Source of the DNA: Candidatus Chisholmbacteria bacterium RIFCSPHIGHO2_01_FULL_52_32
GTDB lineage: Bacteria > Patescibacteriota > Microgenomatia > UBA1400 > Chisholmbacteraceae
NCBI GenBank assembly: GCA_001816585.1
Contig: MHCJ01000001.1
Coordinates: forward strand, 21,538 to 85,537
Direction of reading: 5' to 3'
Length of the DNA: 64,000 nt
Part shown: one piece after another, positions 1 to 64,000 of the stretch
How positions within the stretch are numbered: the first letter of the stretch is position 1
How the letters are laid out: the number at the start of each line of letters is the position of its first letter
Program-made: the position numbers and the translations under genes
Notes under the pieces: model-generated
Databases searched by the model: none
What the model was told of the DNA's origin: nothing
The model's input: only the letters and a program-made list of their open reading frames with translations

Positions 1-1
1 T

Positions 2-763
2 GAGGAGTACAAAGATTTTGTCTGTCAGGCCAACGAGTGCCTCTCCGGCGTCACCGACACCACCTACTGCGCCTCGGGGGATGTCGACGGCTCCGAGCCT
101 TCCGCCATCCGCCGCTGTCCGTTCAGATACTGCCGGCTCTCGGCCTGCCAATCGTCGCCCTCGAGCCCCTCAGACGGAGAGTACTGCGTGCAAAACGCCC
201 GCCGCGATTGCGACATCTACGGCTGGGGCGTTTGTCAAAATGGCTCTTGGGTGTCCACCCTCTCGACGGGTAACAGCGGGGCCTGCTATCCAACCCCCTA
301 CATCACCAAGCGTTGCTCCGGCGGCATCGCCGGAGAGCCGGGTTCCGGCTCCTGGACTACTTTGCCAGGTGCAGCCGAGCAAGGCCGCTGTGAGGAGATG
401 TTAGTCCCCATCAAGATCGCCTTTACCCCCGGCTACGTCCTTACCTACACCCCCTACCTTCGCTCCATCTGGGAAAACACCGTCCACCAAGTCCAGTCGA
501 TCTTTACCCCCTTCCGCACCGAAATCGGCAAAGCCATCTACGATTGGCCGGGAGAATCCTTCATCGGCTATTCCTATTTCGATGACTTCGCCGAGGCCGG
601 TGCCCCGCCGGGAACCGTTCCCGGGAGCATGGCCAAGATCTACTTCCGCTACCTTGGCTACATCCACTGTGCCAAAGAAAACCTCTTAAACAAACTCTCT
701 CCCCTCCTCTACGACATCCCGTATGTCTACTACGATGCCCGCTGCAACGCAGAGCTGTGGTAA
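2..763 (+). CDS. hypothetical Cys-rich secreted-type protein, 5' partial (frame open to window edge)
   Basis: Frame-2 ORF is open from nt 2 (EEYKDFVCQANECLSG...) to TAA at 761-763. About 14 Cys; Gly/Ser/Thr/Tyr-rich. No catalytic motif recognised. Confidence 0.45.
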   Translation, partial: EEYKDFVCQANECLSGVTDTTYCASGDVDGSEPSAIRRCPFRYCRLSACQSSPSSPSDGEYCVQNARRDCDIYGWGVCQNGSWVSTLSTGNSGACYPTPYITKRCSGGIAGEPGSGSWTTLPGAAEQGRCEEMLVPIKIAFTPGYVLTYTPYLRSIWENTVHQVQSIFTPFRTEIGKAIYDWPGESFIGYSYFDDFAEAGAPPGTVPGSMAKIYFRYLGYIHCAKENLLNKLSPLLYDIPYVYYDARCNAELW

Positions 764-800
764 AACAGTTGTCAGTGAAAAGTCAAAAGTTGAAAGTATT
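764..800 (-). promoter_or_regulatory. inverted copy of the recurrent ACTTTTSACTTTT heptamer-repeat motif
   Basis: Reverse complement of 764-800 reads AATACTTTCAACTTTTGACTTTTCACTGACAACTGTT. This matches the direct motif copies at 1183, 7794, 12997, 19218 and 32568. Confidence 0.4.
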
Positions 801-808
801 GGAGAAAA

Positions 809-1174
809 GTGGACAACAAAACCTTTAGTGAGGAGCTAAAGCGTCGGATCTACCGATTCATCACCGATCTTGTGAAATTCACCGAAACACTTCCCAAAAA
901 CGATCCTTTGTCTCGAATCGCCACGAATCAATTGTTACGCAGCGGCACAAGCATCGGTGCCAACTATGTCGAGGCGATTGCCGGAAGTTCCAAAAAGGAT
1001 TTCGCCAACTTCCTCTCTCACTGCTTAAAGTCCGCAAACGAATCAAAGTTCTGGCTTGCCCTCCTCCGAGATACGGGAAAAGGTGCTAAGGACAAAATCA
1101 ATCAGTTGCTGAAAGAACTTATAGAGATATCAAAAATACTCGGAACCAGCGTGAAAACATTAAGAAGTAAATAA
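809..1174 (+). CDS. four-helix-bundle protein (23S rRNA intervening-sequence protein family, TIGR02436-like)
   Basis: GTG start. Motifs IGANYVEA and SKKDFANFLSHCLKSANESKFWLALLRD are typical of the family. 121 aa. Confidence 0.7.
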   Translation: MDNKTFSEELKRRIYRFITDLVKFTETLPKNDPLSRIATNQLLRSGTSIGANYVEAIAGSSKKDFANFLSHCLKSANESKFWLALLRDTGKGAKDKINQLLKELIEISKILGTSVKTLRSK

Positions 1175-1182
1175 TTCTATAG

Positions 1183-1203
1183 ACTTTTGACTTTTAACTG
1201 TGG
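1183..1203 (+). promoter_or_regulatory. recurrent upstream motif copy A (GACTTTTGACTTTTAACTGTG)
   Basis: Lies 12 nt upstream of ATG 1215. Shares ACTTTT(G/C)ACTTTTAACT with four other plus-strand upstream regions. Confidence 0.45.
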
Positions 1204-1214
1204 ACTGTTCTAGA

Positions 1215-2675
1215 ATGAATTCGATGCCGAAACTCCGTCTGCTTCCCAAAATCGTAAGCGTGGTCCTCCTGCTTCTCTTTTTCTCAACCGGCCTCGCCTA
1301 CGCCCAAGGCATCTGGTACGACCCTACCCCCGAAGAACACGCCACAGCCTTACAGGAGTGCGAGAGCGGCGAAGTCGGCTTGGAGTGCACCGTCCAAGCC
1401 ATTGTTTCCGGGGTCGGCAACTCCCTAGGATATGGTGGAGCAGGTGATCCCACCATAGCCCAAAAGCCAGGTGCCATCGGCTTCGCTGCCGCGATGATTG
1501 GAAAATTGATGGGTAACCTTCCCATCTCTTCCCACGACTACGTCCAGTATGTCGCAAGCAAGATGAACATCGCCCAACCCGCCTATGCCCAGGGGACAGG
1601 TTACTCTGTCCTCTCCCCCTTAATCCGGGTCTGGAGCGCATTCCGAAATATCGCCTACCTTGCCTATGTCTTGATCTTCATCTTTATCGGCTTTATGATC
1701 ATGTTCCGTGCCAAACTCGATCCCCAAACCGTAGTCAACGTCCAGAATTCCCTCCCCAAACTCGTCATCACCCTTCTCCTCATCACTTTCTCCTATGCCA
1801 TCGCCGGGTTTATGGTGGATCTCATCTACCTAGGTATTTATATTCTGATCGCCACGTTTGATTCAGCCGGCCTCCTCGGTGAACCGACGATTGCGTTAAA
1901 CCGCCTCCTCACCCAGAATCTCTTTGAGCTTGTCTTCAAGGCCGGGCTTTGGCGCCTGACGGCCAATGCCGCCCAGTCAGTGCAGGAACTGATTTCAAGT
2001 GCCTTGGCAAATTGGTCGATCGGCAAGTACCTCGGCTCAATCAGCGGCTGGTTGGCCCATGCGGTCTTCGTGATCGCTTTGCTCTTTGCCATGTTTAAGC
2101 TTTTCTTCCAACTGGGAATAGCCTACATTCAAATCATCCTGCAAACCATCTTCGCCCCCATCTTCATCCTCTTCAACGCTCTCCCGGGGTCCCAAAGTTT
2201 CAGCAGTTGGCTGCGCAATTTCCTTTCTAATATCCTTATCTTTCCGGCCGTTGCCACGCTCTTTCTCATTGCCGCCGTTCTCTTAGGCCCCTACCAACCC
2301 GGTCCGGGTAAACCTTCGGAAGATCCGTTCGACATCACCGCTCCCTTGATTCCTTCCGGCACTCCGTTCTGGATGCCCCCGTTCATCGGTCTAGCTGGAG
2401 GGGTGGATGCGGAGGCCATTCTCCAGTTAATCGGCTTCTTCTTCATTCTCTTTGCGCCGCAGATGGTTTCAACCTTACAGCAAGCCCTGAAAGCGAAACC
2501 GCTTCCTACCGGCGGCGTCTTTGCCCCGATCGCCGCCGGTGCCGGCATTGTTGGCGGTGCCCTCGGCGCTCCCGGAAGAGCCATTGGCGGAGTAGCCAGG
2601 GGAGTTGTGGGCGGATATGTTCAACAGAAAGGCGAAGCCCTCGGCGGAGAACTCTTCCCACCAAGAAGAAGATAA
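1215..2675 (+). CDS. polytopic membrane protein with signal peptide; possible VirB6/TrbL/PrgH-like T4SS channel component
   Basis: N-terminal signal peptide (LLPKIVSVVLLLLFFSTGLAYAQG). An ~150-aa extracytoplasmic domain is followed by at least 6 predicted TM helices and a Gly/Ala-rich C-terminal tail. Call rests on topology analogy only. Alternative starts are GTG 1200 and ATG 1224. Confidence 0.5.
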   Translation: MNSMPKLRLLPKIVSVVLLLLFFSTGLAYAQGIWYDPTPEEHATALQECESGEVGLECTVQAIVSGVGNSLGYGGAGDPTIAQKPGAIGFAAAMIGKLMGNLPISSHDYVQYVASKMNIAQPAYAQGTGYSVLSPLIRVWSAFRNIAYLAYVLIFIFIGFMIMFRAKLDPQTVVNVQNSLPKLVITLLLITFSYAIAGFMVDLIYLGIYILIATFDSAGLLGEPTIALNRLLTQNLFELVFKAGLWRLTANAAQSVQELISSALANWSIGKYLGSISGWLAHAVFVIALLFAMFKLFFQLGIAYIQIILQTIFAPIFILFNALPGSQSFSSWLRNFLSNILIFPAVATLFLIAAVLLGPYQPGPGKPSEDPFDITAPLIPSGTPFWMPPFIGLAGGVDAEAILQLIGFFFILFAPQMVSTLQQALKAKPLPTGGVFAPIAAGAGIVGGALGAPGRAIGGVARGVVGGYVQQKGEALGGELFPPRRR

Positions 2676-2692
2676 AAGGATCCACCGATCAC

Positions 2693-5600
2693 TCATTCGG
2701 AGAGAACATATTTCTGAAGATCCGCCATCCCGCGCTTCAATGCATCATAAACAATTGTCCCTCCTGCAAAAATGAGCCCGGGAACAGAATACTGATGCAG
2801 GTAGGAAAGGACGATATCCCGTTTCCTGGCATGCAGGAGCTTTTCAAGCGTTTTTGCACCATCCTCCCCAATGTACGGCCGCAGTTCCTGGACGAACCGC
2901 CACCGCTCCGCCGTTGACAAGCTCATCCCGCTCTTTCCGAACCGCCGCTGGGCAGCCGAGGAGGACTGGTTGAAAATCTTTATATCCCGCAGAGCTCCAA
3001 CCGGCCCCAGGAAAAACCCTCCGACAAATCCTAAGATTGACCCGAGCGGACCGAGCTGTTTCTTTAGGGCATACAGCTGTTTCCCCTCAACCCACGGGTC
3101 GGCCGTGTACATGTCGTTTAAGAAAACCCCTGCCAGCGAAGCGGTAATCTTCTGCCTATCTCCCTCCCCAAGATGCCCGAGCGCCTGCTTAACCTCAAGT
3201 AGCCCCTTGACAAATTCCTCGCGGCTCTGTGGGCTACCTTCCCGTGTTCCCGATAAACCCGCCGCAAGGTGAAAAATCCCCTCCGCTCCCTTACCTGCCA
3301 TCATTCCATCGATGAAACGCCTGGCATACATCCGCGGTCCTCCTGCTCCCCAATCGGTCTCCTCATGGAGAACATCATCGAGAAACGGCGCGTAGTTGAA
3401 CCGCATCCCCGCCAATTGCTCCGCAAGATCTCTTCTCTTCCCGCCATCCGTTGCCCCAAACGCCGTCAATCTCCCGATGAGCGCTTTCTCCTGATCATTA
3501 AAATTCTCATCTGGTAACAACCCGGGCACCTCCTTCATATTTAAAAGGTTCTCTATCAAAAAATCCTCATAATATTCTTCCTGCTTTTCCCGATCTAGAG
3601 GTCGTGCGCCATTACCGTCTTCCTCGCGGATCCTTTCATAGTACCCCTGCACCGCAGCCTCCTCCACCCGCCAGAGCTTCTTTTGAGTCTCCCTCCACCT
3701 ATCCCACACCTTCTTCTCCCACTTCTCACATTGCTTAGCCCATTCCTTCCGTGGCTCATCGAGATCTTTTTCCGTCTTGATTATTTTCTGCTCTCCTCCG
3801 ATCTCAACTGTGTCTCCAATCTTCATCGTAAACTCCTCCGGCCGGTCGAATTTCGTGTGGTCGGGATCCAGTTCATCCGCAATCATCCAAACGGGAAGCC
3901 GTACACCTTCCTGCCGAAAGACCTCTTCCTGTTTCCTCTCGTGCAAACGCCGATCTCTCTCAGCCTTGGTATACTGCGCCTTCTTCTCAATAAATTCCTT
4001 ATCGTGGTCATAGTCCTGATCAGCCAAAGCCCTGTTCGCAGCATACTTCTGAAACGCCTCCATTTCCCCCGCTTTACCTTGGAAAAAGACTCCCTGAAGC
4101 CTTCCATCTTTATCATGCGCCACTGACGGGAGTAGAGACAGTGTTCGCGAAGGCATCCGTTGCGGCACCTTCTCAAGTATTTTCGTCCGCTTTTCGAGCG
4201 CCTCCTTCTTCTCTTCCTTCTTATCGTCCGTAAAATCATCCGGATGTTTGGCGTTCGCCAGCTGTACCGACAGCGCCAGATCCATCCGCTCACGAAGCGC
4301 CTTGGTTGCAAGCAAAGATCGCCAAAAAGAAGAACTCCACTCCGAGCCAAAACCGAACAGGTTCTCGGGGCTGAACTTGCTCAAAAGCAGCTCATCCTGT
4401 TTGCCATGAAAGAACGCGGGCAACATCGCATTCATCTGCGACATCAACCGCTCCATGGTTTCAAGCGAATCCCCGTACTGGTCGAACCGGTCGGCAAGGA
4501 ACCGTACCGGGTTCATCGCCGTCAGGATCTTCTCAAATGGCGGGCTGTAAAGGTGGCCTAATTCATCGCGTTCCGGCAATCTTCCTTGAGCCGCATAGTC
4601 CGCCGTCCGCATATCGGCATTGGCGATCTTCAAAGCCAAGGCCGCCAACCGTTTTGCTTCCGTTTCATCAGGAGTTACTGGAAAACGCCCGCCCTCATCA
4701 CCCTCAAACGAGTGAAAAACCCTCCCTGCTTGGGAAAGCTTTAAAAGCTCCTCGGAAACGCTCTGAACAATGGAATCCGGCCCTCCTTCAAGCGAGAGCG
4801 CCTCAAAGGTCAATCTCCCCTTGTTTTTCGGATCGAAAAGTGTGCTTGCAGTTTCCTTCTCAACTAGCCGTAGTGCTACGCCCAAGCCTGGTTCCATCCG
4901 AACAATATGACTGCGGTCCCGGGAATGTCCCATGATCTCCGCACTCTTCGCAAGTTGCTCCAGATCCCCGCCGCTCTCCATGGTGACCGAGAGGTTGTGG
5001 AATAAGCGTCGCGCAACCCACCAACCCTGGTAGTCATAGTAATAACCCATCCCTCCGCCGCTCTTCACCTTTTCCAAAAACTCACCCCAAAGCTGCCAAT
5101 CCTCACTGGCGAAGTTGAACTGCTGTCGGGGATCGACCTCAGCTTCAGAAACAATTAGGTTGAAAATCCCGTCAACCGACTGCTTTGCCTGTCGCCGCTC
5201 AGCTTGCTGGTCCCTGGCCGCTTGAGTCAAAACCTCCCCATCTCTCTCCGTGGGTTTTCTCATCCGCCGGAACACCCCATCGTACTCAAGCTTCTTCATT
5301 TTCCCCAGCACTTCATAGAATCTCGGGCTATAAAGTCGCTGTGGCTCAAGAAATTTAAATGCATGCTCGCTATCCTTTCTGAATTGTTCCCTCTCTTTCT
5401 TGAACTCCCTCCCCAGCGTCTCAAGAAACTCGGGCGAGGGAACTTCATGTCTCTCCAGTATTTCATCAACCTGCGTTGCATACTTCTCCAGCTGATCGAT
5501 ATAACCCCCGAGCAAACGCACTGCCCGATGACCAACGGGAGCATGCTCAGAAGAAAGTTCTTGCACTTCCCGCTGAACATAACCCAACCTTGCCTTGGCA

Positions 5601-6325
5601 TAAGCAAGCTCACTGTCGAGATAGCCGAGAGTAAATCCTTCCTCTTCCTCAGGCTCCGCAGCCGCCTCAACCGACGGTCCCTTCATGCCTTCGGAGGGCC
5701 CTTCCGAAGGCCCAGGAATCTTCTCCGGCCTCTCAACAACGCCACCCTGTTCCGGTCGCGCTACCTCCTCGGCCGGCTTCCCTTCCGGCTTGGCTTCCTC
5801 AACCACCCCTCCCCTCAATAATCCTTCAAGCTCGAGAGACTCCCCCTTTGATAACTGTTTTGCTCCCAAAAGCCAAAGCATAACCTCAGCATCCGTTTTC
5901 GCCCCCGCCGCCCTTGCCGCCGCTATCAGTTCCTGGTACTTCTGTTCCTTAAACAGCTTCTGGATTTCCTTCCACAAGGTCCTGAGAATTGCCAACAGAA
6001 GTTTCCAAAGACCTGCCCGCTCTTTCTCGGGTATCTCCTCCCCTTTTTCTCTTTTCTTGAGGAACGCGAACAGCTGTTTGAGCTTCTCATCGGCAACTTC
6101 CGGCTTTGTCACCACTCCTTTTTCCTTGACCTTCTCCAGCGCTTCCTTGAAAAGCGCCTCCCGCATGTCCCAACTTTTGTCCACATCCTTGGCTTCAGCC
6201 GGAGGCTTCGGCTTCTCCGACCCACCACCGGAAGACCCCGCCGCCCGTCGCTCCGGCCTCTCCCTCCTGGGGGGCTTTCCTTGAGATTCCGGATTTTTCT
6301 TTAGTCCATCCTCATGCTCTGCCAT
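2693..6325 (-). CDS. large hypothetical protein (1210 aa), highly charged/coiled-coil-rich with a C-terminal hydrophobic Gly-rich segment
   Basis: Uninterrupted 3.6-kb ORF with a K/E/R-rich N-terminus and a GYYYDYQGWW motif. C-terminal segment LGPLGSILGFVGGFFLGPVGAL. No P-loop or other catalytic signature seen. Confidence 0.6.
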   Translation of the reverse strand: MAEHEDGLKKNPESQGKPPRRERPERRAAGSSGGGSEKPKPPAEAKDVDKSWDMREALFKEALEKVKEKGVVTKPEVADEKLKQLFAFLKKREKGEEIPEKERAGLWKLLLAILRTLWKEIQKLFKEQKYQELIAAARAAGAKTDAEVMLWLLGAKQLSKGESLELEGLLRGGVVEEAKPEGKPAEEVARPEQGGVVERPEKIPGPSEGPSEGMKGPSVEAAAEPEEEEGFTLGYLDSELAYAKARLGYVQREVQELSSEHAPVGHRAVRLLGGYIDQLEKYATQVDEILERHEVPSPEFLETLGREFKKEREQFRKDSEHAFKFLEPQRLYSPRFYEVLGKMKKLEYDGVFRRMRKPTERDGEVLTQAARDQQAERRQAKQSVDGIFNLIVSEAEVDPRQQFNFASEDWQLWGEFLEKVKSGGGMGYYYDYQGWWVARRLFHNLSVTMESGGDLEQLAKSAEIMGHSRDRSHIVRMEPGLGVALRLVEKETASTLFDPKNKGRLTFEALSLEGGPDSIVQSVSEELLKLSQAGRVFHSFEGDEGGRFPVTPDETEAKRLAALALKIANADMRTADYAAQGRLPERDELGHLYSPPFEKILTAMNPVRFLADRFDQYGDSLETMERLMSQMNAMLPAFFHGKQDELLLSKFSPENLFGFGSEWSSSFWRSLLATKALRERMDLALSVQLANAKHPDDFTDDKKEEKKEALEKRTKILEKVPQRMPSRTLSLLPSVAHDKDGRLQGVFFQGKAGEMEAFQKYAANRALADQDYDHDKEFIEKKAQYTKAERDRRLHERKQEEVFRQEGVRLPVWMIADELDPDHTKFDRPEEFTMKIGDTVEIGGEQKIIKTEKDLDEPRKEWAKQCEKWEKKVWDRWRETQKKLWRVEEAAVQGYYERIREEDGNGARPLDREKQEEYYEDFLIENLLNMKEVPGLLPDENFNDQEKALIGRLTAFGATDGGKRRDLAEQLAGMRFNYAPFLDDVLHEETDWGAGGPRMYARRFIDGMMAGKGAEGIFHLAAGLSGTREGSPQSREEFVKGLLEVKQALGHLGEGDRQKITASLAGVFLNDMYTADPWVEGKQLYALKKQLGPLGSILGFVGGFFLGPVGALRDIKIFNQSSSAAQRRFGKSGMSLSTAERWRFVQELRPYIGEDGAKTLEKLLHARKRDIVLSYLHQYSVPGLIFAGGTIVYDALKRGMADLQKYVLSE

Positions 6326-6428
6326 AGCTTTACTTTCATAGTACTACAAACACCAACGCTAAGTAATTTTCACCATTTTCCAGAGTTAAACGGTATTCTA
6401 CCACAAAAACTATAAAGGGTCAACCAGT

Positions 6429-6455
6429 ATTCAGTCTGCCAATGGCAGACTGAAT
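6429..6455. repeat. perfect 13-bp inverted repeat ATTCAGTCTGCCA-A-TGGCAGACTGAAT (operator-like palindrome or hairpin)
   Basis: Read directly. The arms 6429-6441 and 6443-6455 are exact reverse complements. Sits in the divergent intergenic region between the 1210-aa gene (start 6325) and the second four-helix-bundle gene. Confidence 0.7.
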
Positions 6456-6509
6456 CATTGTTATATTGCTACATTGAAACATTGCTGCTCTTTTTGTAAA
6501 GTTCCAATC

Positions 6510-6884
6510 ATGAAGAAGTATTTAAAGTTGAATGACATTAATTGCTATAAAAGGTCCCTGACGCTATCACAACATGTGTGGGAGATTGTGAATTCGTGGG
6601 AAAAGTTCGCCAAAAGCACTGTTGGTATCCAATATGTCAAAGCCATAGATTCAATTTCCGCAACGATTTCCGAAGGTTTCGGGCGCTTCTTTAAGAAAGA
6701 TAAGATCTTGTTTTACCGCTATAGCCTGGGTTCCGTAACTGAAGCTCTTGATTGGACCCAAAAATCCTGGAAGCGCAAACTCCTAACGAAAGTTCAATAT
6801 GAACATATCTTGAATGAACTTCAAGAACTTCCAAGGGAAATTCGCTATCTGATCAAATTCACAGGTGAAAAATTGAAGAAGTAA
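6510..6884 (+). CDS. four-helix-bundle protein (23S rRNA IVS protein family), second copy
   Basis: ATG at 6510 (MKKYLKLNDINCYKRSLTLSQHVWEIV...). Motifs GFGRFFKKDKILFYRYSLGSVTEALDW match the family. The ORF track's TTG start at 6474 is also possible. Confidence 0.65.
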   Translation: MKKYLKLNDINCYKRSLTLSQHVWEIVNSWEKFAKSTVGIQYVKAIDSISATISEGFGRFFKKDKILFYRYSLGSVTEALDWTQKSWKRKLLTKVQYEHILNELQELPREIRYLIKFTGEKLKK

Positions 6885-6935
6885 ATGAAGGCTCTCCCAG
6901 AAACAATTTAGCAATTTAACAATATAGCAATGGGG

Positions 6936-7238
6936 TTAAGCCGCTCCCGCGGCTTTCCTCGGCCTCCCTCCTCTCTTCCCATACTCCCTCGGAGTTAACA
7001 CAGAAGAAAAATGCGCGGATACTGCCTTCTCCGTGGTGAACCAAATCCACGGGAACCCTTTCTTTTTACTCTCCCTTCTCCGCTTCTCTCCCTCTATCTT
7101 TCCGGTGTTCAAGAGCCTGCGAATCCGATGTGTCGATCTCCCAACCTTCCTTGCCACCTCCGCCACCGAAAGCAACCCCTCCTTTTCCGGAGTCCTCACC
7201 GCTTCAACTGGTGGAGCTAAACCCTCTTTCTCCTCCAT
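6936..7238 (-). CDS. helix-turn-helix DNA-binding protein, excisionase/MerR-like
   Basis: LLSVAEVARKVGRSTHRIRRLLNTGKIEGEK is a typical HTH. Basic C-terminus. Start chosen at MEEKEG (7238); the longer ORF to 7286 is possible. Confidence 0.55.
   Translation of the reverse strand: MEEKEGLAPPVEAVRTPEKEGLLSVAEVARKVGRSTHRIRRLLNTGKIEGEKRRRESKKKGFPWIWFTTEKAVSAHFSSVLTPREYGKRGGRPRKAAGAA
6938..6955 (+). terminator. GC-rich hairpin AAGCCGC-TCCC-GCGGCTT downstream of the four-helix-bundle gene (no T-tract)
   Basis: 7-bp stem with a 4-nt loop. The same 16-mer AGCCGCTCCCGCGGCT forms the groEL terminator at 41059-41074. Overlaps the last codons of the convergent HTH gene. Confidence 0.35.
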
Positions 7239-7311
7239 AGCCGCAAGTATAGCAAAAGAGTGAAAGCGCAAAACATAAAAAGGCAAAAGGCAAAACTTCA
7301 GTTCAAGAGAG

Positions 7312-7350
7312 AATCATGTATTATGAATTATGAATCATGAATTATGAATG
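7312..7350. repeat. five tandem heptamers ATGTATT-ATGAATT-ATGAATC-ATGAATT-ATGAATG
   Basis: Read directly. Located immediately upstream (in its orientation) of the minus-strand HTH gene. Confidence 0.7.
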
Positions 7351-7793
7351 AGGAGCCCACGGAGATTTCTTCACCCTTTTGCAGCCGCCGCAGTTTCCCG
7401 AACGGAACATGAGCGGGAAACCAAAACTGACCTCTTTCCCTAAATCCCCTTTGAACGCAGCTACTCGAGAATGAAGTGAGCGAATTCCTTTAAAAAGTCA
7501 TCGACTGTCCGACGAAGGGTTTATCCCGAGGAGTTTGATGACATGGGATGAGCGAACAAGTTCCCGAGAGATCGTTCGCTGGGGTGCCCTTCTTTTGGAT
7601 ACTTTTCTCGGGCAAGCAAGAAAAGGATCAATCCATTTGTGTGCGCAAAGAAGCAACTGCCATTCTTGGACTGGCAAAGACGGCCCCAATTCTGTCTGGA
7701 GTATAAAATTTCTTTACCTAATCCATTTCCACCTGCTATGATGAGCAAAGAACCACAAAACCATCTCATCAACTTTTAACGTATTGCTCTTAA

Positions 7794-7827
7794 AACTTTG
7801 AACTTTTCATTTTGAACTTTAAACTAT
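7794..7827 (+). promoter_or_regulatory. recurrent upstream motif copy B (AACTTTGAACTTTTCATTTTGAACTTTAAACTAT)
   Basis: Ends 4 nt before ATG 7832. No Shine-Dalgarno follows. TTGAAC-N16-TAAACT resembles a -35/-10 pair, which would make the mRNA leaderless. Confidence 0.45.
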
Positions 7828-7831
7828 CTTT

Positions 7832-10675
7832 ATGCCCGACCAACCTCCGATAAAAGAGCCTCCGCCGACATCTCCGCCAATCTCGAAAGAAGGATCCCAG
7901 CCTCTCGAGAGCCGATTCCAAAACTACCTCACCCTCCGTCGCCATATTAATGACCAATTCCTCATCAACGCCTCGGCGAAGGCCTCGCCGTTCTTATCCT
8001 CCGAGGTCAACCCCGCCCTCACCCAAACTGCTGCACATATCATTGGCCAACGCGCCATCCGCTATCTCCCGGAAGGGGACATCACTCAACCCGACCTCAT
8101 TCAGGCTATCCTGGCCGCCCAAAATGAGCTTGCCGATCGCGAGGTCTGGTTTGCGGCAACCCTTCCCAATAAAACCGATCGGAAGATCCTCGCCGAAACC
8201 ATAAGCCTTACGATAAGTCCTTCGCAAGCCCAGGCCGCGGTCCAGGAAGAAGCCGCCTTTGCCCAAGCGACACTCGATGATCTTCCCGAAAAACAAACTG
8301 CCATAGCCCAGATCGAAGCGGAACTGGTCAATGCCGGTGTCGATCCCAAAAAAAGCAAAACCCTGGCAACCCAGTTGAACACCCGCTTCGAAACTTGGTC
8401 CGAAAGAAGCCAAGCCGCTACCCCCCCACCCGTCATCCATGCCTTCGTCCGTCAAGCCGTTGGGCGCAGGATTGAAAACACACAAAATCTCTCGGAACGG
8501 TTGGCTCAAAAAGACGGTTTACACCAACGCACCGAGGCGATTGGTCACAACGCGGACAAAGGCCTCTCCTCGATCAAAAAAGGCCTCAAGATCACCGGCA
8601 GATTCCCGACCTCTCCGGGACTGCAAAAGGTCGGCAGGGTCCTCAAAGCCGGGGATATTATCAGCCACCCATTCTTCTACGCCAGAAGAGCCATTACTTT
8701 CCCCTTCCGCTATCTCGGCAGACAGATTGCCAGGCCGATGGTAAAGTTCGCCAAACGCACCGCCATCAAAGTGACATCCTGGACCGTGAAAAGGGTGGCC
8801 GCCTTCCTCGTCAAGGTCGGCCTCGGTTCTCTGGTCCGCTATGCGGAAGAGCTCGCCCTCGCCGGTACAGGCTTCGGCCTCCCCCTCGCCATCGCCCAAG
8901 AGCTCTTCTTCATCGGAACCGGAAAGTTCTTCAAGACCGTTAAACGAATAGCCAATGACTATAAAGAAACCTTCCGTGAGGGTATGCGAAACCCGCTCCT
9001 GGGTAGTCTGAAGTTTATCGGAACAGTAGCTGATCACGGCAGTAGCGTGGTCTTCGGCTCAGCCGGAGCCGTCCTCGGTACAGTATCGGGCGTCGCGATC
9101 GGTGCCCTGATCGGCTCGGTCGTTCCGGTTGTGGGTACCATCATCGGCGGTATCATCGGCGGCATTGCCGGAGGCGTCTTCGGCGCCGGCGTTGGGGCGG
9201 ACTTCGGCTACAAGCTGCGCAAAAGAGTTGAGAAAATGCTCAAAGCCAGGCTTGTCCTCTACCTCCTCATGAAAGCTCTCATCGCGAAACTCACCGGTGT
9301 TGTCGTCGGCTTTGGCCTAGGCGGCGTGCTCGGCTTTTTGTTGTCGGGAGGAAACCCATTAGGAGCTGTCCTCGGCGGCCTGACCGGAGGCTTCATCGGA
9401 GCCAACGCCCCGCAAATCCTCCAAGCGGTCAAGAATTTCGTCCTCAATGCCTGGCAATCAGCCTCCGGGGCCTTCCAGTCCCTCACCGCCGGACCGGGGC
9501 TTGTTTCCCAAACCGTTTCTGGGGTCGGTAACCTTCTCGGGCAAATACCATCCACCATTGCCAAAGGCTTCAACACCGCCACCGGCTGGATCAGCGGAAC
9601 AACCGTCAACACCGCCGCCACCGCGGAAAGTATCGGCGGCCAGATATTAACGACCGGTCCCTCGGCAACCCTCGTAGCCACACCGATCGCCACGGTCGGC
9701 CTTGTCACGCTCTTCTCCCTTATTGCCTACTCAGTCTTAACCGCCGCCTTCTTCGTCCCCCCGACCGAAGTCACTCCATTTTATGACGATCCCTCAAGAT
9801 TTATAAAGATCAGAAAACAAGCTTGCGTTGCCGGTACAGCCCCATTTGGATGTACACAAAACCAAATGAACCTCCCCAACCCGACCGAACAAGGCCCCTA
9901 CACCATCACCTACACCATCACCGTTGAGGCAACCGACCGCACCCTCACCGCCGTCACCATCAAGGACGAGTACACCAGCTTCGGCCGGTACCAAAGCCCT
10001 ACCAAAGCCCCAGAGGCTCCGCCCGCTCCCCCAGCCAGAACCTGGGACGGGGGAATTGTCATCCAAAACGGGCGACCCTGGACAACCACCCTAACCGTAA
10101 GCATTCCCAAAGCCACTATCTGGGACGATGCCATCCTCACCAATACGGTCACCGTCACGGCCACCGTTGAAGGTTTCTCTGATGAAGTAACCAACTCTAA
10201 GTCAGTCACCCTCATCTTCGGCAACCCACCCTTCTGCCCTCCGAATGGAGATCCTCTCGACAATCCATATTCCGTATCCGGGTATAGATACCTGAATCCT
10301 CTTTTCCATACTGGAGTCGATATCACCAATGGCTTCGGCAACCCGATATATTCAACCTTCCCTTGCCAGGCGCAAGTGGTCTTTTCCGGCTGGGGCACTG
10401 GTGGTTTCGGCTACTTCGTTGCGTTGCAAAGCGGGACTTGGTTTGCCTTCTATCCCCACATGGCCACCGATCCAGATGTCGGTGTAGGCGATATTGTCGG
10501 ATTCGGCACCGTGCTTGGGGCAGTGGGCAGCACCGGTAACTCTAGCGGCCCCCATCTCCATTACGAGATTAGAGACGGCACAAAAGGTGCTGTAAATCCA
10601 GCCGATAACTATCAACCACCCCTCACTGTCAATCCCTGCGACTTTGGTATAAATCCAACGAATTCATGTAACTGA
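7832..10675 (+). CDS. large membrane protein with glycine-zipper TM region and C-terminal M23/LytM peptidase domain; putative T4SS-associated cell-wall hydrolase (VirB1/PrgK/TcpG analogue)
   Basis: 947 aa. Middle region has multiple GxxxG-rich TM helices (GAVLGTVSGVAIGALIGSVVPVVGTIIGGIIGGIAGGVFGAGVGA). A Thr-rich beta-repeat region follows. C-terminus carries the M23 motifs HTGVDI...GYFVALQSG...GSTGNSSGPHLHYEI. Confidence 0.7.
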   Translation: MPDQPPIKEPPPTSPPISKEGSQPLESRFQNYLTLRRHINDQFLINASAKASPFLSSEVNPALTQTAAHIIGQRAIRYLPEGDITQPDLIQAILAAQNELADREVWFAATLPNKTDRKILAETISLTISPSQAQAAVQEEAAFAQATLDDLPEKQTAIAQIEAELVNAGVDPKKSKTLATQLNTRFETWSERSQAATPPPVIHAFVRQAVGRRIENTQNLSERLAQKDGLHQRTEAIGHNADKGLSSIKKGLKITGRFPTSPGLQKVGRVLKAGDIISHPFFYARRAITFPFRYLGRQIARPMVKFAKRTAIKVTSWTVKRVAAFLVKVGLGSLVRYAEELALAGTGFGLPLAIAQELFFIGTGKFFKTVKRIANDYKETFREGMRNPLLGSLKFIGTVADHGSSVVFGSAGAVLGTVSGVAIGALIGSVVPVVGTIIGGIIGGIAGGVFGAGVGADFGYKLRKRVEKMLKARLVLYLLMKALIAKLTGVVVGFGLGGVLGFLLSGGNPLGAVLGGLTGGFIGANAPQILQAVKNFVLNAWQSASGAFQSLTAGPGLVSQTVSGVGNLLGQIPSTIAKGFNTATGWISGTTVNTAATAESIGGQILTTGPSATLVATPIATVGLVTLFSLIAYSVLTAAFFVPPTEVTPFYDDPSRFIKIRKQACVAGTAPFGCTQNQMNLPNPTEQGPYTITYTITVEATDRTLTAVTIKDEYTSFGRYQSPTKAPEAPPAPPARTWDGGIVIQNGRPWTTTLTVSIPKATIWDDAILTNTVTVTATVEGFSDEVTNSKSVTLIFGNPPFCPPNGDPLDNPYSVSGYRYLNPLFHTGVDITNGFGNPIYSTFPCQAQVVFSGWGTGGFGYFVALQSGTWFAFYPHMATDPDVGVGDIVGFGTVLGAVGSTGNSSGPHLHYEIRDGTKGAVNPADNYQPPLTVNPCDFGINPTNSCN

Positions 10676-10680
10676 AGGGG

Positions 10681-10686
10681 TATAAT
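10681..10686 (+). promoter_or_regulatory. TATAAT -10 box 8 nt upstream of ATG 10695 (would give a leaderless transcript)
   Basis: GGGGTATAATAAAAACCGATG read directly. Lies in the 19-nt gap after the upstream stop. Confidence 0.3.
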
Positions 10687-10694
10687 AAAAACCG

Positions 10695-11759
10695 ATGCAA
10701 TATCGTCTTTCACTCTCCACATTGAAAAGGATCCTCTCCGTAAAAACGGCTCTGTTAATCCTTCTCGTGATTATAATTTTCACCTTAATCGTAGTTATCC
10801 AAAGAGCGCGTCGGAAAGAAACACAACCTCCGGGGGTAAACCCCACATTCGGAGATATTCCTGCCCCAAAACCATCGTACGTTTCCCAGATGAAACCACC
10901 TCAATCAACCGAACTAACACCAGATGAGCAAATCAACCTCAGTGAAACTGCCACTGTCTTCCGACGCGCCTCAACCACACTGACCGATAAACAGGCCAGA
11001 GATATCGCACGTTCATTCGGAATCTCAGGAGAACCCCTGACCTCAAAAACCTCTGTAACATTCCGTGAGAATAACCGCGTGCTTATCGTCAGCTTCAAAA
11101 AAGGTTCGCTTTCATACTTCGAACCCTTGCAGGAGTATCTGAAAGACTTCAGACAGAAAGCCTTGGAAGATTATGCTCTGATTCTCCTCAAACAGCTTTA
11201 CCCCGGGGATCCGCTTTGGGCAAACCCAAAAGTCAAGACTGGTTTCTTCACCATCATTGAGATGCAAGACTTCAAACCCACTGCTCCAAATAAAGCCGAT
11301 CTTGCAATCGTCGATCTTTATCCCACAATCGAGGGACTAAGCATTGTTGGCCCCTTCGATCCCTTCGGACACACCGGAATGGTAAGTATACAATTCAATA
11401 AAAGAGACGGCAGCCTCGTGTTAAACGGCCTGCCAACAGGACTGAACACAGCCCAGGTTGGTACCTATCCGCTGAAGAGCCTTGACGCAGTCCAAGAGGA
11501 AATCAAGCTTGGCCAAGTAACGTTAACTGCCACCATTCCTGAAGGGCAAACCCCAAAAAGCGTGGACTGGGGACAAAACCTCGATCCAACCAAGGCTAGC
11601 TTTACTTCAATCGAACTGGTCTACTACTATGATCCCGATCCTAACGCTTTCCTTCAGCCTATATACCTTTTTTCCGGAAAAACCACCCTTACCGACGGAC
11701 GCCCCGCCAACATTTTCGCCATCCTCCCCGCCATCGACCCCCAATACCTCAAGCCCTAA
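10695..11759 (+). CDS. bitopic membrane-anchored protein (N-terminal TM, ~300-aa extracytoplasmic domain); possible VirB8/TcpC-like
   Basis: TM helix ALLILLVIIIFTLIVVI near the N-terminus. Size and topology resemble TcpC/VirB8-type proteins, but no motif-level support. Confidence 0.5.
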   Translation: MQYRLSLSTLKRILSVKTALLILLVIIIFTLIVVIQRARRKETQPPGVNPTFGDIPAPKPSYVSQMKPPQSTELTPDEQINLSETATVFRRASTTLTDKQARDIARSFGISGEPLTSKTSVTFRENNRVLIVSFKKGSLSYFEPLQEYLKDFRQKALEDYALILLKQLYPGDPLWANPKVKTGFFTIIEMQDFKPTAPNKADLAIVDLYPTIEGLSIVGPFDPFGHTGMVSIQFNKRDGSLVLNGLPTGLNTAQVGTYPLKSLDAVQEEIKLGQVTLTATIPEGQTPKSVDWGQNLDPTKASFTSIELVYYYDPDPNAFLQPIYLFSGKTTLTDGRPANIFAILPAIDPQYLKP

Positions 11760-11785
11760 ACCCCCTACCCTCAACCCTCTCCCCT

Positions 11786-11794
11786 TGCTATAAT
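11786..11794 (+). promoter_or_regulatory. extended -10 promoter TGcTATAAT
   Basis: TTGCTATAATG read directly. An imperfect hairpin follows (AAGGAGTAAGTG ... CACTTATTCCTT), ending just before ATG 11875. Confidence 0.35.
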
Positions 11795-11874
11795 GCCCTT
11801 GTGAGAAAGAGTAAGGAGTAAGTGTAAAGTCGTTAAAGACTTACCACCTATTCCTATTCACTTATTCCTTGTTT

Positions 11875-12978
11875 ATGGAACAGCACCCCGTCCCCCAGCA
11901 AATCTCCGCCTACCACTTTCGCTTGGTTGGCGACATGACCATCAAACAATTCGTCGAGCTTGCCGGCGGCATCGTCGTCGGCTGGGTCATCTACTCCCTC
12001 CCCGTCCACGCGATCCTCCGCTGGCCCCTGGTGATTTTCTCGGTGTTCGTCGGCATCGCCCTGGCCTTCCTCCCCTTTGAAGAGCGGCCTCTGGATCGCT
12101 GGTTTTTTGCCTTCATCAAAGCCATCTACTCCCCAACCCAGCTCCTCTGGAGAAAGGCGCCAATCGTTCCCGCCTTCTTCGAAGAAATACAGGTTTCCGC
12201 ACCATCCGCCGCGGAAGAAAGGAGCGGTGCTGACAAAACCAGGCTCCAAGAATACTTGGAAACCCTCCCGGCCCAAGGACCCATGACAAACATCGATAAA
12301 AAAGAGCTGCACTTCGTCTCGGACATCATGAAGCTCTATTTAGAAGTCCAACCCACCACCATCCAAGCCGTTCGTCCGGCTCGCCCGATCCTTGAGGAAG
12401 AACGCGTTCCTAAGGTAGCGGTCCGCAAGCTCAAAACCCCGCCGCTTGATCCCCGCGCGATTATGCGGGGCGAAATCATCATGCCCAAGCGCACTTCTGG
12501 TAAACCGAGGAAAATTCAGATTCCCAAATTCGAACCGATCGAGGTAGACAAGTTCGCGGGGGTCCTCCCCACCCCACCTTCTCCTATTTCCCCGCAGGAG
12601 ACCCCAGCCCTCGATTTGGGAGGAATTTCCCCGGCCGCCACCATCAGGCCGAAACAACCCCAAAGACCTTCCGTCCAGGCAAGCGTCCGCCCGGACCTCC
12701 CCATCCCAACTCCCCCGACCGAACCGAACGTCCTTGTTGGCATGGTGGTCGACAGAGAAGGGAATATTCTCGATAACACCATCGTGACAATCAGAACTAA
12801 GGAAGGAAATATCGCTCGTGCCCAGAAGACCAACAAAATCGGTCAATTCTTTATCATCACCCCCCTCGAAAACGGAACCTACGCGGTCGAAGTTGAGCGG
12901 GAGGGCTTCACCTTTGATATAATCAAAATCGAGCTTATCGGAAAACCGGTCCCGCCAATCGATATCCGCGCCAAATAA
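11875..12978 (+). CDS. VirB3/PrgI-like 2-TM protein fused to a C-terminal carboxypeptidase-regulatory-like (prealbumin-fold) domain
   Basis: N-terminal hairpin of two TM helices (GGIVVGWVIYSLPV...LVIFSVFVGIALAFLPF) sits immediately upstream of the VirB4 genes, as PrgI/VirB3 does. A Pro-rich linker follows. C-terminus VGMVVDREGNILDNTIVTIRTKEGN...GTYAVEVEREGFTF resembles a CarboxypepD_reg beta-sandwich. Confidence 0.5.
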   Translation: MEQHPVPQQISAYHFRLVGDMTIKQFVELAGGIVVGWVIYSLPVHAILRWPLVIFSVFVGIALAFLPFEERPLDRWFFAFIKAIYSPTQLLWRKAPIVPAFFEEIQVSAPSAAEERSGADKTRLQEYLETLPAQGPMTNIDKKELHFVSDIMKLYLEVQPTTIQAVRPARPILEEERVPKVAVRKLKTPPLDPRAIMRGEIIMPKRTSGKPRKIQIPKFEPIEVDKFAGVLPTPPSPISPQETPALDLGGISPAATIRPKQPQRPSVQASVRPDLPIPTPPTEPNVLVGMVVDREGNILDNTIVTIRTKEGNIARAQKTNKIGQFFIITPLENGTYAVEVEREGFTFDIIKIELIGKPVPPIDIRAK

Positions 12979-12996
12979 GCGAAAGGGTTAATTTTT

Positions 12997-13023
12997 AACT
13001 TTTCACTTTTAACTTTTAACTAT
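12997..13023 (+). promoter_or_regulatory. recurrent upstream motif copy C (AACTTTTCACTTTTAACTTTTAACTAT)
   Basis: Ends 4 nt before ATG 13028. No SD. Confidence 0.45.
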
Positions 13024-13027
13024 TTCC

Positions 13028-13978
13028 ATGGCTCCCGCCCCAATCCAAGCCTCAACCCAAGAACACCTCGAACTTGAGGATATCATCGACAATCTCATCA
13101 TTTTAAAAGACGGCTCTGCCGCCATGATTATCACCACGACGGCCGTCAACTTCGGTCTCCTCTCAGAATCAGAGCAGGACGCAACCATCTACGCCTACGC
13201 CGCGCTGTTGAACTCCCTCACCTTTCCCATCCAGGTCCTCATCCGCTCAAACCGAAAGGACATCACCGGCTACGAAAAGCTTCTCTCCGAGCAGGAAGCC
13301 CGGACTCCCAAGCCGGAGAACAAAGAGCGCATCCGAAAATATCGGGAGTTTATCCAAGAAACCGTCCGTCAACGGAATGTGCTGGACAAAAAGTTCTATA
13401 TCATCATTCCGTTCTCCGTGCTCGAACTGGGAGTGGCCAAATCCGCCTCAGCCATCGCCAAAGGCACCCGCCACACCCTTCCCTTTCCGAAGGACTACAT
13501 CGCCGGTCGAGCCAAGGTTGCCCTTGAACCAAAGCGCGACCACCTCCTTCACCAGCTAGCCAGGCTCGGTCTGCGCGCAAGGCAACTCACCACCAAAGAG
13601 CTGATTCAGCTCATGTTTGAAATCTACAATCCCGAAAGTGCCCAAGGACAGCTTCTCGCTCCTCCGGAGGAGTATCAAACTCCCCTTGTTCGAGCGGCCA
13701 TCGCTTTCCAGGAGCTCCCCCAAATCGAACCCCCCCAACCGCAACCGGCAAAACCGCCTTTCCAAGCCCCTCCTCCGCCCTTAAACCCATTACCGGGAAG
13801 TCAGCCTCAAGTAGTAAGAGAAAATCCTGGACTATCCCAATCCGGCCCCCAAATCACAAGGGAAAATGCCCCGCCTGCTCCCCCCCAAACAACAATCGGA
13901 GATTCAGGCTTTGAGAAACAAGCCCAATCGACCATCGATTCAGCGATGAGCGGTGTCAATGTGAAGGAGGAAGTCTAA
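13028..13978 (+). CDS. VirB4/TrbE N-terminal-domain protein with Pro-rich C-terminal tail (apparent N-terminal half of a split VirB4)
   Basis: LEDIIDNLIILKDGSAAMIITTTAVNFGLLSESEQDATIYAYAALLNSLTFPIQVLIRS follows the l.KDGs...fe..G.dle..s..E.......N.aL..L pattern of TraC/TrbE/VirB4 N-termini. Stop TAA 13976-13978 overlaps ATG 13978 of the next ORF (TAATG). Confidence 0.55.
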   Translation: MAPAPIQASTQEHLELEDIIDNLIILKDGSAAMIITTTAVNFGLLSESEQDATIYAYAALLNSLTFPIQVLIRSNRKDITGYEKLLSEQEARTPKPENKERIRKYREFIQETVRQRNVLDKKFYIIIPFSVLELGVAKSASAIAKGTRHTLPFPKDYIAGRAKVALEPKRDHLLHQLARLGLRARQLTTKELIQLMFEIYNPESAQGQLLAPPEEYQTPLVRAAIAFQELPQIEPPQPQPAKPPFQAPPPPLNPLPGSQPQVVRENPGLSQSGPQITRENAPPAPPQTTIGDSGFEKQAQSTIDSAMSGVNVKEEV

Positions 13979-15930
13979 TGCCCGCCCTCGACATCATCCA
14001 AAAAATCCTCCCTGGGGCAAAACCAAAAGAAGGCCCCCAAGTTTCCCAACCAGGGGCAACACCGGGGAAAAATCCCGTCACCTCCACAAAATCGCGGGCC
14101 GTCGCCCAAAAGCTCGGCACGGGCATGGTCTCCATTCAAGACATCATTGCTCCCGAATCAATTGATGTGGACTTTTCACACTTAAAAATCGGTAATGCCT
14201 ATGTCAGAACCCTCTTTGTCGCTGGCTACCCCAGGTTCGTCAGCGCCAATTGGTTGGCTCCCTTGATAAACTTCGAGCACTCTCTCGATGTATCAATGTT
14301 CATCTATCCTGTCGAGGGCCGCGAGGTCCTCGATGAGCTCAGGCGGAAAATTGGCGAGATGGAGGCGGAAATCGAATCAGATCTCAAGCGCGGTCATATC
14401 GCCGTGGTTGATACGGAAATAAAGCTTGCCGATGCCAAGGCTCTCCAAGAAGAGCTCGCCAAAGGGGCGGAGCGCTTTTTCCAGTTCGGACTCTACGCCA
14501 CCATCACGGCAGTAACACTCGACGAGCTCAGCTCCACCACCAGAAGGGTCCAATCGCTCCTGGGCTCTCTGCTCATCATTTCCAAATCCGCAACCCTCCA
14601 AATGGAGGAAGGCTTCAAAACCACCCTTCCCCTCGGTCAAGACCGCCTTGTGATTACCCGCAATATGGATACCACCTCCCTTGCCACAACCTTTCCCTTC
14701 ACGTCTTCCGAGCTTACCGCCAACGAAGGCATTATGTATGGAATAAACGAACACAACGATTCCCTCATTATCTTCGACCGATTTAGCCTGGAAAATGCCA
14801 ACATGGTCATTTTCGGGAAAAGCGGTTCAGGGAAAAGCTTCTTTGAGAAACTCGAAATCATGCGCTCCTTAATGTTCGGGGTCGAAGTGATCGTCATCGA
14901 TCCCGAAGAAGAATATCGCCGGCTCTGCGATGCCCTTGGGGGAACCTACATTGACTTTGGCTACAATGCACCGGCGAAAATCAACCCCTACGACCTCTCC
15001 GCAATCTACGAGGAAGGGGAAAACGAGCTTGGTCTAAAAATCCTCTCCCTCCATGGACTATTAAAGGTGATGCTTGGCGATGTAACACCGAACGAAGAGG
15101 CAATCCTCGACAGAGCCCTCATTGGCACGTACAAAGCCCGAGGTATCACCCCGGATCCCGCTACCCAACGGAACGAACCGCCACTCATGGAGGACCTCTA
15201 TAAGACACTCATTGGCATGGAGGAAGCCACGGCCAAAGGGCTTTCCGACAGGCTCGAGAAATATGTCAAAGGATCATTCAGAAGCTTCTTCGATCAACAG
15301 TCCAACGTCGACCTGAAGAATTCCCTCACGGTTTTCTCTCTCAAAGAGCTGGAGAACGAAACTCGCCCGATCATCATGTACATCATCCTCGACTACATCT
15401 GGACTAAAGTGAAACGGGATATGAAAAAGCGCCTGGTCGTCGTCGATGAAGCCTGGTACCTGATGAAAAACGCGGACTCGGCTACCTTCCTCTACTCAAT
15501 CGCGAAACGGGCCCGCAAATACTTCCTCGGCCTCACCACCATCACCCAAGACGTCGAAGATTTCCTTGGATCTGACTACGGACACGCAATTATCACCAAC
15601 TCCTCAATCCAGATCCTATTCAAGCAGTCATCGGCCGCCATCGAGCGTCTCGCCGAAGCCTTTTACCTCTCAGAGGGAGAAAAGCATCTCCTTTTGGCCG
15701 CTGATGTTGGCGAGGGATTGTTTTTTGCCGGGCAAAACCACGTAGCCATGCGCGTTGTCGCCTCATCCGAGGAACATCACCTCATCACCACCAAACCCCA
15801 AGAGCTTGTAGAGCTGGAAAGAGAAAAAGAAGAAACCTCCCCCCGAACGACCGCAGCAGTTCCCCGCCCGGGGGAACGGCCGACCCCAACCAACCCACAG
15901 CCCAAAGGGCCTCCCGCTACCAGCTACTAG
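13978..15930 (+). CDS. virB4: VirB4/TrbE/CagE-family T4SS ATPase (PrgJ/TcpF-like)
   Basis: Walker A IFGKSGSGKSFF; Walker B LVVVDEAWYL. Core region RTLFVAGYPRFVSANWLAPLINFEHSLDVSMFIYP matches the CagE_TrbE_VirB domain. 650 aa. Confidence 0.85.
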   Translation: MPALDIIQKILPGAKPKEGPQVSQPGATPGKNPVTSTKSRAVAQKLGTGMVSIQDIIAPESIDVDFSHLKIGNAYVRTLFVAGYPRFVSANWLAPLINFEHSLDVSMFIYPVEGREVLDELRRKIGEMEAEIESDLKRGHIAVVDTEIKLADAKALQEELAKGAERFFQFGLYATITAVTLDELSSTTRRVQSLLGSLLIISKSATLQMEEGFKTTLPLGQDRLVITRNMDTTSLATTFPFTSSELTANEGIMYGINEHNDSLIIFDRFSLENANMVIFGKSGSGKSFFEKLEIMRSLMFGVEVIVIDPEEEYRRLCDALGGTYIDFGYNAPAKINPYDLSAIYEEGENELGLKILSLHGLLKVMLGDVTPNEEAILDRALIGTYKARGITPDPATQRNEPPLMEDLYKTLIGMEEATAKGLSDRLEKYVKGSFRSFFDQQSNVDLKNSLTVFSLKELENETRPIIMYIILDYIWTKVKRDMKKRLVVVDEAWYLMKNADSATFLYSIAKRARKYFLGLTTITQDVEDFLGSDYGHAIITNSSIQILFKQSSAAIERLAEAFYLSEGEKHLLLAADVGEGLFFAGQNHVAMRVVASSEEHHLITTKPQELVELEREKEETSPRTTAAVPRPGERPTPTNPQPKGPPATSY

Positions 15931-15966
15931 TAGGGCACCAGGCACTCGTCGCCTGATACTCTATCC

Positions 15967-17115
15967 CTACTTCTGCACCCGAACGGGCATGATCAGATGA
16001 AAAAAAGCTTCCTTTTCAGAAGCAGGGCGGAACACCCCGGGATCCAATCCCCCATTCATTCCAAACACTATCTTCTCCGTCGGAAAAATGGACAAAAGCT
16101 CTAAAAGATACCGGCTGTTAAAAGCGATCTCGCCCTCCCCTCCGGAAAGAGAAATCTCAACCATGTTTTCGCCTTCACCATATGAAGGGGCGTTGGCAGA
16201 AATCGTCAGTCCGGTCTTCTGAAGCTTCCACTGAATGATGTTTGCGCTATCCCGAGCAAAAATCGCAGCCGCTCGAACTGCCCTGAGGAGGGACTCACGA
16301 TCGATGTTCGCCACAATCTTCTCCTCTTTGGGAATAACTTGAGAAAAGTTGGGGAAAGACCCCTCGATGAGCCGGGTTGTCACTTCCCCGTCGCCAAGGC
16401 GGAACATGAGAAGATTCTGTTCAGGAACGAGCCCAAAAGACACTTCGGAAGCGCCAAGCTCATCCGCCAAACGGTCGACATCCCGTAAAGCGCGTGCCGG
16501 GACAATCAATCCCTCTCCTACCACCTTTTTTAGTGCCTTCTGCCACTTCTCTCCTTTCTTTTCCGAATCGGATGAAAGCTGTACCACGCTCAAGCGATAG
16601 CCATCGGTAGCTACAAACTGTAGTCCATTCCCTTCAAGCCTCAGCAAAACGCCGGAGAGGACCGGCCGTGTCTCATCGGAGGATGCCGCAAACACAACCC
16701 TCTCCACTGCCTCCCGAAACGAAGAAACAGGGAGGGAAAACTCCCCGGTACCCGAAACTTGGCTTAAAGATGGAAACTCCATCGCAGGAATACCGGAAAG
16801 TCGGGCCCGATAGGAACCGCACTGGATCCGAAGCGATTCTCCCTCCAAAGACAGCTCAACCGGAGCCAGCGGAAAAGACGAAACAAGCTCACCAAAAACC
16901 TTCGCCGGAACCGTTATCGCTCCCTCTTTCTTTACCTTCGCCCCAATCCGAAGCTGAATCCCCAGACTTAAGTCCGTCGCAGCCAGCTGGAGGATTCCCT
17001 CTTTCGCTGTCAGCAGAACATTCGAAAGAATAGGCAGAGACGGTTTAGAAGAAACCGCATAGGCAACTGACGAGAGACCCTTAACGAGCTTATCCTGAAG
17101 AACTGAAACCTGCAT
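15967..17115 (-). CDS. dnaN: DNA polymerase III beta sliding clamp
   Basis: 382 aa with typical three-domain clamp sequence (LSNVLLTAKEGILQLAATDL...). Adjacent to dnaA. Confidence 0.9.
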   Translation of the reverse strand: MQVSVLQDKLVKGLSSVAYAVSSKPSLPILSNVLLTAKEGILQLAATDLSLGIQLRIGAKVKKEGAITVPAKVFGELVSSFPLAPVELSLEGESLRIQCGSYRARLSGIPAMEFPSLSQVSGTGEFSLPVSSFREAVERVVFAASSDETRPVLSGVLLRLEGNGLQFVATDGYRLSVVQLSSDSEKKGEKWQKALKKVVGEGLIVPARALRDVDRLADELGASEVSFGLVPEQNLLMFRLGDGEVTTRLIEGSFPNFSQVIPKEEKIVANIDRESLLRAVRAAAIFARDSANIIQWKLQKTGLTISANAPSYGEGENMVEISLSGGEGEIAFNSRYLLELLSIFPTEKIVFGMNGGLDPGVFRPASEKEAFFHLIMPVRVQK

Positions 17116-17288
17116 AATTCCCTCCTGAATAATGATTATAAACAGTTGTTCCGAAAGAAGATATCAACAAACATTAAAAGCCACCTTCCTCCGTCCTACT
17201 ACAGAGTATATATAGTAGTAAGAGTAGCAGGTGTTGAGGAAAAGTATAAAACTCACGACTCTCCCTCTGTTAGTTTCTTCATTCCTTC

Positions 17289-17355
17289 GTGTGCAAAAAA
17301 GGACCTGTTATTGTGGAAAAGATTGTGGAAAAAAGGGGATAGTTTGTGGAAAAAC
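17289..17355. promoter_or_regulatory. cluster of four DnaA-box variants (GTGTGCAAAA, TTGTGGAAAA x2, TTTGTGGAAAAA) in the dnaN-dnaA intergenic region
   Basis: Direct repeats of TGTGGAAAA, one mismatch from the TGTGGATAA consensus, spaced 13-20 nt. An AT-rich stretch (AGTATATATAGTAGTAAG, 17197-17215) lies nearby. Confidence 0.55.
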
Positions 17356-17421
17356 CGAAACCTCCCCGGGAGGTATCGTTCAAGGACAAGCCATGTCCGA
17401 GCCTGGAAAGAGCCAAGATAG

Positions 17422-18798
17422 CTAACCATATATTTTTTTACGAATAGTAGAAAGATCGATGCGCAAGGATTCGGAATCGGAAAGCTCGTTGCTGATTTTT
17501 TCGATGGCATGCATGACCGTAGTGTGATCGCGCCCCCCGAGAAGACCCCCAATTTCCTCAAGGGGAAGATGGTGGTCCATGCGAAGGATATACATCGCAA
17601 GGTGCCGCGGCCCAACATAGATCTTTAGCCGCTTTGGTCCCTCAAGGATGGAGGATTTGAGGTTGAAGTGAGCGGCAACGATATGAATAACCTCCTTGGG
17701 TCGTGCGGTCGGCCGCAAGCGAGCCTCTCGATCGTTAAGATTGGATAAAAGGCCGCGTACGAGCTCTTCGGAGATTGGCTGGTTACGAAGCCGTGCTTCA
17801 GAAACGAGACGGGTCAAAAACCCCTCGAGTTTACGGGCGCTCTCAACATTTGCAGAGATGAGCTTTGCCGCATCGATGGGAAGAGTAACATGAAGCGTTC
17901 TGGCTTTAATAAGAAGAATGGCGGTCCGGAGCTCAAAATTAGGTTGTTGAATATCGATAATCAAGCCTCCCTCAAAACGGCTTCGCAGCCGATCCTCAAG
18001 GCCATCAATCGCGTGAGGGGGTTGGTCTGAAACCAGAACAACCTGTCCCCCTTCGCGTTGAATGGCATTGAAGGTATGGAAAAATTCCTCCTGTACCGTG
18101 GCTTTCCCAGCGATGAACTGGATGTCATCGATGAAGAGAGCGCTTGCGCTGCGGTACTTTTTCTTGAAAGGATGGGTCTCTTTCCGCCGGATGGCCTCGA
18201 TGATTTCGTTGGTAAATTCTTCCCCAGTACAATAGATGAGGGAAAGGTCCGGATGGTCTTTGAGCATCACATGACAAATGGCCTGGGTGAGGTGGGTTTT
18301 CCCCACCCCGACACCCCCGTAAATATAGAGGAGATTGTAGGCTCGTCCGGGAGACTTTGCCACCGCCTGTGCCGCGGCATGGGCCATCTCATTTGAGGAA
18401 GAAACCGCAAATGTTTCGAAAGTAAAGTCCTCCCGAAGCCGGACCCGCAGGACAGCGTCATGGTAAAGCTGAGCGAAGGTATCTTCTGATCGAAAAAGGG
18501 GGGCAGCTTCAGAAATTGGGACAGACGGGGCAGCGGTGAAACTGGCAACGGTTAAGACCAGCTCATTGTTTTGTTTGGTGATGCGATCCAACGCCTCTTT
18601 TATCTGGCCGACGTAGCGTTCTTCAATGAATTGCTTGTGATATGCGCTTGAGCAGGCAATCTCGACGATCTGTCGGCCAACATCAACCTGTTGAACCCGT
18701 ACCAGGTGAGTCGGAGCCATCCACGTCATAAAATTACCGTGGGATAACGAGACTTCAAGGTCGGACAGAACAGTTTTCCACAATTGAGCTGTGGTCAT
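17422..18798 (-). CDS. dnaA: chromosomal replication initiator protein DnaA
   Basis: AAA+ motifs GGVGVGKTHL and LFIDDIQF; C-terminal DNA-binding domain (RDHTTVMHAIEKI). Start set at conserved MTTAQLWKTV (ATG 18796-18798). The longer ORF to 19116 would overlap rpmH. Confidence 0.9.
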   Translation of the reverse strand: MTTAQLWKTVLSDLEVSLSHGNFMTWMAPTHLVRVQQVDVGRQIVEIACSSAYHKQFIEERYVGQIKEALDRITKQNNELVLTVASFTAAPSVPISEAAPLFRSEDTFAQLYHDAVLRVRLREDFTFETFAVSSSNEMAHAAAQAVAKSPGRAYNLLYIYGGVGVGKTHLTQAICHVMLKDHPDLSLIYCTGEEFTNEIIEAIRRKETHPFKKKYRSASALFIDDIQFIAGKATVQEEFFHTFNAIQREGGQVVLVSDQPPHAIDGLEDRLRSRFEGGLIIDIQQPNFELRTAILLIKARTLHVTLPIDAAKLISANVESARKLEGFLTRLVSEARLRNQPISEELVRGLLSNLNDREARLRPTARPKEVIHIVAAHFNLKSSILEGPKRLKIYVGPRHLAMYILRMDHHLPLEEIGGLLGGRDHTTVMHAIEKISNELSDSESLRIDLSTIRKKIYG

Positions 18799-18886
18799 AG
18801 CAGTCAAGAGGCAGGGGAAAACCAGGTTAGTAACAGGCGGCCCTACAAAAGGGGAAGGAACCGCAAGCGTGAAGATCTTTGCAAGT

Positions 18887-18994
18887 TTTCCACAATTAGT
18901 CAACCCACAGATTCCCCAAAAGTGGAAAAAATAATGAGGCGCAAGCGGACGCGTACCCGCGCTATCGTCCGGTTCTTCAACCGACGTGGAAAAG
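18887..18994. promoter_or_regulatory. DnaA-box variants TTTTCCACAA (18887-18896), AGTGGAAAAA (18921-18930) and CGTGGAAAAG (18985-18994) in the dnaA-rpmH intergenic region; candidate oriC and dnaA promoter region
   Basis: Read directly. Same 9-mer core as the 17289-17355 cluster. Confidence 0.5.
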
Positions 18995-19006
18995 CGAAAC
19001 CGGGGG

Positions 19007-19015
19007 TGGTAGAAT
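19007..19015 (+). promoter_or_regulatory. extended -10 promoter TGgTAGAAT for rpmH
   Basis: GGTGGTAGAATACG lies 28 nt upstream of ATG 19043. SD-like AAAGGGG lies between. Confidence 0.45.
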
Positions 19016-19042
19016 ACGTTTAAACAGAGAAAGGGGCTGAAG

Positions 19043-19195
19043 ATGCCAAAAAGAACCTGGCAACCAAAAAAAAGAAAGCGGGCCAAAAAGCACGGCTTCC
19101 GAAACAGACAAAGCACAAAACAGGGAAGAAAGACGATGAAAAGAAGACGCGCGAAGGGAAGGAAAACGCTCGCAGTAGTGGTAAAGAGGCGATAG
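19043..19195 (+). CDS. rpmH: 50S ribosomal protein L34
   Basis: 50-aa [53 protein letters not shown]. Below the ORF-track length cutoff; found by manual translation. Sits in the canonical position upstream of rnpA. Confidence 0.85.
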
Positions 19196-19217
19196 CATCT
19201 TTATCTCCCCTCTCTGG

Positions 19218-19253
19218 AACTTTTCACTTTTCACTTTTAACTTTAAACTGTAT
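19218..19253 (+). promoter_or_regulatory. recurrent upstream motif copy D (AACTTTTCACTTTTCACTTTTAACTTTAAACTGTATT)
   Basis: Lies 9 nt upstream of ATG 19263 (rnpA). TTCACT-N16-TAAACT is promoter-like. Confidence 0.45.
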
Positions 19254-19262
19254 TCTTTCCCT

Positions 19263-19613
19263 ATGTTCCCAAAGCCAAACCGCCTAGAGCTCCGCTCTGA
19301 AATTGGCAGGCTGAAAAGCAGAGGCAAGCGCACGCAAGGGGAAATGATTGATCTTGTGGTGGCGCCAAGGGAGGAAAGCCTCTCCCCCCGCTTCGCCTGC
19401 ATCGTAACGAAAAAAATTGCCAAACAGGCAACCGAAAGAAACCGGGTGAAACGGCTTCTCCGCGCAGGTACTCGTGCGCTCCTCAAGGATATCAGAGGTG
19501 GGAGTGATGTCCTGATTATCGCGAAAGCACCCGCTGTAGGCAGAGGAGAAAAAAGGGTACAGGAAGAACTGCGCCGAACTCTGAAGAAAGCTGGCCTGAT
19601 AGAGGAAACCTAG
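19263..19613 (+). CDS. rnpA: ribonuclease P protein component
   Basis: RNR motif KQATERNRVKRLLRA. 116 aa. Confidence 0.85.
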   Translation: MFPKPNRLELRSEIGRLKSRGKRTQGEMIDLVVAPREESLSPRFACIVTKKIAKQATERNRVKRLLRAGTRALLKDIRGGSDVLIIAKAPAVGRGEKRVQEELRRTLKKAGLIEET

Positions 19614-19856
19614 ATGCTAAAATCCTTTGCACGCTCGCTCACTCGCCTCTATCAGAGAGCCGCGCCATACAGAAACGCCTTGGTAAAAATCATCAATCCT
19701 TCGGCAGAGAAGTCCTGTAGATTCACACCGACCTGCTCACAGTATATGTATGAGGCGATCGAAAGGTATGGTATAGTAAAAGGCATTCTTCTGGGAGGAA
19801 GAAGAATCCTGCGTTGCCATCCGTGGTCGGTTGGAGGCTACGACCCGGTGCCCTGA
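19614..19856 (+). CDS. yidD: membrane protein insertion efficiency factor YidD
   Basis: [10 protein letters not shown]...[13 protein letters not shown] hallmark. Confidence 0.85.
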
Positions 19857-19913
19857 AGAACAAGCAAAGCCAAGAAAAAACAGGGGGAGAACCTCGAATC
19901 GGGAAGACAGCAA

Positions 19914-20696
19914 ATGGAAATATTCAAAATCCTACTCTATCAACCATTGCTAAAGGGCTTAATTTTCCTCACGGGAATGTTTGCCGGGAGCTTCGGGGTG
20001 GCCATTATTGTCTTCACCTTTTTGATCCGAGCCATCCTCATTCCCCTCTCTCTTCCGGCCATGAAATCAGCAAAGAAGATGAAAGATTTAAAACCACACT
20101 TGGATGAGATAAAGAAACGTTTTGGGAATGACAAGAAAAGAGTCCAGATGGAACAACTCAATCTCTATAAGGAGCACGGGATAAACCCGGCCGCAGGGTG
20201 CATTCCCACCTTGGTGCAGTTTGCAGTACTCATCGCCATTTATCAGGTCTTCATCGACTTCATCGGGAAGGGGGCGGTGGATTCTCACACTGTCAATATG
20301 AGTTTTTTATGGATGGACCTCTCAAAGCCCGATCAATGGTATATCCTTCCGATATTTGCAGGCGTTTCACAGTTGGCGCTCTCCCAAATGCTCATGGCTG
20401 GAAAGGAACACCACGAACAGAAAGACCTCAAGCCCGCTGTCGTCAGTGAGGAAAAATCGAAAAGCGCGCCAACCAAACAGGAGGGTACCCAAGAAATGGC
20501 GGAGGCAATCCAACAGCAGATGCTGTATGTGATGCCGGTGATGACGGCCCTGATCGCTCTGAGGCTTCCTTCGGGGCTCGCGGTATATTGGGTAGCCACG
20601 ACGGTGTTCTCAATCATTCAGCAGTATGTCGTCAGTGGACCGGGCGGTCTGGCTACGGTGGTAGACAGGCTAAAAGGAGGGATTCGACATGGATGA
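19914..20696 (+). CDS. yidC: membrane protein insertase YidC/Oxa1 family
   Basis: LYQPLLKGL...AIIVFTFLIRAILIPLS...NPAAGCIPTLVQ motifs. 260 aa. Confidence 0.85.
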   Translation: MEIFKILLYQPLLKGLIFLTGMFAGSFGVAIIVFTFLIRAILIPLSLPAMKSAKKMKDLKPHLDEIKKRFGNDKKRVQMEQLNLYKEHGINPAAGCIPTLVQFAVLIAIYQVFIDFIGKGAVDSHTVNMSFLWMDLSKPDQWYILPIFAGVSQLALSQMLMAGKEHHEQKDLKPAVVSEEKSKSAPTKQEGTQEMAEAIQQQMLYVMPVMTALIALRLPSGLAVYWVATTVFSIIQQYVVSGPGGLATVVDRLKGGIRHG

Positions 20697-21204
20697 AAGG
20701 ACGCTGGCGGAGAACACCGCAAAAGAACTTTTGGAGAAACTGGGGTTTTCAAATGCCACGATTGCCACAACTGAGGATGAGGAAAAAAGGCTGAACATCC
20801 AGATTGACGTGGAACCCGAAGATTCAGGAATGCTGATTGGATTTCATGGGGAAACGCTTCAGGCGATGCAGTTGATTCTCTCCCAGATGATCTACAAACA
20901 GGCGGGACAATGGCGGACAATAACCGTAAACATTGGTGATTACCGGCAGAAGCGCCAACTTGCGTTGGAAAGCATGGCTGCAAATGCAGCCCAAAGGGTA
21001 AAGCTCACTGGCCTTAGCCTAACCTTGCCGTATCTCTCAAGTTATGAACGCCGCCTGATTCACCTCGCTATCTCCCAAGATCCGGGATTGGAAACCTTTT
21101 CTCAGGGAGAAGGGAAGGACCGCCGACTGGTAATTGCCCCGAAAAAGGATATGGTGAAGGAAGAACAACCCGAATCAGAAAACAACTCCAAACCGAATGC
21201 GTAA
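20689..21204 (+). CDS. jag: Jag/KhpB-family RNA-binding protein (KH + R3H domains)
   Basis: R3H motif YERRLIHLAI. Canonical position after yidC, with an 8-nt overlap. Confidence 0.75.
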   Translation: MDERTLAENTAKELLEKLGFSNATIATTEDEEKRLNIQIDVEPEDSGMLIGFHGETLQAMQLILSQMIYKQAGQWRTITVNIGDYRQKRQLALESMAANAAQRVKLTGLSLTLPYLSSYERRLIHLAISQDPGLETFSQGEGKDRRLVIAPKKDMVKEEQPESENNSKPNA

Positions 21205-22498
21205 AAAGCTTCTTTCCGTTGAGAGGGTAATCTTGGCGGCGCTGATCATCCTCTTACCCACCCAGACGGGAAAGCATTTCTGGCCAGCCTTCGCCTACAT
21301 CAACGGAATCCGCGTTGATTACCTCTCCCCGACCCTTTATTGCACGGATCTCCTGATCCTTGCCCTTGTCTTGATATGGGTCATGAGAAAGGGGCACGGA
21401 CACGGAAAAAAGCTGATGACCAAAAGAGGGGCAATCGGAATTGGATTAAGCCTGCTTTGTATTGGTCTAAACACCGCAGGCTCGACTAGACCATTCCTAA
21501 CCCTCTACGCCTGGGCGAAGCTGGGGATAGCCGCGTCCCTGTTCTGGTATGTCAAATCCGAAGCGGTCTCAATCTTGAAATCCGTACATTCCTTTCTTCC
21601 GATCGCCCTGACACTTTCATCCCTGCTCGCCATTGCTCAAACGGTAAAGCAGAGTTCGCTCGGAGGCCCCTGGTACTTGCTTGGAGAACGTTGGTTTTCG
21701 CTTGCAACGCCGGGAATAGCCACCACCCAAATATGGGGAAGATTATTTCTTAGGCCCTATGCCACATTTCCCCACCCCAACGCCCTCGCCGGCTTCATCC
21801 TCGCCTCCTTGCTCTTCATGCTGGGAGATAGCCGTAGACAGAAAACTATCTCTACAGGAACAATGGTTACCCTCGGTCTCAGTACTCTCGCAATTGCCCT
21901 GTCTTTCTCCCAATCTGCCTGGATCGTGACGCTTCTTGCCGCGGGCGTGCTGCTGGTAAGGAAATTTGGTAAAAAAGCCGTCCCCTTGCTGATTATCGCG
22001 GCACTCGTGTTCTTCTGGACAATGAAAGAATTTCCCTTGGAGAAGGATTCGATCCTTCTTCGCCAAATCGGTTCGAGGGCCGCGATAACGATGATCGAAA
22101 GCCACACAGCCCTGGGGGTCGGTTTAGGCAACTTTATTCCAAGCCTCGATTTCCTCGAGCCAAGAAAGTCTGTCATCCCGTCCCCCTTTCTTTTTTATCA
22201 GCCTGTCCATAATGTCTTTCTTCTTCTGGGTGCGGAAATCGGCCTCCTCGGTCTCGTAGGTTTCGTATGGCTTTTTGGAAAAGGTCTATCTGAAGCCAGC
22301 CGGAAGGGGATGATCGGGACGGCCTCTTCACTTGGCGTAATACTTCTGCTCGGTTTTGTCGATCATTATTGGATCACGCTTCAACAAACCCGACTGCTCT
22401 TTATAATCATTCTCGCCACCGCTTTTAGGACAACTCCCAAACAAAGTCTGCACCACCAGCCGAATGACAGAACCTTGCTAAAGTCTCATTCAAGATGA
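21197..22498 (+). CDS. O-antigen ligase (Wzy_C/WaaL) family membrane protein
   Basis: About 10 TM helices plus the signature LGVGLGNF....HNVFLLLGAEIGLLG (H-N...E-G..G). Confidence 0.6.
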   Translation: MRKKLLSVERVILAALIILLPTQTGKHFWPAFAYINGIRVDYLSPTLYCTDLLILALVLIWVMRKGHGHGKKLMTKRGAIGIGLSLLCIGLNTAGSTRPFLTLYAWAKLGIAASLFWYVKSEAVSILKSVHSFLPIALTLSSLLAIAQTVKQSSLGGPWYLLGERWFSLATPGIATTQIWGRLFLRPYATFPHPNALAGFILASLLFMLGDSRRQKTISTGTMVTLGLSTLAIALSFSQSAWIVTLLAAGVLLVRKFGKKAVPLLIIAALVFFWTMKEFPLEKDSILLRQIGSRAAITMIESHTALGVGLGNFIPSLDFLEPRKSVIPSPFLFYQPVHNVFLLLGAEIGLLGLVGFVWLFGKGLSEASRKGMIGTASSLGVILLLGFVDHYWITLQQTRLLFIIILATAFRTTPKQSLHHQPNDRTLLKSHSR

Positions 22499-22609
22499 TG
22501 CAGATGATTGCTCAAGCATTGAACACCGGGATAACAGAAGGCCGTATTCTTTTCTTGAGCGTAGTGATGGTGTTAAAATTAACACATCTCTGTATGGAAT
22601 GGGAGAGCG

Positions 22610-23107
22610 ATGAACAATAACACCAACCGGGAAAAAGATACCGAGTTTTCCATTTACTGTGACGGCGGGGCCCGTGGCAACCCGGGGCCGGCGGCAATTG
22701 GTTTTGTGGTCAGAGGCGCTGAAGGGAAACCGATGCACCGCGAAGCCCGCGAGATAGGAAAGGCAACCAACAACATGGCAGAATACCAAGCGGTTATCGC
22801 CGCACTTGAATGGCTTGCAAAGTATAAAACCACCAACAGCCTTCCAAGAGAAATAAGGGTTTTTCTCGACTCGCGCCTAGTAGTGAACCAGCTAAACGGG
22901 ATGTTTAGGGTAAAAGACGCAAAACTCAAAGGCTTGACTCTTCGAGTCAGGGAACTAGAGAGAGCTTCCGGTCTGACGGTAGGAAATGAAGAGTTGTTTG
23001 TTAGTAAACGGGAAAACGCAGTCTCCTATGAAGCAATTCCCCGCGAAATGAACACCGAAGCAGATAGTCTTGTCAACGCCGCCCTCGATAAACTTCCTAT
23101 ACCGTGA
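22610..23107 (+). CDS. rnhA: ribonuclease HI
   Basis: CDGGARGNPGPAAIGFV, NNMAEYQAVIAAL, DSRLVVNQ and EADSLVNAA motifs (DEDD catalytic residues). Confidence 0.8.
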   Translation: MNNNTNREKDTEFSIYCDGGARGNPGPAAIGFVVRGAEGKPMHREAREIGKATNNMAEYQAVIAALEWLAKYKTTNSLPREIRVFLDSRLVVNQLNGMFRVKDAKLKGLTLRVRELERASGLTVGNEELFVSKRENAVSYEAIPREMNTEADSLVNAALDKLPIP

Positions 23108-23468
23108 TCCCCTGACACACCGAAAAAGCCGAAAAGTTGAAAAATCGAGTCGCGAAAATCATTCGAGACAAACAACTTTAAGATGGTCTAAAACATAAAC
23201 ATTATGGGTTAAGAAAAAAGTGAGAATAAGACAGGCAAAGAAAAAAAGGGAACTCAAGCGAAGACATGTGAAAAGAAGTCATAACGAAAAAAGTGCGTAA
23301 CAAGGGGCAAAAAAGCCACCTCAACCAGACAAAGAAGAAATAGAAAAAGAGTAAGAAAGATAAAGACTAATCAGAAAAAGAATTCTCCAGGCCGTAGTGG
23401 GGAAGAACCCGAAACATTATTGCTCTGCCACACGCAATTGAGTAACATGAAAGTCAAAAGCAGGAACA

Positions 23469-26369
23469 ATGAAGGAAGAAGCATACGGAAAACCGCCTCC
23501 CAAAGTTGAAATTACGGACAGCCTTTCGATAGCGCTCGTTGTCTCAAGCGAAAGCTTTATCGGACCACGGCTTGCCGCGGAACTCCTTAAGCTTCCATTG
23601 AAAGTGATGTTCCTCGCACAAGGCGAAGCAGATGAAGTAAAGCATTTAGTTCCGAACGAACGCTTTGCGCTCATCCGGCAGGAAGATCTTTTCAGTCCGA
23701 AGAAAGATGAACTAACCATAAACTACATCTTTCATATTCACCAGGAAAATGGGGAAGTAGGACCAGCAAACAGCCAGCACGAACGGGAAGAGATACAAGA
23801 GATTGCTCGGAATAAACAAGCAAAATATGAAGAAATCCAAATCGCCGGCGGAGACAGGAACATCGCCAGTATCACTTCAGCTCTCGAAACGATCGAACCA
23901 AAAGAGGACAACGACAACCTCCGCTTGATCAAGGTGATAGACCCATACGGCCCCCGGATGCCATTGACAGGCGAAAGGTTCCTCGAAAAGTGTTTTCAGG
24001 GAATGAAACGGAAAGAGCTTGAAATTGTCGGAGAGGGATTAAACCCGCTCTACCCGCTGTTCGTATCGGATGCAGTGTCCGCACTCATCAAGGCCATGTT
24101 TAGCGAAAGCGCGGCAGGGAAAACCCTCATCATTGGAGGAGGAAGGGAGATCACAGCCCTCAATCTTGCCTACAAGCTTCGCGAAATGAACTTTCGCGAA
24201 ACCGGCGAGCTCGTTGCAATGAAGTTTATCAATGAACCAGACCGAAATGAAAATGAAGACGTCCTACTGTCACGCCGAGACCTGAAAGAAAAGTTGAGAG
24301 AAGCCCAAACAATCCTTGAATGGAAACCGCAAACAGAGCTCGAAGAAGGGTTGACTGAAACTCTCCGGGCAGTGAACCGGACACAACCAGAAGATACCGA
24401 GTCTCCGAAAGATACTAGCCAACCAAACAACCATAAGCGAAGACAGGAATTGAACTATCCACCAGACTTCCACGAGGGAATCAAAACTACCCTACGACCG
24501 TTGAAAAATGACAAAAGATGGAAAGTAGCAACACTCACAATGCTAGCCTTGATAATTGTGCCGCTCTTAATCCTCACACAAACAATCGGAGCGGGGATGC
24601 TCGCTTTGGCTCAAGCGACAAGGGAAGTCAAACAGGCAAACTTTTTAAGTTCCCAAAAAACCGCACAGAAGGCGACATCGCGTTTTGTACTGGCGAGACA
24701 GGAATTTCTCCTTATTGCATCGATCTTCCCAAATAAACTGAGACAAACCTCCCTCGCGCAAAGGATTGAAGAGGCGTTAACCGCAGGCGAGCTCCTCGCC
24801 CGAGCCGTAGAACATCTGGGTAAGACCGGAAGCTACGCGACGCAAACCAGAGACGTCATCCTGGGGAAGTCAGACAACCCGTTGGACGAGCAAATCGGGA
24901 AGATAGCTACCGAACTAAAGGAGCTTTTCATCAAGCTCTCTTTGATTGAAACGATCGTTGAGAATAATGCGGGAGGGAAACCAGGGATGTTGGTGGAGCC
25001 CCTCCAAGACGGTATAGAAACAATCAAAACCACGATTAAGGCAAGCAAGTCGCTAGTTCTTGATGCCCAAAAGCTCACCAATCTTTTGGGAAAGCTACTC
25101 ACACCTGGGGAAAAACAGACGTATCTCGTACTCCTCCAAAATAGTGCAGAATTACGCCCAACCGGAGGATTTATTGGGTCCTATGCCTTACTTGACTTTC
25201 AGGACGCCAAGCTCATGGGATTCACTGTTGAAGACGTCTATGTAGCGGATGGACAACTAAAAGGACACGTGGAGCCGCCCCCACCGATCAAGAAGTATTT
25301 GGGGGAGGGAGGCTGGTATCTACGGGATGCGAATTGGAATGCAGATTTCCCAACTTCGGCAAGACAGATAGAATGGTTCTTCGAAAAAGAAACTGGAACA
25401 AAGGTCGATGGAACAATTGCCATCAATCTTTATGTCGTGCGGGAATTCCTCCGCGCTCTTGGACCTGTGGAGCTGGTGGACTACCAGGCGACCATCACTC
25501 CGGATAATCTCTTTCAGATTGCGGAAACAACAAGCGAACTAAACAGCTTTCCTGGCACAACCCAAAAAAAGGACTTTCTTGGGAGTCTGTCAAGAAGTCT
25601 ATTTTTAAGGCTTCAAGAGGCTGACCCGAAGACGCTCATCCGGGTCACTCAAGCGCTCGTCACTTCTTTGGATCAAGGTCAACTGCTCATTACATCCCAT
25701 GATGGAGAAGCACAAAGAACCCTTCGCAATCTCGGTTGGGATGGCAGCTTACGGGAGGTAAACTGCAACCAGGGAGAGGGAGAAGAATCTTGTCATCCCA
25801 GCTTCTTTGCGATCAGCGAAGCGAATGTTGGGGTCAACAAGGCAAATTATTTTGTAGACAGGGCAATCACTCTGGCGCAACGCTTGCAAAGGGAACTCAC
25901 CCAAACGACCTTAACCGTTCGTTACCAGAATCACAGCCAAACGGAATCCTGGCCGGGAGGCACGTACAAGAACTATCTAAGGGTATATTTTGAGAAGGGC
26001 GGGAAAGCGGTTTCGGTTAAGGTAGATGGAGAGGAGGTAAGGCAAAACATAGACTTGGGCGTTGAGCAAGGTAAAATGGTCATCGGGTTCTTGGTTGACA
26101 TCCCCACCCAGAGCCAGAAGACGGTGGAAATCGTCTTCCAGACCGGCCCGCTCCTCATGAAAGATGGGATGGCCAAAGCAGTACTTCTGCTCCAAAAACA
26201 GCCTGGTACCCAGGATGATCCGCTGAGAGTTCAGCTCGTAAGTGAAGGGATGGCAGTGAAAAACTCAAATATTCCGTTAATGGTCACCGATCATACCGCG
26301 ACACTCACGCAAAACTTTTCAAGAGACATGAACTTGGTTGTTGAATTTGAGAAAGCCAAAGCAAAGTGA
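23469..26369 (+). CDS. DUF4012-domain membrane protein with N-terminal NAD-dependent epimerase-like region
   Basis: N-terminus has a degenerate Rossmann-like segment (ALVVSSESFIGPRLAAELL). A TM helix follows at about aa 350. C-terminal domain has QNSAELRPTGGFIGSYALLDFQD, characteristic of DUF4012. Confidence 0.6.
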   Translation: MKEEAYGKPPPKVEITDSLSIALVVSSESFIGPRLAAELLKLPLKVMFLAQGEADEVKHLVPNERFALIRQEDLFSPKKDELTINYIFHIHQENGEVGPANSQHEREEIQEIARNKQAKYEEIQIAGGDRNIASITSALETIEPKEDNDNLRLIKVIDPYGPRMPLTGERFLEKCFQGMKRKELEIVGEGLNPLYPLFVSDAVSALIKAMFSESAAGKTLIIGGGREITALNLAYKLREMNFRETGELVAMKFINEPDRNENEDVLLSRRDLKEKLREAQTILEWKPQTELEEGLTETLRAVNRTQPEDTESPKDTSQPNNHKRRQELNYPPDFHEGIKTTLRPLKNDKRWKVATLTMLALIIVPLLILTQTIGAGMLALAQATREVKQANFLSSQKTAQKATSRFVLARQEFLLIASIFPNKLRQTSLAQRIEEALTAGELLARAVEHLGKTGSYATQTRDVILGKSDNPLDEQIGKIATELKELFIKLSLIETIVENNAGGKPGMLVEPLQDGIETIKTTIKASKSLVLDAQKLTNLLGKLLTPGEKQTYLVLLQNSAELRPTGGFIGSYALLDFQDAKLMGFTVEDVYVADGQLKGHVEPPPPIKKYLGEGGWYLRDANWNADFPTSARQIEWFFEKETGTKVDGTIAINLYVVREFLRALGPVELVDYQATITPDNLFQIAETTSELNSFPGTTQKKDFLGSLSRSLFLRLQEADPKTLIRVTQALVTSLDQGQLLITSHDGEAQRTLRNLGWDGSLREVNCNQGEGEESCHPSFFAISEANVGVNKANYFVDRAITLAQRLQRELTQTTLTVRYQNHSQTESWPGGTYKNYLRVYFEKGGKAVSVKVDGEEVRQNIDLGVEQGKMVIGFLVDIPTQSQKTVEIVFQTGPLLMKDGMAKAVLLLQKQPGTQDDPLRVQLVSEGMAVKNSNIPLMVTDHTATLTQNFSRDMNLVVEFEKAKAK

Positions 26370-26404
26370 TAGAATGACACGTCCAAAGAAAGGCTAAGGC
26401 AATA

Positions 26405-27103
26405 ATGGCACAAGTAATGCTTCAGGCTCAAAAGAGACAAATTCTTGGGAGGAAAGTGAAAGCCCTTCGAAAAGCGGGAACGCTTCCCGCCAGCGTCTAT
26501 GGCAAAAAGGTGAAGTCCCTTCCGGTTCAAGTACAGGCCGTGGATTTTGACAAGGTGTTCGCCGCAACGGGCGAGACTGGAATTATTCAGTTAAAGATCG
26601 AGAAAGAGAAAGAAACACGCCCAGTCCTCGCCAAAAACCGACAGAAAGACCCCGTCACAGACAAAATCATCCACATCGACTTTCATCAGGTAGACTTGAA
26701 AGAAAAAGTAACGGTTGCAATCCCAATTGAAACAGCAGGGGAGTCTCCTGCTGTCAAGGAAAAGAGCGCCGTCCTCGTGATGGTATTGGACGAGGTAAAG
26801 GTTGAGGCCCTCCCGCAAGATCTTCCCGAAAAATTTGTGGTTGATATCTCCGGCCTGAAAGAGTTTAACGAAAGTATCCTCGTGAAGGATCTAAAAGTTG
26901 ATCGGCAGAAAGTCAAAATGCTCGCTGACGAGGGAGAAACGGTAGTAATGGTTCAGCAGCCCAAGGAAGAGGTTGAAAAACAACCACCTTCGGTCGAAGC
27001 AGAAGCGGTTCCCGTAGAAGGTGAAGCGGAAATCAAAACCCAGGGAGAAGGAAAGGAACCTCCCCAAGAGAAAAAAGAGGAGAATCAGAAAAAAGAAGGG
27101 TAA
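26405..27103 (+). CDS. rplY: 50S ribosomal protein L25/general stress protein Ctc
   Basis: GRKVKALRKAGTLPASVYG...DPVTDKIIHIDFHQV; acidic C-terminal extension. Confidence 0.8.
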   Translation: MAQVMLQAQKRQILGRKVKALRKAGTLPASVYGKKVKSLPVQVQAVDFDKVFAATGETGIIQLKIEKEKETRPVLAKNRQKDPVTDKIIHIDFHQVDLKEKVTVAIPIETAGESPAVKEKSAVLVMVLDEVKVEALPQDLPEKFVVDISGLKEFNESILVKDLKVDRQKVKMLADEGETVVMVQQPKEEVEKQPPSVEAEAVPVEGEAEIKTQGEGKEPPQEKKEENQKKEG

Positions 27104-27159
27104 TTGCATCAACTTCTCCAGGAAAACTCCTGTGTGCCGTGCCAAAAAGGAGCGCCAAG

Positions 27160-27690
27160 CTAGATTCCCATTCCTAAGAGAACCCCTATTTCTAAAACTT
27201 CCGGATGATTGGGATCAAGTTCCCGCGCCAGACGCCAATAGGAAGACGCAAGCTGCAAATCCGAGAGCCTGTAGGACTGAATCGCCATTCGAAGGTAGAG
27301 ATCGCGTGAACCGGGATAGCGGTTTACGACCTTCTTGAGGTTATCGATTTCTTGAGTGATAGTCCGCTCTGCAAAGACGAAAGTGCCAACCTCCTCAAAC
27401 CGACTGCTGATCCCGCGGATCGAAGGTTGAGAGCTGTTAAGAAGGGTGATGGCGCGGTCGAACTCTCTCCGAGCCAAACTGGTGTCTAAAGCTTCTGCGG
27501 CGAGTTCCGAGAGTCGAAGATGGGCGTTGGGGTCCCGTGGTCTCAAAAGCACAACCAATTTGGCACGCTCAAAGGTAGTAAGGGGAGACAGGATATTCAA
27601 AAGCCAAATAAAGAAGATAAGACCGACAAGCCCGACTTTTTTGACAGGGGGAAGAATGAAGCTGAGTTGGTTGAGGGTCTTTATTTCCAT
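27160..27690 (-). CDS. hypothetical membrane-anchored protein (TPR-like helical repeats)
   Basis: N-terminal TM (VGLVGLIFFIWLLNIL) followed by a helical repeat region. Confidence 0.4.
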   Translation of the reverse strand: MEIKTLNQLSFILPPVKKVGLVGLIFFIWLLNILSPLTTFERAKLVVLLRPRDPNAHLRLSELAAEALDTSLARREFDRAITLLNSSQPSIRGISSRFEEVGTFVFAERTITQEIDNLKKVVNRYPGSRDLYLRMAIQSYRLSDLQLASSYWRLARELDPNHPEVLEIGVLLGMGI

Positions 27691-27714
27691 AATTTCCTAT
27701 GATACCGTTATTCT

Positions 27715-28245
27715 GTGATGGATCAAGAAACAGAGAAAAACGACCCCTCTTTTTGGGAGAAGCCGAAAGGAAAGACATCGACCAATCAGGGATATAAGAT
27801 TGACAACCGACGAATAGAAAGCCTTAAACAAGGGTTTCTTTTTGGTATTTCCGCAAGCGACCTCTTTATTCTTCTTGCCGCTCTCCTGGCGGTCATTGTC
27901 CTCCAGGTGGGCCCAAAAGCTTTTGAAGCACTCGAGACTTCGTCCCAAATAACGGAAAATGGGAATGAAGAGGGGGCGGGTTTTGCGGCGCCCACGCTCC
28001 CACCAGGAGCACCACAGGATCAAGCGACGGAAAGTGGAACCGGGAAAGTAACTTCGGAAAAGGTGGTGTGCAAAACCCCGCGTCCAGAGGTTTGTACGCA
28101 GGAATGTCTGACGGGTCCACCGTACATCTGTGGATCAGGCGGAAGAGCGCATTGCAGCCCTTGCCAAGCGTGTGCGGATCCGAATGTCGCCTGGTACGTA
28201 CTTCAATCTACTCCGTGCGGGGAAGCAGTGAACCCTTCGCTCTAA
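27715..28245 (+). CDS. hypothetical membrane protein with Cys-rich C-terminal domain
   Basis: TM segment FLFGISASDLFILLAALLAVIVL. Eleven Cys in the last 70 aa. Confidence 0.4.
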   Translation: MMDQETEKNDPSFWEKPKGKTSTNQGYKIDNRRIESLKQGFLFGISASDLFILLAALLAVIVLQVGPKAFEALETSSQITENGNEEGAGFAAPTLPPGAPQDQATESGTGKVTSEKVVCKTPRPEVCTQECLTGPPYICGSGGRAHCSPCQACADPNVAWYVLQSTPCGEAVNPSL

Positions 28246-28372
28246 ATGGAGCCCCAGGGCAAGCCCGTGGTACCGTCTACAACGCCCCTCCGGGGCGACA
28301 TCCTGAGCGAAGAACCCACTGCTAAAGCGGTGGTCCGAGTCGAAGGATCGAAAACATAAACCACCCTGCCAG

Positions 28373-30592
28373 TCATGACCGCTGAATACGTTTTGGCCAG
28401 GCGGACGAAAGGAGAAGCTTGGATTTAAGGAGGCGCTTTCTTTGAGTGTCAGGAAGAGCCCGCGCCACCTCCTGATAGCAAGCTTCGCTGACGAAGGGAA
28501 CGAAAGGATGAAGGAGTTTTAAGAATATCACCAGTCCCTCAAGAAGTGCCCCAAAAGAGAGGCTGCCCTTTTTCTGCCGCTCGATGCAGTCGTCACAGAA
28601 CCAATGCCAAAATTCGTTATAGAGCCCCTCAGCCGCCCTCCCCAGTTGATAGGTCTCAAATTGTTGTGTTGTTTGCGAAATAAGCTGAGCCAAGTGGTCA
28701 AAATATGGTGTATCTTGGCCGGCCGCCTTGTACCGGATCGCCCCGTTTTCTGATTTCAGAGTAAGGAGAATGAAGCGAACCGCGTTCCAAATTTTGTTGG
28801 AAAAATTGCGATACCCGCGAATCCGATCATCCATCTGTGCCTTCGAGATAGACAGGTCGTTACCAGGATCCCTCCCGGCCAAGAGACCCATGCGCGTTGC
28901 ATCCGCGCCATACTTTTGAATCGTCTCCAGCGGATCAACTCCGTTCCCTTTGGATTTACTCATCTTTTGCCCCTTTTCGTCCCGTAGGACGCCATTGATA
29001 AGCGCGACCGTAAAGGGCACCTCACCGGAAAGATAGAGGCCAAACATGATCATCCGTGCTACCCATAAAAACAGGATCTCATAAGCGGTGTTCATGACCG
29101 AAGTCGGATAAAACAGCTCAAAATCACCCTTCTTGCTCGTCTTGAGTGTAGTAATCGGCCACTGACCGGAGGAAAACCAAGTGTCAAAGGTGTCTGGATC
29201 TTGCACAATATCCTTCCCGCCGCATCGAGGGCAGATGTCGGGCTTTCCGATGGAAACGATCGGGTCTTCCAGAGCATCGATCCTTGCCCGCGGGTCGCCC
29301 TCAAGGAGCAATCCAAACTCCGCCTTCGCAGCCGCAGTTTTTTGAGACTCCCGACAGTACCAGACTGGGAGTTGATGTCCCCACCAAATTTGCCTTGAGA
29401 TGGGCCAATCGCGCACATTCCGCATCCAGGAAAAGAACATCTTTGCAAACTTTTTGGGGATGATCGTTGTTTTTCCGTCCCTGACCGCTGAAACGGCAGC
29501 TTTGGTCAAGGAACCGACCTTCACGAACCACTGCCGCGAGACCAAAGGTTCAATTGTGGTTCCGCAGCGCTCACAACGAGCCACGGAATGCGTATAAGAA
29601 GAATCAACCTTTTCCACCATTCCACGCGCCTCCATATCTGCGACAACGCGTCTTCGTGCGTCTTGAGCCTTCATCCCTTGATAGGGGCCGGTCAGCTCGT
29701 TGAGCCTCCCGTCGAAGTCAATGACCGTTCGAACTTCAAGATGATGTCGTTGACCGATTTCCCAATCTACGGCATCGTGGCCAGGGGTAACCTTCACGAC
29801 ACCGGTCCCGAATTTTGGATCTACCGCCCGATCGGCAACGACCTGAAGGGTACGCGGTCCGAGCAGGGTTTCAAAGGTGAATTGCTTGTCGATGAATTTT
29901 TTGTAGCGCCGATCGTCGGGGTGCACGGCCAAAGCGGTATCCCCGAACTTCGTCTCTGGCCGTACCGTTGCCAAAGTAAACGGACCGTACTTAATATAAT
30001 AGAGTGGATCGGTCCGTTCTTCCCAGTCAAGCTCAAGCTCGGAGAGGGTGCTTCGGCATCGGGGGCACCAGTTGACAATCCGATACCCACGATAAACGAG
30101 ACCTTCATTGTACATCCGGATAAACGTTTCAAGCACAATCCGGGAAACCTGAGGATCCAAAGTGAACTTCTCCCTACTCCAATCACAACTGGCTCCCAGA
30201 GCCCGTAACTGTCCCTCCATGGTTGATTTATTTTGCATACAAAAGTCGAAGCAGGCTCGGTAGAAGGCCGCTCTCCCAAGCTCATAGCGAGTCTTTCCCG
30301 TATTCTTGAGTAAAGTTTTTTCAAAAGTCACTTGGGTTAAGATCCCCGCGTGATCCACACCGGGGAGCCACAAAGTAGCCTCTCCTTTCATTCGGTGGTA
30401 ACGGATGAGGGCATCAGAGACTGCCACAAAGGTGGCATGACCAAGGTGGAGCTCGCCATTCGCATTGGGAGGAGGCATGATGATGCAAAAAGGAGGCTTG
30501 GTTGAGTCCTTAGCCGGAGAGAAGGCCCCACTTTTCTCCCACAGGAGGTAGAGAGGCGCCTCATGGGTGGTATGGTTGTACCGCTTTTCCAT
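28373..30592 (-). CDS. valS: valine--tRNA ligase (compact form, 739 aa)
   Basis: HIGH motif PPPNANGELHLGHA; KMSKS motif KMSKSKGN. Editing-domain and anticodon-binding regions present. Lacks the long C-terminal coiled coil. Confidence 0.9.
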   Translation of the reverse strand: MEKRYNHTTHEAPLYLLWEKSGAFSPAKDSTKPPFCIIMPPPNANGELHLGHATFVAVSDALIRYHRMKGEATLWLPGVDHAGILTQVTFEKTLLKNTGKTRYELGRAAFYRACFDFCMQNKSTMEGQLRALGASCDWSREKFTLDPQVSRIVLETFIRMYNEGLVYRGYRIVNWCPRCRSTLSELELDWEERTDPLYYIKYGPFTLATVRPETKFGDTALAVHPDDRRYKKFIDKQFTFETLLGPRTLQVVADRAVDPKFGTGVVKVTPGHDAVDWEIGQRHHLEVRTVIDFDGRLNELTGPYQGMKAQDARRRVVADMEARGMVEKVDSSYTHSVARCERCGTTIEPLVSRQWFVKVGSLTKAAVSAVRDGKTTIIPKKFAKMFFSWMRNVRDWPISRQIWWGHQLPVWYCRESQKTAAAKAEFGLLLEGDPRARIDALEDPIVSIGKPDICPRCGGKDIVQDPDTFDTWFSSGQWPITTLKTSKKGDFELFYPTSVMNTAYEILFLWVARMIMFGLYLSGEVPFTVALINGVLRDEKGQKMSKSKGNGVDPLETIQKYGADATRMGLLAGRDPGNDLSISKAQMDDRIRGYRNFSNKIWNAVRFILLTLKSENGAIRYKAAGQDTPYFDHLAQLISQTTQQFETYQLGRAAEGLYNEFWHWFCDDCIERQKKGSLSFGALLEGLVIFLKLLHPFVPFVSEACYQEVARALPDTQRKRLLKSKLLLSSAWPKRIQRS

Positions 30593-30691
30593 GTCTCATA
30601 TTATAGCGAAGAACAAGACAGAAAACCCGCTAGATAGAGAGTGTCATTATCTCGCCGAAGTTTCCAAGCTGAGGATACAGCACAGAAGAGA

Positions 30692-32488
30692 TCAGACTCC
30701 AGTCCCTCGTAAAAACACGCTTTGCCACGGCCGGTAGACAGAATAGAAAGTTTTCTCAAACAGAAGAGTTCCATCCCGCTCGACACGATAGTCGAATTTT
30801 ACCTTTGCTCCCCAGGCTTTCCAGTCAACCTGCTTAAGTGTTCCCAAAGGTAAGGTCGGATCGTCTTGGTAGAGGTCGGGGGGCGGGGGAGTCACATCCC
30901 ACATCCGGTAATTCGAGATGGTTGCCGTTCTTGCATCGGAGGATCCGTAGATCTCAATAACTAAAAGGTTGCTTGCGGTATTGACGCTGGTTTGTATCAA
31001 AAGGTGTCCGGGCGTGTCGTTCAGGAAGGTAAAGTCGGTGGTGGGAGAAAAGACAGTAGCATCGAACCCTGCTTTACTGTTTTGTTCGTAGTAGCCGACC
31101 CGGTAGCTGTGGGCCCGCCGCGCCACGACAGGGAGTCCGGCATCCAAGACCGCACGGAACAGGGTTGTGGACACCTGACATACCCCCCCTCCATCATCCA
31201 GGATGGTTTGGCCATCTTTGATGATGTAGGCTTGTCGAAAGCCGGTTGCCGAAGAAACATCACCAACCCACCGGTTGAAAGAAAAAGTCTCCGAAGGAGG
31301 AATTAAAATACCATTGATCCGTGAGGCTGCCAGGGAAATGTTGTACTTCCGATTGGCGATGGACCCATTGAAAGTGGACAATCCTTCTCCGAGCTTTTCC
31401 CGGATTCCGAGGCTATTCACGTCTGCGGTGGTAATCGCAGGCTTGCTGACAGTAACAGGCAGGACAACCGAAATCTCCTTCTCCTCGCTGGAATCCAAAC
31501 TTAAAAAGGCATTTTGGAGCTGTTCGGTGGTTTCTCCGACCGGCAGCGAAAATCCCGGTTTTTCTGGCGAGAATTCGACAACGCGTCCTCCATCGAACCG
31601 AAAGGTAGCATTGGTAGGCGGTCGATTGATGCTCGACGCTAAACTTGCCGAATAGGAAGCAATTTTTTCTCGGTTGAAACCGCCATCAAAGGAGAGGAAA
31701 TGAACGAGGTCCAAATCGGAAAGCTCCCAGGTTTTCACCGGAGCCTCACCAGCTTCTGCAAATGAAAGCACCGCACGTTTACCGAGCAACTTCTCTGCGC
31801 GGGCCATGGTAAGGTTGATATCAAAACCCAGAGAGGCAGGCTCCGGAAGGATAGGGATTGTTATCGGTGATTGGGACAGGGAGGAGAAGCGCTCAAGGAT
31901 TTCTCGGCGGAAAGAGGAAACATCGACGGATTGACCAGCTTCTCCTGGCTCAACCACAATGCGCGAACCGGTTGTTGGGTCCGCTCGATCGAGGACGATG
32001 ATGGAAGGGGGAATGACCGGGACATCAAGCGCCGAAGCCACAGCCGAAAGCGAGGCTTCAAGGGCCTGATCATCGAAAGCGTACGAAAGAGGCAGGTCAA
32101 CCCCACGCAGGGATGCACGAAGGAACTCGGGGATGGTCAAAAGGGTATTCCGCCGACCGAACCAGAAAGCAGAAGCCACTGTTTCAGGGATCCCATAGCG
32201 CAACTTGATGTCGGACGGCAAAAGCAGGAATGTGCGATCTGAAAAGAGACTAACGGAAGCCGTAAGGAATGATTGCGTGCGTTGTTCAAGAAGAAGTGAC
32301 GCCTCCGAACGAGAAAGGTTTCCCACGGGGATGCCGGCAATGGAGATACCCGGAAAGATGCTTCCTCGCAGGAAAACTCCAATTGCGGTAAAAAGGAAGA
32401 AGAAGACAAACAATGGGAATGCGAAAAGACCGATTACGCGCATACGGAGTGTTTTTCGAAAAGGGGACCAAAACTGCTTAGTCGTCAT
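30692..32488 (-). CDS. VanW-family protein
   Basis: N-terminal TM. VanW-domain core GGGVCQVSTTLFRAVLDAGLPVV. Confidence 0.75.
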   Translation of the reverse strand: MTTKQFWSPFRKTLRMRVIGLFAFPLFVFFFLFTAIGVFLRGSIFPGISIAGIPVGNLSRSEASLLLEQRTQSFLTASVSLFSDRTFLLLPSDIKLRYGIPETVASAFWFGRRNTLLTIPEFLRASLRGVDLPLSYAFDDQALEASLSAVASALDVPVIPPSIIVLDRADPTTGSRIVVEPGEAGQSVDVSSFRREILERFSSLSQSPITIPILPEPASLGFDINLTMARAEKLLGKRAVLSFAEAGEAPVKTWELSDLDLVHFLSFDGGFNREKIASYSASLASSINRPPTNATFRFDGGRVVEFSPEKPGFSLPVGETTEQLQNAFLSLDSSEEKEISVVLPVTVSKPAITTADVNSLGIREKLGEGLSTFNGSIANRKYNISLAASRINGILIPPSETFSFNRWVGDVSSATGFRQAYIIKDGQTILDDGGGVCQVSTTLFRAVLDAGLPVVARRAHSYRVGYYEQNSKAGFDATVFSPTTDFTFLNDTPGHLLIQTSVNTASNLLVIEIYGSSDARTATISNYRMWDVTPPPPDLYQDDPTLPLGTLKQVDWKAWGAKVKFDYRVERDGTLLFEKTFYSVYRPWQSVFLRGTGV

Positions 32489-32567
32489 CTCGCTGAAATG
32501 ATAACATGCTTGCGCTGAAAGTTTACCAAGTGATATGATGAGTTCAATGTCGCAAAACTATGTCATA

Positions 32568-32605
32568 AACTTTGCACTTTTCACTTTAAACTTTTAACTG
32601 TTATT
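32568..32605 (+). promoter_or_regulatory. recurrent upstream motif copy E (AAACTTTGCACTTTTCACTTTAAACTTTTAACTGTTATT)
   Basis: Ends directly at ATG 32606. No SD. Confidence 0.45.
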
Positions 32606-34321
32606 ATGCCTGACCCGCAAGATAAAACACCCCCGCGCCTCACCCAGCCAAGCCTCACTGCACTTCCCAAAGAAGAACCTTCCCCGGGGAAGTTGGAAGA
32701 AACGATAGACAAACCCCAACCGGAACCGCGGACCCCGGAACCCCTCAAGAACTTCCCGCCCGAGGAAAGGCTGGGTAAATCGCAAGCCCCATGGGGAATG
32801 GGGGAGAGAAAAAAGGAAGAGGGAGAACCAACCCAACCCATAAAGGAGAATGCCAACCTGATGCCTCAAGAAACAAAGGTTGAGGTTGAAACGGGGGGGC
32901 CGATACAACCAATAGAAGCTCCCGCGCCTTACCAGCCTCCAGCAATTCAACCCATGGGGAATCTTGGAGATAGCTCTCCACCAACCGAAAGCCCAGAAGT
33001 AAAGCCTCCAAAGAGAGGAGAAGGGTTGAAAAAAATTCTGGTCCTACTCGCGGTGGCAATCCTCGCATTGGGGATGGGATTCTTGATAGTGGGTGTTCTC
33101 ATCCCAAGGCTTAAATCCCTGAAGGTGCCCGGCTTGCCAGGAAGAGAGGTGACCCTCAAATATTGGGGCCTGTGGGAAACCAGCGCAGCGATGGAGAGCC
33201 TGATAGCAGAATTCAACCAGGAACACCCCGAGATTAAAGTGGAATATGTCCAACAAAGCCACAAAGATTACAGAGAAAGGTTGCAATCTGCCATAGCCAG
33301 GGGTGAAGGCCCGGACATCTTCCGCTTTCACAGTACCTGGGTCCCGATGTTAAAGGACGACCTCGATGCGGTGCCTCCTGAAGCGTTTAACGCCGCCAGC
33401 TTTCAAGAGGTTTTCTATCCGGTGGTTGCAAAGGATCTTCGTCGTGGGGCAAACTTTGTTGGAATTCCCTTGGAAATCGACGGATTAGCCCTCTTCGTAA
33501 ACTCTCGCCTCCTCAAAGCAGCCGGGAAATCTCCTCCCACAACCTGGGAAGAACTAAGGCAAACCGCCTTTGATCTGACAATCAGGGATGCTTCGGGGCG
33601 TATCCAGACGGCCGGGGTTGCGCTTGGCACAACCAACAACATCGACCATTGGCCGGACATTTTGGCCCTCATGATGCTTCAGAATGGAGTCGATTTGACC
33701 GATCCCACAGACAAGCTTGCCGTAGATGCCCTCCTCTTCTACACCATCTACGCCAGATCGGATAAGGTCTGGGACGAATCGCAAGCAAATTCAACCCAAG
33801 CCTTTGCCTCGGAGAAAGTGGCGATGTATTTTGGACCATCGTGGAGGGTGCTCGACATGAAGGCGTTAAATCCGGAGTTGGAGTTCACCGTCCATCCCGT
33901 GCCACAGTTGCCCAATTCCAACATTACTTGGGCATCGTATTGGGTAGAAGGGGTCTCGGCAAAAAGCGAACAGAAAAATCAAGCCTGGGAATTTGTAAAG
34001 TTTCTCTCATCAAAGGAAACCTTGGAAAAGCTCTATGCCCAAGCGACAAAAGAGCGACCGATTGGGGAACCATACGCACGTACGGATATGAAGGATCTTC
34101 TCAAGGATGATCCCTACGTGGGAGCCTACATTCTTCAGGCGCCTGCCGCGAGGTCCTGGTATCTTTCTTCAGCCACACACGACAATGGGATAAACGACAG
34201 GATTATCAAGTACATGGAGGATGCGGTCAACGCGGTCAACGAAAAAGCCGACCCACAGCGCTCTCTCGATACTGCCTCCCAGGGCATTTCCCAAATTCTC
34301 TCCCAGTACGGGGTAAAATAG
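32606..34321 (+). CDS. extracellular solute-binding protein (ABC transporter family-1 SBP) with Pro-rich N-terminal region and membrane anchor
   Basis: TM helix ILVLLAVAILALGMGFLIVGVLI. SBP_bac_1-like sequence follows (LKYWGLWETSAAMESLIAEFNQEHPEIKVEYVQ...). Confidence 0.7.
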   Translation: MPDPQDKTPPRLTQPSLTALPKEEPSPGKLEETIDKPQPEPRTPEPLKNFPPEERLGKSQAPWGMGERKKEEGEPTQPIKENANLMPQETKVEVETGGPIQPIEAPAPYQPPAIQPMGNLGDSSPPTESPEVKPPKRGEGLKKILVLLAVAILALGMGFLIVGVLIPRLKSLKVPGLPGREVTLKYWGLWETSAAMESLIAEFNQEHPEIKVEYVQQSHKDYRERLQSAIARGEGPDIFRFHSTWVPMLKDDLDAVPPEAFNAASFQEVFYPVVAKDLRRGANFVGIPLEIDGLALFVNSRLLKAAGKSPPTTWEELRQTAFDLTIRDASGRIQTAGVALGTTNNIDHWPDILALMMLQNGVDLTDPTDKLAVDALLFYTIYARSDKVWDESQANSTQAFASEKVAMYFGPSWRVLDMKALNPELEFTVHPVPQLPNSNITWASYWVEGVSAKSEQKNQAWEFVKFLSSKETLEKLYAQATKERPIGEPYARTDMKDLLKDDPYVGAYILQAPAARSWYLSSATHDNGINDRIIKYMEDAVNAVNEKADPQRSLDTASQGISQILSQYGVK

Positions 34322-34396
34322 CTTCGGGGAACCTCAAGCCATAGAAGCCAACACTTGCTTGTCTGAAGCTTTGTAATCGGACCAGATCACGGCCGA

Positions 34397-35215
34397 TCAC
34401 CGACGACGGATCTTGGTAAGAAGTTGATCCCAGGGAGAATCCTCAATCTCAGAAGGCCAGTGCACCTTAGCAGTTGAGAAACCTGCAAACGCTGGCACGT
34501 TATCTCCCCGATGAACAATGACAGGAACGTCAACCTCAGCCATGGATATTGGGAGGTGATCAGGATTACAGGCATTGAAATACATCAGCCGGTAACGCGG
34601 CGATCCATCCGAGTTCGCCCGAGAGCTGATCTCCGGTATCAGTCGGTTGATATCAGAGGAAACTCCTTCACCGATGACATGGAGCTCTACTCTTCTAGTC
34701 TGGGGATTCCTGAAGGTTGCGCCATGAGCCAGGATGACTGCGATCAATCCTCCCTCGCGCGCTGTGTTAAGTAGAACCGAGAGAGCATCCCCGCCTTCCG
34801 AATCAACCCGCGCCGCGCTCTGCAGACGGAAGATTTCCTGACGGAGCGACAGTTCCACGATGTACCGGGGGACGGATCCTGTTCGCAGGATATCTGCTTT
34901 CTCCCTCTCGACGGATTCGGCACCTGCAATCTCCCGAGTTTGTCCTCCTCCAACCATCGCCTCAGGTGATGTATAGACGTCAAACACGATCACTGTATCA
35001 AGAAGTGTGGTACGTAGATTTTCTGCCCTGAAAAAGAGTCGGGAAGCGACATCAGCTGAACTGAAATCTGGAAAGGACAATCTGACCGGCTCATGCAAGT
35101 TTTCGACTTCTCTGATTCCCGTGAGGCTGAAATCAGCGAAGGCATCAGTGGGTGGCGCGAGTAAGCGGAGCCGGTCAGCCCTTGTGAATCCACTGGCATC
35201 TGGTCGTTCCCTCAT
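34397..35215 (-). CDS. hypothetical protein with caspase-like His/Cys dyad (possible C14/CHAT-type peptidase fold)
   Basis: Beta-strand-like hydrophobic runs (TVIVFDVYT, RYIVELSL). GGLIAVILAHGATF (His) lies about 50 aa before RLMYFNACNP (Cys). Spacing and context resemble caspase/CHAT catalytic dyads. Inference only. Confidence 0.45.
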   Translation of the reverse strand: MRERPDASGFTRADRLRLLAPPTDAFADFSLTGIREVENLHEPVRLSFPDFSSADVASRLFFRAENLRTTLLDTVIVFDVYTSPEAMVGGGQTREIAGAESVEREKADILRTGSVPRYIVELSLRQEIFRLQSAARVDSEGGDALSVLLNTAREGGLIAVILAHGATFRNPQTRRVELHVIGEGVSSDINRLIPEISSRANSDGSPRYRLMYFNACNPDHLPISMAEVDVPVIVHRGDNVPAFAGFSTAKVHWPSEIEDSPWDQLLTKIRRR

Positions 35216-35327
35216 GAGCGTATTCTATCATTCTTGTCGAGTATTCCATGGCTTTCTTCCATTTCGGGAACGGAAACCAACGTGCTTGCCCGCAGGGACA
35301 TCAAAGCGCTAAGATAGGCTGCAAACC

Positions 35328-36803
35328 ATGGCCAAAGACACAGACCTTCAGGACGCCATCCTTAAGACCCTCTGCTACGCGAATGTCTTCGATTACCCGC
35401 TGACCCTTGAGGAAATCACGCGCTGGATCATCGGACCGGTAGACGAGAGAAGGGTAAACGGAAGAGCAATCAACCATGCCCTAAAAAGAATAAGTCCCAA
35501 AATCAAACAGGCGAAGGGATACTATTATCTGAAAGGAAACGGCCGAACTGTTTCCCTAAGGAAGAAGAGAGAGCGGTATGCGAAGGAAAAGAGGGCAATT
35601 GCGACCAATGTAGGGAAATGGCTAAGCTACATTCCCTCTGTTCGGATGGTTTTGCTGACCGGAGCCTTAGCGATGGAGAATGCGGATAGGAACGACGACA
35701 TCGACCTTATGATCGTAACGAGGAGCAAACGCCTTTGGCTGACACGGCTTTTGGTTCTCGCCCTGGTTTCCCTGATCGCCGAAAGAAGGAAACCGACAAA
35801 CAGAACAAAAACTCAAACACAGGGGTTGAGAATGGAATTGTCATCTCTGAAGGATAAGGTCAAGAACAAAATCTGCCTGAACCTCTTCCTCGACGAAGAT
35901 GCCCTTGCTGTGCCGCCCGCAATGCGCAATCTCTACACGGCCCATGAGGTTGTGCAGGCAAAGGCGTTGGTGAGTAAAGACCACATCGCCGAGCGATTTC
36001 TGAAACAAAACACTTGGGTCAAACGCTATCTTCCGAAGGCGCTTGACGGTGAAGGCAGAGTCGGGAGGATCAAGCACGGGGGAAGGAAAAAAAGGGAAAC
36101 AGCGATGACGGCAGCTGGAGACATCCTCGAAGATATGGCATACAAAGTCCAGACAAAAGTCATGGAATCAAAGAGAACAACTGAAAAGATTGAGCCAAAC
36201 CGCGCCTTCTTCCACCCCCGGAACACCTCTGCCCTAGTCCTTGGGGAATATCGGAGACTGCTGAAGCGATATACCGCAGGGGAAAGAAAAGGGGAAGGGA
36301 ATGTGACAACAACAGTTTCAGAGGAAGAGTTGTCGGTACTTCGCTCAACCAAACTCAAAGGGAAAACCGTAGTCCTTGCAACCGGCGTCTTTGATATCCT
36401 CCATGCGGAACACCGGCAGTTCCTAAGGAAAGCGAAGAAAGAGGGAGATGTCCTCATCGTTGGCGTGGAGCCGGATGATCGTGTCAAGGCGCTCAAAGGA
36501 AAAGACCGGCCGGTGAAACAGGAAAACCTCCGCGCTAATTCGCTTGTTTCCCGAAACCTCGCCGATTACGTATTTGTCCTCCCGAACACGCTGGGGACAA
36601 GGAAGGGAAGGGAAGAGTTAATAAGGAGGCTGAAACCACAGATCTACGCCATCAGTTCCAGCACGCCGTTTCAAGCCGAAAAACAACGGGTGATGAAAAA
36701 ATTCAAGGGTGTGCTGAAGGTTGTTCATCCCTTCAATCCGAAGATTTCAACGACGCACCTCATTGAAGCCGCAACCAAAGGCGGGAAGAGATCCAAGCGG
36801 TAA
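35328..36803 (+). CDS. fusion protein: nucleotidyltransferase-like domain + cytidylyltransferase-family (HxGH) adenylyl/cytidylyltransferase domain
   Basis: LLTGALAMENADRNDDIDLMIV has a Pol-beta-type NTase G[SA]...D.D signature. C-terminus GKTVVLATGVFDILHAEHRQFLRKAKKEGDVLIVGV matches the TGxFDxxHxGH cytidylyltransferase/RfaE-II pattern. Confidence 0.55.
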   Translation: MAKDTDLQDAILKTLCYANVFDYPLTLEEITRWIIGPVDERRVNGRAINHALKRISPKIKQAKGYYYLKGNGRTVSLRKKRERYAKEKRAIATNVGKWLSYIPSVRMVLLTGALAMENADRNDDIDLMIVTRSKRLWLTRLLVLALVSLIAERRKPTNRTKTQTQGLRMELSSLKDKVKNKICLNLFLDEDALAVPPAMRNLYTAHEVVQAKALVSKDHIAERFLKQNTWVKRYLPKALDGEGRVGRIKHGGRKKRETAMTAAGDILEDMAYKVQTKVMESKRTTEKIEPNRAFFHPRNTSALVLGEYRRLLKRYTAGERKGEGNVTTTVSEEELSVLRSTKLKGKTVVLATGVFDILHAEHRQFLRKAKKEGDVLIVGVEPDDRVKALKGKDRPVKQENLRANSLVSRNLADYVFVLPNTLGTRKGREELIRRLKPQIYAISSSTPFQAEKQRVMKKFKGVLKVVHPFNPKISTTHLIEAATKGGKRSKR

Positions 36804-36873
36804 AACCACCGTGAATCCGGGATGCAAAACCAGGATTCGCGTCGGACTCGATAAGGATATAATGGGGTAAGGT

Positions 36874-37638
36874 ATGGGGCTGTTTACCCTACTAATCTAT
36901 CAGCCATTCCTCAATCTTCTTGTAGCCATTTACCTGGGGCTAAATTCGGTAACCGGTGGCAAGGCCGACATGGGGATAGCGGTGATTATCTTCACGGTTG
37001 CTCTTCGGATCATTCTCCTTCCGCTCTCCTTTGCCTCCGACCGGACGGAAGCCGAACGCCGGGAGATTGAGGAGAAAATAAAGGAAATAAAGAAAGTCTT
37101 TAGCACCGATCCGATACGCCAAAAGCAGGAAATCCGAAACCTCTTCAGGGGAAACCGAAGAGTCTTGTTCTCTGAAGGATTGAATCTTTCAATTCAAATT
37201 GCGGTTGCCCTCATGCTCTACAGAATCTTTGCCAAAGGTTTGGAAGGAGCCGACCTTCATCTCATCTATAGTTTCCTGCCAACAATCCGAGAGCCCTTTA
37301 ATCTGACATTTCTCGGGAAATACGATCTAGCCCATCCGAACCTATTCTTAAACTTCATCCAGTCTCTGGCTATTTTTTCGGTTGAATCGCTTTCGATGTT
37401 TACCTCACCTTTCCCGGTGACGAGGAAAGACATCATCCGTCTCCAGGTTTTCCTTCCGATTGTCTCATTCATGATTTTTGCCTACCTTCCCGCCGGAAAA
37501 AAGCTGTTTGTGATCACCACCCTCTGTTTCTCCATTGTCCTTATGCTGGCTCGTTCGGCCGTTCGCTTCGCCAAACGGATCGGTGGGCAACCTGGCCAGA
37601 AAGAAACACCAGCGACCCAAATGAGTGCCGGAAACTGA
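36874..37638 (+). CDS. YidC/Oxa1-family membrane insertase, second paralogue
   Basis: LIYQPFLNLLVAIY...IAVIIFTVALRIILLPLS parallels the N-terminus of the yidC at 19914. Five TM helices. Confidence 0.6.
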   Translation: MGLFTLLIYQPFLNLLVAIYLGLNSVTGGKADMGIAVIIFTVALRIILLPLSFASDRTEAERREIEEKIKEIKKVFSTDPIRQKQEIRNLFRGNRRVLFSEGLNLSIQIAVALMLYRIFAKGLEGADLHLIYSFLPTIREPFNLTFLGKYDLAHPNLFLNFIQSLAIFSVESLSMFTSPFPVTRKDIIRLQVFLPIVSFMIFAYLPAGKKLFVITTLCFSIVLMLARSAVRFAKRIGGQPGQKETPATQMSAGN

Positions 37639-37711
37639 AACAAACAGAAAAAGGGAGTAGAATAGAAATTCAGAGTATTACTACTTGTAACTTGTATTTT
37701 GTAACTTAGGT

Positions 37712-38320
37712 ATGGAATTTGATCGGCTCGTTGTCTCATTCCTCGTCGACGAGGTGGTCGGTGGATTTTTCATCTCCGTTCCTCCCGGACACATCGCCTG
37801 TCTCTACGATCGCGGAAGGGGAGTCCTTAAAAAGGTATGGGGGCCAGGTCTACACCTAAAAATCCCCTTTTGGCAAATCGCAAAGCTTTTCAACGCCCAA
37901 ATTCTGGAATACACGATAAAGGAGGACTTTGACCTCAACAATAAGGAGGGATTGGGGGATGAGCCGATCCGGACAACGACCAAGGATGGCTACTACATTC
38001 AAGTCGAAGGATCAATTTTGTTCAAACTCGACAAGAGTAAAGCTCCCGAACTTTGGGAAAGCATCGGCGAGAACTTCGTTTCCAAAGTAGTTCGCCCCAT
38101 TAGCCGTTCCCGAATCGCAGCGGTCTTTGCTAGCCTGTCCCTTGACCAGATAAAATCCTCAAGAACGCAGATCGAGAATATCCTGACCCAGGAGCTCAGT
38201 AAACACTTCAACCAGAAAGGCCTCATTTGTGAAGGCGCCCCGCTGTCTGAAGTAAAACTCCTGCACCAAGAGAAACCGAGTCAGAGCGGAGAAAACATTT
38301 TCGCCCAGGCAGGAAACTAG
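37712..38320 (+). CDS. SPFH/band-7 (HflC/K-like) domain protein
   Basis: N-terminal TM. PGHIACLYDRGRGVLKKVWGPGLHLKIPFWQ...IRTTTKDGYYIQVEGSILFKL matches SPFH. Confidence 0.6.
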   Translation: MEFDRLVVSFLVDEVVGGFFISVPPGHIACLYDRGRGVLKKVWGPGLHLKIPFWQIAKLFNAQILEYTIKEDFDLNNKEGLGDEPIRTTTKDGYYIQVEGSILFKLDKSKAPELWESIGENFVSKVVRPISRSRIAAVFASLSLDQIKSSRTQIENILTQELSKHFNQKGLICEGAPLSEVKLLHQEKPSQSGENIFAQAGN

Positions 38321-38795
38321 ACAGAATTATCTCCCAGAACCCCCGATCTCAAGTAGAACCGGACCCTTGGAAAAGGGGAGACATGATAGCGGAACAACAT
38401 CAGAAAGGACAGGTTGAATCGCCCGCTCAATATCCAGGTTATACCGGATAGAATAACTAATATATTAGAGATTTAAAGGTCGGGGAAGTGGTCGACAAGC
38501 AAAAAAGAATAAAACACAAAAAATCGACGTACTCTGGATTTCCGCTTGGATGAAATCACAAAAATACACAAAAAAGAACCAAGTTTTGACAAGCCTAAAA
38601 AAGACGGAAAAAGGCAACTTGGAATGAAAATCGTTCAGGGCGAAGGAAAACCAAATACAGACGAACAAAATGCGAAAAGAAAACATCTCTGGAGCTCTGG
38701 GGAGTAAAACAAACCCACAAGCCCCACTTCCCGACCAAAACAAGAAAGAATACCCGAAAGCTTCGCCTGGATGACCACAGAAACACAACCCAGGC

Positions 38796-38825
38796 TTGAC
38801 AAGGACTTGACAGGCTCTGTAAAAT
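38796..38825 (+). promoter_or_regulatory. sigma70-like promoter TTGACA-N18-TAAAAT upstream of groES
   Basis: TTGACA at 38796-38801; TAAAAT at 38820-38825. Read directly. Confidence 0.5.
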
Positions 38826-38850
38826 AGCACTCGTTATCAATTACTGATAA
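38824..38850 (+). promoter_or_regulatory. degenerate CIRCE-like element / inverted repeat (ATAGCACTC-N9-TACTGATAA; inner TTATCA-N5-TGATAA)
   Basis: Left half matches the CIRCE TTAGCACTC at 8/9; right half matches at 6/9. Lies immediately after the -10 of the groES promoter. Confidence 0.35.
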
Positions 38851-38893
38851 TCCGCGACGAAGTTAATAAGAGCATCGAAAGAGGAGGAAACCC

Positions 38894-39208
38894 ATGAACA
38901 AATCCCCAAAAACAGCCGTATCAAAACTTCAGCCGGCCCCCGGATATGTATTGGTCGAGCCCATGGAGGCGGAGACCAAAACGAAGACTGGTATCTATCT
39001 TCCCGATTCTCACGATGAAAAACCCCAAGAAGGAAAAGTCCTTTCCGTCGGTGCCACTTGGATTACCGAGCAAGGCGCCAAGATAGATGCCCCCTGCAGG
39101 AAAGGTCAAACCGTCATGTACAAAAAGTGGGGCGGAAATGAAGTCAAAATCGAAAACGTCGAGTACCAGTTCTTAAAATTCGAAGACATCTTAGCAGTAG
39201 TCAATTAA
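38894..39208 (+). CDS. groES: co-chaperonin GroES
   Basis: Strong SD (GAGGAGG) precedes. Sequence PAPGYVLVEP...KTGIYLPDS. Confidence 0.9.
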   Translation: MNKSPKTAVSKLQPAPGYVLVEPMEAETKTKTGIYLPDSHDEKPQEGKVLSVGATWITEQGAKIDAPCRKGQTVMYKKWGGNEVKIENVEYQFLKFEDILAVVN

Positions 39209-39277
39209 AGGAGGAAAAAGGCAGGAATTAAAGAAAAAAACCGACTTTTCATTTATTCTTTATTCCTTAACACTTAA

Positions 39278-40921
<1,644 letters not shown>

Positions 40922-41057
40922 GGAGCCCCGCTCTGCGGGGCGACGCAACCCCTCACATGAGCCCGAATTTCGAAACGGCTGAATAAGCAGTCTGCGAAAA
41001 TTCGAGCGAACTGTGTGGGGTAAAGCCCAAGAAGCAATTCAAGTCATCAAACAGAAG

Positions 41058-41081
41058 GAGCCGCTCCCGCGGCTCTTTTTT
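41058..41081 (+). terminator. rho-independent terminator GAGCCGC-TCCC-GCGGCTC + T6 after groEL
   Basis: 7-bp GC stem followed directly by TTTTTT. Confidence 0.7.
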
Positions 41082-41178
41082 ATAAACCAATCGAACCGCT
41101 CCTCTCTCCGAAATGAGAAAGGAATAACCAATAGAAGCGCTTATTGACATGATTAGTAGTGTATAGTCAAGTGTAATC

Positions 41179-41361
41179 ATGGTTAACCCAAGAACAAAAA
41201 CTCGAAGAATTGAGCTCATATTTACCGACCTCGACGCGGATCTTGCTGATGCACAAAATGAAGATCAAAAGTCGCTGAGGCAAGTACAAAAAGAGCTTCA
41301 AAAAGCAAGGACGAGCCTATGGCAGCTCGCTGCACAGCAGCACGCTTACTACAGTATCTAA
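41179..41361 (+). CDS. small hypothetical protein (60 aa, predicted helical)
   Basis: Isolated ORF in a 340-nt gap. TTGACA lies upstream at 41143. Weak support. Confidence 0.3.
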   Translation: MVNPRTKTRRIELIFTDLDADLADAQNEDQKSLRQVQKELQKARTSLWQLAAQQHAYYSI

Positions 41362-41420
41362 GAAGCCTTCAATAACCCCCTCTTCCCCTATCTAGAAGAG
41401 TACAGTGCTACAATCGAACC

Positions 41421-42143
41421 ATGAAAGTAAAGGAATGCACCTTCAGCTCAGGAGGCGAACGCATTGACGGAACCATCTATTTCCCGGAAGGAAAAGGAAA
41501 ATTTCCAGGGGTGGTGATCTACCACGGGCTAGGAAGCAGAAAAGATCGTTATACTGATCGGGCGCAAGTTCTTGCGAAAAATGGAATTGTCACCCTCAAC
41601 TTCAGCTTCCGTGGCTGCGGCAAGAGCGGAGGTGATTTTAAAGTTCAAACAGTAAGAAACGGTATGCAGGACGCGCTCTCGGGATTTGACCATCTCACGA
41701 GTTACACTGAGATCGATAAGGAGAAAATCGGCGTCTATGGCGGCAGCTCCGGAGGATATCTGGCAGCGCTTATCACAGAAAAGCGTCCGGTGAAATCGCT
41801 AATCCTCTCCGCCCCGGCCATCTATAAAGATGAATGGTGGGACCGGAGCGCGGAAAGTATCGCCTACGAGACTTCGGAATACAGGCACAGTGGAGAAAAT
41901 TTCAATACAAAAGCAATAACAGCGATAAAAAACTACCCAGGAAGTCTACTTGTCATAAAGCACGAAAAAGATGAAGTGATCCCGGAGAGAGTAACTAACG
42001 CATATTTTAATCAGGCAACGAGTGTTCAAAAGAAAAAAATGCACGTGATCAAAAACGCCAAACACTCCCTCCATGATCAAAAATTTAGGAACGAATCAAA
42101 TAAAATAACCGCAGAATGGTTTAAAGAAACTTTAGTATCATGA
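41421..42143 (+). CDS. alpha/beta hydrolase (dienelactone-hydrolase/S9-like)
   Basis: Nucleophile elbow GGSSGG. YHGLGSRKD and Asp/His positions appear near the C-terminus. Confidence 0.65.
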   Translation: MKVKECTFSSGGERIDGTIYFPEGKGKFPGVVIYHGLGSRKDRYTDRAQVLAKNGIVTLNFSFRGCGKSGGDFKVQTVRNGMQDALSGFDHLTSYTEIDKEKIGVYGGSSGGYLAALITEKRPVKSLILSAPAIYKDEWWDRSAESIAYETSEYRHSGENFNTKAITAIKNYPGSLLVIKHEKDEVIPERVTNAYFNQATSVQKKKMHVIKNAKHSLHDQKFRNESNKITAEWFKETLVS

Positions 42144-42616
42144 AGCCAACGAAGACCGACTCCGACTTTATCAAACTAGCTATTAAACAAGCACAGGAAT
42201 CTGTTGATCGAGGTGGATTCCCTGCTGGTGCGGTTGTCGTCAAAGACGGAAAAGTGATTGCAAAAGGATTGAGTCTGGGCTTTCAGCTCAATGATCCCAC
42301 CGGTCACGCCGAAACGGATGCCATCCGAAAATCCTGTAAAAGATTAAAAACGAATAATCTCAGTGGTGCGGTGATATATGCCTCGCTTCAACCATGTCTG
42401 ATGTGCTTTTCGGTTACCAACTGGGCGGGTATTTCCAAAATTGTCTACGGGTGCAAGAAAATCAAGGAAATGGTTACAAAACACTATTATGAGGGCGCAA
42501 CGGACATCATCAAAGTGAACCAAAACAATACGAGAAAAATTGAATTGAATTACGTTCCCGATTTTGAAAAAGAATCTTTGGAAGTAGTAAGAATGTGGGA
42601 AGATCAAAGGAAATGA
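42140..42616 (+). CDS. nucleoside/tRNA deaminase, cytidine/deoxycytidylate deaminase family
   Basis: Zinc motifs HAETDAI and PCLMC. ATGA start/stop overlap with the upstream gene. Confidence 0.7.
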   Translation: MKPTKTDSDFIKLAIKQAQESVDRGGFPAGAVVVKDGKVIAKGLSLGFQLNDPTGHAETDAIRKSCKRLKTNNLSGAVIYASLQPCLMCFSVTNWAGISKIVYGCKKIKEMVTKHYYEGATDIIKVNQNNTRKIELNYVPDFEKESLEVVRMWEDQRK

Positions 42617-42691
42617 AAAACGCCCTCATGTAAACTCTCCCCTCCCCCGAGTGATTCAAAACACTCTCGCATGTTATAATGATATGTAATC

Positions 42692-42994
42692 ATGCGCAGG
42701 CTCTTATCCCTAAAAGACGTAATCTTCATCATCTCCCTCTCCATCATCTTATCTCAAATTTCCTGGTGGGTATTGTTTACCACCAAGAAAGCTCATACCC
42801 TGTTGAATCCCGCAATCGCCCAGTCTCTGGAAAGCGCCCAAACCGTCACCATCGCTTCCCTCCCCTCAAATCTCATCCTTCCCCTGATTGCCTATTTTCC
42901 CTTCTGGTCGATGGCATTCACCTTCCTCCGCATCTTCATCAATCTCGAAAAACGCCGCTCCATGGGGTCTCCTATCCAACAGCAGACACTTTAA
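42692..42994 (+). CDS. small hypothetical membrane protein
   Basis: Two or three hydrophobic helices. TTATAAT -10 at 42674-42680. Confidence 0.4.
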   Translation: MRRLLSLKDVIFIISLSIILSQISWWVLFTTKKAHTLLNPAIAQSLESAQTVTIASLPSNLILPLIAYFPFWSMAFTFLRIFINLEKRRSMGSPIQQQTL

Positions 42995-43018
42995 AAAAAC
43001 AATAGTTGAGGTGATAGA

Positions 43019-43750
43019 ATGATGGAACCAATGGAGAAACCAAAGTACGAGAGAATCTTGGTGAAACTGGGAGGCGAAGCCCTGTTGGGAGATCGGCACT
43101 ACGGGATTGATATTGAAGCCACCAAAGAGGTTGCAAACCAGATAAAACAGGTCCATGAGCTGGGCGTTCAGATTGCCCTCACCATCGGCGCGGGAAACAT
43201 CTTCCGCGGTCTTTCTGGAGAAAAGCGAGGCCTCGATAGGGCAACCGCAGATTACATGGGGATGGTGGCAACCGTCATTAATGCCCTTGCGCTCCAAGAT
43301 GCACTGGAAAAGATAGGGGTTGACACCAGGGTTCAGACGGCAATCGAAATGAAGTCCGTCGCCGAGCCATACATCCGCAGACGGGCAATTCGACACATGG
43401 AAAAAGGCAGGGTGGTGATCCTTGCCGCGGGGGTTGGAAGCCCGTACTTTACGACCGACAGTGGAGCGGCCTTACGAGCCTTAGAGCTGAAATGTGAAAT
43501 ACTCTTGAAGGCAACCAAAGTGGATGGGGTCTACGACAAAGATCCGCTGAAGTACAAGGATGCCAAGCGGTTCAAAACCTTAAAGTACATCGATGCGATC
43601 AAGGAAGAAGGAATCCAAATTATGGATACGGCTGCCCTCTCTCTCTGCATGGAAAACAAACTTCCCATCGTGGTATTTAACCTCCGAAGGACCGAAAACC
43701 TCAAGAAAGTGGTTTTGGGAGAGGACATCGGTACCCGAGTCGAAACCTAA
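43019..43750 (+). CDS. pyrH: UMP kinase
   Basis: ILVKLGGEAL...TIGAGNIFRG motifs. Confidence 0.85.
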   Translation: MMEPMEKPKYERILVKLGGEALLGDRHYGIDIEATKEVANQIKQVHELGVQIALTIGAGNIFRGLSGEKRGLDRATADYMGMVATVINALALQDALEKIGVDTRVQTAIEMKSVAEPYIRRRAIRHMEKGRVVILAAGVGSPYFTTDSGAALRALELKCEILLKATKVDGVYDKDPLKYKDAKRFKTLKYIDAIKEEGIQIMDTAALSLCMENKLPIVVFNLRRTENLKKVVLGEDIGTRVET

Positions 43751-44442
43751 TAGCCCAGCAGTGGCTGGGGATCAGTGACTTTTCCTTCTTTGTAGATCTC
43801 AAGGTGGAGATGGGGACCAGTACTTGTTCCCGTTATACCAACTTCGGCAATCACGGTTTCTTGGTCAACGGAGTCTCCCTCCTCGACAAAAACACGCTTG
43901 ACATGGGCATAGAGGGACGAGTAACCGTCAGCATGCCCAACAACTAAAGCGGTGCCGTACCCAAAACGGCTCTGGAAAACCCCTGTAACCACCCCAGCAG
44001 TAATCGGTCGGATGGAGGATCCAAGCGGCGAACGCATATCAACGCCAGGGTGGAATTGGCGGAATCCTTGAGAAACATCGAGGGTCGCAAGCGGCAGTTG
44101 GAATCGACGACTTGTGGCGGTGACCACAGGCTGGGAGAAAACCAAGGTCGGCTCCGGTAAGGAGGAGGAAGAGGCGAAGGGAGAAGAAGCGGAAACCGGC
44201 CCGCCAAAAAAACCCGCCAGCAGCACGCAAGCAACCAAATTGAGCCCGAACACTCCCCGGAGGCGATGGTGTTCGAACCAAGGCCGCAAGAACTTTGAAA
44301 TGGGATGGCTTTTCCGGGTTTTAGGCAGTACTACCACTTGAGACATGCGGTGATAAAGAACGAACAAGCCCTCCCCTATCCGTTGTTTGAAGGTCCGCCC
44401 AGTAGACAGAAAACCCGAAACAAGATGCTGGAAAGATTGCAT
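43747..44442 (-). CDS. M23-family peptidase (membrane anchored)
   Basis: HPGVDM...GHADGYSSLYAHV...GITGTSTGPHLHLEI motifs. Confidence 0.8.
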   Translation of the reverse strand: MQSFQHLVSGFLSTGRTFKQRIGEGLFVLYHRMSQVVVLPKTRKSHPISKFLRPWFEHHRLRGVFGLNLVACVLLAGFFGGPVSASSPFASSSSLPEPTLVFSQPVVTATSRRFQLPLATLDVSQGFRQFHPGVDMRSPLGSSIRPITAGVVTGVFQSRFGYGTALVVGHADGYSSLYAHVKRVFVEEGDSVDQETVIAEVGITGTSTGPHLHLEIYKEGKVTDPQPLLGY

Positions 44443-44652
44443 AACGCGGCTTTATTCAGGCCGCAAAGTGTAACCTGGCGAGCCACGTTCGACGTCGCCG
44501 CTTAAAAGAGGAAAACCTACCCTTTGGGTAGGCAATAAAAAACCACCATCTGGTGGAATGTCGCAATTGTAACAAAAAAAAAGACAAAGTCAAGCAAAGG
44601 GCAAAACAAGGAAGCCAGCGACAAAGTAAACCTATGGTACACTGATGAAGAT

Positions 44653-45654
44653 ATGCGAACGCTCAAGGACCTCAAGGTTGAAGGGAAAACGGTATTGCTC
44701 CGGACCGATTACGATGTGCCGCTGAAACAGGGAAAGGTTCAAGACGATACGCGCATTCGGGCTTCCCTTCCCACCATCACCTTCCTGCTCGACCGAGGCG
44801 TGAAAGCAATCAGCATCCTTTGCCACCTCGATCGTCCGGGAGGAAGGGTAGTCGAAGCTCTCAAGGTGGAACCTGTCCTGTCCCGTTTACGGTCGCTCCT
44901 TCCCCAGGGAGCATTGGTAGAAGTCAGAGAAAACCTTCGTTTTCATCCTGGCGAAGAGGCAAACAGCCTGGATTTTGCCAAACAACTCGCAGGTTACGGA
45001 GAGCTGTTCGTAAACGACGCCTTTGCCGCTTCCCACCGGTCTCATGCCTCAATTGTGAGCCTCCCGAAACTACTGCCTTGTTCAATCGGCCTCCAATTTG
45101 AGAAGGAGCTTCTTACCTTATCCAAAGTGCGCGAGCATCCGAGAAGGCCTCTTGTAGCAGTCATTGGTGGAGCAAAGCTTGAGACGAAGCTGCCGCTCAT
45201 TGAGAAGCTCGCCGAAATTGCGGATGAGGTGTTGGTAGGAGGAAAACTTGCCCAAGAGATCGGCAACGCCTGTTCCCCGAAGGCAATGGCTTGTATCTCG
45301 GTTGCGAAGCTGACCAAAGACGGGAAAGATATTACCAAAGAGTCTGCTTTCTCCTTTGCCCAAAAAATCGAAACAGCAGGAACGGTTTTTTGGAATGGCC
45401 CAATGGGAGTCTTTGAAGAACCGGCCCATGACCTTGGTACCAAGATCATTGCCCAAGCAATAAACGCCGCCCCCGGCTTTACAGTCATCGGCGGTGGCGA
45501 TACCGAAGCCGCAGCCACGAAGTTCAAAGCGGAAGAAGGGGTGGATCACATTTCTTTGGGCGGCGGCGCAATGTTACAATATGTAGCTAACGGGACACTG
45601 GTCGGTCTAACAGCGATCGAAGAAAGAGGTGAGGATGGTCAAAGCGGCAATTAA
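44653..45654 (+). CDS. pgk: phosphoglycerate kinase (compact, 333 aa)
   Basis: LLRTDYDVP...DDTRI and AFAASHRSHAS motifs; C-terminal GGGD. Confidence 0.8.
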   Translation: MRTLKDLKVEGKTVLLRTDYDVPLKQGKVQDDTRIRASLPTITFLLDRGVKAISILCHLDRPGGRVVEALKVEPVLSRLRSLLPQGALVEVRENLRFHPGEEANSLDFAKQLAGYGELFVNDAFAASHRSHASIVSLPKLLPCSIGLQFEKELLTLSKVREHPRRPLVAVIGGAKLETKLPLIEKLAEIADEVLVGGKLAQEIGNACSPKAMACISVAKLTKDGKDITKESAFSFAQKIETAGTVFWNGPMGVFEEPAHDLGTKIIAQAINAAPGFTVIGGGDTEAAATKFKAEEGVDHISLGGGAMLQYVANGTLVGLTAIEERGEDGQSGN

Positions 45655-46690
45655 CGGCTTTGGTCGGATCGGAAGAATAACCCTCAGGGTCTGGCTGAAA
45701 CGGATGGATCTTCAGGAACAACTCGATGTAGTTGCCATCAATACCTCGGGTTCGATGCCCGTATCAGGCTGGGCGCATCTGTTGAAGTACGATACCGCCT
45801 ACGGTCCTCTGGAGGATGAAGTCCAAATGCAAGAAGTGAACCAGCCTGAAGCAGTGACAGACAAAAACCCCCTGCTTGGCTACTTCATCGTAAAAGAGAA
45901 GAAAATTCCCCTCCTGGCCCAGAAGGATCCAGCCAAGCTGCCCTGGGAAACATACCAGGTCGACGTCGCCATTGAATCAACCGGTGTATTTACGTCCAAA
46001 GAGTTAGCCTCAGCCCACCTAAGGGCCGGAGCAAGAAAAGTACTCATTTCAGCCCCGAGCAAGGGTGAAGGGGTGGGAACCTTTGTGTTGGGGGTTAATC
46101 AGTATCGGGGTGAAGGAGATATTATTGATAATGCTTCCTGTACGACCAATTGCGTAGCCCCGGTCGTTGCGGTCCTCAATGAGAACTTCGGCGTCAGGAA
46201 AGCGAGCCTGACAACCATTCATGCCTACACGGATGATCAAAGGCTGCAGGACAATTCGCATAAGGACTTGCGTAGAGCCAGGGCTGCATCCCAGAACATT
46301 ATTCCCACAACAACCGGAGCAGCCATCGCAACCACCAAAACAATCCCCGATATCAGGGGAATGTTCGACGGGATAGCCATCAGGGTGCCAGTAAACGTTG
46401 GGTCCATCTCCGATGTCGTTTGCCTTGTCAATCGCAAGGTAACCGTGGATGAGGTCAAACGGGCTTTTCAAGAGGCTGCCAAGACACGCTTCAAGAACAT
46501 CATAGCGGTAACGGACGAGCCGCTTGTTTCAAGCGACATTATTGGTCGCTCCGAATCCGCCATTGTCGATCTTCCCTTTACGCAAGTGATAGATGGCGAC
46601 CTGGTCAAAATCCTCGCCTGGTATGATAACGAATGGGGGTATTCAAACCGTCTTTTGGAGCAAGCGGTAAAGGTAGGAGAAACGCAGTAA
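45635..46690 (+). CDS. gap: glyceraldehyde-3-phosphate dehydrogenase
   Basis: NGFGRIGR and active site SCTTNCVAP. SD GAGGTGAGG precedes ATG 45635. Overlaps the pgk 3' end by 20 nt. Confidence 0.9.
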   Translation: MVKAAINGFGRIGRITLRVWLKRMDLQEQLDVVAINTSGSMPVSGWAHLLKYDTAYGPLEDEVQMQEVNQPEAVTDKNPLLGYFIVKEKKIPLLAQKDPAKLPWETYQVDVAIESTGVFTSKELASAHLRAGARKVLISAPSKGEGVGTFVLGVNQYRGEGDIIDNASCTTNCVAPVVAVLNENFGVRKASLTTIHAYTDDQRLQDNSHKDLRRARAASQNIIPTTTGAAIATTKTIPDIRGMFDGIAIRVPVNVGSISDVVCLVNRKVTVDEVKRAFQEAAKTRFKNIIAVTDEPLVSSDIIGRSESAIVDLPFTQVIDGDLVKILAWYDNEWGYSNRLLEQAVKVGETQ

Positions 46691-46720
46691 CATCTTCAAT
46701 TGACGAAATCCCAAATCTTG

Positions 46721-46794
46721 AGGCCGGAGCGGGATTCGCACCCGCGAATAGTGGTTTTGCAGACCACCGCGTTGGACTACTTCGCCATCCGGCC
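46721..46794 (-). tRNA. tRNA-Cys (anticodon GCA)
   Basis: Reverse complement gives GGCCGGA...TCCGGCC acceptor stem (7 bp), anticodon stem GUGGU/ACCAC with loop CUGCAAA, T-arm GCGGG-UGCGAAU-CCCGC, and discriminator U. CCA is not encoded. Confidence 0.7.
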
Positions 46795-46908
46795 AGGCTA
46801 GAGGAATTATAGCAAATGGATAGCAAAACCACGACTAAAAAAGGAGTATAACGCAACCTCCCCCCTCTTCTGAGAAGAAGAAAGGGGGTTGTCCCAGAGA
46901 GCGATTTT

Positions 46909-46917
46909 TGCTATTAT
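46909..46917 (+). promoter_or_regulatory. extended -10 TGcTATTAT upstream of PEGA lipoprotein gene
   Basis: TTTTTGCTATTATAAG lies about 10 nt before ATG 46928. Confidence 0.35.
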
Positions 46918-46927
46918 AAGCGCCACG

Positions 46928-47833
46928 ATGGCGCGCAAACTTCTTTTCTTAGGTATTATCGGCCTTATCCTTGCAGGGTGTTCCCTTCCCAGTCTGAGGA
47001 AGGCAAATGCGGCCCTGCAAATTACCACAAACGCAAAAGCAGATGTTTTTGTGGACGGCGAAAAAATCGGTGAAACGCCGCTCAAAAACGAAAAACTGCA
47101 GGCCAAAGAGTATACGGTGCGGCTCGTTCCCAAAGAAGGAGAGGCTGAGCCATGGGAGGTAAAAGTGACGCTTGAGGAAAAGACAACCACGGCCATTTCC
47201 TATGATTTTGGCAGCGGGCAGGATACCTCAAGCGGGTCTATTTTATCGCTTGAACCATTGGTAAACAAGAAAGCGGTGGAAGTGACGGTAGTTTCAATTC
47301 CAGATAACGCTTCGGTGAACTTCGATGGCCAGCCCAAAGGGTTTACCCCACTCCAGGTGAAGGATGCCTCAGCCGGAGACCACACGCTCGCGGTCCAGGC
47401 CCCGGGATACTCAAGAAGGCAAGTTGAGGTAAAAACCGTTGAGGGGTATCGTCTGACGGTCGAAGTTCACCTTGCCAAGGAAATGCTCACCATCGAAGAA
47501 TCAAGCCCCAGCGCACAACCATTGACGCCAACCCCTACCCCAACCGGAGCCAAAACAGACAAACAAACCAAAGCCCCGACCACGACAACGGAAAAACCCG
47601 CCTCGCCATCGGCAACGCCGGAGAGACCCTACGTCGAAATTCTCGATACGCCGACAGGATGGCTGAGGGTTCGCTCCTCCCCATCAACAAGCGAGGATAA
47701 CGAAATTGCCAGGGTAAATCCCAAAGAAACCTACCCCTATGTGGAATCAAACGACGCAGGCTGGATAAAGATCCGTCTCCCCGACGGAAAGACCGGTTGG
47801 ATCTCAGGAAGGTACGCGAAAATCTACAAGTGA
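46928..47833 (+). CDS. lipoprotein with two PEGA domains and C-terminal SH3b domain
   Basis: Lipobox ILAGCS. PEGA-like VFVDGEKIGETPL and VNFDGQPKGFTPLQV. SH3b-like GWLRVRSSPS...AGWIKIRLPDGKTGWISGRY. Confidence 0.6.
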   Translation: MARKLLFLGIIGLILAGCSLPSLRKANAALQITTNAKADVFVDGEKIGETPLKNEKLQAKEYTVRLVPKEGEAEPWEVKVTLEEKTTTAISYDFGSGQDTSSGSILSLEPLVNKKAVEVTVVSIPDNASVNFDGQPKGFTPLQVKDASAGDHTLAVQAPGYSRRQVEVKTVEGYRLTVEVHLAKEMLTIEESSPSAQPLTPTPTPTGAKTDKQTKAPTTTTEKPASPSATPERPYVEILDTPTGWLRVRSSPSTSEDNEIARVNPKETYPYVESNDAGWIKIRLPDGKTGWISGRYAKIYK

Positions 47834-47863
47834 GACGCTCTCCTTTTCCTCTTCAAACCAACC

Positions 47864-48802
47864 TCAACCGATTCCGTAGATGATGGTCACGACCAGAACA
47901 CCCCAAAGGAGTACCGCCGCAAGAAGCGGGGTATCGGAAACAAGGATTTTATCGGGACTCTCTCCTTCGTTACGTTCATAAATAAGTTGCAAGTAACGCA
48001 TCACTCCATAGACGACAATCGGAACCGTGATCATCAACCACTTTTGTGCGACAAAGGTATGGGGAAGCTCGGCGAGGAAACCAACCACCCGCGGCCGGGT
48101 GAGAACGGGCTGCGGTTGCAGGAAAGTAAACAGGGCATACGTAATCCAGGTGGTATTGGCAAACATACTCGTGTAAACATCTAAAAGTCTCTGACTGTAG
48201 CCAACCAATGTGGCACGATGGCTGTCAAGAACTTCGCCACGGCCCACAAGAAGGGTCCGCTCGCTTTGGCGTTTACCAACGGCCAGGAACAGCGACAGCG
48301 AAATCACGGTGAAAAGAAACCAGACATTCATGTGAGCATCAACGACAACCGCCCCGGCGTACACGCGAATGATAAAGCCCGTGGCAATGGCCAAAAGATC
48401 CAGGATGGGGACGCGTTTGATCCACAAGCTGTAGAGGATGTGAAGGAGAAGGTAGGCAAAGGAAAACAGAAAGAAGAAAAAGGAAAGCTGTCGTGCCAGG
48501 GTAAGAGCAATAAAAAAACCGAAAACCGCCAGAAAAAGCGCGACGGAGACGGGGAATTTACCAGAAGCAATTGGTCGGTGGCGTTTGTAAGGGTGCCGCC
48601 GATCCAAAGGAGCATCAACGACATCGTTAAAGAGGTAAACGGACGACGTCAAAAACGAAAAAATGGAAAACGCGTAGACGACGCGAAGAAAGGAATCAAA
48701 AGCAAAGAGTTGACCGGAAAAAATGAGGGCGGCAAATAACGCGAAGTTCTTTAACCATTGCCGCGGTCGGGCGCTCTTAAGAACAAAAAGAAGTTGAGCC
48801 AT
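47864..48802 (-). CDS. UbiA-family prenyl/phosphoribosyl transferase (decaprenyl-phosphate 5-phosphoribosyltransferase-like)
   Basis: RPRQWLKN; NDVVDAPLDRRHPYKRHRPIASG (NDxxDxxxD). 8-9 TM helices. Confidence 0.65.
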   Translation of the reverse strand: MAQLLFVLKSARPRQWLKNFALFAALIFSGQLFAFDSFLRVVYAFSIFSFLTSSVYLFNDVVDAPLDRRHPYKRHRPIASGKFPVSVALFLAVFGFFIALTLARQLSFFFFLFSFAYLLLHILYSLWIKRVPILDLLAIATGFIIRVYAGAVVVDAHMNVWFLFTVISLSLFLAVGKRQSERTLLVGRGEVLDSHRATLVGYSQRLLDVYTSMFANTTWITYALFTFLQPQPVLTRPRVVGFLAELPHTFVAQKWLMITVPIVVYGVMRYLQLIYERNEGESPDKILVSDTPLLAAVLLWGVLVVTIIYGIG

Positions 48803-49845
48803 AACAACACTCCCCCAACGATCACGGCAAGTGTCACGATTGTATACAATTTCTGTTGGGCATTCAATTGAAGAGCCAGGATCCCCAAAACAGCGCTGAC
48901 GATCCAGTAGAAGATCGCAATCCGCGGCTTACTCCACCCAAAATCGAGCAAGAGATGGTGAAAATGGCCGCGGTCACCCCAAACCGGAGATCGGCCGCTG
49001 GCAAGCCGACGCAGGATAGTATAGACGGCATCCGCCATCGGGATACCCAGAACAAGGATGGCCGTTGCCACCTTTGCTCCGGAAAGTATTGCCAAGATGG
49101 CCAAAAGATATCCCGCAAGCGACCCCCCTCCATACCCTGGCATAATTTTTTGGGGGAACCAATTCCAGGGCAAGAACCCAAGATAGGCGCCGGCGGTGAT
49201 GGCAGCAAGGATAGAAACTCCCCATTGGGTAACGTCTTCCGTAAACCGAAGCGAAAGAGCTGCAATGACGATGGCCGCGACCACCACGATCCCAGGAAGT
49301 TGACCATCAACGCCTTTTGACCAGTTCACGATATTCATACTCCACACGATCCAAAGCAGGGCAAAAAGATCAGAAAGGAGCCAAATGGAGCGGTCACCGA
49401 AGAAATAGAACGTAATCCGGGGCCAATCCAAATGCAGGATTCCACCGAAAGGATTAGTGATAAACGCAATCCCGATTCCGCTGCCAACGACGCTGAATGC
49501 GGCTAAAAAACCAAAACCAAGACGCAGGTAAGGATTGAGATCGAGGCGATCATCCAATAAACCAACGATGGTGAGAAGAAGTCCTCCAAAAAGAATGCCA
49601 AACGAGTGTTTATCAAAACCAAGAAAGATAAGCGATGAGAGAAAGACCGCCGAATAAATCGCAAGACCTCCTCCTCGTGGCGTGGGATAAGTATGAACCA
49701 CCTTAGGATGGCGGCGTAAGGCAGGATCATCGAGCCAGCCAAGGCGAAGGTAGACCGCCCGGACGAGGAAGGTAGCGAGAAAGGAAAAAAGGAATGAAAC
49801 GATAAGTGGAAGGAAGAAAAGCCGTGACAAGAGCGATGGAAACAT
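48751..49845 (-). CDS. glycosyltransferase family 4, MraY/WecA-like polyprenyl-phosphate sugar-1-phosphate transferase
   Basis: Polytopic with GLLDDRLDLNPYLRL. Typical MraY/WecA cytoplasmic loop motifs. Confidence 0.7.
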   Translation of the reverse strand: MFPSLLSRLFFLPLIVSFLFSFLATFLVRAVYLRLGWLDDPALRRHPKVVHTYPTPRGGGLAIYSAVFLSSLIFLGFDKHSFGILFGGLLLTIVGLLDDRLDLNPYLRLGFGFLAAFSVVGSGIGIAFITNPFGGILHLDWPRITFYFFGDRSIWLLSDLFALLWIVWSMNIVNWSKGVDGQLPGIVVVAAIVIAALSLRFTEDVTQWGVSILAAITAGAYLGFLPWNWFPQKIMPGYGGGSLAGYLLAILAILSGAKVATAILVLGIPMADAVYTILRRLASGRSPVWGDRGHFHHLLLDFGWSKPRIAIFYWIVSAVLGILALQLNAQQKLYTIVTLAVIVGGVLLWLNFFLFLRAPDRGNG

Positions 49846-49867
49846 ACTAAGACCACAAATGACAAAA

Positions 49868-50416
49868 CTAGGTAATAAGTAAGATCACCCGGAAAACCGA
49901 GACGTCAATCAACAGGAGCGTTAAGCTTAAGCCGCAAAGGAGGATGCGCGCCAACAGCTGTTCGGATGGAAAAAGAAAGGCGGCAAGGATGCTTGTGGAG
50001 ATGACAAGAAAAAGGGTCAAGAACAGAAGCACAAACAGAAAGCTTGAGGGAACAAGTTGAGCCACACCCCATGGTCTGGAATAAGCCAGGGGAATCTGAG
50101 GGGGAATACGCCAGAAAGAAACCCCGACAACCAGGAGAAGAAGGAAAAAGAAGAACAGAGAGAGTCGAAGGGAACGTCCCCCGATGCGATCACGCCAAAC
50201 AAGGTACAAGGAGTCCTGGGTGGTGTTCTGCGAAGGCTGTCCGAAACCTTCTCCGAGCCGCGCCTGCATGGGATAAAGTATAGCATAGCAGGTTGAAATC
50301 CGTGCGGAAAAAAGAGGGAAGTAGAAACGAAAGAGACCGAAGGATTCAATGGCCGACCTGCGCCTGAGTGTCTGGTAATCGCCGATAAAGAGAAGCTCCC
50401 TCAATGGTTGTTTCAA
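49868..50416 (-). CDS. hypothetical polytopic membrane protein
   Basis: Several hydrophobic helices. Start uncertain because it overlaps the 3' end of the upstream GT39 gene. Confidence 0.35.
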   Translation of the reverse strand: MKQPLRELLFIGDYQTLRRRSAIESFGLFRFYFPLFSARISTCYAILYPMQARLGEGFGQPSQNTTQDSLYLVWRDRIGGRSLRLSLFFFFLLLLVVGVSFWRIPPQIPLAYSRPWGVAQLVPSSFLFVLLFLTLFLVISTSILAAFLFPSEQLLARILLCGLSLTLLLIDVSVFRVILLIT

Positions 50417-51881
50417 GAATATAGTATTTTACAAGATACGACTTCAATTGAGTAAACCGATCAAGATCTTCAATCACAATAATGTACGGGGGAGGTGACT
50501 CCTGAATGGCGATAATCGTTTCATCGAATGCGCGAAAATCAAAGATATGATAGGAGACCGCATAACGTCCAACCGGGAGTCGTTCGGAGAGTGCATAGAT
50601 AGAGGGCTCAGTTCCCCAGACAAAGATCCGATCCGAAGCAAATGTATGTTGAGTGATATAGGAAGAGATCAGATAATTACGGCGTACCCCGAAAGAATCA
50701 AGGTACCCATCCCAACCTATTCTACCGGTAGCATAGCGGATGAAATTGCGATAATAGGGAAAGGTAGGATAATACCAGAAACGATTTTCAATGTATGCCA
50801 AGAGTAACAAGGTAAACAGCATGGCCGCCAGAAGACGGACCAGAAAGAAACGTTCGGAATAAACAAGCGTTATCAAAAAAACCGCCGCCGCCAATGGCTC
50901 AAGAAGATAGTGTGGGTAGGGACGGCTTGAGAGGAGCGCACCGTACATCGAAAAGACAGCCCAAAGTGAGACAAAGCGAACCGCCATAGAAAGCTTCGAA
51001 GAAAAGAGGAACAGAAAAACAGTAACTCCCAGTACAACAGCACCGCGCCAAATCAATGGGTTGGTGAAGACCCCCTCTCCCCCACTCCGCCAAGAAGACA
51101 CGTACCCGACGTTCTGGAGAAGCGCTGCAGAAACATAGGGTTCAAAAGCCCCAAGCCAAGAATAATAGGCGATGCTCAAAAGAACGGGAAGGACAAATCC
51201 GGAAACCATAGCCAAGAAAGGAAGGGAAAGCATTCGCCGAACCAAAACCCGAACCCGGAAAGATGGCTCGACAAAAAAACACCAAAACAACAACAGGCTG
51301 AAGAAGTCAAACAGGATGGGGATCTTAAAAAGAAAGCTGACAGCAAATGACAACCCAATAGAAAAAGGAATAAGCGGCCGATGATTTGTGGAAGGGACGG
51401 TCAGGAAACGGTAGAACAAAAAGAAACCAATAATGGCCGGAACAATCATGAAGTTTTCGCCGTTGGCAATGTTACCTTCCAAAGTTGGGAGAGTGGAAAA
51501 GACACCAAAAACCGCTGTAGCGATGAAAACCGCAACCCGGTTTTTGTCAAACAGAAGTTCCGCAAGTTTCCAGAAAAAGATAACCCCAAACGTATGGAAA
51601 ACAAGCAGAATGAACCGAAACCAAAACAGACTACCCGCAACCGCCGCTACAAGATAGAGAAGTGGAGGTTTGTTGTCATGAATGTCGCGATAGAGGACAA
51701 GGCCTTTACGGACGGCCTGGCCGAGCGTGAGATAGATTTCTTCATCGGCATACCGATGCGGCTCAACCAGCGAAGGGATCCGGAGGACGAAGATAAAAAG
51801 GAAAAGTACAATGAGCGCACGGTATTTTGCAATGAATATGGCAATCTTGTGAGCAAGAGATTGCGGCCCGGCGTTATTCAT
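50346..51881 (-). CDS. GT-C fold glycosyltransferase family 39/ArnT-like (PMT_2)
   Basis: N-terminal YADEEIYLTLGQAVRKGLVLYRDIHDNKPPLLYL (DE..Y...KPPL signature) plus many TM helices. Confidence 0.7.
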   Translation of the reverse strand: MNNAGPQSLAHKIAIFIAKYRALIVLFLFIFVLRIPSLVEPHRYADEEIYLTLGQAVRKGLVLYRDIHDNKPPLLYLVAAVAGSLFWFRFILLVFHTFGVIFFWKLAELLFDKNRVAVFIATAVFGVFSTLPTLEGNIANGENFMIVPAIIGFFLFYRFLTVPSTNHRPLIPFSIGLSFAVSFLFKIPILFDFFSLLLFWCFFVEPSFRVRVLVRRMLSLPFLAMVSGFVLPVLLSIAYYSWLGAFEPYVSAALLQNVGYVSSWRSGGEGVFTNPLIWRGAVVLGVTVFLFLFSSKLSMAVRFVSLWAVFSMYGALLSSRPYPHYLLEPLAAAVFLITLVYSERFFLVRLLAAMLFTLLLLAYIENRFWYYPTFPYYRNFIRYATGRIGWDGYLDSFGVRRNYLISSYITQHTFASDRIFVWGTEPSIYALSERLPVGRYAVSYHIFDFRAFDETIIAIQESPPPYIIVIEDLDRFTQLKSYLVKYYILETTIEGASLYRRLPDTQAQVGH

Positions 51882-51942
51882 TGTTTCATTGTTTCATGGT
51901 TTCATTGAACAATACAACAATGGAACAATATAACAGTTGTAG

Positions 51943-53487
51943 TTATACCTTCTCCGTGACACGGTATTCAATATACCGCCCGAGCATAAGTCTGGTATGG
52001 GCATCAATGCCAGGAAGAGCGCTAAAGAAAAACCCAACAACTGGAAGAAGAATAAATTCAAACGGCTGAAACAGACGTCGAAGCAGAGAAATCCCTTGTT
52101 CTCGTGGCGGCCGTTGTCGGGCGTCTATAAAAAGGATAACCACCAGGGAGATGAGGGAAAGCGTCAGAATGAATGAGGAAACTTGGGGTAAAGTTTTCCC
52201 GAGGATTGTGCGGGAGAAGTTCGGATTGATGAGTGGAGGAAGGAGAGCCCCAAGGGTAATGGCAAACCAGTTGACAGGCCAAAGGAAGTGATCTTCAAGT
52301 ACACCAAGGACGCGAAACGTCTTATCCCAAAACGATATCCGTTTGGCAGTCAGCCAATGACGGATAATATAGGGATCATCAGAAACGCCCCAGGCCCAGC
52401 GTTTCACCTGCTCGTACTGATTGACCATCGTTTTCCAATAGCTGGTGGATTCTGCGGCATCGGCATAGACGGGTAAGAACAACGATTCCGTCTCAACACC
52501 ACCCTTAAAATGGAAATAAGCCTTGAAGAAAAGTCGATAATCCTCAGGGATAACATCGACATCCCAGTATCCTATTTCATGGGCAAGTCGCATGCTGGTT
52601 GAGTATGTAGAAAAGTTGATCAGTCGGTCTTGGCGGATTAAAAGGGAAGTTTGGACAACACTCCAAATTGTGGCAAGAACACGAATCGGAGCAGGAACCC
52701 GCCAAATGTTGTTGTAAAAGACAATCGCAGCTTGCCAGATGCGGCGGTAACGCCTTGGGTGGTCTAAAAATGCATAGGTAAGGGCTGCCAAATAGTGAGG
52801 ATGGAGGACCGCATCCGCATCTTCGCTGGTGACGGTGAGGTAATTGATGTCAAAACCCCGTCGATCAACCAATTCGCGCTTGGCAAACTTTGCAGCCCAG
52901 GAAGTATTGGATGATTTTCCCGCAACCTCACCGGAAAGCTTCGGGTGAAAAGTGATAAGGAAAGAGGAAAAGACTCCATCAAATACATCGCGCAGATGTT
53001 CTGCCTTTTTGTAAGCAGTCTCCCCTTCACGTTCTTCGAATGAGACAACAACATCGATTTGCCGTTTAGGAAACGTTTGTCGCCGAAGGCCTTCAAGGGT
53101 TCGTCGCAAGGTATGAAGCGGTTCTTTGAATGTAGGGATAATAACAAGATGGTGAACCCGTCTCCAGTCCGGAAAAAGGGAAAGTTCACCCATCCAGTCG
53201 AATGAGAGGGCGGCCTGAATACGGAAGTGTGCAAAAACGGCCAAGAGTGCAGTAGAGACCGAACGATAGAGCCAGTAGACATCAAAGGCCAAAACGTAGT
53301 ATGCAACTGCGATGGGGAAAAAAAAGGATCCCCAAAAAGGAAAAAGGATGAGCGACCAAGAAAAAAGGCCCGGAACGACCTCGAGAAGCCGGAAGTGCTT
53401 TCGCAAAAGAGAAGCTTGCTGCCGAGGAGAACTGCTCATAATTGAAAAAGGAAAAATCACCTCATTGATATAGAGGAATTGTATCAA
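51943..53487 (-). CDS. membrane-embedded processive family-2 glycosyltransferase (cellulose/chitin-synthase-like)
   Basis: DAD and EDYRL motifs; QYEQVKRWAWG (QxxRW). N- and C-terminal TM helices. Confidence 0.7.
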   Translation of the reverse strand: MIQFLYINEVIFPFSIMSSSPRQQASLLRKHFRLLEVVPGLFSWSLILFPFWGSFFFPIAVAYYVLAFDVYWLYRSVSTALLAVFAHFRIQAALSFDWMGELSLFPDWRRVHHLVIIPTFKEPLHTLRRTLEGLRRQTFPKRQIDVVVSFEEREGETAYKKAEHLRDVFDGVFSSFLITFHPKLSGEVAGKSSNTSWAAKFAKRELVDRRGFDINYLTVTSEDADAVLHPHYLAALTYAFLDHPRRYRRIWQAAIVFYNNIWRVPAPIRVLATIWSVVQTSLLIRQDRLINFSTYSTSMRLAHEIGYWDVDVIPEDYRLFFKAYFHFKGGVETESLFLPVYADAAESTSYWKTMVNQYEQVKRWAWGVSDDPYIIRHWLTAKRISFWDKTFRVLGVLEDHFLWPVNWFAITLGALLPPLINPNFSRTILGKTLPQVSSFILTLSLISLVVILFIDARQRPPREQGISLLRRLFQPFEFILLPVVGFFFSALPGIDAHTRLMLGRYIEYRVTEKV

Positions 53488-54908
53488 AGGTGAGGGAAAA
53501 AGGGATTCTGAGCCAGGATCTTGGGACCGGCGAACCGGGCGAGGATTTTTGCTGAAGTATCCGGAAGAAATGGTTGGAGTTCAAAGCCAACCTGTCGGAG
53601 ACTGCCGATAAGCGCAGTCAAGACCTTACGGAGACTCATTCCGGACAAAGTCCACGGCCGATTACGATCAATCGTGTGGTTAAGTGTAGATACACTTTTC
53701 CATATCTCCGAAAGAGCCAAATCAAGTCGATAGTCCTCGAGATGCTTTTTCACTTGAAGCCGAAAATGAAGTGGCGGTGAAGCTGGGAACGAAAACCCGC
53801 TGCGCTGCGCAAGCGTTGCAATCCGTGACACTAAATTCCCAAGTCCGTTTGACAAATCGGAAGTATAAAGCTCCTCAAACCGTCGAAGAGTGAAATCGCC
53901 ATCATCGAGGGTAGGTATCTCACGCAGTAAAAAGTATCGAACTGCATCGAGTCCGTAGGTATTTAAAAGCCAATACGGATCAATAACGTTACCGATGGTT
54001 TTGCTCATTTTATGTCCCCCAATGGTAATGAAGCCATGGACCAAAAGCGCTTTCGGGAGCGGCAGTTTGGCAGAAAGAAGGATGGCTGGCCAGTAAACAG
54101 CGTGGAAGCGGATGATGTCCTTACCGATGATATGGAGGTCAGCAGGCCACCATGCTTTCCATAAGCGCTCATCATATCCGTAACCAACTCCCGTCATATA
54201 AATAGCAAGAGCATCGAACCAAACGTATATCTTTTGGCCATCATCTCCAGGGATAGGAACCCCTACCCCACGAGCCCGTTCATTGCTCCGGGAGATGCTG
54301 AAATCCTCAAGCCCCATACGGACAAAAGACAAAATTTCCCGCCTCCGTTTTTGTGGGAAGATTCGCAGGGTATCGGAAGTAATGAGGTCTTCAATCTGGT
54401 GTTGGTATTTGGAGAGTCGGAAAAAATAGTTTTCTTCCTCTATCCGTTCGGGAAACGTGTTATGATCCGGACATTTTCCATCGAGAAGATCCTTTTTACG
54501 CTTAAAGCTTTCGCACCCGACGCAATAAAGTCCAACGTAGCGTTTTTTATAGATGTCTCCGGAGCGAAGGCAACGATTCCACAACAATTGGACACCGGGC
54601 CAATGGAATGTTTGATCGGTACCGCGACGAAACACATCGAGGGAAACGCCCAACAATCCATAAAAGTCTCGGAAGATATCCGAATATTTTTTAAGAAACA
54701 CGGAAGGAGAAAGTTCCTCTTTCTCTGCAGCCTGGACATTCTTCAGAGCGTTTTCATCAGCTCCTGATCCCAAAAAGACCCCGTCTCCCAAAAGCTCATG
54801 GTAACGTTGGATACAATCGGCAATGACGTACTCCTGCGCATGACCCAGATGAGGCCTGGCATTAACATACGGAATTGCACTGGTCAGATAAAACTTCCTT
54901 CTTCGCAT
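53484..54908 (-). CDS. metG: methionine--tRNA ligase (compact)
   Basis: AIPYVNARPHLGHA (HIGH) and GGHKMSKTIGN (KMSKS). Start set at MRRRKFYLT (ATG 54906-54908). The ORF-track extension to 55049 is probably untranslated. Confidence 0.85.
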   Translation of the reverse strand: MRRRKFYLTSAIPYVNARPHLGHAQEYVIADCIQRYHELLGDGVFLGSGADENALKNVQAAEKEELSPSVFLKKYSDIFRDFYGLLGVSLDVFRRGTDQTFHWPGVQLLWNRCLRSGDIYKKRYVGLYCVGCESFKRKKDLLDGKCPDHNTFPERIEEENYFFRLSKYQHQIEDLITSDTLRIFPQKRRREILSFVRMGLEDFSISRSNERARGVGVPIPGDDGQKIYVWFDALAIYMTGVGYGYDERLWKAWWPADLHIIGKDIIRFHAVYWPAILLSAKLPLPKALLVHGFITIGGHKMSKTIGNVIDPYWLLNTYGLDAVRYFLLREIPTLDDGDFTLRRFEELYTSDLSNGLGNLVSRIATLAQRSGFSFPASPPLHFRLQVKKHLEDYRLDLALSEIWKSVSTLNHTIDRNRPWTLSGMSLRKVLTALIGSLRQVGFELQPFLPDTSAKILARFAGPKILAQNPFFPHL

Positions 54909-55003
54909 ACGAAACTCTAGACAGGAAAGGGTACGGAAGTATTGTAACAGAAGTTCATCTGAACGAGCTAAAGAGAGAGAAACTGAAAAAAGAAAGCTCA
55001 AAG

Positions 55004-55366
55004 TTAAGAGGAGAATGATTGAAACAATCGGCGAATCCTCTTGGCCCATTGATCAGCCCACTCTTCCGCCTTGACTTTGGTAAGGGCAAGCTGAACACCG
55101 GGGTTGCCCATCCTAAGCGCTACAGCAGCGACCGTTGCGGAAGATACCTTCAGCATCTCCCGGATGTTTTCGTAGCTTCTCCCTTTTTCTAAAAAAGTAG
55201 CGATGGCAAAACGCTTCGCCAAAGCCACACGCTCGGTCTCGGTTAAAAGGTCTGAAAGCACCACTTTAACCTCATGGGGTGTTCGGAGATCTGCCAAAGT
55301 CTGATAGAAGACGGAGAACACCTGCTGTTCGAGGATAGCATTGAGTTTCCGGTCAGAAATCTGCAT
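55004..55366 (-). CDS. TrpR-like YerC/YecD-family DNA-binding protein
   Basis: LLTETERVALAKRFAIATFLEKGRSYENIREMLKVSSATVAAV matches the YerC/YecD pattern. Confidence 0.6.
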   Translation of the reverse strand: MQISDRKLNAILEQQVFSVFYQTLADLRTPHEVKVVLSDLLTETERVALAKRFAIATFLEKGRSYENIREMLKVSSATVAAVALRMGNPGVQLALTKVKAEEWADQWAKRIRRLFQSFSS

Positions 55367-55435
55367 AAGAAGCAGCGATTTAATTGAATAAACTCAGTCT
55401 GTGTATAACATGGAAATCTTTGTCTTGTCAATCGA

Positions 55436-55774
55436 TCAATGTGGCCGAGCTGACAAAGCCAGTTCGAAAAAGACAAGAAAACTGAAGAGAAGAATAGCAT
55501 TCAGGAGATGTCCCAAACCCAAGACTCGAAGAGCCAGAAAAACAATCACACCAAAAGAAAGGAGGAATCCGCGACGAGTGTGAGCAAAAAGAAGAGAGGC
55601 GGTAAGAAAAAGAGCCAGCCACAAAGAAAGGAAAAAGGGCAAATAGGTTCCGTGAAAAAGCCAGTCGCGAACGAGCTCAGGGTCAACAAAAAAAATGAAA
55701 AAGCCCACGACACCCCAGAAAAGAAGGGCAAAAAAAAGAGCGGGCAGAAAGTTTCTCCTTCGTATGGTAGGCAT
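55436..55774 (-). CDS. small hypothetical membrane protein
   Basis: Three predicted TM helices. Start set at MPTIRRR; the longer ORF to 55909 is possible. Confidence 0.35.
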   Translation of the reverse strand: MPTIRRRNFLPALFFALLFWGVVGFFIFFVDPELVRDWLFHGTYLPFFLSLWLALFLTASLLFAHTRRGFLLSFGVIVFLALRVLGLGHLLNAILLFSFLVFFELALSARPH

Positions 55775-55956
55775 TAAAAGACATTCTAGCTGATCGGAAA
55801 CCGGAAAGCGAAGACGTGACATAAAAAAAGATCCGGAAGATAGACAGACGACAGAGAAAGTTTTACAATGGCCAGGCAACAGCCCAGTAAAATCGGGCAA
55901 GAAACACACCCGCTCGATAGTCGAAGTAAACCGAGGAAAAAAAGAAACAAGTTAAA

Positions 55957-56991
55957 ATGCCAAGAGAAATCTATCTTCTTGCAACCATAATGATTGTGGG
56001 GTTTGCGATTTCGGTATGGTATATCGTAGCCAAGCTTGAAAGCCTGAGAAAAGAGAAAGAGGATACCACCCTTCTCGAGTGGGCCAAAGCAACTCAAAAG
56101 GACATCAAAGACCTCCAAAATGTTCTCGCAGAGAGCCTTCAGCGCTCGAACCAAAACATTACCGAGACGCTCTTAAAGAGCTCCCACTCCCTGAATCAAC
56201 GGCTGGATAAAGCAGCGGAGGTGATCGGCGAACTGAAAAAAGAAGCAGGCCAATTTTCCACGATCTCTCAGTCAATGCGCGACCTCCAGGCTTTTCTTCA
56301 AAGTCCAAAACTCCGCGGCAACATCGGCGAGCAAGTACTCAATGACTTAATTAGCCAAATCTTCCCAAAGAAATCATTCCATCTTCAATACACCTTCAAA
56401 TCAGGAAATACGGTAGACGCCGCCATCCGAACGGATGCCGGCATCATTCCCATTGACTCGAAATTCCCTCTGGAGAACTTTCAAAGAATGGTGGTCGGAG
56501 AAACAAAAGAAGATCGCCAAACCGCCAAGAGAGAGTTTCACAAGGACATCCGCCGCCATATCGATGACATTGCAAGAAAATACATCCTGCCTGAAGAAGG
56601 GACGATGGATTTTGCCTTGATGTACCTTCCGAGCGAACCGGTGTACTACGAGATTGTGAACGAAACGGCCACCACGGACTATGCCCGTCAAAAACGCGTC
56701 TACCCGGTTTCTCCCACCACCCTCTATGCCCATCTGCAAATGATTCTTCTTTCATTTGAAGGAAAAAAAATCGAGTCCAGAGCCAAAGAAATCTTTGTAC
56801 TCCTTCGAGCTATTCAGAAAGATTATGAAAAAGTCGACAGCCATCTCGGAACACTCGGCAACCATATCACCAATACCTACAACAAATTCTCGGAGGTGAC
56901 AAGCGCCTTCACGCGCATGGGACATAAATTGACTTCCACACGGACCTTGGAGAAGAAAAGAGAATCTCAGCCGCCGCTCCTTCAGGAATAG
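55957..56991 (+). CDS. rmuC: DNA recombination protein RmuC
   Basis: N-terminal TM and coiled coil. RmuC core LQSPKLRGNIGEQVL...IPIDSKFPLENF. Confidence 0.8.
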   Translation: MPREIYLLATIMIVGFAISVWYIVAKLESLRKEKEDTTLLEWAKATQKDIKDLQNVLAESLQRSNQNITETLLKSSHSLNQRLDKAAEVIGELKKEAGQFSTISQSMRDLQAFLQSPKLRGNIGEQVLNDLISQIFPKKSFHLQYTFKSGNTVDAAIRTDAGIIPIDSKFPLENFQRMVVGETKEDRQTAKREFHKDIRRHIDDIARKYILPEEGTMDFALMYLPSEPVYYEIVNETATTDYARQKRVYPVSPTTLYAHLQMILLSFEGKKIESRAKEIFVLLRAIQKDYEKVDSHLGTLGNHITNTYNKFSEVTSAFTRMGHKLTSTRTLEKKRESQPPLLQE

Positions 56992-57014
56992 ACAAAAAAG
57001 ACGACCCCCAACGC

Positions 57015-59912
57015 ATGGCAGAAAACATCAGTTTGAATAGACAGCAGAAAATTGCGATCAATCACAACCAGGGACCACTCCTGATTATTGCCGGGGCCGG
57101 TACGGGCAAAACAACGGTAATTACTGAAAGAATAAAAAGACTCATCACCAAGGGGCGTGCAAAACCGGCCGAAATTCTCGCCTTGACCTTTACCGAAAAA
57201 GCCGCCCGTGAAATGGAAGAGCGAATTGATATCGCCATGCCCTACGGGTATGTTCAGATGTGGGTCGCAACCTTCCACGCTTTTTGTGATAGGCTCTTAA
57301 GAGCTGAGGCAATCAATATTGGACTGGACTCCTCCTTCCGCCTATTAACCGAAGCGGAATCGCTGCTTTTTCTTCGTCGTCGTTTGTTCGATTTCGCCCT
57401 GGACTACTTTCGTCCCCACGGAAATCCGACGAAATTTCTTCAGGGGATACTGGAACACTTTAATAGATTGAAGGATGAAGATGTGAGCAGCCAGCAGTAC
57501 AAAACCTATGCAGAAAGCTTAGCAAAAAAAGATACTGAAGAGCGAAAGAAAACCCTTGAACTTGCCTTAGCCTACGAAACATATGAACGACTCAAAGTGA
57601 AGGAAGGGATCATGGATTTTGCGGATCTTATCTCAAATACTCTCAAACTCTTGCGCACGAGAAGGAATATTCTTGCAATGTACCAGAAACAATTTAACTA
57701 TATTCTCGTTGACGAATTCCAGGATACCAACATTGCCCAAAACGAGATAGCGATGCTGCTCGCGGGAAAGCGAGCCAACCTCACCTGCGTCTGTGATGAC
57801 GATCAGGCTATCTACAGATGGAGAGGCGCCGCCGTTTCGAACATCATCCAATTCAAAAAACGTTTTCCGAATGCGAAAATCATCTCCCTTACCCGCAACT
57901 ATCGCTCGACCCAAGAGATCCTCGACCGCTCCTATGATCTCATTCAGCACAACAATCCTGATCGTTTGGAGGTTAAAGAGAGAATCAACAAGAAATTGAT
58001 AAGCTATAAAGGAAAACGGGGCGAGAAAATACGATTTCTGTTCACTAACCGGGTTGAAGACGAAGCAGAGTCAGTAGGCAAAGAAATACAACACTTAATA
58101 AAAAGGAAAGCATACGACTGGAAAGACATTGCCATCCTTGTTCGAGCCAACAATCATGCCGAGCCGTTTATCCGGACGTTAATCCGGAAAGGAATTCCGT
58201 TCCAATTTCTCGGTCCCGGACAACTCTTCCGCCAGGAAGAAGTCAAAGATCTCATCGCCTATTTGAAGCTTTTGGCAAACTATGAAGATTCGGTGGCGAT
58301 GTATCGTATGCTCACAATGAAGATATTCGATCTGAGTCCGAGGGACTTTGCAGCTCTGAGGGTGTATGCAAAGAAGACAAACACATCGCTCTTTGAGGCC
58401 TGTGAAATCATTGCAAAAAAATCTCCAGTCGTCGAAAAACGACCATCCGTTACGATATCTCAGGAAGGGAGGACGAAGATTGACAACCTGATGACAATGA
58501 TTCACCGGCACCTTCGCCTTCTTCCGAAAGAGACCGCCGGCCAAATTCTCTATTACTTTCTGGAAGATAGCGGACTCCTAAGGGAGATTTCTGACTATAA
58601 AACACCACAGGAAGAACAGCAGGCTCAGAACCTCGCGAAGTTCTTTGATAAATTAAAGACTTTTGAAGCCGAACACGATGACGCCTCGGTGGAAGCTGTT
58701 CTTGATTGGATAACGATGAAGATGGAACTTGGAGAGTCGCCATTGGCTGCGGACACGGATTGGACAGAGGAGAATCGCGTTAATATCCTCACCGTCCATT
58801 CCGCCAAAGGGCTGGAATTCCCGGTGATATTCCTCACTAATCTCGTTTCTGAACGGTTTCCGACCCGGGAACGGAAAGAGAGAATACCGATTCCCGAAAA
58901 ATTAATAAAAGAGATCCTTCCCGAAGGAGACGCCCATGAACAGGAAGAAAGGAGACTTTTTTATGTTGGAATGACACGCGCAAAAGAGAACTTGTACATG
59001 ACTGCCGCAAAGTTCTATGCCGAAGGAAAACGACAGAAGCACATCAGCCCTTTTGTGGTAGAAGCACTGGGTATTAAAGAAGAAATCCTCAAAACACAAG
59101 GACAGCTCCTCAGTGGTGATCAACCGCTCTTCATTGATTGGAAAAAAGAAGCATCTCCGAAAGAGAGAAAATCGCCAACACAGGTAGACAGCCTTTCATT
59201 CTCGCAGATTGAGACTTTTAAGACTTGTCCGCTCCAATACCGCTATCGGTACCTCCTTCGGATTCCCGTCCCGCAATCGCATGCCCAATCTTTTGGAACC
59301 AGCATCCACGATGCCTTGGCAGACTTTTATACGCTCCACAAAGGAGGAAGTAAGCCGACTAAAAAAGATCTGCTCAAAGCCCTGAAGAAACGCTGGCAAA
59401 GCCCAGGGTATGCCGGGAGCCTTCATGAGAAAAAAGCCTATGCCAAAGCAAAAAAAATGCTTTCCGACTATTTCGACACCGCCTATGACCCAAAGGAAAA
59501 AGTTCTTACGGTCGAAGAACCATTTAAGGTCCGTATTGAACCACAGCTTTGGCTAACCGGCCGCATTGATCGCCTAAACGCGGAGGGTCAAGGAAAAGTT
59601 GAGATCATCGATTACAAAACTGGAAAAGTCCCGAGTCAGAAAGAGGTTGAAACTTCACTCCAAATGACGATTTATGCGCTTGCCGCTACGCAAGGCGCAT
59701 ACGCAATTAGACCGCAAGGAATAGAGCTGTCCTTTTTCTATCTCGATGCGAAAAAGAAGATGACCACCCACCGCTCCCAAAGCGACATTGCCAAAGCCAG
59801 CCAAACAATCGGAAAAATCAAGGAGGCGATCGAATCGTCAGATTTCAATCCAACGCCCGGAAAGTGGTGCGATTTTTGCGACTTTCGATTGCTTTGCCCA
59901 GCATGGCGATAG
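57015..59912 (+). CDS. UvrD/PcrA-family ATP-dependent DNA helicase with C-terminal PD-(D/E)xK Cas4/AddB-like Fe-S nuclease domain
   Basis: Walker A AGAGTGKTT. UvrD motifs (DEFQDTN, TRNYRST, VGMTRAK). C-terminus RIDRL...IIDYKTGK plus the Cys cluster C..WCDFCDFRLLCP. Confidence 0.8.
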   Translation: MAENISLNRQQKIAINHNQGPLLIIAGAGTGKTTVITERIKRLITKGRAKPAEILALTFTEKAAREMEERIDIAMPYGYVQMWVATFHAFCDRLLRAEAINIGLDSSFRLLTEAESLLFLRRRLFDFALDYFRPHGNPTKFLQGILEHFNRLKDEDVSSQQYKTYAESLAKKDTEERKKTLELALAYETYERLKVKEGIMDFADLISNTLKLLRTRRNILAMYQKQFNYILVDEFQDTNIAQNEIAMLLAGKRANLTCVCDDDQAIYRWRGAAVSNIIQFKKRFPNAKIISLTRNYRSTQEILDRSYDLIQHNNPDRLEVKERINKKLISYKGKRGEKIRFLFTNRVEDEAESVGKEIQHLIKRKAYDWKDIAILVRANNHAEPFIRTLIRKGIPFQFLGPGQLFRQEEVKDLIAYLKLLANYEDSVAMYRMLTMKIFDLSPRDFAALRVYAKKTNTSLFEACEIIAKKSPVVEKRPSVTISQEGRTKIDNLMTMIHRHLRLLPKETAGQILYYFLEDSGLLREISDYKTPQEEQQAQNLAKFFDKLKTFEAEHDDASVEAVLDWITMKMELGESPLAADTDWTEENRVNILTVHSAKGLEFPVIFLTNLVSERFPTRERKERIPIPEKLIKEILPEGDAHEQEERRLFYVGMTRAKENLYMTAAKFYAEGKRQKHISPFVVEALGIKEEILKTQGQLLSGDQPLFIDWKKEASPKERKSPTQVDSLSFSQIETFKTCPLQYRYRYLLRIPVPQSHAQSFGTSIHDALADFYTLHKGGSKPTKKDLLKALKKRWQSPGYAGSLHEKKAYAKAKKMLSDYFDTAYDPKEKVLTVEEPFKVRIEPQLWLTGRIDRLNAEGQGKVEIIDYKTGKVPSQKEVETSLQMTIYALAATQGAYAIRPQGIELSFFYLDAKKKMTTHRSQSDIAKASQTIGKIKEAIESSDFNPTPGKWCDFCDFRLLCPAWR

Positions 59913-61444
59913 AACCAGCGCAATTCAAACAGAATCTGATTAATGTGGTCATATTCATTTGTGGAGCCGCAACCCTTATTGTTGAAGTGACCGCCATAAG
60001 ACTCCTCTCCCCCTATTTCGGAGCGACGCTCTTCAACCTCTCAAGCATAATATCGGTCATCATGATCGCCCTGGCAATCGGATATTGGCTGGGTGGGAAG
60101 TTCGCGGATCAAAAACCCTCACCCACTCTTCTGTATGGTATTGTCCTTGTCTCCGGAACTGAAGTTCTTCTGCTGAACATGTTAAGCATCTTTCTCCTTC
60201 CGATTTTGGGGGGAAAGCTGGATCTTATGGCAGGACCTCTCCTCGCCTCCCTGATGTTATTTTTTCTGCCAACGCTCTTTCTCGGGATGGTTTCGCCGAT
60301 TGCAATAAGGATCCAGACCAAGGGAATAAACACAGTTGGAGAAACAGCCGGAAGGGTTTTCTTCTTCGGCACTGCAGGGAGTGTTGTGGGGAGCCTAGGG
60401 GCTGGATTCATCTTCATCCCTCATTTTCCCGTCTCAAAGATCATCGCTGGAACCGGAATAGTGCTTGTTGCAGTCGGACTCGCAGGCATCTCAAGAAGCC
60501 TGAAGACAAAAGCGCTGCGAAAGATTGGAGTGCTGATGCTAATACTGGGAGTGCTATCGGGAACAGTGAAACCGGTAAGGACTGAGCCGGACACGCTTGT
60601 GGAAGAAGATTCGATGTATCAGCACATTAAGATTATCAAAACGCAATTTCAGGGAGGAGAAGGGCTCCTGTTGATGCTCGACAAGACCTTTGCCGGCGCA
60701 CGCTACCTTGATTCAGACGAATTGCCGTTTCCCTACACGCGTTACCACGAGCTCTACGTCCTCGCAAATAAACAAGCCAAACGGTTTCTTTATCTCGGTG
60801 GAGGCACGTACGTGATACCGAAAAAGCTGCTTGCCGAACGAAAAGACGAACTAGAAGTGGTGGCGGTCGAAATCGACCCCCGACTGCCCGAACTTGCAAG
60901 ACTGTATTTCAGTCTCACTGACGACCCCCGATTAAAACTCGTAACGGCTGACGCCAGAAAGTTCCTTTCGGGAAATCTGGGATGTTATGACATGATCTTT
61001 GTTGACGTGTTCAGTATGGATTTTGCGCTGCCCCCGCATTTGGCAACAGCAGAATTTTTCAAGATAATTGAGAAACACCTTTGTCAAAGGGGCACAATCG
61101 TGATGAATATTGCGACCTCGATTGAAAATAAAGTTCCGTCATTCGGACTCTCGATTGTAAAGACCTTCCGTCATGTGTTCCCCAATGGGGAAGTCATTGC
61201 CACAAGGCCAACTGAGCTTTCCGGTTTACAGAACATGCTGCTCTGGGGTGTGAAAGATAAAACCTGGAAATTCGATGCAGCCAACCCAGAGATTCGAAAC
61301 TCCAAAACGACAGAGATCAGAGATATTGCATGGCATCGAGTTGATCTCTCCCGATTTGATCTCGCACCCCACAAAATATTTACGGACGATTACGCTCCGG
61401 TGGAATTCTTCGCCGCGAAGATGACAAAACAATTAAGAAAATAG
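59903..61444 (+). CDS. fused membrane domain/spermidine-synthase-like (polyamine aminopropyltransferase fold) protein
   Basis: About 7 TM helices followed by LYLGGGTY...VVAVEIDP...MIFVDVF (class I MTase/spermidine synthase-like). ATG 59903 overlaps the helicase stop by 10 nt. Confidence 0.65.
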   Translation: MAIEPAQFKQNLINVVIFICGAATLIVEVTAIRLLSPYFGATLFNLSSIISVIMIALAIGYWLGGKFADQKPSPTLLYGIVLVSGTEVLLLNMLSIFLLPILGGKLDLMAGPLLASLMLFFLPTLFLGMVSPIAIRIQTKGINTVGETAGRVFFFGTAGSVVGSLGAGFIFIPHFPVSKIIAGTGIVLVAVGLAGISRSLKTKALRKIGVLMLILGVLSGTVKPVRTEPDTLVEEDSMYQHIKIIKTQFQGGEGLLLMLDKTFAGARYLDSDELPFPYTRYHELYVLANKQAKRFLYLGGGTYVIPKKLLAERKDELEVVAVEIDPRLPELARLYFSLTDDPRLKLVTADARKFLSGNLGCYDMIFVDVFSMDFALPPHLATAEFFKIIEKHLCQRGTIVMNIATSIENKVPSFGLSIVKTFRHVFPNGEVIATRPTELSGLQNMLLWGVKDKTWKFDAANPEIRNSKTTEIRDIAWHRVDLSRFDLAPHKIFTDDYAPVEFFAAKMTKQLRK

Positions 61445-62335
61445 AGGGAGAGAAAAACGGGTGAAGGAGCCGGGGTAGACAATCTCCTTTCCCCCGAACT
61501 TCTGCTTAAACTGCGAAAAACCCTTCCATCGTCGAAGACCAGGGAAGCGTTGGTCATAGACACCCTCGAGGTCAAAAGCCGTACACCCGCGCCGTTTTGC
61601 CTCAAGGATTGCTTCCCAAACAACCAAATAGCCAGCCAAACGTGGTCGCCCCAAAGGCGAGACACAAGCAAAGTAATACGAAGCGGATTTGTTATGGACA
61701 AGAATGAGGGATGCCGCGAGAAGCTGGCCTTTCCCGGTATAGGTACAAACAAAGAACGAGTCGCTCCCAAAAGCCGCGAGAAGCTTCTGAAAGTTTGATA
61801 CAGAAAAGACAAAACCTCTCCCGTAGGTTTTCCAAAATGAGTAAAATTGCGCACGCTGAGCCTCGTCTTGGGGATCAAGAACACGGAAACGGCAGGAATG
61901 AAGGGTCTTCCGAATACTCGTCCGCGCATCCTTCTTGAAGGTGCGAAACAAATCCTTCGGAGATTGTCGAAGATCAATTTGTAATGTCCGCGTGGGGAGC
62001 ATTGGAATCGAAGCCTGGCGATAGCCATGCTGCTGAAAAATTGCCGCAACTTCAGAAACAGAAAGACCGCGGATGATCCGAGGCTCAATAGCAATAAAGA
62101 CGGCCCGGTGCGCTCGACATAGTCGATCAACGGCCCGAAAATCCGGCAGAGAGGACCGCTGAATTTTCATGACTGAAAAGGGAAGGAGGGGCAACTTCTT
62201 GATGTAGACAAAGGTGGAGGGTCGCCGATGGGAATGGGGTTGACGCGGGAAAGAAAAAGGCGGGACCTTCCCGACGATCCACCCACAGGAAGCCATGTAC
62301 GACGCGTACGCGGGAGTTTGCCGAAGATCAGTCAT
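61433..62335 (-). CDS. FemAB-family peptidoglycan bridge aminoacyltransferase (GNAT fold), copy 2
   Basis: Start set at MTDLRQTPAYASYMASCGWIV. FemAB-like C-terminus GYLVVWEAILEAKRRGCTAFDLEGV. The ORF-track extension overlaps the upstream paralogue. Confidence 0.6.
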   Translation of the reverse strand: MTDLRQTPAYASYMASCGWIVGKVPPFSFPRQPHSHRRPSTFVYIKKLPLLPFSVMKIQRSSLPDFRAVDRLCRAHRAVFIAIEPRIIRGLSVSEVAAIFQQHGYRQASIPMLPTRTLQIDLRQSPKDLFRTFKKDARTSIRKTLHSCRFRVLDPQDEAQRAQFYSFWKTYGRGFVFSVSNFQKLLAAFGSDSFFVCTYTGKGQLLAASLILVHNKSASYYFACVSPLGRPRLAGYLVVWEAILEAKRRGCTAFDLEGVYDQRFPGLRRWKGFSQFKQKFGGKEIVYPGSFTRFSLPLFS

Positions 62336-63347
62336 GAAACCTTGCTGCAAACCGCAACCACTTCCAGCGAAGGTCGTCAGCGAAACGAAACAGGGAGTAG
62401 ACTTGCGGATTGACAACCAAATCAAAAGAACCCACGAACTCAACCAACTCCCCTCCATATCCCTCTTTGAAGCGGTGGAACCCGTACCAAGGGTCCTTCG
62501 GGTCAGGATTGGGGCCCAGCGCCCCCCACAGATCAAAGGTCCGGCACCCCTGAAGCTTCCCGAAGCGCATCGCCTCCCACATCATGAGGTTTGAGGCCAT
62601 CAGGTCGCGGTGTTCGCTCGATGAAGCACCATAAGGGTAGTAGATGACATCCTTAAAAGTAAAAACAATCCAGGCAACAAGAATCTGGTCTTTCCAAGTC
62701 GCGGTCAGAAGATGGGCAATACCCGCAGGACGGAGAATCCCCCACATCTGTCGATGATACACTTCATCATGGGTATAGAATCGTTGGCGTTTTGCCGTTT
62801 CAAACGTCAACCGAAGGTATTCTTCAAACGCCGCATCGCTGTTATCCTCAACCACCGTTACCCCGTACCGTTGGGCGACGCGGATGTTGTAGCGTGTTTT
62901 CGGCTTCATCGCCGCCAAAAGCTCCTCCTCGCTCTTAGTTAGATTAACCCTGAATGTATGAGGGGTAAAAATTGGTTTTCCCTTGCGCAGGTCGAAAGTT
63001 CGGGAAAGCTCGGCCAGCGAAGATTCCCCCTCCCCCTTCGGGATGTTGGGTTCTAACTTCACAAAAACCGCATTCTTCCTCTTGCCCAACTCAAGCAGTG
63101 CCTCAAGCATCCGTTTATCAGGGAGGGATCCCTTCGGAAAGTAGCCGATCTGAAAAGAAGTACTGGGAATCGAGTGAAACGTCAGCTGAAAAGCAGACGT
63201 AAGTCGTTGTGTTTGATAGAAGCCCAATCGAACCACCGTGGCCGCAGTACGCTCTTTAAATTCTCCCCACTCCCAACTCTGTACTGGATGGGAGACTAAA
63301 GAATGATACGTGTCTTTTTCATCAATTCTTACTTCCCGCACAACCAT
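62328..63347 (-). CDS. FemAB-family peptidoglycan bridge aminoacyltransferase, copy 1
   Basis: QSWEWGEFK N-terminal motif; SNLMMWEAMRFGKLQGCRTFDLWGA C-terminal motif. Start set at MVVREVRIDEK. Confidence 0.65.
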   Translation of the reverse strand: MVVREVRIDEKDTYHSLVSHPVQSWEWGEFKERTAATVVRLGFYQTQRLTSAFQLTFHSIPSTSFQIGYFPKGSLPDKRMLEALLELGKRKNAVFVKLEPNIPKGEGESSLAELSRTFDLRKGKPIFTPHTFRVNLTKSEEELLAAMKPKTRYNIRVAQRYGVTVVEDNSDAAFEEYLRLTFETAKRQRFYTHDEVYHRQMWGILRPAGIAHLLTATWKDQILVAWIVFTFKDVIYYPYGASSSEHRDLMASNLMMWEAMRFGKLQGCRTFDLWGALGPNPDPKDPWYGFHRFKEGYGGELVEFVGSFDLVVNPQVYSLFRFADDLRWKWLRFAARFHD

Positions 63348-63390
63348 AACGATGTTTGATTTTACCTGCTTATAGATGTTGCTTAAATTT

Positions 63391-64000
63391 TTACAGTTTT
63401 TCAAAGAAAAACTTGTAATAAGGCATGAAGAAAATTGTGGTGGTATTAATTTGTTGTCTCATCGCTTTTCCTAAATGGACAATATACCCTCTTTGAGGTT
63501 TGTATTTATCAATAAAGCTTCGAAAGGAGCGAGTTAATTCTGGCTTTGCTAAATCTTTATACTTAACTTCAATCGGGATAACTTTCTTACCACTGTTAAC
63601 AACAAAATCAACTTCAGCTTTGTCTTTAGTCCTCCAAAAGAGGATTCGAGAAGCAGTGTCTGTAGTTTTTTGTTTAATGATGTTAAAAACAAAATTCTCA
63701 AAAGCTGGGCCCGCATCATGAGGGCGTGTTACTGTACCAAAAATGCCCAAAGAGTAGTTTCTCATTCCCAAGTCGTAGAAATAAAACACTGGCGACTTAG
63801 TAATTTCCTTTCGGATATTTGTAAAAAAGGGTGTCACTTTTTCCACAATAAAAGTATTCTGTAAATACCAAAGATATTTTTTAACCGTAGCCACAGATAT
63901 GCCCAAAGTTGATGAAATTTCAGCAGTATTCACTAAATTGCCTATCTGTGAGGCAACGATCCGAACTAAAGAAGTAAAATCTTCAGATTTTTGTACCCCT
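63391..64000 (-). CDS. AAA+ ATPase C-terminal region with DUF4143 domain (COG1373-type), 5' end beyond window
   Basis: FYFYDLGMRNYSLG...ENFVFNIIKQ...EVDFVV...VIPIEVKY matches DUF4143. Frame stays open to nt 64000. The coding region is markedly AT-rich compared with the rest of the window. Confidence 0.65.
   Translation of the reverse strand, partial: GVQKSEDFTSLVRIVASQIGNLVNTAEISSTLGISVATVKKYLWYLQNTFIVEKVTPFFTNIRKEITKSPVFYFYDLGMRNYSLGIFGTVTRPHDAGPAFENFVFNIIKQKTTDTASRILFWRTKDKAEVDFVVNSGKKVIPIEVKYKDLAKPELTRSFRSFIDKYKPQRGYIVHLGKAMRQQINTTTIFFMPYYKFFFEKL

Follow-up and report, generated by a model that had tools for sequence, protein, structure and literature searches.

Repeats related to those described here include the STRR heptamers of cyanobacteria. 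The closest precedent is the TAACTGA heptamer of "Maribeggiatoa" (marine Beggiatoaceae), of which 169 sets, mostly in forward orientation, end a few nucleotides from RBS-less starts (MacGregor 2015, PMC4679880). The same repeats were reported from some Cyanobacteria and Bacteroidetes, and a translational role was proposed (PMC4679880). In Nostoc PCC 7120, contiguous heptamers (TTTTGAA, GACYAAT) lie near promoters and start codons; a binding partner was postulated for them, and reporter constructs showed effects on expression (10.1101/2022.06.06.494920). The TTTTGAT heptads in the ctxAB promoter of Vibrio cholerae are ToxR/H-NS sites, and their copy number modulates expression (10.1101/2021.05.14.444153).

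The 23S rRNA intervening sequences (IVS) of Leptospira and Coxiella provide a second point of comparison, as they hold a PF05635 (IVP/S23p) gene inside a segment whose inverted repeats are able to form a long stem; the IVP family takes its name from them. In rRNA, RNase III cuts this stem, after which the segment is discarded. Insertions of this kind also occur in CPR rRNA (10.1101/2024.02.27.582315).

By direct reading, the window (the whole 64-kb stretch of DNA that was analyzed) was found to contain five plus-strand copies of a heptamer motif, at the positions and with the shape that a sequence-only reading had given them. These arrays, the IVP genes and their neighboring elements are as follows.

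761 to 800, minus strand: sixth copy, an AACTTTN array forming the left arm of the IVP1 inverted repeat; A-rich on the plus strand
809 to 1174, plus strand: IVP gene 1, encoding a 121-aa four-helix-bundle protein (PF05635, 2.4e-19; TIGR02436, 5.7e-25), with its own GGAG SD
1173 to 1212, plus strand: copy 1 (1183 to 1203 in the sequence-only reading), which serves as right arm of the IVP1 bracket and ends directly ahead of the VirB6-like start (ATG at 1215 or 1224)
6456 to 6489, plus strand: left arm of the IVP2 bracket, 8-nt unit ATTGYTNN, from an inverted-repeat search
6510 to 6884, plus strand: IVP gene 2, 124 aa (PF05635, 1.3e-18; TIGR02436, 4.5e-19)
6899 to 6932, plus strand: right arm of the IVP2 bracket, from the same search
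7733 to 7741, plus strand: candidate extended -10 TGcTATGAT, about 50 nt upstream of copy 2 (TTTACC-18-TATGAT with TG)
7794 to 7827, plus strand: copy 2, a solo array 4 nt before the ATG (7832) of the M23 giant gene, with a homologous array in the related contig L132
12988 to 13023, plus strand: copy 3, a solo array filling the spacer between the PrgI and VirB4N cistrons
19043 to 19196, plus strand: rpmH (L34), absent from the ORF list, with a candidate promoter TGgTAGAAT at 19007 to 19015
19218 to 19251, plus strand: copy 4, the solo array flagged in the sequence-only reading, between rpmH and rnpA
32531 to 32539, plus strand: candidate extended -10 TGaTATGAT, about 30 nt upstream of copy 5, found by direct reading
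32568 to 32601, plus strand: copy 5, a solo array 4 nt before the ATG (32606) of the SBP gene
37683 to 37707, plus strand: solo heptamer array with the unit ACTTGTA, 4 nt before the ATG of a Band7/SPFH gene
39244 to 39283, plus strand: degenerate T-rich heptamers GACTTTT CATTTAT TCTTTAT TCCTTAA CACTTAA in the groES-groEL spacer; groEL is without SD
51877 to 51935, minus strand: solo arrays, ATTGTTNN three times and then ATGAAACN three times, running into the ATG of a 511-aa gene

Reckoned from the 3' end, the layout of the five plus-strand copies is three to five units (A/C/G)ACTTT(N), then a closing AACT(A/G)T. From the end of this AACTRT to the ATG, the gaps are 13, 4, 4, 11, and 4 nt for copies 1 to 5, respectively, and counting an extra GGACTGT unit reduces that of copy 1 to 6 nt. 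Copy 4 contains TTAACTTTA exactly (19237 to 19245). TRF reported period-7 arrays at 7794, 12988, 19218, and 32568, with 3.7 to 5.1 copies. The claim that the motif occurs far more often than by chance was borne out: ACTTTTNACTTT with at most one mismatch gave 19 matches against 1.9 ± 1.4 in shuffles, a count reached by none of 100 shuffles, and AACTTTWAACTRT gave 14 matches against 3.8. Its restriction to a single strand did not survive, as a sixth copy that had been overlooked lies on the minus strand at 761 to 800, and the array set is therefore not limited to one strand.

Pfam searches agreed with the downstream genes named earlier, namely a weak TrbL/VirB6 match, an M23 peptidase, a TraC-like VirB4 N-terminal part, rnpA, and an SBP gene. 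The five plus-strand copies abut their start codons in sense orientation, as had been described, and the reported lack of a Shine-Dalgarno sequence was also correct, with no SD-like sequence found within 14 nt before the start of any of the five array-led genes. A GGAGG-like purine run 4 to 12 nt before the start is missing at every array-led gene and present at about 11 other genes of the window. Overall, five of six copies are forward, lie 4 to 13 nt from the start, and precede a start without SD. The four plus-strand copies outside the bracket are solo arrays of the right-arm type (T-rich, sense), which fill the spacer directly 5' of SD-less starts.

Degenerate or different-unit arrays also precede the starts of groEL, the Band7 gene, PrgI, and the 511-aa gene. 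The start codon of the last, at 51881, is reached by a solo array of the IVP2 unit; the first unit of the arrays in front of this gene (ATTGTTNN; 51908 to 51935) matches the IVP2 arms.

Several other readings of the motif were rejected. A chance or low-complexity artifact is ruled out by the shuffles and by the occurrence of arrays in genomes of 58 to 68% GC. A gathering-threshold Rfam scan of the window for known RNA families returned only tRNA-Cys. Copy 4 lies near dnaA and rpmH, yet it does not resemble a DnaA box and the remaining copies are located well away from the origin, which argues against an origin element. A phase-variable repeat was dismissed, as the unit number of the rnpA array is constant across 10 assemblies. 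The idea of a translation terminator with stops in three frames is not general, because the TAA triplets of copy 4 lie in one frame only.

Like the arrays in the window, the TAACTGA repeats are tandem 7-nt units in 2 to 6 copies, mostly intergenic, forward, and near RBS-less starts; they precede unrelated genes, including ribosomal-protein operons, and some overlap the ends of upstream ORFs (PMC4679880). The AACT core is common to both, arrays here ending in TAACTGT or TAACTAT. The unit is different, however, being NACTTTN here and in a CPR host, and only the closing (T)AACTGT or AACTAT resembles TAACTGA. A further difference is the presence here of inverted IVP brackets, whereas the text of PMC4679880 is without intervening-sequence or four-helix proteins and records one inverted repeat. 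The Nostoc heptamers likewise form arrays of three to eight units within 100 nt of, or overlapping, the start codons of many genes, but their units are others and no link to IVP genes is described there. Tandem T-rich heptamers upstream of a gene are also what the ctxAB promoter has, where they are protein-binding sites; there they lie upstream of the -35 at a single locus, in contrast to the dispersed family set against start codons here. SD-independent enhancers are known in the form of the phage T7 gene 10 epsilon (UUAACUUUA), TMV omega with its ACAAUUAC direct repeats, and S1-binding U-rich leaders. Similarly to the arrays, they are U/A-rich, G-poor, unstructured, and placed just upstream of the start codon, although they normally act together with an SD or were defined in Escherichia coli.

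Each IVP gene in the window sits between two copies of its own unit array. The IVP1 inverted repeat (arms 761 to 800 and 1173 to 1212, 40 nt, 78% complementary) exactly brackets IVP gene 1, and its arms pair in both MFE and centroid RNA folds. The GC content of this gene is 0.44, compared with 0.50 for the window. The IVP2 arms (6456 to 6489 and 6899 to 6932) are 34 nt long and 76% complementary. IVP1 matched PDB entry 2RLD (E=6e-14), which has five chains, and in the PDB matches the IVP homologues crystallize with five chains per entry; a match to Win31 (E=0.68) is a designed protein and irrelevant. Pfam/TIGRFAM profiles and the PDB revealed no transposase domain in IVP1.

The IVP1 and IVP2 brackets recall two kinds of known element. 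No rRNA was found in the 64-kb window, and, unlike the 23S rRNA IVS, the cassettes are located between protein-coding genes, or between tRNA genes in the contigs L147 and L148, and not in a 23S or 16S helix. Their arms also differ from IVS arms in being tandem heptamer arrays, of which solo arms are dispersed before other genes. The REP/REPIN-RAYT system is alike in that a gene stands between two inverted copies of a short repeat, other copies of which are scattered intergenically, singly or as hairpin pairs. However, RAYT is an HUH (IS200/IS605-like) transposase, whereas IVP1 is a four-helix bundle of 121 aa, for whose family we know of no catalytic activity. REPs are imperfect palindromes found mostly downstream of genes, in contrast to tandem heptamers placed against start codons.

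The array-bracket architecture recurs around IVP genes in CPR, Bacteroidota, and Cyanobacteria. In a Parcubacteria locus (L019), an IVP homologue with 47% identity is flanked by inverted AACTTT arrays, and a Cytophagaceae contig of 58% GC (L030) reads ychF stop-(GAAAGTT)n-IVP-(CAACTTT)n-4 nt-ATG of lptB. TTTTGAT arrays flank an IVP gene in L031. In L147 and L148, the IVP cassette is flanked by tRNA-Gly and tRNA-Thr, and its right arm directly adjoins the 5' end of the tRNA. RefSeq genes annotated as four helix bundle protein on Bernardetia, Dolichospermum, and Anabaena replicons, including plasmids, have inverted heptamer arrays at their flanks; one such gene in Treponema has direct arrays on its two sides.

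A metagenome scan with IVP1 gave 80 loci, and 60 non-identical complete cassettes were analyzed. A period of 7 was the best period in 50 of the 60 downstream flanks and in 45 of the 60 upstream flanks. The two arms of a cassette were complementary to each other with a median score of 13, against 8 for the arms of other loci and 7 for the direct orientation. Repeat units differ among loci (AACTTTT, TTTTCAT, TTTTGCC, TATACGT, AATTGAAA, CATTTGG, and others): the unit changes from locus to locus, and the two arms of a locus always match each other. Unit type tracks IVP sequence similarity across the 80 loci, and the GC content of IVP genes is 4 to 16 points lower than that of their host loci. Watson-Crick pairs made up 85% of the arm positions in 47 cassettes. 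The wobble test on these 47 arm pairs was not significant (57 G:U versus 46 A:C, P=0.32) and thus does not demonstrate selection for an RNA stem on the sense strand; maintenance of the inverted repeat as DNA, or through copying, could account for it. Solo units near a cassette matched the arm unit in 41% of cases, compared with 29% in the control, which is not decisive because most units are alike T-rich heptamers. The systematic association of IVP genes with heptamer arrays is, as far as we searched, previously undescribed; we found no description of it in the literature searched, which is not proof of absence.

A motif scan of a genome collection for three units plus AACTRT showed how far the AACTTTN arrays extend; the figures that follow apply among the matches listed. 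Real arrays were found in Bacteroidota, Cyanobacteria, Acidobacteriota, Chloroflexota, Nitrospira, Clostridia, Gammaproteobacteria, and many CPR, whatever the GC content, with loci of 58 to 68% GC among them. The five copies and the inverted sixth are thus members of a widespread class of AT-rich heptanucleotide tandem arrays. An inverted partner with the A-rich arm first was present upstream of 29 of 126 independent arrays and downstream of one. The loops of these inverted pairs measured 9 to 414 nt and contained nothing, terminator hairpins and -10 boxes upstream of the right arm, or an IVP gene. In SD-using phyla, six arrays were followed by an SD, a start, and an ORF, against one antisense case, and in five of these six the gap between array and SD was 1 to 5 nt. 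An ATG-ORF lay within 80 nt of about 30% of arrays in sense, versus 17% on the other side. As only about 30% have an ORF start within this distance, a role at the start codon cannot be the whole story. Many array loci have no IVP gene within the 8 kb examined.

Conservation was assessed in six syntenic Chisholmbacteria-like contigs (L130, L131, L132, L213, L214, and L215), in which VirB4 is 72 to 84% identical. The M23 array is common to the window and L132, between which it aligns better than any other part of an intergenic region that has otherwise diverged; L131 has no M23 array, yet it keeps the TGnTATGAT motif 20 nt before the M23 ATG. The window, L130, and L213 share the PrgI-VirB4N array, the last two having spacers of 40 to 61 nt with an AACTTT array. 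It is missing in L131, L132, and L215, where the spacers are 4 to 12 nt, and in L214, where the two called genes overlap. At rnpA, the array was found in the window only and was absent from all six relatives, and it is therefore dispensable there. Different heptamer units take this position in the relatives: L130 has AAACATT before M23 and yidC, and L132 has CTAAACS before PrgI and yidC. The arrays seem to be labile insertions that come and go at gene junctions. Assemblies from different samples were uniform, the rnpA array being identical in 10 of them and the VirB4N array in two further ones (L001 and L005).

According to the sequence-only reading, the internal spacing of the motif resembled a -35/-10 pair that would start the transcript at or just before the start codon. 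Such a pair is credible in copies 1 and 2 and not for the class, as it is found in only two of five copies. Copy 1 has TTGACT (1187)-18-TAGAAT (1211 to 1216) and 7 nt to the second ATG (1224), where a leaderless mRNA would start. Copy 2 has TTGAAC-16-TAAACT, 6 nt, and ATG. In copies 3 and 5, TTAACT stands at the right distance without the essential A at -11, and no -35 is found at the right spacing. In copy 4, TATTCT is followed by 6 nt and ATG, and its -35 is weak (TTTTCA or TTTCAC, two of six positions). A -10 with A at position 2 and T at position 6, located 6 to 8 nt before the start, is therefore present in copies 1, 2, and 4 and absent from copies 3 and 5. TATAAT, TAGAAT, or TACAAT occurs 6 to 10 nt before about 15 of 50 starts in the window, and, judged by its sequence, this genome does appear to use many leaderless-type promoters. 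Candidate ECF-sigma sites (a GGAACTT-like -35) were considered too; no matching -10 was seen.

A promoter for leaderless mRNAs, in which array units would encode the -35 (TTGAAC/TTGACT) and the -10 (TAAACT/TAATTT) and transcription would start on the A of the ATG, is an explanation that we regard as doubtful. It draws on the decent pairs with leaderless geometry in copies 1 and 2, on the spacing of AACT, 6 nt, and ATG in copies 2, 3, and 5 and of TATTCT, 6 nt, and ATG in copy 4, and on the abundance of TATAAT-type boxes before other starts. Relatives carry ordinary TAGAAT/TATAAT boxes at orthologous sites, for example, at rnpA in L130, and the right arms of IVP cassettes often end in TAATTT followed by 5 to 6 nt and ATG. 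In 48 cassettes, TAnnnT in the right arm was phase-locked to the ATG, with phases 0 and 6 (mod 7) accounting for 47 of 94 occurrences against about 27 expected; this phase lock fits a -10 located 6 to 7 nt before the start as well as it fits a leader. Against such a promoter stand the missing A at -11 in copies 3 and 5, the poor -35 of copy 4, and the variable N position, which is not conserved so as to keep the hexamers. In other phyla, an SD follows 1 to 5 nt after the array, so a start inside the array would leave almost no leader. Arrays also abut the 5' ends of tRNAs, so that transcription beginning 7 nt further on would start inside the tRNA, and an inverted left arm would fire antisense into the upstream gene. 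Copy 4 is operon-internal since it sits between rpmH and rnpA, as are the PrgI-VirB4N and IVP-VirB6 copies, and these three, being inside conserved operons, therefore need no promoter; copies 2 and 5 are already 30 to 50 nt downstream of the TGnTATGAT extended -10 candidates. Because arrays precede SDs, adjoin tRNAs, and form inverted IVP arms, they are not a promoter consensus private to this genome.

The operator array that the sequence-only reading had offered instead gains a concrete candidate binder in the IVP protein. We consider it unlikely that the arrays are binding sites (operators or RNA operators) for a repeat-recognizing protein, with a pentameric IVP as candidate and the solo arrays as its regulon. 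In its favor, the units flanking both IVP genes of the window recur as solo arrays (AACTTTN four times, ATTGTTNN once), unit type follows IVP similarity across the 80 loci, and relatives have their own unit in common to several genes (AAACATT in L130, CTAAACS in L132). The five chains per crystal entry of IVP homologues compare with about four to five units per array, and Avd, a DGR protein of the IVP fold family, is reported to be a nucleic-acid-binding pentamer. Sequence-specific binding by PF05635 proteins is, however, a candidate idea only; covariation of unit and IVP would arise just as well from simple inheritance or transfer of the cassette as a whole, the solo-arm match is just 41% versus 29%, and many array loci have no IVP gene in the 8 kb examined. 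The specific form of this idea, in which IVP proteins (PF05635/TIGR02436) bind the arrays sequence specifically, a pentamer reading about five 7-nt units, with solo arrays at SD-less starts constituting a post-transcriptional or transcriptional regulon, or with IVP propagating the arrays, is in our estimate quite unlikely. We find it improbable that the arrays are neutral by-products, be they arms or footprints of a mobile IVS-like IVP cassette or slippage repeats tolerated between genes. This would agree with the GC content of IVP genes 4 to 16 points under their host loci, with AT-rich arrays in genomes of 58 to 68% GC, and with the patchy presence at orthologous junctions among close relatives. 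A quasi-palindrome can be reduced to a single arm by hairpin-mediated deletion. Among the long simple repeats of bacteria, moreover, heptamers are the most common (Mrazek 2007, as cited in PMC4679880). Neutrality is at odds with all four solo copies of the window and the great majority of cassette right arms being in sense and tight against a start codon, and with the 29:1 ratio of A-rich-first polarity in inverted pairs among the matches listed. It is also difficult to reconcile with the M23 array being better conserved than its surroundings between two species, with the constant array length in 10 assemblies, and with the fact that array-led genes, including groEL, rnpA, and the T4SS ATPase, must be expressed without SD.

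The explanation that we favor, with moderate confidence, is that the arrays may be transcribed, unstructured, U-rich leader elements of an IVP-associated heptamer-repeat family. It is preferred because operon-internal copies, upstream -10 candidates, and SD and tRNA neighbors argue against a class of promoters and because the array RNA is predicted to be unpaired. In RNA folding, the solo arrays and their start codons were unpaired, and the folds were no more stable than those of shuffles. Under the leader model, solo arrays would be transcribed within polycistronic mRNAs or 5' UTRs and would provide G-poor, U-rich, unstructured leaders onto which the ribosome loads without an SD. Loading might proceed via an S1-type standby site or enhancer and could be modulated by a repeat-binding protein. 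If an inverted partner is present, the arms would pair into a long stem, which may separate the segment between them (an IVP gene or a terminator/promoter region) from the genes on either side.

The start-codon heptamer repeats of Beggiatoaceae and cyanobacteria were reported without a mechanism, and the phenomenon is now seen in a Chisholmbacteria-like CPR genome, where array-led genes include essential ones such as rnpA, groEL, and the T4SS ATPase. For annotation, such motifs should not be read as lineage-specific promoters. The array-IVP arrangement is widespread; leader, promoter, and binding site are candidate roles for the arrays. IVP four-helix-bundle proteins are abundant across bacteria, and to our knowledge they have no known function outside DGRs. 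Two orphan observations, the heptamer repeats and the IVP proteins, are hereby tied to each other. If true, binding of arrays by IVP would assign a function to a protein family orphaned since the 1990s and, at the same time, to bacterial heptamer repeats.

Both arrays in the 'first-gene' position, the tandem heptamer repeats that abut the starts of the M23 (7794-7827) and SBP (32568-32601) genes, are preceded by an identical TGnTATGATGAG, located at 7733-7745 and 32531-32543, respectively. This sequence reads as a candidate extended -10 element. Its two copies also start short upstream ORFs, MMSKEPQNHLINF and MMSSMSQNYVINFALFTLNF, each followed by a stop codon, the second of which continues through the array. 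ATGATGA was found upstream of the M23 gene in two of the syntenic relatives (L130 and L131) too.

The region ahead of the M23 gene (6330-7830) is low in GC throughout and differs among relatives. It contains IVP2, a four-helix-bundle gene bracketed by inverted array arms, and L130 carries a PIN toxin-antitoxin pair at the matching position. Two further repeat features were located here, and a third lies upstream of PrgI:

6429-6455, perfect 12-bp hairpin, ATTCAGTCTGCC AAT GGCAGACTGAAT
7311-7349, minus strand, CATRATT array of 5.6 copies, a -10-like heptamer
11747-11785, C-rich tandem repeat (CCTCAAC / CCCTAAACCCCCTA)

The left bracket arm of IVP2 follows directly on the hairpin, which faces the end of the 1,210-aa minus-strand gene region; the hairpin is terminator-like, yet lacks a clear T run. 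Approximately 80 nt separate the CATRATT array from a small downstream gene (6936-7232) that is HTH_17/excisionase-like. The gene that precedes PrgI encodes 354 aa, and the C-rich repeat spans its stop codon; a CCTATTC-type array follows ahead of the PrgI start. The groES-groEL spacer (39209-39283) consists of an A/G-rich run, AGGAGGAAAAAGGCAGGAATTAAAGAAAAAAA, and then a degenerate T-rich heptamer array, and the hairpin that the two form is weak (-12.5 kcal/mol, z=-1.2). No Shine-Dalgarno sequence was present at the groEL start in the window.

VirB4 is encoded by two ORFs (13028-15930), a TraC-like N-terminal part of 316 aa and an ATPase of 650 aa, which share one base in an ATGA-type junction. 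The split was kept in all six relatives examined (L130-L132 and L213-L215). Adjacent to it, at 15967-19262, minus-strand dnaN and dnaA are divergent from plus-strand rpmH-rnpA-yidD-yidC-khpB. The GC skew of the window is strongly negative until near 16-19 kb, where it becomes about zero or positive; therefore, the replication origin probably lies in or adjoining this region. The rpmH gene (19043-19196) is absent from the ORF listing, which was made at 80 aa. A start at the GTG at 19116 makes dnaA too long; its likely start lies near 18903.

Arrays also occur in other settings. On two contigs of one Patescibacteria MAG (L011, 7090-7190; L070, 95-195), a GC-rich 13-bp hairpin with the arms GACCCGACCTCTC…GAGAGGTCGGGTC has an (AACTTTC)4-AACTAT array as its loop. 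Since this unit is present on both contigs, it is a composite dispersed repeat. In some genomes, including L073 (Flavobacteriales) and L108, arrays lie within ORFs in reverse orientation and code for Lys/Glu/Ser-rich stretches (…FKVESEKLKE…), like the TAACTGA repeats reported by MacGregor (PMC4679880).

IVP cassettes were found in further genomic contexts. In L147 (3105-3112) and L148, where the cassette is flanked by tRNA-Gly(CCC) and tRNA-Thr(CGT), a conserved position of the IVP ORF (…QMLxSGTSIGANY) is occupied by an in-frame TGA, which suggests the use of genetic code 25 (Gracilibacteria/Absconditabacteria). On Anabaena cylindrica plasmid pANACY.01 (L219, 155203-156320), the IVP gene and its inverted heptamer arrays are inserted on the opposite strand between cas2 and cas1, in the rare, T-rich-first polarity. 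On a Bernardetia plasmid (L216), the right arm of the bracket (764-812) is composed of CTAATCA units, and 5 nt separate its end from the recF ATG; heptamer repeats upstream of recF have been reported independently in Nostoc PCC 7120.
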